DNA from: Emiliania huxleyi CCMP1516
Taxonomy: Eukaryota
Reading direction: 5' to 3'
DNA: 64,000 bases
Assembly: GCF_000372725.1 (NCBI RefSeq)
Contig: NW_005201154.1
Span: 1 to 64,000, forward strand
The notes under the pieces are model-generated. The model was given only the letters and a program-made list of their open reading frames with translations, was not told the DNA's origin and ran no database searches. Of the stretch, positions 1 through 64,000 are shown one piece after another (positions within the stretch are counted from its first letter, which is position 1; each line of letters begins with the position of its first letter). Made by a program: the position numbers and the translations under genes.

Positions 1-2561
1 GCATCCACGTGTGCTGGGGCAACTACGCCGGCCCGCACCACCACGACATCGCCGCGGCCGAGATCTGGCCGGTGGTCGCCAAGGTCAAGGCGAAGTTCAT
101 CCTCACCGAGGCGGCCAACCCGCGGCACGCGCAGGACGCCAAGGCCTTTGAGGACGCGTGCGCGCGCGGCCTCTTCGAGGCGCCAAAGGTGATCGTCCCC
201 GGCGTGATCGACACGACCGCCGCGCGGGTCGAGCACCCCGCCCTCGTCGCCGAGCGGCTGCTCCGCTTCGTCAAGGCGGTTGGTCACCCGTCGCGCGTTA
301 TCGCCGGCACGGACTGCGGGATGGCGACCACCGCAAAGTCGTCCGCCATCACGTCCGACATCGCGTGGCTCAAGCTCGAGGCGCTCGTCGAGGGCGCCGC
401 GCTCGCCACCAAGATGCTCCTCGAGGTGTCTGCGCCCGTCCCGATGCCCGGGCCCAAGCTCAACCCGACGCCCTTCCGCGCCGCCGTCATCTGCGACGCG
501 GCGAGCGCCGCGCCGTCGGAGCTCGTCGCCGAGCTGCAGCGGCGCACCTCCTCCACCGACCTCTTCGGCGCGTCGGCGGGCAAGGGCGTCGAGGCGACGG
601 CGGTGGAGGCCTTCGAGAAGCTCCGCTGGGCGGTCGACTTCCCGCTCGCCGTCGTGGCCGTCGGGCCGATGGCGCAGTCGGCGGCGGTGCGGCTCGCGGC
701 GCTGCTGCGCCAGGCGTCCTCGGGCGCCTCGCGCCGGCCGTGCGAGCTCTTCTTCGCCGGCGAGGCCGCGGCGAGCCCGTCCGGCGTGAACGCCGTCAAG
801 GGGTCGCCGCCCGCGATGGCGACCGCCATCTCGACCGCCATGCTCGCAAACACGGGCTTCGACAAGCGCGCGCTGCTGCACGGCCGCAACGCCAAGCCGC
901 TCCCCGAGGAGGTGGACGTCGTGGTGATCGGCGCCGGCCTGCTCGGCCTTATGGCGGCCGCGCGCCTAAAGAAGAACGGCCACAAGGTCGCCGTGCTCGA
1001 GCAGCGCTCCATCGTCGGCGGGATCTGGTCCATGTACGCCAACTCGACGTCGCAGGTCAACTCGTCCGAGGGCGGCTACAACATCAAGGACCTGCTGCCC
1101 GAGGGGAGCCCGCGCAAGGCGGCGGACAACCGCGACCACTCGACCGCGGCCGAGATCCTCAAGGACATCGCCGCCCTCGGCGACTCGCTCGCCGACGTCA
1201 TCTACACGCGCGTGAGCGTCGCAAAGGTGCTCGGCACCAACGGCGACTACACGACCGTCGTCTCGGACCTCAACGCGGGCGACGAGGGCGCCGCCGCCGT
1301 CGTCCGCTCGACCGGCGTCGTGCTCGCCATCAACGACCGCGTCGGCCTGCCGCGCCCGCTGCGCGTGCCGGGCATGAACCGCTTCAGCGGTGTCATGGCG
1401 GACGGCACCTCGGACGCGCTGTCCGGCGTCTCGTGGCAGGGCAAGCGCGTCGTCGTCTTCGGCATGGGCGCCTTCGCCGTCGAGAACGTGCGCACGGCGC
1501 TCGAGAGCGGCGCCTCGCACGTGACCGTCGTCGCGCGCCGCCTCGGCACCATCTGCCCAAAGATGATCGACTACCTCAACTTCGTCAAGCCGTGGGACGA
1601 GCAGTACCGCCACGACCCGCTCACAAACATCAAGCAGATGAAGTGCTGGCGCGACTGCTACATCAAGTCGGGCGCGGTGGCGCCCGAGGTGTGGCCCGGC
1701 AAGGTGAAGCACGACGGCCACACCATCAGCGTGAGCGACATCTGGTTCGTCGCCCACCACCTCGGCAAGATGTGCACCAAGGTGGGCACGCTCGAGTCGA
1801 TGGTCGAGGGCGGCTGCGTCCTCTCGGACGGCTCCTTCCTCCCGGCCGACATCGTGCGCCCTCCCCTTGCCCCACCCGCCCGCCGACGCCGCCGCGGGCT
1901 CCGCCCCATCCTCGCACCCTCACCGCCGCCGCCGCCCACGCCGCGCAGGTGGTTGGCTGCATCGGCTTCACGCGCAACACGACCTTCTGCGAGCAGCTCA
2001 CCGGCCGGACCGTTGTGATGCACTCAAACTACCTCGACAAGAACATGATGTACCTCGCCGACGCCGAGATCGACGAGACGGCCTTCAACTCCTTCTTCGG
2101 CTCCTCCGTGCTCGAGTACGCAAAGTTCTACACCAACACCTACGTCCAGGCCTTCGAGCGGCCCGACGCGCTCGGCTCCATCCTGTGGGGGGCCGCCGTG
2201 AAGCGCACGCCCGTCTCGCTGCGCAAGTGGACGCAGTACATCGCCGTCGCTCAGGAGCTCATCGAGAAGGACACCACGATGCGCGGCCTCGCGGCCGACC
2301 AGGTCCGCGAGCGGACGAAGCACTTCTACCGCACCATGTCGCCCGAGGCCTTCCTCGAGGTGCGAGCACCGCACTGGCGCCCCGCTGCCAGCCACGCCGC
2401 GTTTTCACACCTTGGCCCTGCTCGCATAGGTCAACCGCCTCGAGTGGGAGGAGCTGCACGAGCGGCTCAACGGCAGCCCGGTCAGCAAGGACAAGCAGCT
2501 GCCCTACCTCTTCGGCGCGGCGCCCTCGTGGTGCGCGCCGGCGAACGAGGTGCTCCCGTGA
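1..2561 (+). CDS. Fusion of a cobalamin-independent methionine synthase-like (MetE/EaCoMT family) Zn domain with an FMO/BVMO-type flavin monooxygenase; 5' end lies outside the window
   Basis: The N-terminal part has IHVCWGNYxGPH (HxC), GVIDTT...VEHPxLVAERL and AGTDCG. The same exon continues into DVVVIGAGLLG, GGIW and VVVFGMGAFAVE Rossmann motifs. GT-AG introns lie at 1854-1948 and 2360-2429, and TGA is at 2559-2561. Confidence 0.85.
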
Positions 2562-2798
2562 GTGGCTCAGAGGCCCTCGGAGTGGTCCCACGCCAGAGCG
2601 CCAGCCGGTCGGAGCGACTTTGGCGCTCAGCGCTCTTGTACCATGAGTACGGTACGCGGACTCTCGTTAGTACGTACCCTCCAAGTGTTCGAATGAGATT
2701 GGAGATTGGGGGCTTTTGCCGAGGGAGAGAAAGAGAGAGAGCGAGTCGGGACGTGTGTCGCTGTCGGGAGAGACGGGCCGCGCGGCGAGGGCGACGTG

Positions 2799-3656
2799 TC
2801 AGATATCAGCTACGCCCCCTCCGGCTCCGCGCGGCGTGCTCCAGTTCAGTCCAGATCGATACTCACTCAAGTCTATGTAGGTTGCAGCTAAACGCGATCT
2901 ATCCATGATCCCGTGGGGGCTGCGGGGGAATCTGGTATCTAGCGCGTGTGGCGCTAGCATCGGCCGCCCATCGCCGCACGCGGCCTCCTCCTGCCGCTCG
3001 TCATCCTCCGCCTCGAGGGCGTCCGCCAGCGCGCTGCGCTGCACACCCCGGCGCACAGGAGGCGGCGCCGGCCGCACCTCGGCCGCCTCGGCGTCGCCCG
3101 CGGCACGGGCGCCCCGCTCGCCGTCCGCGCGGTCCATCGCCGCATCCCCATCCCCGTCTGCGGCGGCGCCTCCTGCGCCCGTGCCGGCCTGCTCTGGGAC
3201 GGCTCGCCACCGCTCGTCGTCCAGCATGTGCCACCACCGCCGATCCGAGTAGCCGTCGTACTCGACCTCGTGCACGATCCGTCCGTCCCGGTCCTCCTCC
3301 CGCGCCATGACGGTCGCAGGGTACCACCGCTCGCTGTCGCAGAAGATCTCGAGGCGCGATCCGGTGGACAGGACAGTGTGGCCGTCGAGCGCCGCCCTGG
3401 CATCCTCGCGCTTTCGCTTCCGCCGCTTCGCCTTCGTCTCCTTGCTGCGCAGCAGAGTGTAGTTCGGGCCCACCTCCGCCACGCTGTCCAGCACGTGGAC
3501 GGCGCTCGCCATCTCGACCGCGGCGTCGTCCGGCGGAAGCTCCGCGTCACCCGCGGCCGCTTCCCGAGCGCGCTCGTCGCGCATCCGCTCGTGGTGGGCC
3601 TGCCGACGCGCCACGCCGTCGCCCGTGTGCCTCGCCGCCGCGTCCGGCGACGGCAT
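2799..3656 (-). CDS. Hypothetical protein with a Tudor/Agenet-like domain
   Basis: GSRLEIFCDSERWYPATVM...HEVEYDGYSDRRWW resembles the Tudor-fold WYxAxV...VxYDGY pattern. A basic NLS-like stretch (KAKRRKRKR) precedes it. Boundaries are uncertain. Confidence 0.45.
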   Translation of the reverse strand: MPSPDAAARHTGDGVARRQAHHERMRDERAREAAAGDAELPPDDAAVEMASAVHVLDSVAEVGPNYTLLRSKETKAKRRKRKREDARAALDGHTVLSTGSRLEIFCDSERWYPATVMAREEDRDGRIVHEVEYDGYSDRRWWHMLDDERWRAVPEQAGTGAGGAAADGDGDAAMDRADGERGARAAGDAEAAEVRPAPPPVRRGVQRSALADALEAEDDERQEEAACGDGRPMLAPHALDTRFPRSPHGIMDRSRLAATYIDLSEYRSGLNWSTPRGAGGGVADI

Positions 3657-4030
3657 CAGTGCTGTCCGCCCGAGCGTGACTCGCCACTCCACGACCTCCA
3701 CGACCTCCACGACCGCCGAAAAGCACGACCGCCCAAATCTCGAACACATCTCGAGTCCTCTCACTAGTTACATACATATTTCTGCGCGGTCTGGCACACG
3801 ATGTGCGCGGTGTTTGTGACGTTGATGTGCCCGCCTTCTCCAAAAGCAAAACACCTCTCCGAGACGCTCCCCATCCACCTCCCCGGCTCCGAGAGGCGAC
3901 CCGGGCGCCCTGCGACCATCTTCTTCTCGAGGCCCTACATCCCTACTACTATCTTACAACAGTACGTCAGTGACACAGGATACAAAGACTCCTCACAGCG
4001 ATCGCGCAACGTCAAGTGGCTCACGCATCG

Positions 4031-4825
4031 TCAAGCTACAAACAAAGACTCCTCACAGCGATCGCCACCAACCTCGTTGCGGCACGAGCCCACCCGGTAG
4101 CGCCCTCGCCCCTCGAACCCCTCGCGCAAGCTCTTGACGGTGGGCGCCGCGCCTTCTCGGAGGGAGAGCACCAGAACCGAGTCGAAGTCGACGTCGCTCC
4201 AGCAGCGCCTGCAGAGATGGGAGGCGCAGCCGAGCTCCTGGAGCAGCCACGGGACCTGGCAGTGGTCCCAGCTGAGGAGGATCACCGAGCCAGGCGGGTG
4301 CTGCCGAGAGGCCAGCGCAGCCGCAAGCGCAGGCACCTCCTCCTTGGCCAGCGTGGCATTGACTCGCAGCCCAAAGCGCTGTGCAGTCGGCCAGAGCATC
4401 CAGAGGTCGCGATCTGCATAGTCCGGTTCAGCCTCAGCGGGCCGCCGGGCGAAGATATGCGTCGGCGGCGGCAGCGTACTACCGAACAGCTGGGCGAGGA
4501 AAGCGCCGTGCTCATAGCCGCGTGCCGTGCAGAAGCCTGGCGCAGTCGCGTTGGCCACCTTGTCGCAGTGTCGCACGACGATGAGCTGCGTCGTAGCTGC
4601 CGCCTCGGTCATGTACCACGGCGTCATGGGTGCCGGTTCACCCGCACCCTCGAGCGTGGTGCGGGCGAGGGCGCCCAAGGCAGTGGCCGCCACGATGGCG
4701 GTGGCGCTGCTGATCGCGGCCAGGCAGGCGAGCGTCGACCCGCTGCAGCGGCGAGGAGCAATCGCGCTGACGTCAGCGAGGCTTGGTCCGCTGCGTGCAC
4801 GGTCGTGAAGGAATGGCTCTCGCAT
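4031..4825 (-). CDS. Histidine phosphatase (phosphoglycerate mutase) superfamily protein with an N-terminal hydrophobic segment
   Basis: LIVVRHCDK (RH motif), G.C.ARG and VILLSWDH motifs in an intronless ORF. Confidence 0.65.
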   Translation of the reverse strand: MREPFLHDRARSGPSLADVSAIAPRRCSGSTLACLAAISSATAIVAATALGALARTTLEGAGEPAPMTPWYMTEAAATTQLIVVRHCDKVANATAPGFCTARGYEHGAFLAQLFGSTLPPPTHIFARRPAEAEPDYADRDLWMLWPTAQRFGLRVNATLAKEEVPALAAALASRQHPPGSVILLSWDHCQVPWLLQELGCASHLCRRCWSDVDFDSVLVLSLREGAAPTVKSLREGFEGRGRYRVGSCRNEVGGDRCEESLFVA

Positions 4826-5204
4826 CGGAGGCCGCAGTGCAAACAAACCCCTGCGTGTAGTCCCCCCCCATCCCCAGGGCCTCCAGGGCTCGCACCTCAA
4901 CCTCTCACAGGCCAGCGCACAGCGCCATAGGAGGTATTTTCTTCTCAATAACAAGGCTGAGAACACAGGCGAGAGATTTTTCTCTCGACGTTTCTTCTGC
5001 GAAGAAACGTTCAAAACACTCGGTGTCGAAACACCTCTCCGACGCGCTCGACTATAGTCTCCGGTATGCGCTGCGCTACCGTGCCCACAGTTTGCCCCGC
5101 CCCCCGCCCCGATGTGTGCAAAAAGGTTCGGACGGAGATCGACAGTCGGATTCAGGCAACGTTCGCCCCCGAGTCCCAGGGAAGCTAGCGCGACGCGCCT
5201 CCCT

Positions 5205-6314
5205 TCACACTACCGCGCCCGCTCCCGGCGGCCACGCCTCGATCTTCTTGGGCAGCAGCTGGTTCGCCAGGTTCTCTCCGTGGCCTAGGCAGCTGTGCAC
5301 TCCCTCACCCCATGCAAAGACGGCGCCGTCGGCGGTGAGGGCGATGCTGTGGCGATCTCCCGATGACACAGCGACGACGCGGTGGCCGGGCAAGGCCTCG
5401 ACCTTCATGGGCAGGAGCTGGAGCTGCTGGTCGCCGTGGCCCAATCGGCCATGGTCTCCATCGCCCCAGCTCCAGACAGCGCCGTCGGCGGTGAGGGCGA
5501 GGCTATGGAAGTATCCCGCCGACACAGCGACGACGCGCCGGCCAGCCAAGGCCTCGATCTTCTTCGGCAGCAGCTGGTTCGACATGTACATGTCCTCGCC
5601 TTGGCCTAGCCGGCCAGAAACTCCAAAGCCCCAGCTCCAGACGGCGCCGTCGGCGGTGAGGGCGAGGCTGCACGCCCCTCCAGCCGACACAGCGACGACG
5701 AGCTGGTCAGCGAAGGCCTCAACCTTCTTCGGCAGCAGCTGGCCCTGCTGGTCGCCGTGGCCCAACTGGCCAAAGCCTCCGTCGCCCCAGCTCCAGACGG
5801 CGGCGTCGGCAGTTAGGGCGAGGCTGTGGCACTCTGCAGCCGACACGCTCACAGCACGGAGAGGAGAGGGGAGGAGGGTCGGCGTGTTGAGCCGCGTCAC
5901 GCCCTCGCCGTGCCCGAGCAGTCCTGGAAGGTAGGGCGCCCCTGAACCGCACGACGACAGCCGCCCCTCGCCGTCGATGAAGAGGCTGTGCCGTTCGCTT
6001 CCCGCCGCCCTCGCCGGCGGGTTGGACTCGTGCAGGAGCGCAGCCAAGCACAGCCACTGCACGACGCAACGCTCGCCCTCTGGCTGCGCCGGCAGCTCGA
6101 AGCCGCGCTCCTGCGCCCACAAGCGGATGCCCTCCTCTGCAAGCGAGGCGTGAAAGAGCAGCGAGACGGGCGCGACGCGAGCGATGTCGGCGGGGCTGTC
6201 GCAGCGAGAGAGGACGCGCTCGAGGAGCTCCCTGGGGAGGTCGAGGAGCCGGGCGGGCGGCGGCGTGTCTGGCGAGGGCGCGGCGGCGGCGGCGGAGGAG
6301 GCGAGGCGGCACAC
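5205..6314 (-). CDS. F-box-like plus RCC1-repeat protein
   Basis: LLDLPRELLERVL at the N terminus is followed by 4-5 repeats of VSAGxxHSLALTADGAVWSWGxGxxGRLGHGD. The start codon is uncertain because the nearest ATG (6327) is out of frame. Confidence 0.85.
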   Translation of the reverse strand: MCRLASSAAAAAPSPDTPPPARLLDLPRELLERVLSRCDSPADIARVAPVSLLFHASLAEEGIRLWAQERGFELPAQPEGERCVVQWLCLAALLHESNPPARAAGSERHSLFIDGEGRLSSCGSGAPYLPGLLGHGEGVTRLNTPTLLPSPLRAVSVSAAECHSLALTADAAVWSWGDGGFGQLGHGDQQGQLLPKKVEAFADQLVVAVSAGGACSLALTADGAVWSWGFGVSGRLGQGEDMYMSNQLLPKKIEALAGRRVVAVSAGYFHSLALTADGAVWSWGDGDHGRLGHGDQQLQLLPMKVEALPGHRVVAVSSGDRHSIALTADGAVFAWGEGVHSCLGHGENLANQLLPKKIEAWPPGAGAVV

Positions 6315-6993
6315 AACGGGGCGGACATCGCGTGAAAAGAATTTTTCCGGTTTTGCTCCAAGTGTGCCCGCTCAGAGGGACACCACGAAAGCATTTCATG
6401 AGATGTCCCGTGCAGGTGAATGAACTTCTTTCTTGCTACAACCTCGAGCTACAACCACCCTACAGCCTCACCGCTTTCGAACCAAAAAGTGATCGACCAC
6501 CCTCGCCTGCAGCTCGGCAGTCAGCCCGCGCCGCCGCCGCCGCCGAGCCTCACGCGCCGACCTCTGCTCGATCCAGCGGCTCGGGTTGCGCCAACGATAG
6601 GCGGGCCGCTCGGGGCCGCCGCCGCCCGCCCCTCCCGCCTGAGCCTCCGCCTCGGCCTCGGCCTCCTCCGCCTCCTGGACGTGGTTCCCGTCGAGCACCC
6701 ACCGCGAGGTGTCAAGTGTTTCCTCTTGTTGTTGTCCGGTGTGCGCGGGCTGCTCATGCTCATGAGGGGGCGATCGAGCAGCCTACGCCGCGCCGCGTGT
6801 ACCCTTGTGGCCTGCGGCTACTCCCGGTGTAGCGGAGGACAACCCGCACCCGTTGCTGATATAATATGTGCGCCGATTGGGCGTGGCACTTGGAAGTCAG
6901 CCAGTTTTTCTCCTTTCTCCCCCGCGGCGGTTTCAGCGCTGGCCTGCAGCTTTTGCACCCGCCAGCCGGCGACGCGCCCCATCCGCTGCTGCC

Positions 6994-10517
<3,524 letters not shown>

Positions 10518-10876
10518 CACGGAGTTAATTGCGTTTGTTCAGCGTGTTGAGAGAGGAGCGGGGCGACAGTGCCGACAGTCGTGCAGGGCGCTGCCGCGCT
10601 TGCCGCTGGCGAGATTCGTTCTCAATGAGACACGGATGTTGCGGCCTGCCTCGGTCGGAAGATTCTTGTGTGTGTGTGATAGTGAATCTCAACACGAAAG
10701 CAACACTGACGCGCACAATATTAAAACAAAAAGACGCAAATACGAGAGAAGCACGGCGAGACTTTGTCGCGGATACTTTTTGTCCAGCGTGTGTGTCTCT
10801 CGCTGTCGCGTGTCGGGCCGCAGCGCGCAGGCGGATGAGCGGATCGGACGCCCTCTCCCTGCTAGCTGCTAATTGC

Positions 10877-12160
10877 CTAGCCGCGTGGACGTGCTGGACC
10901 TTGGTAATGATGATGCGTTTCGGCGCCGCTTGCCGCCAATTCGGCCAGCAGCGCCGACGCTACCCCCGACGGGTTGCTCGCATAGTCCATGTGCCGACGG
11001 AACGCAGAGTGCCCCCGCCTCCGCATCGCGCCTAGCGAGCGGGCGTGCCATGCCAGGAGCCACGTCGCATCGGCGGCGACGCAAGAGCTGGAAGCTCCCG
11101 GTACGAGGCGGAGCGAGATGTTTGCCCAGTCCACGCTGCTGGGGAAGGGCAGCGCCGTGTAGAAGGTTTGGTTTCTCTGGTTCATCAGATACCCGCTGCG
11201 GAGCAAAACCGGGATGCAGCTCGCGGCGAGGGCGTCGAAAAGCCGACGGCTCGTTATTGTGTCACCGGCCGGCACCAGGCAGATTGACGAGGCCTGATAC
11301 GCGAGGCCAGAGCGCCGGTAGGCCTCGACGTCGAAGGTGCCACGCAGGGCGGACTGGTTGCCACGCGACACCTCTGCGATGCGCAGGTCCACGCTCACAC
11401 TGGACTGCGTGCTCTCGATGCGCACAAATATGCGCTTCATACGGGCACGGTTGCCAAAATCCCAGCGCCCGAGACCGCCGTGGAACATGACTCCCGTACG
11501 CGGAGCACTTGCTCCCGTGCTTGTCGCAAACGCGTGGGCGTAATAAGGCAGCGTGATCGCCTCGGCCATCAGCCGGCGGGCAGGTGAGCGGGCGTTAGGT
11601 CCAAGGTAGGCCATCGTCGGGTCGTTGCAGCCCATTCGCACATTCCCGCTGGCGATTACGCGCTGGAAGGGCTCACCGAGCGTATTGAGCTCAATGCCAG
11701 CAAAGACGATCACAAAGATTGCGCGGCGATTGAGAAAGTGGCGATCGGCAGCGAGCGTCTGCGCTGCGGCCGTCATGCGCTGCCAGTGCGCCGCCGGATG
11801 GCCGCGACGCTCCGCCAGAAGCCTCGAAGCCAGAGCTGGAAGAGAGAGAATGTGGAACGGTGCGCTCTCCGGGTCGTGGGATCGGAGCGGGTGACGCGAA
11901 AGCGCCTGCAGGAGAGGGACATCGACGAGATGCTGCGCTTGCCCAACTGGCCATGCAAGGTCGGGCGGCTGGCCCGAAAGAACATCACGCATCTCATCGA
12001 TGATGTCGCTAAAGTTTAGGCCACCAGATTCGTGCAGGTAGAAGCGGGGACTTTCGCGACTGAGCTCCTTGGAACGGGTGCGTGGCGGCAGCGTGGCTGC
12101 GTCACGGCAGGAGCCGCAGCGCGCGCGACATGCTGATGGCTCACCGCTGCCATGGATCAT
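10877..12160 (-). CDS. Exostosin-family (GT47) glycosyltransferase
   Basis: ALSRHPLRSHDPESAPF and SSICLVPAGDTITSRRLFDALAASCIPV are GT47 signature regions. The ORF is intronless. Confidence 0.85.
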   Translation of the reverse strand: MIHGSGEPSACRARCGSCRDAATLPPRTRSKELSRESPRFYLHESGGLNFSDIIDEMRDVLSGQPPDLAWPVGQAQHLVDVPLLQALSRHPLRSHDPESAPFHILSLPALASRLLAERRGHPAAHWQRMTAAAQTLAADRHFLNRRAIFVIVFAGIELNTLGEPFQRVIASGNVRMGCNDPTMAYLGPNARSPARRLMAEAITLPYYAHAFATSTGASAPRTGVMFHGGLGRWDFGNRARMKRIFVRIESTQSSVSVDLRIAEVSRGNQSALRGTFDVEAYRRSGLAYQASSICLVPAGDTITSRRLFDALAASCIPVLLRSGYLMNQRNQTFYTALPFPSSVDWANISLRLVPGASSSCVAADATWLLAWHARSLGAMRRRGHSAFRRHMDYASNPSGVASALLAELAASGAETHHHYQGPARPRG

Positions 12161-12579
12161 GCTGTGGGCTGCCCACGAGCATGCAAACTCTCCGTCGCAC
12201 CTGCTTTACGATCGTCGGGGGTGTCGTGTCGTGTGTCGCGTGTCCGCCGGCGGGCGGTTGGTTGGGGGTACAACAGTGCATGTTCATGTGTGCGGGGACC
12301 CCTTTGGGCGCCCTGCGGACTCGGACCCGGTACTTCGACAGTGGTTTAGGTATGTTGTTGGCAGAGACAGAGGACTTCGAGGTATGACAACGATGTTGAA
12401 TGTTACCTGGAGGCAGACAGGCCCAAAACAAACCCCCCCCCCCCCTCTCTCACACACACACTCAGATCTCAGTCAGTGCTGAGGCGCGATTTCTGCTTGA
12501 GTTTCAAAATCCTCTCTCACAGGACACAGCAGACTGACTGGCGCCAAGAAAGGGACCACAGCCCATGTCGAAGATTTTG

Positions 12580-13082
12580 CTGAGCCCGTGGTGTACTCGT
12601 CGCTCAGCTGGAGCTAGAGCTGGAGCGCTTCGCTGAGCGTCCGTACGCCCATCTTGAGAGACGCGAGATCAGAGAAACAAGGCGCGCAGCGGCTGGCCTG
12701 ATCAGTGAGCGGGCGAGCTGCCGAGCTCCTCACAGTACACAGCGAGATGAAAGTAGAAAGAAAACGCGCGCGTCGGCCTTCCGGCCCGCTGTGCGCGGGT
12801 CGGTCACCACTCCTTTGCGCGGGGAGGTCTCAGGGCTAGGCAAGGGAAAGAAGTCGGCCGACCCGCGCGATTTCTTTTCCCAGGCCACTAGATCCGCTCG
12901 CAGCGTTTACAGAGGCGCGGACCGCGGTCTCTCTCTCCTCCCGCGCCTGCGGATCTCCCACCCCCCGCCGCGCGCCGCCTCGCGCGGCACCCACATGACC
13001 CAGCCACACAGCCGCAGCGGCAGCGGCAGCGCCGAGTGTGCCGGTCACCCGCGCAATCAGCGGGACCGACTCGCGCGCCCTC
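12580..13082 (-). pseudogene. Inverted duplicate of the upstream region and first exon of the PAS/LOV gene at 25429
   Basis: The reverse complement matches 22530-22860, 23077-23118 and about 25345-25500. It encodes MGVRTLSEALQL* followed by a degraded LSDE..TTGSA. Confidence 0.85.
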
Positions 13083-13100
13083 CCACACACACACACAAAT

Positions 13101-13166
<66 letters not shown>

Positions 13167-14002
13167 ACACGGCACACACACACGCGCGCGCGCAAACAGT
13201 GATTTGGGCTCGGCAGCTTGTCAGCCCTCAGCCGAAGCTGGGGCCGGTCCCGTAGCCGAGAGAGCCCGCGCCGATGAGTTCGACGCGGTCGGGGGGCCTT
13301 GCGGAGAGGCCAGCGAGGTGGCGATCGCTCTGTACTTCATGGCGCCCTCAAAGTGGGGCTGGCTGACTCGCCAGAGGTCGATACTCTGGACGACCCATAG
13401 GATGCCACGAATGCCTGGTCCCTGGAGGAGAGGGAGGCGAGGCCAGAGGCAGACTCAGCTGCTCTCGGGTGATCTCGCTTTGGTGGCCGAAGGACCCGAT
13501 GGTCCTGTCACATTCGCGTTCCGAGTCGTGGGGGTAGAAAAATTCGAGTAGAAATCGAGTCAGCACTTCCTTGTAGTCAGCGGACCGCCAGGCTCGCCGG
13601 CAGCATCCGCAGGGAGGCAGCATATCAGGCACCAGTCTTCTGGAGAGCTCAACAGCTGCGGCCGCGATGGTAGAGTCGGCCGCGGTTCGAGCGAGCAGCT
13701 TTTGGCTGCGGGATCGAATCGCGGAAGGCTCATGCCCTCGCGGAGCGACGCGGGTCGCGCGGCGCGCGCGTGTGCGAACTGCGACAACAGACGACAGACG
13801 ACAGACGCCTGAGCGCTGAGCGACTGAACGACCGTCGCCGCAATCGACACCGCCGCCATTTTGACGAGCAGCGCGAGCGCGCTCGTCGGCGGCCAGCCGT
13901 CGCGGGCCGGGCCGAGCCCAGCCTCAACCGGCCGCGCCGCCGCAGCAGGCCGGGAGGCCCACATGGTGGCCGACCAGCTGATGAGGAGTTCTTTCTCACA
14001 CA

Positions 14003-14056
<54 letters not shown>

Positions 14057-14160
14057 GTCACTGCACAACGGAGCCTGTCGTGCCCTCGAAGATCTTCTTT
14101 CTGGTTAGGTTATCTGTAAGTCAATGCTCGAACTTTCCAAAAAAGAAACCGTTTGGCGTC

Positions 14161-15100
14161 ATGTTGTGCACAAGCTCGCGCACCCGCTCGCGCCTCGCGC
14201 TAACGCTCGCCACGGCTGCCCTCGCCGCCCTGCTCGCTGTGCGCCGCGATCGCGGCTCCGCGGCTCCGTTCGAACGATGCAACATCGCGCGACGAGCGGC
14301 AACCGGGCCGCTGCCGCTGCACACCCAGCACCCATACATCGTGAGGCTGGGACATCGAAACGCGGAGCTGAGGGCGCGGCTGATTCGCGAGCGGCTCCTT
14401 GCCGACATGGGCGATGTCAACTGCACGCCGTCGCAGGCGGGCAGCCAGCGCAAGGGCATCGAGACGATGCGGCTGCGAGAGTACATCGACGGCTGGATGC
14501 AGCGCGAGGTCCGACGCGACTCGTCTCAGAACAAGTACGTCTTCGGCGAGTTTGGCGACGCCTGGGCGCCTCTGCGGGACGCGTACGTGCTCCCGCCCTG
14601 CGGTCCAGCCTGTGACCGGACGCGCGTCGCCGTCACCATCGGCCTGGGTGGACTCCACAGCGGCCGCCCCTGCGAGTGGCGGGAGGGAGGAGGCAGCGCG
14701 GCCGGCTCACGCGCCCGGCCGTGTTGAACTCGTAGGCGCGCCCTGGCACTCTCACGGCGCGGCCTTTGTGGAGGTGCTGCACGGCAGCAAGCACTTTGCC
14801 TTTCTGCCGCCGGGCGACGGCGCGATTGGCGACATCGACGCGATGATCAAGGACCTGTCGCAGGTGCACTGGCATTGGGAGGAGAGGCCTCGGCTCGAGA
14901 GGGAGGGGCGGCTGGCGGCGCTGCAGGAGTGCTCGCTACAACCCGGCGAGGTCCTTTTCTTCCCGCCCTTTTGGCACCACGGAGTCGTGAACCTGATGCC
15001 GTACACTGCGTTTGTGAGCACCTTTCTCGACGAGGAGGCGACGCGGGCCGCCTCGGCGGAAGGAGGTGGGAGGCATCGCGGGGCTCTGCAGAGCTCTTGA
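14161..15100 (+). CDS. JmjC-domain protein, JMJD8-like, with an N-terminal signal or TM segment
   Basis: A GC-AG intron at 14663-14735 joins GLHSG|APWHSHGAAFVEVLHGSKHFAFLPP...LQPGEVLFFPPFWHHGVVNL, an HxH...H variant of the JmjC triad. Confidence 0.85.
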
Positions 15101-15683
15101 GTGTGCCCCCGCGCAACCGCCAACCGGTGCCTAGACCGGTGCCCACGCTGCGGTGTGGCGGTGTGGGAGGTAGGGTGCCCACAGGACCCAAAAGAAAATC
15201 TTTCCCGCTCAAAAAGGGACGCACGAGGCAAATCTGATGTTGGATTGTTCCAATAGGAGCGAGGCCTCTTCCGTTGGGGGGCCGAGTTCATAGGAAACGA
15301 GGGTTTCCCATTGTGACCCGCTCCAGCGCGAGCGTGACACTGCACTTGGCGCCGAGCGCCCGCGGCACGCAGACCTTGTGCAAGCCGTCGCCCTCGGTGC
15401 AAGCACCGGTCCGCCGGACCGGTGGCGCTCGGTGTGGAGCAAGCAAGACCCCCCCCCCCCCCCATCGGCGCGCGCCCGAGGTTTGAACGGCCGCCAGGAG
15501 CACCAAGAGGACTCCTCATGGCTGTGGTCAAGGGGGCTTCGACCGGCCTCGGCTGCCGGGGGGGCGGGTTGTCCCGGCTGCGGACGCGTTCTGCAGCCCC
15601 CTGGGCGTGGGTCAGCACCCCAAAACTGCCCCTCGGCGGCATACAGCACTGCCAGCCAGCCTCTTCCTCCTCCTCAAGGGCTG

Positions 15684-16138
15684 GAGCGGCCGCACATTGC
15701 TCGGTACCCCCCCTGCACATCTAAAGTCATCGCTGCTGCTAGGGGGGGGGGGGCTGACCCCCCCAGCAGCAGAACGCTTCTGCCGGGGGGGGGGGGCCCC
15801 AACCCCCCCGCAGGGGAAAGGTTTTTCTTGGGGGGGGGGGGCCCCCACCCCCCTGGAGGCTAATGGCTCTGTTCAGAATGTGCAGCCACAACCCACTACT
15901 GTGTAGGACTGTGCACGGCAGCACGGGATTNNNNNNNNNNNNNNNNNNNNNNNNNNNNNNNNNNNNNNNNNNNNNNNNNNNNNNNNNNNNNNNNNNNNNN
16001 NNNNNNNNNNNNNNNNNNNNNNNNNNNNNNTCTGTCAGAGATGCCAGCACCCCCCACAGGCAGAGCGCTCCTGCTGGGGGGGGGGTCGGCCATGACTTTA
16101 GATGTGCAGGGGGGGTACCGAGCAGTGTGCGGCCGCTC
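15684..16138. mobile_element. PIF/Harbinger-like non-autonomous TIR element (contains an N-gap)
   Basis: TIR GAGCGGCCGCACATTGCTCGGTACCCCCCTGCACATCTAAAGTCAT with a near-exact reverse complement ending at 16138. CTG flanks both ends (15681-83 and 16139-41), consistent with a 3-bp CWG TSD. Confidence 0.7.
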
Positions 16139-17107
16139 CTGTACTATAGGCCATATTGCGCCGCCTCCTACTGGCAGCCGGGCGGGCGCGCGCCGCGGGC
16201 GCCTCGGCGCGCGCACGGCTCGCAAAGTTCGAACGAGTACTGCCGCCCGGCCGCCTCAAGGCTGCCGGGCGGCAGTACTTGCCTCGCAAGGCGCGCACCG
16301 GCTGCTCTGGCTGCTGCGCCGGCGGCCGCTGCGCTGGCCGCTGCTGCGCCGGCTGGCGGGCGGTACGGCCGCCGGCGGCCGCTGCACCCGCGCCTTCCCT
16401 CGCGGGCGCCGTCGCGACGCGCGCGCCCAACTCTGCTGGTACACGGCACGCCTCGCGTCGTCACACAGCCGCGGAGAACAGGCGGTGCTGTGCGCGAAGC
16501 GCGCGCGATCTCGTACTTTTAAGGCTGGATCTGGCCATTCCAAGGGTATACGGAACCTTTGAGAATCCCCAGCGTCCCTCCTACTTACACTCTCAATGTC
16601 TCGACTCTCCAACACGAAGTGCTGCCATCGGGGGTGGCCCATTTTTTGTGTCCGCAGTTTTTCATTTTAAAGAGGTCCCGAGAGGAAGAACCTCTCTCTG
16701 AAGTCCGAGGCGGTCCCGCCGGCGGACGACAAGAAAGAATGTGAGAGTGGTGATTTCTTGTTGGTTTTCAAAAGAAAATCTCTCTCTCGTTTCTCGACTC
16801 TCGGACGAACGGCTGAGGGCTGACAAGCTGCCGAGCCCAAATCACTGTGAGAGTCGTGATTTCTTGTTGGTTTTCTAAAATCTCTCTCCTCTCTCCCGAA
16901 CGGACGACATTTGTTGGTCTTGGAGCACTTGGAGGTCTTGTTGTGAAATTATGTTGCGAAAAGAATTTTACAAAAGACTCCCTCGCACGACACTGGGCAC
17001 GGGACTGGCGTGCACTGGCACTAACACAGGTACACCACGGGTGCCGGCCTAAGCGACTCCTTGCAAAAAAGAATTCGAAGAGCACGACGCGTTCGAGAGA
17101 TTCACAC

Positions 17108-19078
17108 ATGGGCTGCGGCGAGAGCAAACCGGACGAGCTGGAGGACGAGCGGGGAGAGCAGCTCGCGGCGCAGAAGTAGCCGATGCCGGAGTTAGAGCCG
17201 GTCAGCAAGCTCGTTTTTGACGCCGGGATAGTGTCAGACGATGCCGGTGCCGAGGAGAAGGGCTGTGCTGCCAGCAAGCCAGCTGCACTGACCGCCGCCG
17301 ACCACAAGGGCATCCCGCTGCTGGCGGCCCTCGACGAGCAGCTCGTCGCCGTCCTCACCTCGGGCGCCATCAAGCTGCTCCGCGCCGACTTCCTGCGCGC
17401 CGACGGCTCCGAGGCGATGCTACCCAAGCTCCTGCGCCGGCAAGAGCTGGAGCGAATGGAGAAGGAACGAGGCATCAGTGTCTTCCTCACGCCAAAGGAG
17501 GCTGTAGTGGCGCTGCGCTCGCTGAGCCGCGAAGTCGCCGGGCTGACTTACGGCTGGACCTCGCCGGACCACCCCGACGTGACTGGAGAGTATCTGTCCA
17601 ACGCGCGGCGCTTCCTGCGCCACCCGCTCGGCGAGCACGTGACGGCCCTCTTTTGGGAGTGCGCTGCCACTTTTGACCCACCGCAACCAGTAGCTGCACG
17701 CTCGGGAGGGCAGAGACCCCCTGCGGCCGTGGGCACACTCCTCTCCGCTCTCACCACCCACGCCCGCCTCGCCTTTCACCTCCCCTCCGCAGCTTCTCCT
17801 CCCTCCCGCAAAAGCCGAGGACGGCGTCCGAGGACGAGCTCTTCTCCCAAGCGCTCAAGGTCCGCCCCGCCTTCCTCTGCCGCCCTCTGCGCCCGCCGCT
17901 TTTCATCTACTACTCCCCACTCTCTCGCCCGCACACATGCCCTTGCTTCTTCTAACGCCTCCCCTCTTCTCACCCCCTGCAGGTCATGGGCGACGTCTAT
18001 GCCTCTCCCCTCGGCACGACCGTCATCCGCCACCGCTCCGTGCCAGCCCAGCCGGCGGAGCTGGACGGCGAAGTGGTCATCCTCGTCGAGAAGGGCGGCG
18101 GGCTCGACGGCGCCGGCGCCGAGGCAGAGCTGCGCAGTGCTCTCGGGGCGTTTGAGAACCCACGGTTCGAGGAGGGCCGGTGGCGCGTGCGCTTCCCAAC
18201 GCACGCGGCGGCGGCGGAGGCGGTCGAGGCAGCCACGGCAGCGGGCGCGATCGCCGTCTTCCTCTTCTACAACGGCCGCCCGTACCCCGCTCGCGGGTGC
18301 GCTGTGGCTGGCCGCCGACAGCTGCGCTGTAGCGACAGACACACCCCTCTCCGCTGGCAGGTGGACGACGTTTGAGAGCGCCGTGAGCACCGAGGCGATC
18401 GCTTGGCTCGCCTTCTTCTCTGGGCTAGGCAAGCTGCTGGAAGAGCGGCTTCCGCCCAAGGTCATCGAGATCGACGGCGAGGGTCCCCGCGTGGCCGAGG
18501 CGGAGGACCGCGCCGAGGAGGGGATGGGGCCGCGTAACAGGCGCGTGATCGCCGCGATCCAGGAGGCCTCCTTCACGGGCAAGGGCGACAAGCCGGTGGT
18601 CGTCCAGCTGTACCGTGAGTACGCTCGCAAGGTGACAACCGCTCTGGCTTACTCGGGCGAGGAGCCAGAGGGGGAGTACGAGGGCGAGTACAACGCGTCG
18701 GGCGAGAGGGAAGGGCGCGGCGTCATGCGGTGGGTCGCCGGCACCGTCTATGAGGGCGAGTGGAAGGCGGGTAAGATGGAGGGGCGCGGCGTCGCGCGGT
18801 ACGCCGACGGCGACGTCTACGAGGGCGAGTGGAAGGCGGGTGAGAAAGAGGGGCACGGCGTCGTCCGGTGGGCCAACGGCGACGTGGAGTCGTGCTTCTA
18901 CTCGCAGGGTGCCCCTGTTGGCGAGGGCGCGGAGTGGAAGGCGGGCGGGCGGCGGGCGGCGCGGCTGCGTGACGGGAAGCCGGTGGAGGAGATCTCGCTG
19001 GAGGAGGCGCGGCAGACCGCCGAGCGGCTCGGGCTCCGCATCCCTTGCCCGCTGCCCGGGCGCGTGCAAGGTCCGTGA
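17108..19078 (+). CDS. HET-like domain protein with C-terminal MORN repeats; the MGCG leader is separated by an in-frame TAG
   Basis: Splicing three GT-AG introns gives TYGWTSPDHPD...ALFWDFSSLPQKPRT...VMGDVYASP...YPARGWTTFE, followed by 3-4 YEGEWKAG..EG.GV MORN repeats. A second ATG is at 17183. Confidence 0.75.
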
Positions 19079-19464
19079 GGAGGTAGCCGAAGTGTTTTCT
19101 CCACGCACGGCGTCGGGGGAGGCTGTCTCTACCGCTCGCCAAAACGTCGGCTGCTCCGTCTCGCTAGTGCTCGTCAACAATGCTCCGGAAGATACAGCCC
19201 CGGCCTGACCCCTATCCGCTATCTCCCGCTCCCACACCCCCCTCTCCGCCACCATCCACCGTCACCTCCGGCTCCGCCGCCAGCCGCGACGCCGTGGCGC
19301 ACCTCCGACCCCGCAGGTAGTCTTTTGGATGGATTCCTCAGTCCTTTTACGATACGTACACATAATTAGTGCGGCCTTTTTTTGCTTTTGAGTTTTGTGT
19401 GCGCGCGTAAGTTTTTGCGCTATATATTGGCTGACCCGTACGAGACGCGGCTCGCGCCCATTGC

Positions 19465-21333
19465 TCACCGCCAGCGCAGTTTCCACGGCCTTCCCACCCG
19501 CGACGGCGCGGTCGGTGCCGACGGGACGGCGGCTGAATGTCCGGTCGCGAGCAAGCGCCGATGCAGTGCGGCTCGCACCGCTTGGCCGAGCGGTGGAGGG
19601 CTTGCCGCGTTGGGCCTCGCCCCGCCGCCGCCGTCGCCCCTGGCGCGCATCCGCAGCCCCAGCCGGGGCCTCGACGTGCGCCGGCGGCACACGCGAGCCT
19701 CGGCCTCGCGAGCCTCGGCCGCCGCCGCCGCCTGGCGAAGCTCCCGGAGGCCAAGCGTGGCCGTGGCGCCCGGCCCGGCGAGCAGCGCCGTCCGACTCGT
19801 ATCGGCCGTAACCTCGGCTGCGATGCCTGCGGAGCCCTCGCGCGCGCGCCGCAGGGCGTCGGGTATGGCTGCCTTGTGCGGCGGCGTCGACTCGCCCTCG
19901 CGCATCGCCGTTTCGTGGTCCGACAGGGTGACGAGGAACTTGCGGGCCCAAGGGGTGGCAGCGATCTGGCCGACAAACGTCTTGCACGCGGGACGCGCCG
20001 CCACCAGCGCGTCGATCTGTCCAAAGAGGTCGTCGTCCGGGTCGTCTGGCGACAGCTCGCCCGGCCCGGCCACCCGACCGGCTGCAGCTCGCGCCCTCGA
20101 AATCCGCGCCGCCGCGAGATGCTGCTCGCCTTCGTGCGGGGTGCCGTCGGCCCAACCCGCGGCGCCGCGCAGCAGCGTCGAGAGGATCCCGCGAGAGGGC
20201 GCGGCCGGCCGCCCCTCGCCGCCGTCTGGCGGTCGGTACACCTTGAAGCAGTAGCCCGGCCGGCCACAGCCTGGCCGTTCGCGCACCACACGCTGCGCCC
20301 GACGGATCAGAGCGTGCTCGTCGCCAATCCTCCTCTGGTTGCTGCCCGTCGAGGCCAGCACCCAGGTGACCAGCTTTGTGGACTCGGCGCGCGTGCATCT
20401 ACGCGCGTCGTCCCTGAACGCGGCCCAATCCGAGGACCCGCCTTTGAGCCCCACGAGCTTGGGTGAAAAGGCGAGCAACTGGTGCGACAAACGGCGGGCC
20501 GGCGGCGGGCCGGCGGCGTGGCACAATGCCAAGTCAAAATTTCCAGAGGGCCTTCGATGGGCGAGGATCCTCTCTCGCGGGCCGCAGTAAGGAACCCATG
20601 GCGCTCGCTCGATGGCGAGAGCGGCGCCGGCGCAGCCCGAGAAGAGGACCTCAAGCTCCTCGAAGAAGCGCTGCCCGTCGCGCCCGAGGTGAGGGCCGGC
20701 AGGAAACACGAGTCGTAGCAGCGGCAAGGGACCCGCAGGGCCACCGTCCCTGCCGTGCTGCAGCCGCGCGCGGAGAAGACTCGCCCATACGGCGAGGAGC
20801 ACGGGCCAGACGTGGCCGTAGTGACGCGGCGTGCCGTTGAGGTCACGGTAGTCAAACGCGATGGCATACTCGCCACCCGACACGACAGCATCGTGTGCGC
20901 ACGGTGCTGCAGACGACGCTGCGGTGCAGTCGTGTACGGAGCTGCGTTGCTCGTGGGCGAGGCGGGCCACCATAGCGCTCATGTTGTCCGTGCATCGCGT
21001 GTCATTGCAAGCAGGTGGAGCAGAGTCGCACATTGCCTGCACCGGATGCTCGGTGCAGCCAGGGCTGATGTTGGGGCGACCGCACCGCTGCATCGCCGGA
21101 CCGCCGAATCTGCCGCAGCGAACCGTCGTCAGCCGATAATCTGCGCGTCCGTGCGTCGATGCCGGGGCATGGAGGAGGAAGTCGCCACGGCAGCCCCTGT
21201 CGACCCACATGGCGTGGTCCTCTGTCGGGCCAAAGCAGCCGTACGAGACATTCTTGACGCAGGCGGTTGAGCTCTTGGCCTTACTTAGGGAGCAGCTGTC
21301 TGCGCCGACGTTGGCGGTCGGCATGGCCCCCAT
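19465..21333 (-). CDS. Hypothetical protein with a Cys-rich DUF3011-like module and a possible glycosyltransferase-like region
   Basis: CSL...SSTAC....SYGC...MWVDRGCRGDF, then HYGHVW and RRIGDE motifs reminiscent of GT61. The C-terminal part cannot be assigned. Confidence 0.45.
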   Translation of the reverse strand: MGAMPTANVGADSCSLSKAKSSTACVKNVSYGCFGPTEDHAMWVDRGCRGDFLLHAPASTHGRADYRLTTVRCGRFGGPAMQRCGRPNISPGCTEHPVQAMCDSAPPACNDTRCTDNMSAMVARLAHEQRSSVHDCTAASSAAPCAHDAVVSGGEYAIAFDYRDLNGTPRHYGHVWPVLLAVWASLLRARLQHGRDGGPAGPLPLLRLVFPAGPHLGRDGQRFFEELEVLFSGCAGAALAIERAPWVPYCGPRERILAHRRPSGNFDLALCHAAGPPPARRLSHQLLAFSPKLVGLKGGSSDWAAFRDDARRCTRAESTKLVTWVLASTGSNQRRIGDEHALIRRAQRVVRERPGCGRPGYCFKVYRPPDGGEGRPAAPSRGILSTLLRGAAGWADGTPHEGEQHLAAARISRARAAAGRVAGPGELSPDDPDDDLFGQIDALVAARPACKTFVGQIAATPWARKFLVTLSDHETAMREGESTPPHKAAIPDALRRAREGSAGIAAEVTADTSRTALLAGPGATATLGLRELRQAAAAAEAREAEARVCRRRTSRPRLGLRMRARGDGGGGARPNAASPPPLGQAVRAALHRRLLATGHSAAVPSAPTAPSRVGRPWKLRWR

Positions 21334-21756
21334 GGGGCGCTAAGTATGAGATGACACGTGCGACTCACGCCGCGTGATAGGAGCGTCATTTTGTACCCCC
21401 CACGTGCCACGAGTATGTAATGTAGACGGGAGTCGGGAGAGTACACGCGATCTCGTTCCCTTTCTCTCCTTCTCGACCTCTCTCAAAATCCATCCAGATG
21501 CAGATCCACACAAACGGGCCACAAACGCCTGGAGTAACACCGGCACGCACATCGCTGCTGCGCTCCCCGCCTCGCTCGAAGCGGGGTGCGCAACGCGTGA
21601 GCGCCAGGTCCCCTTCTCCTTCCGGCCCAGGGGCAAGGCCGGCGCGAGAGGCCGCGGCGGCGCCGTCCACGCCGCACTCCCCGAGCTGTCAGAGCCGCAC
21701 CGCCGAGGGGGAAGAGGGCCGCGGGCTCCCCGCCGGCGGCGACGCGCCACCCCCCC

Positions 21757-22322
21757 TCAGCCGTGCCCGTGAATCTTGATCTTGTCCGCCGGGTGCAGCT
21801 CGTTGTCGACCAGGAACTTATTGACGTTGGCGCGCTGGTCGCCCTGCAGCTGGAGGACCTCGCCCATGTTCTTGCCCTCGGCGTCGGCGTCAACAACGGT
21901 CCCGTTGCAGCAGTGCTGCTTCTTGATGACCTTGAGGATCCGCTTGAGATCCAGGTCCTGGTTGAGCCCCTGCACAGTCGTGATGCACTTGCGTCCTGCA
22001 CGCGCAGGTGGCCGAGCGGCTTAGGCCGCACGGCACCCGAGCCGGGGGCGTGGACGGGCGCGGACGCGCGGCTCGCCGTTGCGCTGCTGGACGCGGATGT
22101 GCACGATCTCTGCCTTGGCCCTGGCATCCTGCTCCTCCGCCGCGGCGGCCTTGTCCGCGTCCTCCTCGTCGAGAGCTGCAATCGGGTCTGCACGCGCGGG
22201 CGGCAGAGACGGCATGAGTTTCCTGCGGCCCTCGGCCGGCGCGGAAGGGTCCGGGCGGGCGTGGAGAGGCCGGGGAGCAGAGCTCGCGCACCTTTGAAGC
22301 CACTCAGCGCATCAAGATCCAT
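21757..22322 (-). CDS. SUI1: Translation initiation factor eIF1 (SUI1), two introns
   Basis: IVHIRVQQRNG|RKCITTVQGL..DLDLKRILK.IKK.HCCNGTVV...GEVLQLQGDQR...IKIHG. Intron 2 has a GC donor. Confidence 0.95.
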
Positions 22323-22860
22323 GCGAGGGAACGAGAACCCTGTTTTCGGAGAGGGTTCTCGCTCACATATCCAGTGGCGGCGCCCAGGCCCACGCGCTGT
22401 GTGTGTGCTGCGCGCGCAGCAGCCGGTGCGACGCGCGCGCGACGACAGGCTCCGTTGTGCAGTGTGTGTGTGTGGATCAGGGACTGGCGCTTTGCAGAGC
22501 GCTCGCGACCAGGCAGGGCTGGCGTGGAAGGGCGCGCGAGTCGGTCCCGCTGATTGCGCGGGTGACCGGCACACTCGGCGCTGCCGCTGGGCCGCTGCGG
22601 CTGTGTGGCTGGGTCATGTGGGTGCCGCGAGGCGGCGCGCGGCGGGGGGTGGGAGGTCCGCAGGCGCGGGAGGAGAGAGAGACCGCGGTCCGCGCCTCTG
22701 TAAACGCTGCGAGCGGATCTAGTGGCCTGGGAAAAGAAATCGCGCGGTCGGCCGACTTCTTTCCCTTGCCTAGCCCTGAGACCTCCCCGCGCAAAGGAGT
22801 GGTGACCGACCCGCGCACAGCGGGCCGGAAGGCCGACGCGCGCGTTTTCCTTCTACTTTC

Positions 22861-23063
22861 TCTCGAGGTTCTCGAGGTGGATATCCTTTGGCCGCGTTGG
22901 GTAGCGAGGATTGGTGTAACCCGAGCCACGGAGGCGTGTTTTCTGACGGCCGACCGTCAGTGCACGGAGTTGCCACTTCTCCGACTGCCCCGGCTAGTTC
23001 CCGAGGTCGTCGGGAGTGACCCCTTCGCCGCCCGAGACCTAGCGCGGGTGGGTTGGAGGGGGC
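22861..23063. mobile_element. 203-bp insertion with a 13-bp target-site duplication
   Basis: TCCTTCTACTTTC occurs at 22848-22860 and 23064-23076. The insertion is absent from the paralogous copy at 12.7 kb, and its first ~45 bp recur at 35011-35056. Confidence 0.75.
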
Positions 23064-23311
23064 TCCTTCTACTTTCATCTCTGTGAGGAGCTCGCCCGCT
23101 CACTGATCAGGCCAGCCGCGCAAAGGAGGTGGCGAGTAAGGCACGGCTGGCACTCCCGAGGTCTCTTGGGGCAGAGCCCCGGCGAGGCCTCGGGAGAACT
23201 ACCCAATGGGTCCCTCGGAGGGGTACCCTGGGTGGGCGGGGCCTCTACTCGCCAGGCTGCGAGCGGATCTAGTGGCCTGGGAAAAGAATTTTACGACGGG
23301 TGCAAGTCAAC

Positions 23312-24032
23312 ATGGGTGCGAAACAACGACAAGACCAAGGCACGGGCAGAGGAACGAGAGAAGAATATAGGGTGGATAAAGCGCCTGTTCACGGCATGGA
23401 GGGTGAGCCACGCCGAACGTACTGAACGTAGAGCCGAGCGGAAGGAGGACGGGGAAGACGACTCCGAGGAGGACGAACCAGTGGAAATCCCGTTGTCAGC
23501 CGTCACGATGCACCCGAAGGGGACCCCAGCGCCGGCATCATCAGTGAAGGCACAAGTCTCAAGTGTTCGAAGTACGAAGAGAGAGTGGACCTGAGCAACG
23601 ATATGACTTGGAGGCAAATGATCGCAGTGGGCGTCAGAAGACTCGTCCTTGCTCGAGGAGAGCTCGATAGACTCGAGGGGCCAGGATATGCAGCGAGGAG
23701 GACGGAGCTGCGCCGAAAAGGCGCAAGAAGCAGCGAGAACAAGGGACCGGCAGGCGGCGGCGGCGTCGCAGAACGAGGCAGAGGAGAGCGACGCGACAGA
23801 AGAAGAAGCGACAAGGGAAAGAACGACGAGAGTGGGACGACCGCGAGGTGGCATGAAGGTTGCAGCGAGAATCGGCGAGAGACTGCGAAGAGAGATAGGA
23901 AGAGGCGGACGCCCAAGCAAGGGTGGGCGACGGCTAGCGCACCACACCCCTCTCCTTAAAATCCCTGTGTGGTGGCGGCGTGCCGTCCTCCCATCCCTCC
24001 CTTGGGTTGTCCGTTTTCTTTCTTTCTTTAAA
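23312..24032 (+). mobile_element. 5'-truncated LINE, family A
   Basis: Matches the 3' part of 44460-45640 with internal stops or frameshifts. It has a (TTTC)n tail and TSD CAAGTCAAC (23303-11 and 24033-41). A tail-only insert at 24059-24089 has TSD AGCAGAC. Confidence 0.85.
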
Positions 24033-25428
24033 CAAGTCAACTCTGTCTCACAGCAGACCGTTTTCTTTCTTTCTTTCTTTCTTTCTTTTAGCAGACAGGC
24101 TCGACACTGGTGCGAACTGGCGCGTGCTAGCACTATCACAGGCACACTGGGAAAAGAAATCGCGCGACCCGCCTCGGCATGCTGCCCGAAAAAGAGAAAT
24201 TAGTCACGCTCGGCTGGCGCAAGGAGAAGGCCTACTGCTCAAAAGACAAAACTGTGGGAGAGAAGGCCTACATATTATGACTGCACCCATGGGCATGGAC
24301 CTGGTGCATGAGGGCTGCGGGACGAGACATATCACGGTCGGTGGCGCCGATAATGTTGAAGACCGACGACCGCGCAGCCGTCTAGTCGACGGCCACACAC
24401 ACACACATAGTGTCCTTACCACTGAGCCTGGCTGTTCTTCACCTTTCTACATACATACATACCACTCGGGGACTGCATCTGCGCAGTTTCGTACCGCTGC
24501 GGCGCGGTTTTGCAAAAACCGTTCTGCAGCGACGCGGTTTTGCCCTTCACCTGCAGCCGTAGATCAATATAGTCAAGGTGGCCCACAGGGCCGCGGGACA
24601 GGACACTTGTTTGTAAGTTTTGGCAGTCTATTTCTGTCAGTACTTTGGATACAGCTTGTGAGTGGTCACTGAAGACCTTCACAGTTGGTGGCGGCGGGGC
24701 AACGATCCCCGGGACATTACGACAACACATGTCGTCGACGGACAAGCTGGTGATTCCGGCAAACTGGGCTCCGAGCGGGAGCACAACGAGTGGGTCCGCA
24801 ACCTGCGGACCATGGCGAAGCAACACCTCATCGAGGAGGGTACCATCCGGCCGGGCTCGGAGCGCGAGGCCGAGGGGGTCGCGCTGCACGTGCGCTACAA
24901 GAACGTCGGCATTGCGGACGGCCTCATCGCGGCCAAGATCGCGCAGCGCACACGGCAGCTCGTGCTCTCGAGCACGGCAGCCTCCCCACCCCCCTACCAA
25001 CCCCGTCGCGCCGCCGCCGCCGCCCCCGCCACCGCCGCCGCCCCCGTTGTAGCGTTTGGGAGTGCGACTGGCGACGGCAAAAATGTAAGCCCCGCCCCTG
25101 GCCACTGTTTTTAGAGATGAAGAAGAGAAAACGGAGTGCGGAGCTCCTCCGGGGGGGGAGTGCCCTAAACGCAAAAGGGTAGTGTAGGACTCCCACGACT
25201 ACAAATATACGATTTGAAGGAGAGAGGCACTTGGAGTGCAGTAAAGAAAGAAAGAAAAAGAAAGAAAGAAAACAGACAACCCAAGGGAGGGATGGGAAAG
25301 AATAAATAAATAAATACAACGGACACGCCATGGGCAAACTTTCTTTCATCTCTGTAGAGCTCGCCGCCCGCTCTGATCAAGCCAGCCGGCTGCGCGCCTT
25401 GTTTCTCTGATCTCGCTTCTCTCTCAAG

Positions 25429-27278
25429 ATGGGCGTACGGACGCTCAGCGAAGCGCTCCAGCTGAGCGACGAGTGCCGCGTCATCACCACGGGCTCAGCG
25501 CCCTTCAACATTGTCCACACCAACAAGGGTGCGCGAGCACCAGCCACGCAGAGCTCGGCGCACACATCGCACAGGGCGAGAGGAACGCCGCCACGCTTGT
25601 GCGCAGAGAGGGGCGAAAGTCAGGCCGCCAGGATGCTTCTGCTGCGCGCCGCCGCCTCTCCCCGCTGCCGCCGGCTCCGACGCTGGCTCTTCCCCCTCTG
25701 ACCCGAACGCGCCTCCCTCTGGCAGCCTGGAGCAAGCTGACTGGCTTCAAGTTCACCGAGGTGGCCAATCGGAGCAATTCCTTCCTGCAGGGCCCGCACA
25801 CCGAGGCCAAGCTCGTCGAGCGGATGCGTGCCGCGAGTGAGAAGGGCGAGACCACTAGGGTTCGCGTCGTCAACTACGACCGCTACGGCACGCCCTTTTA
25901 CAACTCGATTGAGATCTTCCCGCTGCGCGACATGGCCGGCAAGCTGACGCACTACTGCGGCGTGCTGCACGGGGAGGACATACCGGATGGCGTGGTGCCG
26001 CCGATCGACAGGCACGCCGCCTGCGCCCGCGCCGCCGCTCGTGCCGAGCCGGCTTGGCAGGCGGGCCACGGGCCACGCGACTATAGCCCGCCTCCTTCCT
26101 CGCCCGCGCAGGAAGCCGGAGGAGCTGTTTGGCTCGACCTCGGGCTCGTCGACCGACCCGGACGAGGAGGAGGAGACCGCCGCCGCCGCCTCGGGGTGGC
26201 CGGCCGCCGCTGCTGGCCGCGGCGCGGGGCGGGTGAAGCGGCTGCGGAGAGGCGGGCACGTGACGCTGCAAGAGGCGCTCGACAACACGGAGGACGCGGT
26301 TGTGATGACGCAGCCGCACCCGCCGTACGCGATCACGCACGTGAACGCGCCGTGGTGCGCGCGCGTGGCCCGCGTAGGGGAGGGGCGATTGGGGGCTGCG
26401 GGGGGGAGGGGTGGGCGGCGGGGGGGGGTNNNNNNNNNNNNNNNNNNNNNNNNNNNNNNNNNNNNNNNNNNNNNNNNNNNNNNNNNNNNNNNNNNNNNNN
26501 NNNNNNNNNNNNNNNNNNNNNNNNNNNNNAGGTTAGAAAAAGGTACCCTCATAATTATATCCACTTTTGACAAAAAGTAGAGCAAGGCCCAATTCTTTAA
26601 TTCAGGCAAAAGTATCCTCTTGTTATGCTTACTCTCCTGGGGGCGGGGAGGGGTGACGGAGGTGACGGAGGAGGCGGCGGCTGCCACTGGTGGCGGTGGA
26701 GGTGGTGGCGCCTCGACGCGACGCCCCGCCCCCGCCCCTTCCCCCCCGTCGGGCAGGTGCGAGATGTGCGGCTACACCCTCGAGGAGGTCGAGGGGCTCT
26801 CGAGCTCGATTCTGCAGGGCGCAGAGACGGACGAGGCGCGACCGCGGGGCGGCGCTCTTGGGAAGGGCGTTGGGGCGGCGAGGGTGAGGTGCGGCCGCCG
26901 CCGCCCCGTAGGCGCTCCTCTCCGAGCTGATGGCGAGCGTGCGGCGCGGCGAGAGCTCATCCGCCACGCTGGTCAACTACAAGAAGGGCGGCGCGCGCTT
27001 CCTCAACCAGGCGCACGCGTCCGGCCGAGAGTAGACGCCGGGAGGACGCCAACAGAGCTTCCCCGACCGCGTGCGCTTGCAGCCCGGTCTACAGCCACGC
27101 CCATGACCCGTCCGGGACCTGGTCCCCTCCCCAGGTGCACATACAGCCCGTCTTCAACCAGAACGACGAGGTCGACCAGTTCATGGCGATGCTGCACGAG
27201 GTGGATGAGAAGGAGCGGCCGCCGCACGCCGCCCCAGCAGCAGCCAAGAAGGCGGGGCGGCGAGGGGAGCGAGCCTGA
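25429..27278 (+). CDS. Tandem PAS (LOV-like) domain protein, multi-exon, spanning an N-gap
   Basis: PFNIVHTNK|AWSKLTGF...NRSNSFLQGPHTE...VVNYDRYGTPFYN and PYAITHVNAPW|CEMCGYTLEEVEGLSSSILQGAETD...LVNYKKGGARFLN. TGA is at 27276-78. Confidence 0.85.
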
Positions 27279-27985
27279 GGCGAGGGGGGAGGGGGGCGGG
27301 GTAGTCTTTTAGGCACGTAGCAGTCGGACAGAGGTAGCCTGTCCCGTGTCGGACGGCAGTCGTGGGGAGCCGGGATTGGTAGGGCCATGCCTCGCCCATG
27401 GCATGCTGTTACATGCTGCGTGCGGCTCTCGCCGTCCGTGCATGGATGTGTGTGCATCGTTCTGCATGTGGCGCGGTGGCGCGGTGGATGGAACGCGAAT
27501 TTCGTCTGGACGGGGGAGTGTGGGAGCTGACGCATGTCTGGACGGGCCAGCGATGCGTGGTCCGTGGAACATAGCCCTGGCTTTTGGGGACTGTACTCTA
27601 TGTCCTATGTGTACACGCTCCGTTACCCTTTGCTGCGTCCACAAAAGCTGCTACGTCATACGACAGGGACAGCGGGGAGACAGGCTGCTCCTGCTGGCTG
27701 GTGTCACGAGGTGTCACGCGAGACGCGACACGCCTCACGCCCTCACCCCGCTCCCCGGCTCCCCGCGCTCCCCCCGGTCCCCGCCTGGCGCGCTGCCGCT
27801 CGTCGGTCGTCGCTCAGCGGCGCACCCGCACGAATGCGGCATGGAAGTCCCGCACGGCCACGGGGCGCACGGGGCGCGGACGTTCTCCCGCGCGCCGCGC
27901 CGCCCCGGGCCCAGGCCCCGGCGGCCGGGCCGCTCTCTCCGGCACATACTCTAACTCTATTCTCTATCCACACACACACCCGGGG

Positions 27986-28856
27986 CCTTGGCGCCGGGGT
28001 CACGAGGAACTTGCAAGTCGTGGCCGAGGCGGCGACGGGAGCGGTGCAGAGGTGGATCCAGCTCAATGATGAGGCTACGGCGCGCATAATGAAGAGAGAG
28101 GAACACATCGAGTGGCTGAGGAAGCTCTTCACTGGGTGGAAGGAGGCTCGGCCGGCCTTGAGGGAGTCGCGGAGGAGGAGGGATAACGGAGGTAACGTGC
28201 AGACAGGCCAGCAGCCAGTGGGACGAACGAGGGCCGCGACGGCGGCTCAAGCGGGAGGGAGCGGTGACAGTGGGCAGCGAGCGAAGTGGGTGAGACTGAT
28301 GATGCTCCTTCGACTTAGGGAGCGGTTCAGCTGCTGGGCGGGCTTCAGGCTGGTGCTCACGCGAAAAGGAATCGACGCGATGTACAAAGCATACAATAAG
28401 AGGAGAAAGAAGAGGACGGACATCAGTGATGACGAAACAGAAGCTAGCGCAGACGAGGGCAGGGCAGACCCGGGGACGGCGGAGTCGGAGCAGACGGCAT
28501 CGGCCGCCGAGGAAACGTTGGGAAGAGGCACGAGGAGGGCGGCGACCTCGACCGACTACGGAGGACCCGTCACCAGACGACGCAGGGCAGACGACGGGGA
28601 GGCGGAGCAGACGCGCAGGGCGAGACGAGGGAGGGAGCAGGATGTTGCTGAGATCAGCAGGAGGATGTACGAAGAGGTTAGGAGCAGCAGGGACCCGAGG
28701 GACCAGGTGGAAGACGGCTAGTGCTAGTCCCCCATCGGGAGGACGACCCCGGCTAGTCGCCGACCACACCCACAAAGAACCCTGCAAAGACCGCAGGGCG
28801 GGGACCTGTTCCTTTTTACCCATCTCCTAGTAGAGGTGTCCGTTTTATTTATTTAT
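27986..28856 (+). mobile_element. 5'-truncated LINE, family B (related to family A)
   Basis: LQVVAEAATGAVQRWIQLND...IEWLRKLFTGW is homologous to family A LQVVGKAASIAIQTWVRNND...IGWIKRLFTAW, and both ORFs end in DG*. It has a TGTCCGTT(TTAT)n tail and TSD ACACCCGGGG (27976-85 and 28857-66). Confidence 0.8.
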
Positions 28857-29127
28857 ACACCCGGGGTCGCTTCGCTCGAAAAAGGAAGAGTGCGGACAGC
28901 CGGGTGAGAACGGCCCGCAAGGCGCAAGAGAGACTCTACATCACGCGCAGACAGAACGCAATACCCGCGCGCCGCCTTAGTTACAGCGAGACAGGCCCAG
29001 CCCTGCCCGCGGCCCCGCGGCCCCGTCGGAGAGACTCGGCTCGGAGGGGCGACAAGACGGTGCCCTCCCGTGTAGGGCCCGTTTCCTGGCCGGTGGAGCA
29101 CAGGTGGGGCAGGGTCGTCCCTCGCCC

Positions 29128-30827
29128 TCACCCCTCGACCATGAAGGAGGTGGACTGCACGCCAACCTTGACCTTTGGCCCTCGCAGGCGCGGGTTCTCC
29201 TCCTCCTCGGGCTGCACCTCGGCCGCCCCCGCCTCGAGGAGCAGCCTCGCAACCTCGTCGTGGCCCGCCGCATGCGCCCAGAGCAGCGGCCGCGTTGACG
29301 ACTCGTCCTGCGGGTCCGCCTCGGCGCCTGAAGCGACAGCACCGCGCCGCCTGAGCGAGGCCCGCCTCCACTCTAGCCTCTACGACCGCAGCGTGATCTG
29401 GCCGCCAGCGCTCTCGGCTCTAACTCGGCTCTGCCTAGGCCCAATCTCAGCTACATCTCGGCCACGTCTCGGCCGTGTCTAGATCACGAGATCTCGGCTG
29501 ATCTCGGCTAGGTCTCGGCTCGGGCGCCGGCGTCCAGCAGCGCCTCCACCACCCACGCGTGCCCCTCCCGCGCCGCAAAGTGGAGCGGCGTGCTCCCGTC
29601 CTACCGAGATCTAGCCGAGATCTAGCCGAGATCTAGCCGAGATCTAGCCGAGATCTAGCCGAGATCTAGCCGAGATCTAGCCGAGATCTAGCCGAGATCT
29701 AGCCGAGATCTAGCCGAGACCTAGCCGAGATCTAGCCGAGATCTAGCCGAGATCTAGCCGAGATCTAGCCGAGGTGGAAGTGGCGCGGAGTGCGCCCGTC
29801 CTGCGCTCGCGCGTCCGCCGACGCGTTCGCCGCCAGCAGGTACTGCACCACCACCGAGTGTCCCATCTCCGCCTGCGGGACGTGTCGTGGACGTGTCAGG
29901 GAGCACCGCCGCCGAGCCCAGCCATGCCTCGGCTGCATCTCGGCTGCATCTCGGCTGCATCTCGGCTGCATCTCGGCTGCATCTCGGCTGCATCTCGGCT
30001 GCATCTCGGCTATGTCTCTACCGCGTGGTGCAGCGGCGCGAGCCCGCCCGCCGCCGCGGCGCTCACCGGCGCCCCGTACCTGACACGTCCACGGCACGTC
30101 CATCACACGTCTCGCGTGCGGGGATGGGCCCACCGGCGCGCCGCGCCGCAGCAGTAGCTCCGCGACGGCGGCGTGGCCCTTTCGTGCCGCAACGTGCAGC
30201 GGCGTCGAGCCGTCCGAGGCGCGCGCGTCGATCGTCGCGTTGTGCTCGAGCAGCAAGTCGACGAGGTCCTTGTGCCCGCCTTCCACGGCCGCGTGCAGGG
30301 GCGTGAGGCCCATCCCCGACGGGTGGTTGGCGTTCGGGTCGGCGCCTAACAGCAGAGCTCGTGCAAGGCTCACGGCGGGCTGCGGAGCGGCGCGGGTCGG
30401 CGTTCTGTCGGCGCCGCTCGCGAGCAGCCGTGCGACAACCTCCAGCTGGTTGTTTGCGGCGGCGAATTGCAGGCCGGCGGCCTGTGCACTCGCAGCGGAC
30501 CCGTCACCGGCGGGAGAGACGGAGGGCGTGTGACGGAGGGCGTGTGACGGAGGGCATAACCTGCGAGGCGATGCGGCTATCCGCCAGCTTGGAGCCACCG
30601 GTCTTCTGCGCCACGTACTGCGAGGCGAGCTGCTGCCGAACCTGCGCGCGGAAGCTCTCCGTCAACGACTTGGTCGCCTGCTCAATCTGCCGCAGCTCAT
30701 ACTCGTCCAGCACGCCATCCCCGTTGAGGTCGCCCGCGAGCGGCTCGCCCGCCGCCCCGTGCGGATCGACATAAGCCTGCTGCTGAGCCGAGGCGGCCAC
30801 GACTAGCAAGGCGGTGCGAAGCAGCAT
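29128..30827 (-). CDS. Ankyrin-repeat protein with a signal peptide and an EF-hand-like loop, multi-exon
   Basis: MLLRTALLVVAASAQ, DLNGDGVLDEYE, then TPLHAAVEGGH, TPLHVAARKGH and TPLHFAAREGH repeats. TGA is at 29128-30. Confidence 0.8.
29604..30010. repeat. Two intronic 11-bp tandem arrays
   Basis: (GCCGAGATCTA)n at about 29604-29773 and (CTCGGCTGCAT)n at about 29928-30010. Confidence 0.95.
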
Positions 30828-30897
30828 GTCGTGTGCGGTGGACTCGCGACCAGCACTCGGAAAAAAAGAAAAAAAAAGCCGAAAAGCATGCGCATGC

Positions 30898-31191
30898 TCA
30901 CAAGGGACCGGCATGCGGCGGCGTCACAGGACGAGGCAGAAGAGAACGACGCGACAGAGGAGGAAATGACAAGGGAGAGAACGACGAGAGTGGGACGACC
31001 GCGAGGTGGCATGAAGGTTGCAGCGAGAAGCGGCGAGAGACTGCGAAGAGAGATAGGAAGAGGCAGACTCCCTAGGGTGGGCGACGGCTAGCGCACCACA
31101 CACCTCTCCTTAAAATCCCTGTGTGGTGGCGGCGTGCCGTCCTCCCATCCCTCCCTTGGGTTGTCTGTTTTCTTTCTTTCTTTCTTTCTTT
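30898..31191 (+). mobile_element. 5'-truncated LINE, family A
   Basis: The ORF tail ...GRLPRVGDG* is followed by the shared 3' UTR and (TTTC)n. TSD ATGCGCATGC lies at 30888-97 and 31192-201. Confidence 0.9.
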
Positions 31192-32675
31192 ATGCGCATG
31201 CGACTTGCACTCTTTCACTTGCACTCTTTCGTGCCACTCTCTCGCCGGTGCGCAGGGCATGGCCTCCCGCGCGGCTCGCGCTCACTCGGCCTGCCTCCGC
31301 CTCGCGGCTGGCTGAGCACGCCATGGGTCCGCCGGGTGTGGCGCTGCTCGCTCACTGCGCTGCACAAAGCTGCGAGAAGCAGAGGGGCCTCCTGAGCTTG
31401 AGCATTGCGCAGCGCGGCTGCTGGTGCTCGAGGGCGGCCGTGCGGTGGCGTGAGGGCCTGATTGGTGGTGACCTCGTGCTGCATCAGCGTGCGCAGCATG
31501 CTCCCTCACCCGGTGCTGAGACACGCTGGTGGGCGACTGGCGCCAGCTTCTCAATGCTGTCCTTGGCGTTGTGCAGCATGTCGCAATACTCCTGTTGCGC
31601 TGACCGACGCGCGGGGTGCGTCGTGCCGCGAGTGGAGCGAGAGGCTCGCGAGGCGCGCGGCTGTCGGTCAACCCTGCGGCGCATGCGCGCCGCCAAGGCT
31701 GCTCGACAGGCGACTAGCATTGTGGCGACGCGGTCGCCGTTACTCCAACTTTGCTTTGCCGATCAAAAGCGCCCGTCCTTTGCTTTTTAGCCGAGCCCGG
31801 AAGCCCACAGCGCAGGAGCCCGGCAGCAGCGCCGACGGCGGCCCCGCACCGCGTCGGCGGCGGTCTGAGCGAGGCAGCCTGCACTCCACAACCTCCTTGG
31901 CACTCCCCCGACGAGCGGCGCGCTATGCGGGCCCGCTGCGGGCGACGCGGGCGGCGAGCCGACGTGCGTGTCGCAGTCGTAGGCAGCGCTGTGGCGAAGC
32001 GAGGCGGTCGGCGCAGGCCCCCGGAGGCGGTCGCAGCGAGAGAAGCGAGGCAGAAGATGCTGTTGAAAGGGTGGGGAGCAGCCTGCCGTCGAGCGGCGCG
32101 CCGCGCGAGCCCGCTGCCGGCGACCCGACCGGAGAGCTCGTAGGCATGGTACTCCGAGCGCGCCATCGCGCCCGATACGGCCCGCCCTGGCCCTGCGGAC
32201 CTTCCCAGAGAGCTTGGCGAGGCTGTGCAGAATGCCGAGAGCATTCTGAGCAGGCTGCCGTCGAGCGACGAGCCATGCTGGCTCGTCGCGGGCCGCGAGC
32301 TCGACAAGACCCGCGCAGAGCGTCGCCGAGCCTGGCGTGCCCGCCCGCACGCCCGCGGTCGCAGGCATGGAAGCCGAGCTTCCTGGCGTCTCTAGCCAGC
32401 GCTCACATGCCAAAAGACACCTCGCAGCGCGCGAGACGTGACCGAAGCTGCACGCCTCGGCGCCGCGAGAGCAGCCGGTCGACGTCGGCACCAAGCGCGC
32501 GGCCGCCGGGCGCCTCCGAACCGACAGGGGCGCCGCGGCAGTAGAGAGCACTCCACCGACATACCGTTTTGGCGGGTCAGTACCATGCCGCTGTCCGCAA
32601 TTTTTCCGGCCTCAAAATTCTTGCGCCCATCTCCTCTTGCGCCCATCTCCTCGCCCCTCACCCCTCACCCTGCGA

Positions 32676-34033
32676 ATGGCCACGCCCGACATCCGCACCG
32701 AGTGGGGCACCCAGCGGCGCCTCGCCGAGACCATGCGCCACGTGGACGACTCCGACATCGACGAGCTCATCGACCGCTTCACCCGACTCGGCGGCGGGCC
32801 TCGCTTCTTTGCCAAGTTCCACCCGCAGGCGTCGTGGCTGTGGCGGCAGTATCACGGGACGGTGCTGCAGCACACGTGGAAGCCCGCCTGCCTCGCGATG
32901 GTCCTCGCCTTTGCGACGGTCCACTACATGGAGTCTGACGGGCGCGACTGGCCAAAGTTTGGAGTGCCTCATGAGAAGGCGGTGGCGCAGCTGCTCGGCC
33001 TGGAGCGGGCGTGGAGCTACGTGCTCACGTTCGCGACCTTCATCAACTCCTTCTTCCTCTCCCAGTCGTACGGTTTCTGGCTCGCAAACAAGGGCAACAC
33101 CCGCAAGGTGCAGGGCCGGCTCAACGACCTGTCCTGCCTGCTCGCCACGCACGCAGAGCGGGACGAGCAGGGCCGCTTCACCGAGCGGGCGCGCGCGCTG
33201 CTCGACGAGATGGCTCGCTGGGTGCGCCTCTTCCACATCCTCTTCTGGGCGGGCCAGGTCCGGCCAGCGCGCGCCGACGAAGGCGCCTCGCACTCTCGGC
33301 GCTGCGCCGCGCCGCCCGCAGCACGTCCACGACACGTCCGGGGACACGCCCCAAGGCGCCTCCCTCTCGGTGCTGCGCACGGACCGCGGCCTCTCGCGGC
33401 TGTGCGAGCGGGAGCACCTGACGCGCGACGAGTACGAGCTGCTCGTCGGCGAGTCGTACCGCGTCTCGGAGACGCAGCGCCACTCGGCCCTCTCCATCTC
33501 GCTGCTGTCGCCCGTTGGTGAGGCGTCCCTGGTGGCCGCCGACCCGTCCTCCGCCTCTTTTGCAGGTCGTGCTCGAGTGGATCTGCGCGCGCTTCGTCCA
33601 GGCGCGGCAGGGCGCGCTGCTGCAGGGCGGCGCCGGCATGGAGACGGTCTTCCTCGACAAGGCCCTCGCCCTCCGCGCCGTCTGCGCCTCGATCGGCGAC
33701 GACGCCGCCGCGCGCATGCCTCTCGCGTACGTGCACCTGGTCCAGATCCTGGTCGACTGCCTCGTCGCGCTCGCCCCCCTCGCGCTGTATGCAAAGGTCG
33801 GCGTCTTCACCATCCCGCTGGTCGGCCTGCTCTGCGTCTTCTTCCGCGGCTTCCTCGCCCTCTCAAAGTCGTTCCTCGACCCGTTTGGCAACGAGGACTC
33901 GCTCTCCGAGAACCTGTCGGTGCACTGCCTCGTCTGCGAGGTCAACGCGGGCTCCGTCCGCTGGGCGAGCGGCATCGAGGAGCTGCCTCGCTGCGGCTAC
34001 TCCCTCGCCGCGGGCAGGGGGGCGCGGCGGTGA
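32676..34033 (+). CDS. Bestrophin-family anion channel, two GC-AG introns
   Basis: FATFINSFFLSQSYGFW, MPLAYVHLVQILVD and FFRGFLALSKSFLDPFGNED. Confidence 0.85.
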
Positions 34034-35078
34034 AGCAGCCGAGGGAGAGGGGGAAGGGACGGGGCGCGAGGGCGTGCCCGCGAGTAGCCGGGACCACCAC
34101 GCGGCAACCGGCCGTGTGGAGAGCTGGGGGCCCGCCGCCGCCGGCGCGCTGCAGCAAGGAACAGCCTCACCACGCGCCCGGCCCGACGCGTTGACACAGC
34201 GGCGAGGCGCGTTATGCTACCATATACACCATTGGCGCGACGGCGTGACACGTCGTCGTAGACGTGACACGAGTTGCTATGGAGCGTCCGGTTCAACACG
34301 CGCTCGCGCGCTCGCGTCTGCGGTGGCGCCCAGAGAACATGTTGCACCTCATGCTGTTGCCCAGAGAACATGCACAGGTGCACCTCAAATTATCCCACGA
34401 TGCCACGGACCGTCGCATATCCTGCACAGTAGATCATTTAGTGATAAAAAACCCAGAAAAATACTCTAGAGACTCACAAGCCCCACAACGGCTTGGAGCA
34501 CTTGGAGTGCGGTCATTAACCTCACATCCAGGGCCGGGGAGCTCAGAAGCGCACCCAGCGGGCCGGATGATCGGTGTCGGGTTACGGGCAAGAGAGCCCT
34601 AGCCCCGGGGGTGCGCGTTCGCAGGGAAAGGGCCGTAAAGTAAACACGGGTCTCCGAGAGGGCTCCGTGTACCGGGTTTCCCCTTAACTGCAGAACGCCC
34701 CCTCTACTCGGAGCTAGTGGAGACTAGGTCCAGCCCTGGGTGGCGCAAGATCTGAGGTTTTGTGACAATCCTCAGATCCGTGTTTTTCTCGTTGTTTTGT
34801 CGCTCGCTCCGCTCGCCACCTCACGCTCCGTAGCCCGGCCATGGCCAGTACCCCGCGTCTCAGTGAGACGCGTGGTACCATCCAACTCCGGTCGACGGGC
34901 TCGAATGCGCTCAGCCTCAGGAGGGACAAAACCGCGCGAATTCTGCATGCCACGCGGCGACTGAGGAGTCGTCGGAGGACACAAGAAAACGTGCGATTTA
35001 CCAAACAGGTTCTCGAGGTTCTCGAGGTGGATATCCTTTGGCCGCGTTGGGTAGCGCTACCAAACAGGACTCTTGGTT

Positions 35079-35311
35079 CAGTGGGCGTCAGAAGAGTCGT
35101 CCTTGCGTGAGGAGAGCTCGATAAACTCGAGGGGCCAAAATATGCGCCGCGAGGAGGGCAGAGCTGCGCCGAGCAGCGAGAGAGCAAGGGAGCGGCAGGC
35201 GGCGGCGCCGTCGCAGGACGAGGCAGAGGAGAGCGACGCGACAGAGGAAGAAGCGACAAGAGAGAGAACGACGAGAGTGGGACGACCGCGGGGTGGCATG
35301 AAGGTCGCAGC
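35079..35311 (+). mobile_element. Internal fragment of LINE family A, without a tail
   Basis: Encodes ...SQDEAEESDATEEEATRERTTRVGRPRGGMKVAA, matching the other family A copies. Confidence 0.8.
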
Positions 35312-35555
35312 GTCGCCCCCACCGTTCTCCACCTCCACCCCTCCCCCTCCCCCCCGCCCTACCGAACCACCCACCGCCCACCCACGCCAACTTCCGCCCT
35401 CCCGCCGCCCTCCCCCCTTTCTGCCCCTCCGCCTTCACCATCCCCCATGTGTGCATTCCACTCCGTTCGCTCCCTCCCGCTTGGCGCCCATCCCGCCCTC
35501 CGCCCTCGCCCCCCGCCCCTGTCCTGGCTGGCCTGGGTGGCATAAACTCTCTGGC

Positions 35556-36140
35556 ATGCTCAACCTGGCCACCAGCCTCGCTTTTAGCATTTTGTCGACT
35601 CGTTTTAGCACGCTCGGTGTTGAGCACAGCTCTCTTCGCTGTTCCCGCATCACAGCGGAGTCGCCGCCCGTCGGCCGACTCAGCTCGCTGCTCACCGATC
35701 TCGGCTCCTCCGACTGGCAGCCCCTCCGCCCGCGCTCTTGTCTCGCAAACCCATGCTTCGCCTCGTCGCTGCTGACGAGCTTCAGCGTGAGCGAGGCGTG
35801 CCGGCGTGGCGTCTACGTGCCGTTCGGCATTGGGCCGACGGCTGTCCTTGCGTCCTCCGTGATCTACTGGTCCAACCCTATCAAGGAGAGCCTGCGCCGC
35901 ACAGTCGACCTCTTCGCGGTGCGAGTCGGCATGGCGGTGCAGGTCCTCCTTGCGTGGCGATACTGCAGTGGGCGAGCTCTCCCGCTTATACTCGCCGGAT
36001 ACACTGCCGGCGGCGCCTGCTACGCGTGTGGTCGCATCCTGACCGTGCGAGGAGCGGTGCTCGCTGGTCACCGCGTGCACTGCGGGGTGCATGTCTTTGC
36101 AAACTTGGGCAACCTACTCATACTGCCATACGTCGTCTAG
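35556..36140 (+). CDS. Multi-pass membrane protein, possibly CREST superfamily-like
   Basis: Hydrophobic helices with SSVIYWSNP...RRTVD and a C-terminal HCGVH (HxxxH). Confidence 0.6.
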   Translation: MLNLATSLAFSILSTRFSTLGVEHSSLRCSRITAESPPVGRLSSLLTDLGSSDWQPLRPRSCLANPCFASSLLTSFSVSEACRRGVYVPFGIGPTAVLASSVIYWSNPIKESLRRTVDLFAVRVGMAVQVLLAWRYCSGRALPLILAGYTAGGACYACGRILTVRGAVLAGHRVHCGVHVFANLGNLLILPYVV

Positions 36141-36460
36141 GCGCGGCTCACCCAGCTCCCAGGGTACGGTGAGGCTGAGGGGTGAGGCGAGCACCGAGCA
36201 GTGTGTGCAGCGTGGAGTTGGACCAGTGACGCAGTCGTGTATCTCTCTCGTCCATGTCAGTGCGTGTGATCTGTGCGCGAGCACATGAGCCATGAGACTG
36301 TATTGCCCTCTATCCAATCACACAATTCGAAGTAACCCGTACGCTGACAACACCGCATCACATGCCAATGAATAAAACCACACAGAAACGAAAAGCGACA
36401 TATAGTCACCGCCGCGCGCCGGCCCGCGGCCGCGCCGGTAAAAAACGCTCGCTCCACCGC

Positions 36461-39246
36461 TCAATCGTCCGCATCTCCGCCCGCCCCGCCGCGCGAGCGC
36501 TTCTTCTCCTCGAGGCCCTGCTTCACGTACCGCTTCTTGCGCACCTGCTTGGTGGCCGCCGCCTTCTCGCCCTCCTCGCGCGCCGCCTTCTTGGCGTGCG
36601 CGGCGCGGCGCACCTACGGGACGCGTCCACGGCATGTCGGAGGCTCGTCCGGGACACGCCGTCCTTCTCGACGCGCCGCGGCGCGCCTCCATGGAGCGCT
36701 TGCGCTTGCGCTCGCGCTCGTTGTACATGGTGTGCACCTGCTGCATCAGCTTGGCCGCCGCGCGCTCCTCCGGCTCCGCCACGACGGCGCGCAGCGCCTT
36801 GAGCGACCCCTTGCGCGGCTTCTTCGCGGCGGAGGGAGCGTCGAGCTTCGGCTTGGACTTGTACGGCAGCGCGGCCTGCAGCGCCTTTGGCACGGCCAGC
36901 TTGTTGAAGCGGCGCGGCGCGCGCTCGATGGGCTTGTACAGCGAGTCCGCGTTGACGCGCGGCGCGGCGCCCAGCTCGGCGCGCACCTGCTCGCGGCGGG
37001 AGGTGGGAGTGTGAGTGAGGAGGCGCCGCTCGCGGCTTGAACTCGTCTCTTGAACTCGTCTCTCAGCTCGGCGCTGCGCCTCGGCGCCCGTGCGCATGCG
37101 CAGCCAGCCGCGCCCGTGCGGCGCGAGCAGGTTGGAGACGGGGTTGTACAGCGTCGGCAGCGGGACGGGCACCCAAGCCTTGAGCAGCACGAGGTCGGAG
37201 CGGAGCAGCTTGTCCTCGAAGGTTGCGCGGAACGTGCCGTCGTCGGCCTGCAGCGCGCGCTTGACCTGGCCGCGCACGCCCGAGACGGTGCGGAGGGCGG
37301 CGCCCTCGAACTTTGCAACCTCGAGCGCGGAGGTGAACATGTCCTTGATGAAGGCGGTGTTCTTGAAGACCTTGAACGGCGAGCCGACCAGCTTCAGCTT
37401 CTTGACCACCTTGAGGTTCGCCGCGACCTCGAGCACGACGCCCGTGGCGGAGATGCGGAAGCTCTTGCGTGCGTCCGTCTGGAAGCAGAGCACGCCCGTG
37501 TTTGGCGGCACCTGCAGCCGAGCCGGCGGGGCCCCCGCTCAGAGGAGAGTGGGGCGGGGGCGGGTGCAGCGTGGCCGTCGCGCGTGGCCGTCGCCGCGGC
37601 GTCCGCGCCTGCGGCCCGTGGAAGGCTGCGAGGCAGTGCATGTGCTCGGGCGTGTACTTGATGTGCCGCAGCCGCAAGTTTGGGTCCTGGACGTAGTAGA
37701 GCGGCAGGCTCTGGAAGCGGCGCCAGCCGACGGAGAAAGTGAGCGGGTCCTGCGACTTGAGCACCTTCTTGTGCCTACGCCGGGGCGGTTCGGAGGAGGC
37801 TCAGAGACAGCTCCTCTGCAGCACGACGTGGGAGCGACTCCTCGTTGCCAGCGGTGCTTCTTGACGCGCATCGAGACGAGGCCCAGCCGCTCCTCGCCCG
37901 ATAGCAGCCCCCCGAGGACGAGCGGGAAGCGCGGCTCGAAATTGCGCGGCAACTCGCACGGCACCTGACGCACGCGCCGTGGACTAGTCAAGGACGGGTC
38001 GTGGACGTGTCCGTGGACGTGTCCACCCGGAGGAGGTGGCGAGGCGCCTGCGTGAGCACCACGCGCACGTACGAGCCCGGCGCGTAACCCTGCACCGCCG
38101 CGCGCTCGTCCGGAGGCAGCGAGGCGAGCGACTCAGTCAGCTCTCGGTTCCTCCTCCGCTGCTCCGCCTGCTGCCTGCGCTGCTCGACGATCCACGGGTC
38201 CTCCTCGAAGAGCTCCTGTTCACAGCTGCAGGTGTGAAGAGAGTCTCTTCACACCACCATGCCCGCCTCCTCCTCGAAGAGCTCCTGCCCGGGCCGCAGC
38301 GCAGACGTGCCGCTGCGGCCACGGCCGCCGCCGCCGCCGCCGCCGCCCTCCTCCTCCTCCTCGCCCTCCTCGCCCTCCTCGCCCTCCTCGCCCTCCTCAC
38401 CCCCGCCCTCTGCGTCGCCGTCGTCGTACCCCGAATCGAATCGAACCTTCTTCTGAAGCTTGCGCTGCCGGCGCGCCTCCGCCTCGGCCGCTTCCGCCGC
38501 CTCCGGGTCGTCGTCCTCGCCGTCGCCGCCCCCCTCGCCCGCCACCTCGCCAGTCTCGAGGTCCTCAAACCCGCCCTCGTCCGACCCGCACTCGCTGCCT
38601 CCCCCGTCGGCGTCGGCGCCACCGCCGGCTCTCGCGCCCCAGTCGCCCGTGACGAAACGGTCAATCACGCTCTCGCGCTGCTCCGGCCCGGTCCAGTCGC
38701 GGCGCGGCGCGCGGCGCTGCGGCGGCCGCGAGCAGTCGAGCGCGGCCGCGTCGTGCTCGAACCCTTCCCAGAGCGGGTTGAGCGGCCCGAGCGAGCCGAG
38801 CGAACCGACGCCTACGGGACGCGTCCGGGACGGGTCAGGGGCGCGTGCCGCGGTGCGAGGGGCGCGTCGGGGACGTGTCGGCCGCGCGAGTCGAGGCCTC
38901 CGCCGGAGCCGCCGGAGCCCTGCCGGGCGGGACGGCGAGCGCGCTGCGCCTCCCGTGCCGCGAGAGTCCCCTTGGGGAGCAGGAGCTCCTCCTCCTCCTC
39001 CCCCTCCTCCTCGCCCTCGCCAGCTGCCGCAGCGGAGGCCTCGCCGCCTCGCACCGCCCCCGCACCGCCGCCTCCGTACACGAGCTTGCCCCAATCGGTC
39101 CTCCGCGCCGCGTGCGCCGCCGCCGCCCGCTCGGCGAGGCCAAGCTTCCACTCCGCCCCCTCCTCCTCCTCCTCCTCCTCGCCCTCCTCCTCGCCGCTGT
39201 CGCTGCCGCCCTCCTCGCCGCTGCCCTCCCCTCCCTCCTCCTCCTC

Positions 39247-39288
<42 letters not shown>

Positions 39289-41359
39289 TTCGCTGCCCTC
39301 CTCCGCCAGGCCCCCCTCGCCGTCGCCAGCGTCGCCACCCTCCCACATCGACCCCTCGGCGCCAGACTCGTACGCGAGCGCCCGTGCGCGGCCCAGCCCA
39401 GCCGGCAGCCCAGCCGGACCGGCCGCGTCATCTCCGAACTGGACCGGCCTGCGCACGCGACCGCCGCCCTGGCCCTCGCCCCCGCCCCCGCCGCCCTCGA
39501 TCGCCGCCCCTCCCGCGAAGAGCTGCAGGCTCGCCCCTCGCAGCTGCTCGTCGAGGCCGGCCGCCTCCCCAACCCGCTGCAGCCCTTTGACCATCGCCAC
39601 GTCCTCGCCGCCAACCTCGCCGCCCTCCTCGCCGCCGCCGTCGCCGCCGCCCTCGCCCTCGCCGCCCTCGTCCTCGCCCTCGCCCGCCACCCCCTTGCCC
39701 TGCGAGAAGCGGATCGCGCTGTCCGGGATGTTGACGTACACCGCGTCGCGGTCGTACGTCAGATCGCCTAGGCCGCACCAGACACCGGCGAGTCGAGGGG
39801 GCGCCCGCCTCCAGCCTCGCGCCGCCGCACTCCGAGGCTGCTGCCCAGGTTGGACATCGGCGCGTACAGCCGCTTGTCCTTGGAGTCGAGCCGGCGGCGG
39901 GTGGTGCGGTCGGGAGGAGCGCACGGGTCGTCGAGCGCACTCACCTCGGACATGGCGAAGTCTCCGACCCCGGGGAGGTGGACGCGCATGCCTGCTCACG
40001 GCCCGAGGGGGGTGTGGGGGCGTGGGGAGACGCTGTGCACAGCTCGAGGGCGGGAGGTCGCGAGCCTGGGAGGAGGAAGGTGCCTCGCACCCAGCCGTAC
40101 ATGCTCACCGTCCGCTCGACGAGCTCGTCCTGTCGGCGGGGTGGATGGCGCGGGTTGGATGGCGCACCAGTCAGGAATCGCATCCGCTCGGTGGCGGCCC
40201 CCGCTCGGCGAACACTATCGGCGAACACGATCGGCGGATCTGCCTCGCGAGAGCGGGAACCTACTCCTCTCGGTCCTCATCTCGTCCCATCTCGGCTACT
40301 CCGGACACCCTCGCAAGGGCGGCCGGCTCGGTGACGTCCTCGAACCGGTCGGCGAGGACGAAGGGGTGGGTGTTGCGCCTGCGTGGGGGTGGTGGGGTTG
40401 GGGTGTGGGGTCGGAGGCGCGGAGGCGGAGGGGCAGCGAGAGGGGCGTGAGGAGGGAGAGGAGGGAGAGGCGTGAGGAGGGTGAGGCGTGAGACGAGGGA
40501 GAGGAGGAGAGGCGCGTGGCGCGTGGCGTGTGGCGGCTAGCGGGTGGCGTGTGGAGCGCGCCAGATGAGCGGGCGGAACTTGATCACCGCGAGGAAGCGG
40601 GCGAGGTTGGTGATCTCGGCCTTTGGGTAGCGGCCGTGCTTGAGCCCCGACAGGTAGAAGAGCTTCGCGCCGTCGTAGATGTCCGTCCAGAACCGGTGCT
40701 TGAGCGTCTTTTTGGCGCGGCGCAGCGCCGCGGCGTTGGTGAAGGAGTCGAGGTGCGTGAGCACGCCCATCACGCGCGGGAAGCCGTGGACCTGGCACAT
40801 GTTGAGGAACTCGAAGGTCTCCATCTCGAACCCGTACGCGCCGTCCACCACCAGCAGGACAAGGTCCGCCACCTGACACACGGAGGCGACAGCTCAGCGG
40901 CCGGCGGCCGGCGGCTATGGCGGCGGCGGCGGCGGCGGCCGTCGCCTTGGCGAGATCGCACATCGCGTTGAGGTCGTTTGGGCACTCTATGAGCGTGACG
41001 CGGCGGGACTTGCCTGTCACCACCGTCACCGGCCCGTGCGTCTCCTTGAGGTTTTGCTTGGTCCAGTGCTTGACGAGCGAGCGGATCACGGTCGACTTTC
41101 CGACGCCGGCGGGACCGACGACGGCGACGACGATGGGAGGCTGCACCGCCACCTCGACCGCTCGGTCAGTGAGCGCCACGTGGTACTGCCGCTCCTGCTT
41201 CTCGAGCGCGCGGTGCGCCGAGCGCTGCATGGCCTTTGGGCCCGACGCCGCCTTGAAGGCTCGCGGGTTGTTGCGAGCGTTGCCCTTGCCGCGCGAGGCC
41301 GTGCGAGCGGCGGCGCCCTTTTTGGCTTTGGCGCCCTTGGTGGGCATCTTCTTGGCCAT
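36461..41359 (-). CDS. BMS1: Ribosome biogenesis GTPase BMS1, multi-exon
   Basis: [45 protein letters not shown]...[54 protein letters not shown] and [17 protein letters not shown]. Confidence 0.95.
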
Positions 41360-43731
41360 GGCGAGGCGGCCACGCAGAGGCAGCGAGGCAGCGACCCCGC
41401 AGCGAAAGCAAGGCTGCCCTCGTGCCGCGACCACCAGTCTCCCTCGGGAGTTGTTTTCTTTCTATTACGGTACAGTAGAGCCTGGCTTTTCCTCACCTTG
41501 CCGTCCTCCCATCCCTCCCTTGCTTGTCTGTTTTCTTTCTTTCTTTTACTGGGCACGGGACTGGCGCGCACTGGCACTAACACAGGTGCTACACCACCAA
41601 AAGACAAGACAAGTCTCTCTCTCTCCCAAAAAGAGAATTCCCAGTGCCGTGCAAAAAGAGAATCTCACATGGGAAGCGATCCCACGACAGCGACTGTGGG
41701 GATTATATGATCCGTACATGAAGGGTGGAGGGGCCGTCCGCGGAGCTAGGCGCGCGTAAGCCGTTTGTGGCTTGTTCTTGACCCAATTGGCACGCTCGGT
41801 CAGGGGAGTTGACCCAGCCAGTTGGTACGCATCTTGCGCGCCTCACATATGTGGATGAGGACGCATTCCGGACGGCTTGCGCCCAGGCACTTCTCTCCCG
41901 TCAAATCCCCGTGCCCGAGCTCTTCGGTCTCAGACCTAGATTCTAGTTTCAAGAATGGCATTCTTCGAAGTAGAATGGGCGCCGCAGCGGCCCGTAGCGG
42001 CGCCCCCTGCGTGCCCACGGCCACCCCGGGGCCATGGGACATCCCCCCGGCCATCGGGGATGCTTGGTTTATCCATTACCCCATTTACACGGGCTGTGTT
42101 GCGGCGCGCCTCGAGCGCAGCCCGCAGCGCGCAGTCCGCAGACCACAAAACAGATCAGAAGACGGCCGTGGCGACACCCGCTCTGGCGACAGCCCCGCAA
42201 AAGGCACTCGCTCGCCGGCAAGGACTACGGGTAGCACAGGCGGCAGCAGAGGTGGCGGTCCGGGTCGCAGCGCGCGTAGCAAGTCGGCCCCAGCGTCACG
42301 GGCGTCGGGCCAGGAGCCGGCTCGACGAGATCGACGAAGAGGACGAAGAGGAGGAAGACTACTCGAACTTGGACGAGGACTCGGGCGAGGAGCAGGACTC
42401 GGAGACCGGCCAGGGAAGCGACGACCATGACTAGGTGACACGAGGAGTAGATGTGATACGAGTAGTCCGCATTTCGCGCTGTCTGCCGTGTCTGCTCTCT
42501 TTCGCCGCCCCCGACCCTTTCGCCCGCCCACCACTTGCGAGCACAAATCTCACACCTCCACTGCCCTCGCCACAGGCGGCGACGGACTGACATCCAAGGC
42601 TCGAACGGCGGCAGCGCTCAACGGCCGCCGGCGGCCATCGTGCGTTTGCTTTTGCCATACGTGGCGCACCCCCCGGCGTCTGCTCTGGTTTGGGGGCGGG
42701 GGGAGGACTCTCATTTGCGGACTGTTGGGCTCTCTGTGTTGAACTGGGGCTTGTGCGCGAACCCCACCAGTCTGGCCGAGCGGCACGCCGCCGCTGGGGG
42801 CGTGAGAAGGCCGTGGGGGACGGCGGCGGACCCCATTCTTCGATACAGAATGGGCCCTCACCGCGGCCCGTCTGCTGCTGAAAATGTGGCATGTTGGGGG
42901 CTCTCCTGTGTGACTCCTCTGGCTCGCCGCGTTAAAGTGGCGCCTGTGTGTGACCAGCCCCAACCCCGGCAAGCGCCCCCCGGCCGCTGGGGCTGCGAGG
43001 CGGCCGGGTGAGCGCGCGCGAGACGCCATTCTAGATGTAAGGATGCCATTCTATAATCTAGAATGGCCAGGTAGGGCTGAGACCGTCTTCTTGCAGTGGG
43101 GCGATTTGGGACCATCCGAGGCGGTCGCACCCTTGGGGCCAGCTCCGTATGACCGTATCTGCGGAGGCAAAGACCGTCGACTTCCTGCAGTACGTGTCGG
43201 TCGCGTCTCTTTGTGACCCTAGCTACGGCCGACGTCCCGTTCGCGCCCCTGTCTGACCTGACCCGCTGCCTGGGACCCGTCTTCACTGCGGTGGTCCGCG
43301 CGGGCACCGATCCCCATGGCGCATGGGGAGCGTCGTCGTGGGCCGGGGCAGTGATGAGAGGGCGAAAGGGTGCAATTCTCTGTGTTTCTCGTGTTTCGAG
43401 CGCATGCTCGAAAGAAAAAACGGCGCGGAGAAGTGAATCGACCAACACAGCCGGCCCGCCAGGGGCTGCCGTATTTCTGATTTTTTGTGTTATTTGTTTG
43501 TTTGCGGAGCGAGGCAGATATGTGCAATACGAAAAAAATAACTTAAAAGTGTGCGTCCCGCAAGGAGAGCTCTATGACCTCCCCCGCGGCTCCCCACTGA
43601 CAGCTCCATGCACCCAGCCCCATGCAATTCACTCCCCCTCACATGATGATTAATGCGCACATGGCGGAGACGTGTGGTTGCGACCAGACCGCGCTCCCAG
43701 GCGCGGCGCCGCCGGCGACGCCAACAAGCGA

Positions 43732-44349
43732 TTACCAAGTGCCAGGTCCCTGGTAGCAGACGTCAAACTTGATGTCGTCGATCGACGGATGCGTGAGGGT
43801 CTTGCATTCGCCGGGGGCCAACGAGATGTCTGTGCCAATCTCGCACTGCGTCTCGCCCTGGTCGCAGGCGCCGTAGCCGATGTGCAGGACGTCAAAGGAA
43901 GCCAGCAGCGACTTCATGATCCGCAGGTAGGGCACGGTGTAGCCCTGGTGCAGCGGGCAGCCGCGCAGCCGCAGGAAACCCACATCGTTGTGGGCGGTCT
44001 CTCCATCCAGCTCAAGGGTCAGGTGGCAGGTGCCGTCCTCACAAAAGTGGAACGTCTCCGAGTCGCCCGCCGCAGAGTTGACGTAGAATGGGCGGATGTG
44101 CTCCTTGCCGGTGGAGCCACAGCCAGTATTGGACGGGGTCACGGTCAGCTTGATGTGGTCGCGGAGGTGAGGGTCAAAGTACAGCGGGTTCGACTCGTAG
44201 GCCCCGACGGCGTCGTTCGAGAGGCCCGCTGGGATCGAAGCCAGCGCCTCGCCGGTCGTGATGGGCTGGGTGACGCCGGCGTGCGACGTGTCTGCGCTTG
44301 TCTTGGCGACGGGCGCGGCGGTAGCAGCGTAGATGAGGCAGAGGACCAT
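43732..44349 (-). CDS. Hypothetical secreted cysteine-rich protein (about 205 aa)
   Basis: A clean ORF starting MVLCLIYAATAA (signal-like) with several Cys residues. No family was recognised. Confidence 0.55.
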   Translation of the reverse strand: MVLCLIYAATAAPVAKTSADTSHAGVTQPITTGEALASIPAGLSNDAVGAYESNPLYFDPHLRDHIKLTVTPSNTGCGSTGKEHIRPFYVNSAAGDSETFHFCEDGTCHLTLELDGETAHNDVGFLRLRGCPLHQGYTVPYLRIMKSLLASFDVLHIGYGACDQGETQCEIGTDISLAPGECKTLTHPSIDDIKFDVCYQGPGTW

Positions 44350-44459
44350 GGAGGCAGAGGTAGAAAAGGATCGAGAGAGTTCGACCTCAAGGTGGTCGGC
44401 CAACCCAGCTTCTCCTTGACAAAAAAAGATACGCTGTCCGCTCCTCGGCCCTGGGTGTG

Positions 44460-45640
44460 GGAATGCAGAGCGTGCAAAGCGGCTAGGGATGAGGCCACAA
44501 AAGAGGCGCGCGAGGCAAGGAGGAGACGCGGGGAACTGAAAGACTGGGACGACTGGAAACAAGAAGACAGTGAGCCACCACAGGCGTCGTTGGCGCACAT
44601 ACTGAGCGGCAGCTGCGCTGGAAATAAGGAAGAGGCGCGTCACTTCATGCGGAAGCTCGACAAACACACAGCGAGGGCGACAGCAAGAGTTGAACGGGAG
44701 GCGCCGGACTCAAAAGACACCGCCACATTCCTGAGACGAGCGAGGGCAGCCTCCTTAAAGGCGAAAGGGTCTAGATTTGGAGCGCTCGCCGAAGAGGAGT
44801 ACGACAAAATAGCGCCCGTGATTGCCTGCACGCTACCCGCACTCACGGACTCCATACCCGAAAGAAAGAGAAGGGAGCTCGCGGGAGAGGTGACGAGTGA
44901 ACTACAGGTAGTGGGGAAGGCAGCCTCGATTGCCATACAGACATGGGTGCGAAACAACGACAAGACCAGGGCACGGGCAGAGGAACGAGAGAAGAATATA
45001 GGGTGGATAAAGCGCCTGTTCACGGCATGGAGGGTGAGCCACGCCGAACGTACCGAGCGGAGAGCCGAGCGGAAGGAGGACGGGGAAGATGACTCCGAGG
45101 AGGACGAACCAGTGGAAATCCAGTTGTCAGATGTCACGATGCATCCGAAGGGGACCCCAGCGCCGGCATCATCCGTAGAGGCACGAGTGTTCGAAGAGAG
45201 AGTGGACCTGAGCAACAACATGACTTGGAGGCAAATGATCGGAGTGGGAGTCAGAAATGTGGTCCTTGCGCGAGGGGAGCTCGATAGACTCGAGGGGCCA
45301 GGATACGCCGCGAGGAGGACGGAGTTGCGCCGAAAGGCGAAAGAAGCCGCGAGAACAAGGGACCGGCAGGCGGCGGCGTCACAGGACGAGGCAGAAGAGA
45401 ACGACGCGACAGAGGAGGAAATGACAAGGGAGAGAACGACGAGAGTGGGACGACCGCGAGGTGGCATGAAGATTGCAGCGAGAATCGGCGAGAGACTGCG
45501 AAGAGAGATAGGAAGAGGCAGACTCCCTAGGGTGGGCGACGGCTAGCGCACCACACACCTCTCCTTAAAATCCCTGTGTGGTGGCGGCGCGCCGTCCTCC
45601 CATCCCTCCCTTGGGTTGTCTGTTTTCTTTCTTTCTTTTT
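44460..45640 (+). mobile_element. Longest 5'-truncated LINE family A copy (ORF2 C terminus)
   Basis: An open frame carries ECRACK...SLAHILSGSC, resembling the CCHC knuckle downstream of LINE RT. The stop is at 45546, followed by the 3' UTR and a (TTTC)n tail. The candidate TSD is TGGGTGTG (44452-59 and 45641-48). Confidence 0.85.
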
Positions 45641-46125
45641 TGGGTGTGAGGTTGCCGACTGCACTCCAAGTTTTAAAAACCGAACAGGCAAGGCCAAGGG
45701 AGAGAAAGAAATCGTAAAGAAATCGTAAATCGCAGAACTCTCTCTCGCAACAACACTTGCACGTACGTACAACCCCCTCTCCCTTCTCTCTCGCTTGCTT
45801 GTAACATACTTGTGGGTTGTTAGGCATTGTGGGGTTGGCACTCCCATCGACCCTGCCTCATGAGGGTCATGACCTCCTGCGGTCTCTGAGATGGACAGCA
45901 GGTGGGTGTGGGACCACAAGCCAGGATACACTCGAAGGCTGGGTAAGCAGTAGAGGTCGACGCGTCCCACATCGTCTGTGTCGCTGTCGGCACGCTGTCG
46001 ACAGGACGTCGAGCGACACCGGTGGCAGTGCCACCCAGGCCAGTGGTCGGGCGGTCTCCCGTCCATGTAGGCATGAGAGAGCCACCATGATCCATGTGGA
46101 TCCGTATGATGATTCCTCTTTCCTG

Positions 46126-46668
46126 GAGCAGGCGCACATCGCTTCCAGGGAGGGGGGCGCGCTTCTCTGCACCCCCCCCCCCGCCAGCGGGGGGCGCGCG
46201 CGCCGGGGGGGGGGGGACCCCCCCCGTCGCCGGGGGGGAAGCGGCGGGGGGGGGGCGNNNNNNNNNNNNNNNNNNNNNNNNNNNNNNNNNNNNNNNNNNN
46301 NNNNNNNNNNNNNNNNNNNNNNNNNNNNNNNNNNNNNNNNNNNNNNNNNNNNNNNNNGGCGAGTTCGTGGTGGCAGTAGGAGCCCTCAGAGCCAGGCGCG
46401 CCATTGCGCGGGCATGCGCGGCGCCACGGGAAGGCGGGGGCCTCGCTGTGGCGGGCGGGGCGGCTGGGGGCCGGCTGCATCGACCGCACGGAGCAGGCGA
46501 GTAGTTCGCGCGTCCCCCCCCCCCCCCCACCATGTGGTGAAGGTGCTGGGGGGGTCGGGCCCCCCCCCCCCAGCATGTGGTGAAGCCTCTGGGGGGGTCG
46601 GACCCCCCCCCTAGCATGTGGTGTGCAGAGAAGCGCGCCCCCCCCCCTGAAGCGATGTGCGCCTGCTC
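46126..46668. mobile_element. PIF/Harbinger-like non-autonomous TIR element (contains an N-gap)
   Basis: TIR GAGCAGGCGCACATCGCTTC...GCGCGCTTCTCTGCAC occurs at both ends and resembles the 15684 TIR. CTG flanks both sides (46123-25 and 46669-71). Confidence 0.7.
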
Positions 46669-46975
46669 CTGACAACCGCCTCAGTCAACTTTCGTCACAG
46701 TTCACCGCTCCTAGCCACGTGTTTCGTCAAGTGTTTTCCCCCCTACCGCCCAGTGCGCTGTGAACCCAGCCACGAAGGCACGGGGGCGACTGGCCGCACC
46801 GCCGGCGCTAGTCGTAGGCTAGTGTTGTGAAGGGTTTGCTTTCCTTTCTTTTTTATACGTAAAGCCGTAACCCGTAAGCAGAAAAGACGACTGGCTCGCC
46901 CGAACTGCACGGGCAGGCACCACAAATGACAAAAAGTCTCAGCCAGCGCATCCGCAAAAGAATGTCTGAATTTCC

Positions 46976-49808
46976 CTACGCGCGATCAGAGCACTCGGAT
47001 CGGAGGGCCGAGGGACTCTCGTCCGACGTCCCCGCCAGCACGGGCGCAGCTCCATTCGTCTCCTCAAAGAATTGAAATCGGCCGCTCTCCTCAAAGAATT
47101 GAAATCTCGTGTGCGGAAAAGAGGGGTGCACCACGGGCGTGCCGACGTACCAGTGCACCCACCCCTCGCGCAAGCCGCGAAGCCGCTCCGGCGGCGCGTC
47201 GCGCGGGAGGAGGATGACGCCCAGCTCGGCGGCCGCAACCTGCCGCACCTCCGCCAGCGCCGTCGCACGCCCTCGGGCGGCCTCGCGCGCCTCCTGCGGC
47301 CAGCCGCGCTCCGCCCGCTGCAGCAGCTCGAGTGCGCGGCAGCGGAGAGGGCCGGCCAGCGCGGGCGCCGCCGCGGCGAGCCGCTCGAGCAGCGGCTGCA
47401 GCTGCGCCTCCGCCGCCGCGTGCAGCAAGCCGCCCGCGCGGCGCAGCGCCGCCACGAGGAGCGGGAGCGGCGCCCCGCGCAACAACTCGCACAACGCGGC
47501 CGGGGCGACGAGGCCCGCGGCGGCGAGCTGGGCCACCGCGCCGCCCGCGCCGCCGTCGCCGCTCCCCTCGAGCGCGAGGTCCGACTGAAGCAGCTCGCGC
47601 AGCACCGCCGCGAGCGCAAACGCAACCGCGGCGCTGCTGCAGGCGCCGCCCTCGGCAGCCGCGGCCGCGCCGCCGCCCCCCGACGCGAGCTCGGCGGCGG
47701 AAGGCGCGGCGCAGAGGAGAGAGGCCAGCGCCGCGACGCTGCGGGCGTAGAGCTCGGCGTAGACCGGCTCTCGCGCGGCGCGGCGGACCAGCAGGCGGAG
47801 GGTCGGCGTGAGCGCTCTGAAGCGGCGGCTGCGGCAGAGGGCGGCGAGGCGCGGCAGCAGCAGCGCCTCGCTCTCCGGCGTCAGCTTGTTGACGTGGGAC
47901 CGCACCGCGCGCAGCGTCGCCGCCTCCGCCTCCGCCGCCTCCGCCGCCGCCCCCGCCGCCTCCGCCGCCGCCCCCGCCGAAGCGTCAGCCGCCACTGCAG
48001 GGGCAGCCAGCTGCGGGGGTGGCAGAGGCGAGGCTGCAGCAGCCTCGCCGGCGCTGCTCGCCGTCTCACTTCCCGCCCGCTGCCGGCAGCCAGGAGCCTG
48101 CCTGCCTGCCGGCGCACGCGGCGGCGGCGCAAACGGCGACGGCTGCCACGGCGGCGGAGGTGGGGGAGACGGCGGCGGCGGAGAGGGCGACGGCAGCGCA
48201 GCCTCCGGCGGCAGCACGCGAGCGTACCGCTTGAGCGGGCGGCGCACGCCGCAGACGGCCGCCTCGCGGTGGCCTTCGTAGGCGAGTGCGCTGCTGGCGA
48301 GGAAGGTGTCGTGGACGGCCTGCCGGACGGCTCCGAGAAGGCTCCGAGAAGGCTGCGGGCAAGGCTAGGGGAAAGGCTAGGGGCAAGGCTCCAGCTCGCC
48401 TGCCGGCCCGTCTTGACGCGCACCGGGAGGCCTGCGGAGGGGGGGGGGGGGGGGGGTCGTGGCGTGAGCGGGTGAGGCGAATCGGCCTTCTCCTTCGAGG
48501 TTGCGGCGCGGGACCTATGGAGGACATGTCTCGGACATGTCGTGGACGTGTCGTGGCCTTCTCCTCGAGGTTGCGGCGCGGGACCGAGCGAGTGGAAGGC
48601 GTCGCAGGCGGAGAGGAGGGCGCGCATCACCCCTCTGCCGCGGCAAGACGGCAGCACCACCAGCCGCTCCACCTGTGGACGCGCCGCGGACGGGTCGTGG
48701 GACGTGTCCACGGGCGGGGCGGCAAGGCCACCTCGCGCCCCTCCTGCGCCGCGTGCAGCGTCCGCCACGCCACCGCCGTCGGGAACTGCAGGCTCGGCTC
48801 GCTGCTCCCGTAGGGAAGGAGGGCGATGTAGCCGACCCGCGCCCCGCCCGCCGCCCCGCCCCCCCCCTCCCACTGCACCTCTCCCTCCCCCTCCTCCAGC
48901 CGCAGCTCGTAGCACGCAGAGTGCTCCGAAGGCGGCTCGGCAACGTAGTGGTGAGCCGCGTACCCGCCGCCCTGGTAGCGAGACGCGCAGCTCGGCACCA
49001 GCCGGCCGCTCCACCCGCCTCGCAGCGGAAACTGCGCGCCCGCCTCGCCCCCGCCCACCACCAGCCGGTCGGCCGCGCGCCGCAGCTCGGCGAGTTGGTC
49101 GACGACCGACAGGACGACGGGAGGGAAGAGGCAGGACTCGCCCTCCGCCGCCTCGCCGCCTCCTGCCGCCGCCTCGCCTCCAGCCGCCTCCGCCCCCTCG
49201 GGCGACCGGGAGGCGACGACGAGGCCGGCCGGCGCCTCCGCCGCCTCGCTCGCCGAGGCTCCGGCTCCGGCGAGGAGAAAGGAGCGCCAGGCGGCCGCGC
49301 GTGCCGCACGGTCTCCTCCCAGCTGGTGGAGCGTCCTTCGCTCTCTGCCCGCACACAAGACGACCTTGTTGCTGCCGCCGAAGGTGCCGGCCTCGCGACT
49401 GGGCGTCTCTGGCGCGAGGATGAGGAGACACGACTGCGGGAGAGACGAGTAGAGCTGAACACACCGCAGTGCCACGCTGGCAGTGGCCGGCGGTGACGCG
49501 TACACGACCGCAACCCGCGGCCGCTCACCCTTCAGGATGGCGCGACGCAGCGCGGCGAGCTGGGCTGGCCTTTTGCAGGGGCAGCGCCAGCTGCTGACGG
49601 CGATGGGTGGGCACGCCGACTCGGCTGGGCCATCGCTCGAGCAGAGGACGACCTCCTCGATGTGCGAGAGGTCGCCGCCGCTGGCGAGGAGAGCCTCGAG
49701 CACCTCCACTCCCCATAGGAGCACAGTCAGCCTCTGGTCGGAGGCGAGGGACTTGGCGATGATAACGTCGGCAGCATGCGCGGCTGGCATTGGCATTGGT
49801 TGTCGCAT
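46976..49808 (-). CDS. GNAT-like acetyltransferase fused to a MIF4G-like domain, three introns
   Basis: HHY...RVGYIALLP...|VERLVVLPSCRGRGV (acetyl-CoA motif A) splices in frame to VRSHVNKLTPE...RRAAREPVYAELYA...LELLQRAERGW. Confidence 0.65.
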
Positions 49809-49896
49809 TTTCTTTTCGGCTCGTATCTTTTCCTTGCACTCCACTTGCACGTCCCTCCTCCGAACGTTTCACCCCCCAAGTCCGCGAGGAGGGACC

Positions 49897-51729
49897 ATGC
49901 CGGCCCTCCCCGAGAGCGCCAATGGCCGGTTGGCCCGCCTCGCTCAAAGCTATGAAGGGCACGGCTTCGTCGTTCCGCCCCAGGGCGACTTCCCGGGGCC
50001 GCCGAGGTCCAGCGTCGACCCGGCCGCCGCGTCGGAAGCAGAGGGCGGGGGCAGGTCGCTGGATGAGACTCTCGGCGAGCCGCATGGCCGCATCACCGTG
50101 CACGCCCACCTCCGAGAGAGGGTGATACCCATATACACGGGCTCGGGCCGGCAGCAGGTCTTCTGGCTGGCGACCGTGGCCACGCAGCGGTACCTCTCTG
50201 ACCTCGGCTCCTACTCCAAGCCGTTTTCGCGCGAGTTGACGCCGAGGGCGGTGCTGCGCCTGCCCCCCGGCGACACGGCGCCGGGACCCTCCGAGGCGCG
50301 CGAGTACATATCCAACCAGTCGCGCATCGCCGACGAGCTCTGCGACGGAGCTCACGTGTGGATCGAAGTCGGTGACGGCAAGCCAAACTCGGGCGTGGGC
50401 AGCCGCCAGCTTCCTCGGGGTGAGAGCAGCCTCGCCCGCCGCCGGAGCCGTTCGTCCCGGGGCTCCTCGAGGATTCTGCTCGCGGGCGGCGGCAGCGGCC
50501 TCTTGGAGGCAGATGACGGCGACGGCGACGGCGACGGCGTCCGGCAGATCAGCCCCCTCGAGGCGCAGCTCTTGCTCGCGGGAGAGGGCGAGGGCGATGG
50601 GCAGGACAAGCGGCCAAAGATGCTGCGCCGGACGCGGACGGGGAACTTTCGAGACTGGCAGCTGGCTGGCCGCCAGGGCATGGTGAGCGGCTCCGGCGCT
50701 CCGGGGGGCGAGGAGGAGGAGGACGGGGCGGGGGATGGCGACGAGGCCGTCTACGAGGCCTTCCAAGCCGTGTGGAAGGCGATGAACGTGGGCGACCTGC
50801 CGGGGTTCTCGCTCGTGGAGAGCGACTGCAGGGCCATCCTGTACCGCTTCTTCGAGCGCCTCGCCCACATCTACCGCGAGTACTCCGCCTCGAACCACCC
50901 GCACGGAGGGGCGCCCGCAAGCATGTTCACCATGTCGCTGGCAGAGTTTTGGAAGTTCTGCCAAAACTCGCGCGCCACGACCCGCTACCTGAACCTCGCG
51001 CAAATCACACTGCTCTTCACCTCCATCAACTCCAAGAACAGGGACGACCCCTTCAACCCGCGCCGCGCCTTTACCCTGCACGAGTTTCTGGAGTCGATCG
51101 TGCGGCTCTCCGTGATGCGGCAAGCCAAGCCGCACAACCCGGAAGTGCCGCTGCCCGACTGCCTCGAGGAGTTCCTTACGGAGCATGTCTTCAAGCATGA
51201 CCTCTTCGTCTCCAATGGTCAGATTGTGCGGGAGCGACTCGCCGAGAGCGAGTGCAGCGAGGTCTTTGTGCGGCACTCTGCAAAACTGCAGGCCATCTTC
51301 GAGGCCTACACATCGAAGGACAACTCAAAGGAGCACATGGGCCTCATCACGTTCGACGACTGGCTGCACATGTTCAAGGCGGCACAGCTCATCGACTCGG
51401 CGCTCACCATCACCGAGCTGCGGCAGGCCTTCGTGTCGGCCCAGATCGACGAGGCGCTCGTTGACTTTGAGGCCGATTCGTGCCGCACGCTCATCTACAT
51501 CGAGTTTGAAGAGGCGCTCGGGCGCGCGGCGCTGCTAAAGTTCGCCGAGGACGACGTGGCGTCGGACGCGGAGAAGGTGAACGAGATTGTGACCCTGCTT
51601 ATCGCGTCCCCTGTGGGGAGCGGTAGGAGGCTGACCAGCTGGGAGGCGACCCGCTCCGCCTCGGCCCGGAGGTCGCGCACTCCCGCAAACACCGTGCGCG
51701 AGAGCCGAGAGGGGGGGCGAGGTGCGTGA
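49897..51729 (+). CDS. Protein with a Par3/HAL-N-like domain and an EF-hand-like helical C-terminal region
   Basis: ITVHAHLRERVIPIYTGSGRQQVFWLATVATQRY, MSLAEFWKF, LHEFLESIVRL, ITFDDWLHM and IEFEEALGR in an intronless ORF with coding-like codon use. It diverges head-to-head from the GNAT gene. Confidence 0.7.
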   Translation: MPALPESANGRLARLAQSYEGHGFVVPPQGDFPGPPRSSVDPAAASEAEGGGRSLDETLGEPHGRITVHAHLRERVIPIYTGSGRQQVFWLATVATQRYLSDLGSYSKPFSRELTPRAVLRLPPGDTAPGPSEAREYISNQSRIADELCDGAHVWIEVGDGKPNSGVGSRQLPRGESSLARRRSRSSRGSSRILLAGGGSGLLEADDGDGDGDGVRQISPLEAQLLLAGEGEGDGQDKRPKMLRRTRTGNFRDWQLAGRQGMVSGSGAPGGEEEEDGAGDGDEAVYEAFQAVWKAMNVGDLPGFSLVESDCRAILYRFFERLAHIYREYSASNHPHGGAPASMFTMSLAEFWKFCQNSRATTRYLNLAQITLLFTSINSKNRDDPFNPRRAFTLHEFLESIVRLSVMRQAKPHNPEVPLPDCLEEFLTEHVFKHDLFVSNGQIVRERLAESECSEVFVRHSAKLQAIFEAYTSKDNSKEHMGLITFDDWLHMFKAAQLIDSALTITELRQAFVSAQIDEALVDFEADSCRTLIYIEFEEALGRAALLKFAEDDVASDAEKVNEIVTLLIASPVGSGRRLTSWEATRSASARRSRTPANTVRESREGGRGA

Positions 51730-51850
51730 GCTTCACATCTCGTTACGAGATGTGATGGGGGCATGGGGGAGGAGGGAGTGCGGACTGGCGGGTTGCGAAC
51801 ACAGGGGGGGGGGGGGGGAGAAGAAGGGTTTGACGAGACACGCCCACCAG

Positions 51851-51996
51851 GGTTCCGGCTCCTACCCAGATAGGGGGTCTGTTCCCCATGACTCGCACCA
51901 AAACGCCCTACCTACCTACCTATTGCGGGCGCCAACCGCCAGGCTCCGTGCCCCACCTACCTACCTATTGCGGGGCCGCGCAGCGAAGCGAAAAAT
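51851..51996 (+). mobile_element. Harbinger-like TIR and subterminal region, same family as 55380-55604
   Basis: CAG|GGTTCCGGCTCCTACCCAGATAGGGGGTCTGT followed by (CCTA)n subterminal repeats. Confidence 0.75.
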
Positions 51997-52224
51997 ACCA
52001 GTTGAGCCCTCTGTGAATAAATACATTGTAGGCTCCCAGCGCCCGCCGCGCCCCCCCCCCCCCCCGGCTTGTACCGCGGTGCAAGGTGGTAATGTGATAG
52101 AATACAATCCGACGATGCCCCCGCGCCGCTCGCGAGCCCGCCAGAACCCAGGGGCTCGCTGTATCAGATACTGCAGAGGCAATGATGCCCGCCGTCGCCG
52201 CCGACCGCGAGGGCCTGTGCGAGC

Positions 52225-53709
52225 TTGCCACCCGAACTTCAGCTGCTGATCATGCGTTCTCTGCCGCACAGTGTGTTGACGAGCACCGCGAAGATGAGCA
52301 AGGCTCTCTGCTCTGTGGTCGCGCGGCGCGCCGCCGACTCAGACCTATGCGATAACCTGGTGGAATTCATCTCTGACCAGAAGCAACGTGCCGAGAGAAC
52401 TGCGTCGGGGCGAACTCGACGGGGCGACCTCGACGCCCTGATGGAGGCCGTAGATCGTGGGCGTGCGCTGGGGTTGGAAATGCCGCAGAGCCCGTTCCTC
52501 CAAAGAGCGCCCGGGCTGCGCGGGCAGGAGCTCCGAGCGCTCTGCCTTGAGGTGTACTACCCAAGAAGACTCAAGCCGCACCGCGACCGGAACGGCATCG
52601 TAACGGCCGCGCAGGCCGCAGCGCGTGCGCTCGAGAGATGGGACGCAGGCTCAGAGGCGCGGGTTGTCCATACTCTCCTCTCTGAGCTGCACTCGCACTT
52701 TGCAAAGCTCCACGTGTCGCTGCTCTGCGCCGCGGCAGTCGGGAGCACGCCGGAGCAGATCATCGCCCACGTGAAGGCGACACCAGAACCGCTTCGCCGA
52801 GCGACATGGTCGGTTTGGAATGGCGAGAGAGGGGTGCGAGAGCGAGCTCACGGCCTTGACGGCTGGATGGCTCGGATCGGTGCGATTGCTGGGATGACCC
52901 TGCAGCGCGCTGCGTGGACGCCACCCCTCGTTCTAGAGCTGTGGAGGGCGGCAGAGCGGCTGGACAAGGGGCTGTGCGGCGTGACCACCAGCGGCATCGC
53001 GCGCCTCCAGATGATGCTCTCCGAGCCCGAGGGTGGGCGCGAGCTGTATCGGGCCTTCGACGGCGAGACCGACGAGGCGCCGCACTGCCTCCGCCGCAAG
53101 CCAGGGTTATTCTACCTCCGTTCGGCAGTCTTGCAGCTCGCCCTTGCGGCCTTGCACGAGACTTCGCCCGAGCCTGCCTGGCTCGCCCGGATTACCGTCA
53201 AGCTGTATGAGCCCATCCGCGAGCCGGAGAACTGGGAGGGCCCCGAACTGGCAGAGCTCCGCGAGCGAGAGCGCGCGAGGGGCGAGTGGGTCGCTGCGCA
53301 GTCGGGGCGCATATTGCTCGATCCGCACGGCCTCGCGGACTTGATCAAGGCGTTGCCCTGCCAAGCCTTGGACCTCGTCTTCCCTCCGGAGCTGCTGCCC
53401 GAGTACGAGCTGGAAGAGATGGTCGCCCTCCGCGTCTGCGCGCTCCAAAGCTTCCTCCGCGCCTGGGCGCGGGAGACGCGCGCTCTTCTCGCGTGGCCTG
53501 CCGGGAGGGAGCCGCTCGCCCTCCTGCTCGATGTCGTCTTCGAGCTGCACGACCGCGACGAGACCCTCAAGCGAGCGGTGCAGCCAGTGCTGCTCCAGTG
53601 GATGCCTCGGCTCCTCCGCCTCATGAGCGAGAGCGCGGCCGGCATCGATGTCGAGTTCATCGAGAGGATGGGCGCCGTGTCGATAATGCCCGAGGATTTG
53701 GAGGACTAG
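52225..53709 (+). CDS. Hypothetical protein with a weak F-box-like N terminus
   Basis: A 494-codon ORF containing SLPPELQLLIMRSLP. An in-frame TGA at 52183 makes the true start uncertain. Confidence 0.55.
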   Translation: MPPELQLLIMRSLPHSVLTSTAKMSKALCSVVARRAADSDLCDNLVEFISDQKQRAERTASGRTRRGDLDALMEAVDRGRALGLEMPQSPFLQRAPGLRGQELRALCLEVYYPRRLKPHRDRNGIVTAAQAAARALERWDAGSEARVVHTLLSELHSHFAKLHVSLLCAAAVGSTPEQIIAHVKATPEPLRRATWSVWNGERGVRERAHGLDGWMARIGAIAGMTLQRAAWTPPLVLELWRAAERLDKGLCGVTTSGIARLQMMLSEPEGGRELYRAFDGETDEAPHCLRRKPGLFYLRSAVLQLALAALHETSPEPAWLARITVKLYEPIREPENWEGPELAELRERERARGEWVAAQSGRILLDPHGLADLIKALPCQALDLVFPPELLPEYELEEMVALRVCALQSFLRAWARETRALLAWPAGREPLALLLDVVFELHDRDETLKRAVQPVLLQWMPRLLRLMSESAAGIDVEFIERMGAVSIMPEDLED

Positions 53710-54650
53710 ATGTTTGGCCGCGCGCACAATGGCCGCCGAGACGCTCGCCTCGATCCTCGGCAAGAACGGGCAACTGTGGGATGGGAAGGGGCCGCGGTAG
53801 CCACAGGGAGGCGGATAGAGCACGAGGGACGCAAGGTGCCAAATATAGGCTTGGGTGGCGTCGCCGCGGGGGTGCCACGGCCGTGATGCTGACTGCGGCA
53901 ACGTTTTGACTCTGCGGGGATCTCTTCTGTGCGCCATCTCGCCTCATGCGTCATGGGCGGAGGGCACTGGGCTGGGGTAGGTTTGTGCACATTCATCTTT
54001 CATGCGGGCTGTGGGAGAGGTTTGTGCACATGCGACATGCATGGGGACTCCGGGCCAGCGAGTGCGTGTGTAGCGTAGAGCATTCCGCGCGCGAGCCCAT
54101 CGATGTGGCGGACTGTGGAGCCGCGGACAGCCGTCCGGTCCGCGGGGGGTGCGCGCATGGCCGCCGGTAGGTGAGGGGTGAGCGCGCGAATGCACACATA
54201 CACAGTACACATACACATACACAGTACACATACACAGGATAGCACCCCCCCGCCTCTCTATAGAGCCGTATACTATAGAGCCGTAGAGAGAGAGACGGTC
54301 TGCCCAGAGAGCATCAGCAACCATGATGCATGTCGTAGAGCGGGGAGGGTGCAGGAGAGAGAGGGGCGCTTTAGTAAGCGTTGATTTGCATGACAGTACG
54401 ATTGACCACTGTTACACAGTCTCGAACAGCAGTCGATCGATAGAGGCCTCTCGCAGTCGCACGCACACCCAAACGTCTCACACTCCTACCCAACCGTTTT
54501 GTGGCTCCAGCACTCCACATACGTCAGTCTCACCACTGATGCCTCGGCACGGTATCGCGGCGAGTCGCTGCCGCGCACGACGCGCGCGTCTCCCTCAAAC
54601 GCCATCGCACACACGTATCACGGTTGTCCGACAGTGCCAGCAGCGCGGCC

Positions 54651-55274
54651 TCAGCTCGCGACAAAGGGCGGCTGTTTGGAGCTCGTCCACCCCGCCGCCG
54701 GGCCCGTCCGGTTGTGCACAAGAGGCGGCGCGTCCTTGGTGGACGTCTTGCCGGCCGGGTGGTTTGGCGTGTAGGACGGGTTCGGACCCAGGCGCGGGGA
54801 AAAGTCGACCGCCCAGCCCCCGCAGTGATTGACCTGCACGAGCGGCGACCACCACTCGCCCGGGTGCGCTGGGTCGCCAGCGCCGCCCTGCGACGGCGGC
54901 GGACCGCTCCAGTGCAGCGGCTCCTGGCACGGCTCGCAATACGTCCACCAGAAGCGGACGACCGGGTCGGCGGCGACGCGCGCCATGTCGGCGTCAAAGT
55001 CTGTGCCGACGTAGATGAACTGATGGAACATCATGTTCGTGGTGGGATGAAACCACACGACGAAGTCGCGCATGTTGCTCGCATACATTCTCGCCATCAC
55101 CTCCTCCCACGTTTTGTCGTGCAGCTGCTGGTACTGCTCGATCAGCTCGGGCCGGGCGCGAATCATGCCAGCGTGGTACGTGCCTCCCCGCAAGCGTCGC
55201 CGCCGAAGCCGATCGAGGATCGCAAAGGCGGCAGCGCCGGCGGCGGCGCCGAGGAGGAGTGAGCGGCACTCCAT
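54651..55274 (-). CDS. L-rhamnose mutarotase (RhaM/DUF718 family) with an N-terminal hydrophobic anchor
   Basis: RPELIEQYQQLHDKTWEEV...YVGTDFDADMARVAADPVVRFWW..CEPCQEPL...GEWW. Confidence 0.85.
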   Translation of the reverse strand: MECRSLLLGAAAGAAAFAILDRLRRRRLRGGTYHAGMIRARPELIEQYQQLHDKTWEEVMARMYASNMRDFVVWFHPTTNMMFHQFIYVGTDFDADMARVAADPVVRFWWTYCEPCQEPLHWSGPPPSQGGAGDPAHPGEWWSPLVQVNHCGGWAVDFSPRLGPNPSYTPNHPAGKTSTKDAPPLVHNRTGPAAGWTSSKQPPFVAS

Positions 55275-55379
55275 ACACACGTTTTGAACTTTCGGCGAGG
55301 TCGTTGTCAGAGAGAGTTGTTGTTGTTGTCGTCGTCACAGCAACCGCTGGCGAGGGAGTCGTCGAGAAGCTGCCTCCAG

Positions 55380-55604
55380 GGTTCCGGCTCCTACCCAGAT
55401 AGGGGGTCTGTCAGACTGGCTGGCCCCTCCCAGATAGGTAGGTAGGTTGGTCTTGTTTGGCCCAAAAGGGCCCTGCAATAGGTAGGTACCCCCTCTTTTC
55501 ATCTTTTTTCGCTTCGCTGCGCGGCCTGGGGATAGGTAGGTAGGTAGGGCGTTTTGGCGCGAGTCAGTCCCAACAGACCCCCTATCCGGGTAGGAGCCGG
55601 AACC
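55380..55604. mobile_element. 225-bp Harbinger/Tourist-like MITE
   Basis: 32-bp TIRs GGTTCCGGCTCCTACCC(A/G)GATAGGGGGTCTGT with CAG on both flanks (55377-79 and 55605-07). Confidence 0.85.
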
Positions 55605-55789
55605 CAGGGCCGCCTCAAGGGCAACGCAGGTCGATTTCTTTTTCACTATTTCACTTTTGGTTATAGCAGATCAAGGCAGAGAGAGAGATTTTGTTGTTGT
55701 CAAGGCACAGAGCTCACACAAATCACAGGTGGACTGTGATCTGTGTGACTCCTCGGGGTTTCTGGCGACTCTTGACGTAGTCGGTCGGT

Positions 55790-55965
55790 AATAAATAAAT
55801 AAATAAAATGCTTTGCCAAGAACAGACCTAAAAACAAAATAAAACGGACACATAAATAAATAAATACAACGGACATCCCAAGCTAGGCCTAGGGCTGGGT
55901 CGAGGACAGACACGTCCCCACCTTTGCAGGATTTTGCAAAAGCGAGGGGGGAGGGCGCATCGCCG
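55790..55965 (-). mobile_element. LINE-like 3' tail fragment(s)
   Basis: The reverse complement reads AAAATCCTG...GTCCTC...CTTGGGATGTCCGTTG(TATT)n, the same layout as the family A and B 3' UTRs. Similar tail tips lie at 25244-25328 (-) and 41499-41547 (+). Confidence 0.55.
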
Positions 55966-56013
55966 CGCGGAGAGGGCTGGGCACAGGGCACAGGGATCTC
56001 TCTCGCATAGGAT

Positions 56014-57206
56014 CGTCTGAACCACACGTGTCCCTCCATTCACACTCTCCCAGTCCTTCCTGGTCTAGTGCCCGTCTTCTCCGCCCGTCGTGCTGAGTTG
56101 GTCGCACCTTCGTGCTTTCTTCGTCCTTCAGACGTTTCACCTAGAGCAAGCAGGGCGGAGCGCCCCTTGGTCCACCCGCCGCCCGGGTGGGGCTTGCACG
56201 TGGCAGCGACTCGACTGGTCGCGTCAGCCCCTTTGTGAAGCCCGACACGCTATCCACTGCTCAGGCCATGCCTGACACGCCCACCAAAGCCTTGGAGTAT
56301 TCCGAAATTCGGGATCTCCTACATGGCGCTAAACAAGAAGCTGATGCAATGGTGACGGAATGCAGTTTCGACCGTGCCGCCGCCCTCGACGGGCTTGCGG
56401 CGAACCTGGCCACTCTTCTCGAGTGGAGCCGACTGCATCACAACGATGGCATCGGTTTCTTCCTCATTACGAATGGCGCTGTCTACATAGACAACATTGC
56501 GCCCACTGTTTGCTGCACCCAACACGATGCGGTGCGCTGCGCGCGCTACGAGCTGAAGCTGCTCAAGACGCGTGACTTTGCCGACTTGCTCGAGTTCGTC
56601 GCCGATGACAGTCAGTCACCCACCGCCGATGATTTTGCGCAGGTCGGAACTGTCCACAAGACGTCTTCATCCGCGAGGCCATCGAGGAAGCCAAGATCTG
56701 TGTTCCTTTCGTCCGCAGCGACGAGAACCTTGCCGACTTCTTCACGAAGCCGCTCAAACCCCAGCGCTTCTTCGAGCTGCGGGACAAGATCATGAATGTC
56801 AAGGAGCCTTCCTCCCAGTCGGATGGGAAGTGAATCTCCGTCACCGATCCGTCACCGAGACGGAGCGCGGGCGCCGGCCGCGAGCGCGAACAGTGCCGCC
56901 CCGCCCCCACCCGCGAGAGCCATAGACTCTCCAGTGCATGTCATCCAGTCCATGCCCCGTCGAGAGGGACACTCTCCTCTCTATCCATGTGAGTGACTCG
57001 ACTACGTCGAGGGGGGGGACGTCTGAACCACACGTGTCCCTCCATTCACACTCTCCCAGTCCTTCCTGGTCTAGTGCCCGTCTTCTCCGCCCGTCGTGCT
57101 GAGTTGGTCGCACCTTCGTGCTTTCTTCGTCCTTCAGACGTTTCACCTAGAGCAAGCAGGGCGGAGCGCCCCTTGGTCCACCCGCCACCCGGGTGGGGCT
57201 TGCACG
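56014..57206 (+). mobile_element. Internally deleted Ty1/copia LTR retrotransposon (TRIM-like) with CG...CG termini
   Basis: LTRs at 56014-56200 and 57020-57206 are 187 bp with one mismatch seen. The 5-bp TSD AGGAT lies at 56009-13 and 57207-11. A TGG-initial PBS starts at 56201 and a purine tract is at 57009-19. The RNase H tail FIREAIEE...ENLADFFTKPL lies at 56666-56833. Confidence 0.95.
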
Positions 57207-57246
57207 AGGATATGCACTCGGCGGCACGAGGGCAAGGCTGCGGACA

Positions 57247-57420
57247 CAAAGAAAGAAAGAAAACAGACAACCCAAGGCGCAAGGGAGGGATGGCGCGGAT
57301 GGGAGGACGGCACGCCGCCACCACACAGGGATTTTAAGGAGAGGAGTGTGGTGCTAGCCGTCGCCCACCCTAGGGAGTCTGCCTCTTCCTATCTCTCTTC
57401 GCAGTCTCTCGCCGCTTCTC
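57247..57420 (-). mobile_element. 5'-truncated LINE, family A
   Basis: Reverse complement of the ...PRVGDG* 3' end with its tail. TSD GCTGCGGACA lies at 57237-46 and 57421-30. Confidence 0.9.
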
Positions 57421-57475
57421 GCTGCGGACAAACCAAACAACCCCGAAGTTTCTTTACTCGCGCCAACCAATTGCC

Positions 57476-58500
57476 ATGGCATACTTCGCGCTCAGCTCTC
57501 TCGCGCTCAAGCTGCCTGCCGCCCCGCCTACCGGCGCCGTCGTCGGCCGCGCCCTCGCCGTCGCCGGACCGCTCGCCGCGCCGTCCGCGGTGCACGCCTC
57601 GACGGCGGCCGCCGCCTCAACCCTCGCGCTCGCCGAGATCGACTGGTCGTACGAGCTGAACAGACCGCCGATTATTCTGTCGCCCTTCGAGGTGACGCCG
57701 GTCGGCTGGACGCTCGCCGCGCTCTACGTCGGCTGGTTCTCCTGGTCCATCTTCCGGCCGCAGTCCGAGGCCGAGGCGGCGGCGTGGGAGAAGCAGGAGG
57801 CGGCGGCGTCCGAGATGGCGGCCGCAGCGGGCGCCTTCCTGCGCGAGGCGTCTGCCGAGGAGGGGGCGACGACGAGCGCCTCGGGCCTCGTCTTCAAGAG
57901 CCATGCCGAGGGCGAAGGCGCTTGCCCGACGATGGAGGACACGGTGGTTGTGCAGTACAAGGGCTCGCTCGCCGACGGCACCGTCTTCGACTCGTCGTAC
58001 GACCGCGAAAAGCCGACCGAGTTCAAGCTCAAGCAAGTGATCAAGGGGTGGGGCGAGGGGCTGCAGCGCATGCGGCCCGGCGGGAAGGCGGCGCTTCCTA
58101 GACACTTCCTACGCCGCCTCTGGCTCACACCTCCGGAACAGGCGACGCTCACCGCCCCAGATTACCCGAGATTACCCGAGATTAGGCGACGCTCACCATC
58201 CCGGCAGACCTCGCCTACGGACCGATGGGCGCGCCACCAACCATCCCGGGCAACGCCGCGCTGCGCTTCGAGGCGCGCCGCGGCAGTCCTGCCACCCCCG
58301 CCTCACCCCCGACCACTCCCCTCCCCCCGGGGCCACGTCTCGTGCGCTGTCACATCGGGCCGCTCCTCGGTCGCACGTGCGAGGGGCGGAGGCGTCGCGG
58401 CGTCGGGTCCCCTCCCTCGAGCCCCCTCCCCCCCCCCCTCCCCCCCTTCAAGGTCGAGCTGCTCGAGGTCAAGGAGAAGTCGGGCTTCTCCCTCTTTTAG
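57476..58500 (+). CDS. FKBP-type peptidyl-prolyl isomerase with a targeting or TM leader, two GC-AG introns
   Basis: SASGLVF...VVVQYKGSLADGTVFDSSY...QVIKGW.EGLQ.M.PGGK|ATLTIPADLAYG....PPTIPGNA.L.FE|VELL. Confidence 0.92.
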
Positions 58501-59419
58501 CGCGCCGCGAGCTCGCCCCCCTCCTCCTTCCCGCCCACCCCGCCTACCCGCCTCCCTCGGCGCTCTGCCTCGCCGCGTGCCTTCAGCCTACCTCCCGGCC
58601 CACTGCCCGAGGACAGGGCGGAGGAGTCTGCGCGGCACAGCCCGGCGGCGGCGGCCGGCGGGGAGAAACTCGCGAGCGCAACCGCTAGGGCCAGGCTCGC
58701 GGGCGGGCGGGCGACGCCCGCGGCCACGACGGCGAGAGTTGCCGAGCTCCCGTCCTCGTCGCCTGCGTGGGGTGGGCGCGTTGCCGTTTATCGACCGTTT
58801 AGCGTATTATTGATTCTCTTGTATCTCTTGACTCCTCTGGTAGAACGGGTATACGAGATTCGAGATGTATGTAGGGAGAAGGGAGTATTCGCAAAGAGGA
58901 GCCCCGCGCACGCACGACTCCGCAGGAGAAACCCCTCCCGCCCGTGCTTGCGCCAGCGCAGCCTCCTCCTCACAGAAAGACTGCGGCCGCCACAGCAACT
59001 GAGCGTCTCGCTGGGCGCGGGGACGGGGTCGGGGAGCCATGCGAGATCACAAGACACAACGAAAAGAGGGACGTCCAAAACGCAACACAAGAAGCCGCGG
59101 GACGCACGCACGTGTCCATCACCGGGATGAGATCGGGAGATACACACATCTGCCGAATATCTCCCGCTGGCATAGTTTGTTTGTTTTGTTGTTTATTTGT
59201 CTCTCGCGCCCCGAAGGCCGATCTGCACGGCAGCGGTTAGAACCTCGCGACTGGCTAGGTAGCCGCCCATCGGCGGAGCGCCGCCTCGCAGGGGTTTTGG
59301 CTCTGACGAGCCATGCTAGCTCCGGCCGCAGCCCCGCCCAGCCGCCCTTAGTTCGTCCCCTCAGTAGAGAAGACTAATCCTGGGGGAAGCAACCAACCGG
59401 ATGCCACACAAGTGTCAAG

Positions 59420-60679
59420 TCACAAGCACCTTCTGCGTCGCGCCGCACACACAAGACCCGTCGACAAGACCCGCGGCTCCGCGGCTACACCTCTGAGCTC
59501 TGTCCCGGAGTCCCGCTCTGCGCTCTCGCTCGAATTTTCCTTTTCTTTATTTTTCCCACGTCCTCCCCGCAAGAAGGCAGCGCCACGAGGGCACGTCGCG
59601 CGCAAACCACATCCGCATCGCTCCGCTCGAATTCCTTTTCGGATCACGAGCAGAGGTCGTGGCGATGAATGGCAGGACAGCTCCACAGTGCCGCGGAAGG
59701 AAGAAAGATGGCAGCCGCTGCAACAAGCCGACCCTCTGTTCTGGCAGCGCATGGAGGCGCACATCGACGGCTGGATCGGTGAGGAGCACTTCGACAGGCC
59801 GGCAAATGGGATGTACTTCAGGACAGTGCCAGCGCCAACGCCGAGAGCTCCAAAGTGGGGTCCCGAGGCGAAGACGAGAGTGGTGAGAGGCTCCGGCTCG
59901 TCGCCAGCCACAAACTGCACCAGGCAAAGGTCTGAGCCCAGCACCGCCTCTGGCCGCATGTGCAGTTCTCTGCTTGAGAGAAAGGCGATGTCCAACCAGT
60001 GGCCAGTCGCGCCGGATGACTGCTGAGCGCACCGCTCCGCAATGACCCGCAGCGTCGAAACCACCCGGCTCGCCCCAAAGACGATCCCAGGCTGGCCGGC
60101 CTCGCTCGCCTGCGCCTTGACGCCGAACTCAAAGGCCATCGACAGAAAGCTGCGGACGCCATCCTGCATCTCGTCCTGAGTCATCTCCTGGTAGTGTGTG
60201 CCCATCGAGTCCTCGTAGGTGCCGGGCGGGCGCGGCAGAGCGTTGGCAAAGTAATGGAGGTCCGGATCCTCAAGCAGACTCAGAGCCAAGTCCTCCGCCT
60301 CCTCCGTGGATGGGGCGTTGCTCAGGATGGACAGGATCTCCAGAAACCGAGGCCAGCTGTGCTTGGCGCCGACCACGCCGAGCCGAGCTCGCTCCCCCTG
60401 CACCTCCGCGTCGGTCTCCGAATCGGTTCCCACCCACAGGCAAAAGTGGCCTTGGAAAAGGACAGCAGGGTCGCGGACGAACCCGAGGGGGGCTGACAGC
60501 GCGATCCCCAAAAACGGCATCATGTAGCTGGTAAACAGGGCCGCCGCTGAGTTGGTGCTCTGGCTGATGACGCCCGCGACGGTGTCCCTCCGCGCGCGTA
60601 GACCCTCGGCCAGCTCCTTCATCTTTTCGCGGGGCTCGAGCTCCTCTGGCGAGTCCTCGGCAGCTGCCGCCGCGGACAT
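59420..60679 (-). CDS. Hypothetical protein
   Basis: An ATG-initiated 419-codon ORF. The first ~220 aa look protein-like, and the 3' extent is doubtful. Confidence 0.45.
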   Translation of the reverse strand: MSAAAAAEDSPEELEPREKMKELAEGLRARRDTVAGVISQSTNSAAALFTSYMMPFLGIALSAPLGFVRDPAVLFQGHFCLWVGTDSETDAEVQGERARLGVVGAKHSWPRFLEILSILSNAPSTEEAEDLALSLLEDPDLHYFANALPRPPGTYEDSMGTHYQEMTQDEMQDGVRSFLSMAFEFGVKAQASEAGQPGIVFGASRVVSTLRVIAERCAQQSSGATGHWLDIAFLSSRELHMRPEAVLGSDLCLVQFVAGDEPEPLTTLVFASGPHFGALGVGAGTVLKYIPFAGLSKCSSPIQPSMCASMRCQNRGSACCSGCHLSSFRGTVELSCHSSPRPLLVIRKGIRAERCGCGLRATCPRGAAFLRGGRGKNKEKENSSESAERDSGTELRGVAAEPRVLSTGLVCAARRRRCL

Positions 60680-60913
60680 CTCGGCGCCACCGCTGCGCTG
60701 CGACGCCCCTCCTCAAGAAGGAGCCCCTTGAGGGGCGAACGTCTTGTGCACGGCGCCTCGTGGCTCTTCACAATAAAAAAATTCCAGGCTTATAGCGGGG
60801 TGGGCCCGAGGGTGACGCGTCGAGCAGCTCGTGCAGCCGAGCATCGAATCTGTCGTGTTAGCGGAGGCCTGGAGTCCTGTGCCGTGCAGGCAGCCTTGCC
60901 CTTGGCTGTGCAC

Positions 60914-61394
60914 ATGTGGAGCAGCATCAACGCTCTGAAGCAGCAGGAGATCTGGCTGTCCAAGGCGTCACGAATGGGCCAGTCCGACTTCGTACGCCAG
61001 GTGCGCGCGGGGTTCACTAGTCTTACCTCGCGGTGTACCGACCCAGCAGCCCCATTTCTGCCCTCAGGTTGGCGGCCGGCGTTTGCCACAACTGGGGTCC
61101 GTGCACACCACTCCGGCCTTGGAGGGGGCAGAGGCGCGGCAGGTGCGCAACTTTGAGAGGCCGATCACCAAGGCAAGGTGGATGACGACGGAGCCATTCT
61201 ATCTGTCTGTCCCGTCGGACAAGGTTGTGCCGACCACAGGGCAATGGGTCAAGGTCAAGTCGAAGCTGCAAGCGGCGGCCAAGCTCGCCGCCAGCTCCAC
61301 CGCGCTCAAGAGCCGAGTAGACGCCGACTCTCGCCTGGCAGCAACCGCGCTCTTTGGCGCTTTGCCATCGCCACCTCGAGTCCTTGCGGACTGA
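60914..61394 (+). CDS. Small hypothetical protein with one intron
   Basis: Exon 60914-61000 and a GT-AG intron at 61001-61067 join in frame to the ORF ending at 61394. Confidence 0.45.
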
Positions 61395-62053
61395 GAATCG
61401 TGTATCCCTGTGTGTTTTACCTGAGACGGTGTTGGGCTTTCACAAGACGGTGTGTTGTGGTAGAGGGTCCACAGCGCCCCAAAATCCACCAGTGTGGGAT
61501 TTCGCGCAATCGCTTGACTCTGAATAGCTCGCATGTACCTCCTGCGAGCGCTGTGATCGCCGCAGACTGGCTCCAACTTGACGGCGGCATGGAGACGTGA
61601 TGCCTCCATGCCGCCGTCAAGTCGAAATCGACATGCGAGTCGATCTTTGGCCCGCCAGAGGTACATGCGGCGTTTCGGGCGACAAACAGCGCTGCGACCG
61701 CGAAGTGGCGGTGGACATGCTCCCATGTTGCCGACGCGGCGCCGGAGTGGCCGGCGCTGCTCGCCGCGACCACGACGGCTACTCTGATACTCCGGGCCGA
61801 CCCGTCCTACCCGACGGTGGCACTCTTCCACGTCTCGCTCATGCTGAGAAAAATTCTGAAACGGCGTGCAGCAGAGTCACCGACGAGTCGGTCCGCGTGA
61901 CTCCTCGTGTCCCGTACCGTTCTCACACATCCATAAACTCACTTTGGCCTCACTGAATCGATGCCTCAATCCTGAATCCTCAGATTTTAGATTAGGACGC
62001 TGTGGACCCTCTAGTTGTGGGCTTATCGTACGAACTCGCGCGCAATACAATCA

Positions 62054-63250
62054 TCACTGCTCAGAACTCTCCTCCTCGCCGTCGTCCGCTTCACGAGCCC
62101 TTTGTAGGACCTCTACCAAGCTATCCGCAGGCACTCCGTTTGCAACAGTTGTGCCGAGCCGCACACCCATCGCCGAGTCTGAGCCCTCAATGATGGGGAC
62201 GAGAGAGACGGCGGCATTCGGCGCAGCCACGAGTTCCTTTTGCATTTCGCCGTAGTAAACGCCTCCACCGTCATTCCGTCGGATGCATTTTGCAGCTTCC
62301 GGATGCTCGGCCGTGAAGCGAGCCTCCTCGGCTCGGCAAAGCCTGCCCACGGCCAGCACGCTCAGACACGTCTGCTGCACGCCGCGCACGCTGGTCTGCA
62401 CGTCATCAGCATAGAGCTGCGGGTTCTGCGCCGATCGTTCCAGCGCAACTTTTGCTCGCAGCCCGTCGTCGATCGCCTCGATAATCGCCAGGTCTGCCAT
62501 CCGACCGCCAGGCAGGACAGAAGCGGCCACTGGGTGATCCGGTGGGCTAACCCCAAAGCCGGTGCAGGAGAAGGGGCGCGGCTCGCGCTGCTTGACGACA
62601 GAGGCCGAGGGGCCTTGCTGCTCGTGTATCCATGGACCGGCTCGCCAGAGAATCGAGGTGGGGAGGGAGGAGGAGTGGCACTCCTCGAGCGAAGCCTTCA
62701 AGTCCGTTGGGAATAGAGGACGTGCGGGCGTTGGCTCAGCCTCCAGCGCCTCGGCGCGTTCCTCTGCTCTGCACATCCATGTGTGGAGCTCAGCATTGCG
62801 AGCGCTTCTCTCCTCTGCACGACGAAGAGCATACTGCTGCGGCGAGACGCCGTAGGAGTCAGGTGCTGTGGCGTCAGCCCCAGCATTGAGAAGTGCCTCA
62901 CACACACCCCGGAAGCCCTCCTGTGCTGCGTAGCTCAGCGGAGTGGTTCTTGCACGGCCAGTGGGTAGGTCGGGAGTAGCGCCTGCGGCAAGAAGCGCGA
63001 CGGTGCACTCGAGTGCTCCCACCATCGACGCTGCTGCGAGTGCAGTCAGTCCAGAAGAGCTTGCAGCATCGGGGGATGCACCCGCAGCGAGCATGGCCTT
63101 GAGGAGCTTCACGCGACCGACTTCGGCGCACGCAACCAGCGGCGACTCACCCTGCGGCGACAGACCCGACACGCCTCCGGGCCATGTAGCGAGAGCCTCC
63201 ACAACCTCCTCTGCCGTGCCGCCACGGACAAGATCGACGAGGTTTGGCAT
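62054..63250 (-). CDS. Ankyrin-repeat protein
   Basis: GESPLVACAEVG, GLTALAAASMVG and TTPLSYAAQEG...LLNAGAD. The 3' structure is uncertain. Confidence 0.8.
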   Translation of the reverse strand: MPNLVDLVRGGTAEEVVEALATWPGGVSGLSPQGESPLVACAEVGRVKLLKAMLAAGASPDAASSSGLTALAAASMVGALECTVALLAAGATPDLPTGRARTTPLSYAAQEGFRGVCEALLNAGADATAPDSYGVSPQQYALRRAEERSARNAELHTWMCRAEERAEALEAEPTPARPLFPTDLKASLEECHSSSLPTSILWRAGPWIHEQQGPSASVVKQREPRPFSCTGFGVSPPDHPVAASVLPGGRMADLAIIEAIDDGLRAKVALERSAQNPQLYADDVQTSVRGVQQTCLSVLAVGRLCRAEEARFTAEHPEAAKCIRRNDGGGVYYGEMQKELVAAPNAAVSLVPIIEGSDSAMGVRLGTTVANGVPADSLVEVLQRAREADDGEEESSEQ

Positions 63251-64000
63251 TTCCAGGAGTGAAACGTTCGAGAAAGTTGAATGTCGGCGGCATCGAGCAG
63301 CCAATGGCAAGCATCGCCGTCCATGCAAGGCGAGCTGAGCGCTTTCCTGGCGCAGCACGGATGGTCAGCACGAGTCGAGGCGCACGAATGGTCCCGGTCG
63401 ATCGCTCACGATCCGAAGAAGGCTGTCGCATCAAGTGGCAAAGAGCCAACTTCGCCAAGAGTTACCCTCCCAAAGTTGCCGCAATCGCCACGGCGGTCTG
63501 ATTTTTCGAAGCCATCGCCCGTCTCGGCCTCAGGGCGTGCACAGCAAGCTGACGAGAAAATTCGCGACGACCCCATTGCACGAGCGAGACGCCGTGGGTC
63601 GTCCCACGCAGCCCCGCCGCTAGGCTGCCGCTGCCGTGTGATGTCCATGGAACCGAGTCCCTCGCCCACGTTGGCTGAGGCTGCTGTTGACCATAAGGCA
63701 GCTCTCTCTCTCTCTCTCTCACGGCCGTCAGCCTTGTCTATTACAATGCGGGTCTGCTTGGTGTAGGCGTTTGCAACGCATCTCAGTTCTCCACGACCAA
63801 AAGTCATTGCGGAGGCAGTCATCGCAAGCGAAGAGTCTCAGTCGCTGGAGCTGGGCATGCGTAGCGTCCACTTGGCGGCGCGAGCAAGCTCAAGCCGGCC
63901 ACCGTCGCCTCCGCTACCGCCAATAACGTGCATGCCTCTCGCGTCGCAGCGACTTGGTCTACTTGGCTACTCGCGGTCCCGGTGCATCCATGCGTCAACG

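Follow-up and report, generated by a model that had tools for sequence, protein, structure and literature searches.

The window analyzed here, the first 64,000 nucleotides of Emiliania huxleyi CCMP1516 contig NW_005201154.1 (assembly GCF_000372725.1), carries a short long terminal repeat (LTR) element on its forward strand at positions 56,014–57,206. Its two 187-bp LTRs (5′ LTR, 56,014–56,200; 3′ LTR, 57,020–57,206; both + strand) read CGTCTG...GCACG and differ by one mismatch in 187 bp (G/A at LTR position 168). The PBS-like sequence TGGCAGCG (56,201–56,210, + strand) follows the 5′ LTR with no spacer and starts at the same point in loci L001, L005, L012, and L015 described below; a polypurine tract (57,009–57,019, + strand) adjoins the 3′ LTR, as it does in L001, L010, L015, L016, and L017. 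A 5-bp target-site duplication, AGGAT, encloses the element (left copy, 56,009–56,013; right copy, 57,207–57,211; both + strand). Since the bases immediately flanking the LTR repeats are unlike on either side (T/A and T/A), the LTR boundaries are fixed. An earlier note on this DNA had described the CGTCTG...GCACG repeats, and the duplication, the abutting PBS, and the purine tract all agree with that description.

Between the LTRs, a gag-position frame of an ATG plus 131 residues (56,268–56,663, + strand) forms an N-terminal remnant cut by a deletion, with 72% identity to gag residues 1–131 of L001. A C-terminal RNase H remnant (56,664–56,833, + strand), out of frame with gag, retains the last 54 residues and the stop codon and is 96% identical to L001 pol residues 1588–1641. 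Neither remnant gave a Pfam match. The motif GACTCGACT occurs just after the PBS (56,209–56,222) and again just before the purine tract (56,994–57,010), where it forms a small hairpin; the two copies could allow the two ends of the RNA to pair. The 3′ motif is also present in a different family of run X4. A search for tRNA genes found none in the window or in 18 loci.

The terminal CG was examined on assembled contigs, not raw reads, as was the empty site. Contigs from three independent runs (X2, X7, and X1) proceed from the left flank into a single AGGAT, the joint in X1 connecting 56,013 to 57,214. Because this pre-insertion site has no CG, the terminal CG is not target DNA. Contigs with zero differences cover it on the left (X3 record 16, X10 record 2, and X11 record 8) and on the right (X7 record 27 and X11 record 14), so the miscalled bases that the earlier note had considered as a possible undoing of its reading do not apply: independent runs read the same CG. 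The AGGAT duplication lies directly after the LTR end, and the strand joined to the target therefore finishes in CG-3′.

To tabulate the termini of other copies, we scanned metagenome contigs with LTR positions 4–28 and obtained 17 loci. The ends were not selected by a pattern placed in this way, and the right-end motif used for scoring ended two bases short of the LTR tip. With the window LTRs included, the left end is CG in 18 of 19 cases (GG in L004) and TG in none, with 11 distinct genomic 5′ flanks, and the right end is TGCACG in all 12 complete LTRs and CA in none, with 6 distinct genomic 3′ flanks. The right end is missing in seven loci, L002 begins at a contig edge, and L006 and L007 are one site. 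Internal indels bring the LTRs to lengths between 128 and 326 bp, both ends staying constant (L016, L005, L010, and L001). The CG termini are accordingly family-wide, with no TG...CA copy among the 17 metagenome loci. They are also common to one distant clade member (see below), which upholds the claim that they are older than this insertion. The 5-bp duplication rests on the insertion in the window, the only locus at which a single insertion is seen with both its ends; the two genomic flanks of L014 do not match each other (a recombinant or a chimeric contig).

The flanks of several metagenome loci are 79–100% alike to repeats of the window, and those of L009 and L003 agree with window paralogues until the LTR begins (one base beyond that point in L003). 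Visual inspection of the flanks revealed no target-site consensus. An artefactual origin of the CG ends, through sequencing or assembly error or through a target-derived CG beside shorter LTRs, might be suspected given that high-copy repeats flank the element and that four N gaps interrupt the window. It is ruled out for practical purposes by the CG-free empty site, by the concordance of the 17 loci and the independent runs, and by the internal purine-tract and PBS junctions, which also carry CG; we give it virtually no credence.

The elements show no CpG depletion (observed/expected 1.09–1.23), and the tips show no deamination decay (CG to TG or CA) among the 12 complete LTRs. Eight of 13 other CpGs in the LTRs are also invariant, so the conservation of the tips shows no special constraint. 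RNA runs X10 and X11 contain contigs of the element, which does not in itself demonstrate transcription. Scans of viral contigs revealed no relative of the element, and a first scan of genome contigs gave no match. Three further loci (L018–L020), found with a purine-tract pattern one base short of the family's tract, were unrelated to the family and were set aside.

The full-length partner that the earlier note had predicted was recovered as L001, which is 83–84% identical to the window element and carries pol, a purine tract, an LTR, a PBS, and an open gag-position frame. Its pol contains, in order, protease, integrase, reverse transcriptase (RT; RVT_2, PF07727, E 1.3e-23), and RNase H, with an SH3 match (E 9.7e-10); this PR-IN-RT-RH order identifies the element as copia, as had been proposed. 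The features of Ty1/copia elements (Pseudoviridae) are thus present, namely the pol order, RVT_2, LTRs with PBS and purine tract, and a duplication within 4–6 bp (one insertion), and the termini depart from TG...CA, which is usual in the group but not defining. Both L001 and the distant relative L021 come from metagenome or MAG assemblies, and their LTR stands in mid-contig (a tandem or collapsed assembly). The partner is at least 11 kb, long for copia. Its gag-position frame (L001:1–4869, − strand) exceeds 1600 residues, about 1150 of them after a CCHC zinc knuckle (CX2CX9HX4C, gag residues 420–438; the spacing differs in L021), and an additional open frame of 350 residues (L001:10084–11133, − strand) lies ahead of pol; neither this frame nor gag had a Pfam match. 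With the ends, the duplication at this site, the family-wide conservation, and the copia partner all observed directly, we consider it highly probable that the element belongs, as an internally deleted copy, to a Ty1/copia family with CG...CG LTRs, whose integrase would join blunt ACG-3′ ends with a 5-bp stagger.

Relative to the partner, the window copy has lost about 10 kb or more internally, at a junction (56,663/56,664) that lacks microhomology. The earlier note held that this derivative must have been mobilized in trans. Such a history, in which the 1.2-kb form belongs to a mobile non-autonomous (TRIM-like) family moved by the full-length partner, is compatible with the retained LTRs, PBS, and purine tract, with LTRs differing at 1 of 187 positions, and with the existence of further derivatives (L010, L015, and an X4 contig that skips from 56,208 to 56,709). 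The abundance of TRIM/LARD elements in the haptophyte Phaeocystis (PMC12480563) also counts in its favor. However, no locus among the 17 and no contig among those listed from seven runs spans the junction, a weak objection since rare variants are lost from contigs, and the window contains no further copy of the element. Near-identical contigs (0–5 differences) continue past 56,663 into gag and carry RNase H upstream of 56,664, and this too, like the missing microhomology, speaks weakly against the TRIM-like form. Mobilization in trans is therefore conceivable, though we lean somewhat against it, and the word "must" goes too far for a junction seen only once among these loci and listed contigs; the deletion may instead date from during or after this single insertion.

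RT relatives separate by score into a near group of about 63 proteins, with E below 1e-84, and a remoter one with E above 1e-56, and PF07727 was present in 120 of 120 relatives among the matches listed. In a tree of 131 RT segments, in which unnamed or automatically named copia proteins served as the outgroup and which covers neither Ty1 nor Drosophila copia nor diatom CoDi, 73 rows fell on one branch with an SH-aLRT of 97 (quick search); FastTree support was 100 after removal of 12 long branches. Placed in a copia tree, as the earlier note had advised, the partner RT thus belongs to a distinct clade of 73 proteins.

One distant clade member, L021, has an RT-RH identity of 39%, the same PR-IN-RT-RH order, and an LTR with no significant similarity to that of the focal family. 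It reads purine tract, CGTCAG...TCCACG, and then TGGTAGCG, the last standing at the place of the PBS. The PBS of Ty1 likewise abuts its LTR and is of the same iMet type as that of L021. A third LTR start was seen in an X10 contig, where a purine tract is followed by CGTC and then by different sequence. L021 comes from a contig in a Planctomycete (bacterial) MAG and is present in run X3 too; it is a GC-rich, eukaryote-type copia element, and proteins P0318, P0329, and P0397 are also labeled as prokaryotic MAG proteins, which makes contamination of these MAGs likely.

These data bear on whether the CG ends are peculiar to a single young family, with L021 being a chance match or a misread boundary and the rest of the clade ordinary. 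Only two families of the 73-row clade have LTRs known at both ends, and the ends of L021 are placed without a duplication, from its PBS and purine tract; its right end could alternatively be CA followed by a 2-nt spacer. Against that reading of the clade, the 8-base match at the PBS and purine-tract boundaries has a chance of about 4e-5 at 66% GC, still under 1e-3 when slack in the boundaries is allowed; the X10 contig adds the third CGTC start, and the integrase loop change described next is clade-wide. We therefore regard a single-family origin as improbable. The wider clade probably has CG ends in common, a judgment from two distant families that goes no further because the ends of L021 are not fixed by a duplication.

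Inspection of the integrase residues that would contact the DNA end revealed a difference in the active-site loop. The best solved relative of the clade integrase profile is Ty1 integrase (7z0h, E 1.3e-14), which sets the register with retroviral integrases. Loops were found in 50 of 66 clade proteins and 42 of 56 outgroup proteins examined. Seven residues before the catalytic Glu, His occupies 46 of 50 clade loops, whereas Pro occupies 37 of 42 outgroup loops. The N155-equivalent position is Ile in 49 of 50 clade loops versus Asn in 28 of 42 in the outgroup. Among the outgroup proteins, one has His and seven have Ile, which speaks against a simple rule. Ty1 resembles the clade in missing the loop Pro, but has Ser there, not His, and no methyltransferase domain of the kind described below. 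Ty1 ends are TG...CA; together with the outgroup His, this means that loss of Pro alone does not entail CG. As related proteins share traits, the His change counts as one event and not as 46. In prototype foamy virus (PFV), two structural reports place this region at the DNA end: Pro214–Gly218 stack against the terminal adenine (PMC6784120), and the path of the scissile dinucleotide leads over Pro214 (PMC3395085). Since the PFV residue contacts both, the His at the equivalent position would fit recognition of a terminal G and loss of trimming alike, and we put it forward as a tentative candidate for the determinant of CG-3′ ends.

Among retroviral and LTR integrases, joining through a CA-3′ end is nearly universal. 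In the mechanism that we favor, priming of reverse transcription at the PBS and purine tract, both of which abut the LTRs, would produce a flush CG...CG cDNA: with no spacer at either site, the cDNA ends are probably flush and joined without trimming. The integrase would then join the ACG-3′ of each strand to target positions five bases apart. A change from CA-3′ to CG-3′ would retain the penultimate C and the terminal purine, and it appears to coincide with the clade-wide replacement of the active-site-loop Pro by His, to which we would attribute a role.

Alternatively, the boundary may have shifted, with the integrase still reading a CA-like step at −4/−3, trimming lost, and the former 2-nt CG overhang now joined. 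In both families, CA-CG stands directly ahead of the PBS, which is the geometry of an untrimmed retroviral-type end; Ty1, also without the Pro, is not known to trim its ends. The residue altered here is the one that the scissile dinucleotide crosses in PFV (PMC3395085). Such a shift is nevertheless at odds with the left end, which is CG-TC and not CG-TG in both families, so that the bottom strand finishes GA-CG, and a CG kept at both tips of two LTRs that cannot be aligned is unexpected for a neutral spacer. The left CG-TC and the conserved tips argue against a shifted boundary, which we consider rather unlikely; the joined end would in any case still be CG-3′.

An integrase that joins CG-3′ ends, as the earlier note had deduced, is thus supported by the position of the duplication, but it is not unprecedented. 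Troyka elements have 5′-CG...CG-3′ LTR ends across their lineage (Kojima 2025; PMC12440569). The present family resembles Troyka in its CG...CG ends, short LTRs (100–400 bp in Troyka), and non-autonomous derivatives, and the L001 knuckle, CX2CX9HX4C, falls within the distinctive CX2CX8-10HX4C of Troyka. Troyka, which the same paper separates from copia, has the gypsy order RP-RT-RH-IN, 3-bp duplications, CGCCA...TGGCG consensus ends, and animal hosts (PMC12440569), in contrast to the PR-IN-RT-RH order, RVT_2, 5-bp duplication, CGTC...CACG ends, algal host, and methyltransferase-fold domain found here. When the family is compared with the defining features of Troyka, it therefore shares the CG...CG termini and lacks the 3-bp duplication and the RP-RT-RH-IN order. 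Since Troyka is already CG...CG and unrelated, the CG ends of this copia clade are probably a second, convergent origin.

Other copia elements with non-canonical ends differ in kind. In published surveys, the first base of plant non-TGCA copia elements (Tos17, AtRE1, and TARE1) is reported as always T (PMC9804982; 10.1101/137141), and the LTR ends of lotus copia finish in A or T (PMC9804982). These elements share with the present family short LTRs, inherited non-canonical ends, and continued transposition; here, unlike in those plants, the LTRs start with C and finish with G, symmetrically, and these ends are apparently fixed across distant families. Diatom copia families CoDi3.2, 4.2, and 4.3 likewise are algal and are reported to lack TG/CA ends (PMC2806351). 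No published CG-ended copia was found in the literature searched, of which coverage was partial and outside which Repbase lies. The claim that TG...CA-based LTR finders would miss such elements holds for motif-bound settings and not beyond those (bioRxiv 10.1101/137141); annotation bound to the motif would thus overlook the family in an alga that is abundant worldwide. The clade would provide a second natural experiment on CG-3′ joining, separate from Troyka and with a named residue (His for Pro), through which the question of why integrases need CA becomes directly testable.

The pol of L001 also carries a 280-residue domain between integrase and RT (L001:7679–8521, − strand). This insert is present in 68 of 73 clade rows, in 2 rows outside the clade, and in 0 of 56 outgroup rows, and it has 434 relatives among representatives at 50% identity. 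Scanning 35 long relatives identified copia-type domains in 23, gypsy-type domains in 1, and PF00145 in none. By sequence, the insert had no match in the PDB, and its profile gave only a weak DNMT2 match (E 0.65–1.1). Its predicted structure (pLDDT 91) was more informative: the Foldseek matches listed at E≤0.001 were all C5-methyltransferases (E 1e-4 to 9e-4, TM 0.3–0.35), and comparison with DNMT3B gave a Z of 11.1 and an rmsd of 3.9 over 200 aligned residues. The nearest named Atlas cluster was PF00145 at 0.88, which we treat as a lead only. Residues of motifs I (FxG), IV (PC), and VI (ENx) are widely kept among 62 clade domains (F in 53 and G in 55; P in 56 and the catalytic C in 59; the catalytic E in 59 and N in 52), L001 itself deviating with KC for PC and EHP for ENP. 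The insert is thus predicted from its modeled structure to be a C5-cytosine-methyltransferase-fold domain, one that Pfam missed although 68 of 73 clade proteins bear it (0 matches among those scanned).

Several DNMTs have been reported in retrotransposon pol, among them SymbioLINE-Dnmt, SymbioDIRS-Dnmt3, and KnitGypsy-Dnmt3, and Symbiodinium copia is without a DNMT according to the same report (PMC5890265); DNMT3 in Copia is mentioned in another (PMC12344493). The present insert resembles these in being a C5 domain in pol, but differs in its copia context, its place in the integrase–RT interval, and the absence of a PF00145 match. A methyltransferase fold was also seen in the gypsy-type polyprotein P0040 and, outside the clade, in copia proteins P0019 and P0026, and about ten long insert-bearing proteins have no Pfam match at all; this distribution suggests several captures.

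By prediction, the domain would methylate the element's own DNA, and nothing observed here links it to the CG tips. Heavy linker methylation in E. huxleyi has been associated with DNMT5 (PMC9998398). As a speculation to which we assign very little likelihood, the methyltransferase would mark CpG on its own cDNA, including the tips, and the His-loop integrase would select CG or methyl-CG ends. If true, this would amount to epigenetic self-licensing of integration and to an end-recognition code that evolved independently of Troyka. Five neighboring clade members without the methyltransferase domain (P0324, P0331, P0337, P0341, and P0346) keep the His loop and constitute a natural control for its coupling with CG ends.

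The surroundings of the element in the window are rich in other repeats. A gene for an FKBP-type peptidyl-prolyl isomerase (57,374–58,150), matching an E. huxleyi protein at 99% identity across 67% of the query, begins about 270 bases downstream of the element. Together with the flank similarity of the metagenome loci, this points to E. huxleyi, or a very near Gephyrocapsa, as the likely host. A very high-copy repeat with a (TTTC)n tail recurs at 23,310–24,029, 30,900–31,186, 35,079–35,312, 44,941–45,638, and 57,248–57,425; the LTR of L003 sits inside one copy of this repeat, and the focal element lies 40 bases from another. Short MITE-like elements with terminal inverted repeats were found at 55,373–55,608, 15,683–16,139, 46,125–46,669, and 29,412–29,773, two of the four starting with GGAGC and ending with GCTCC.
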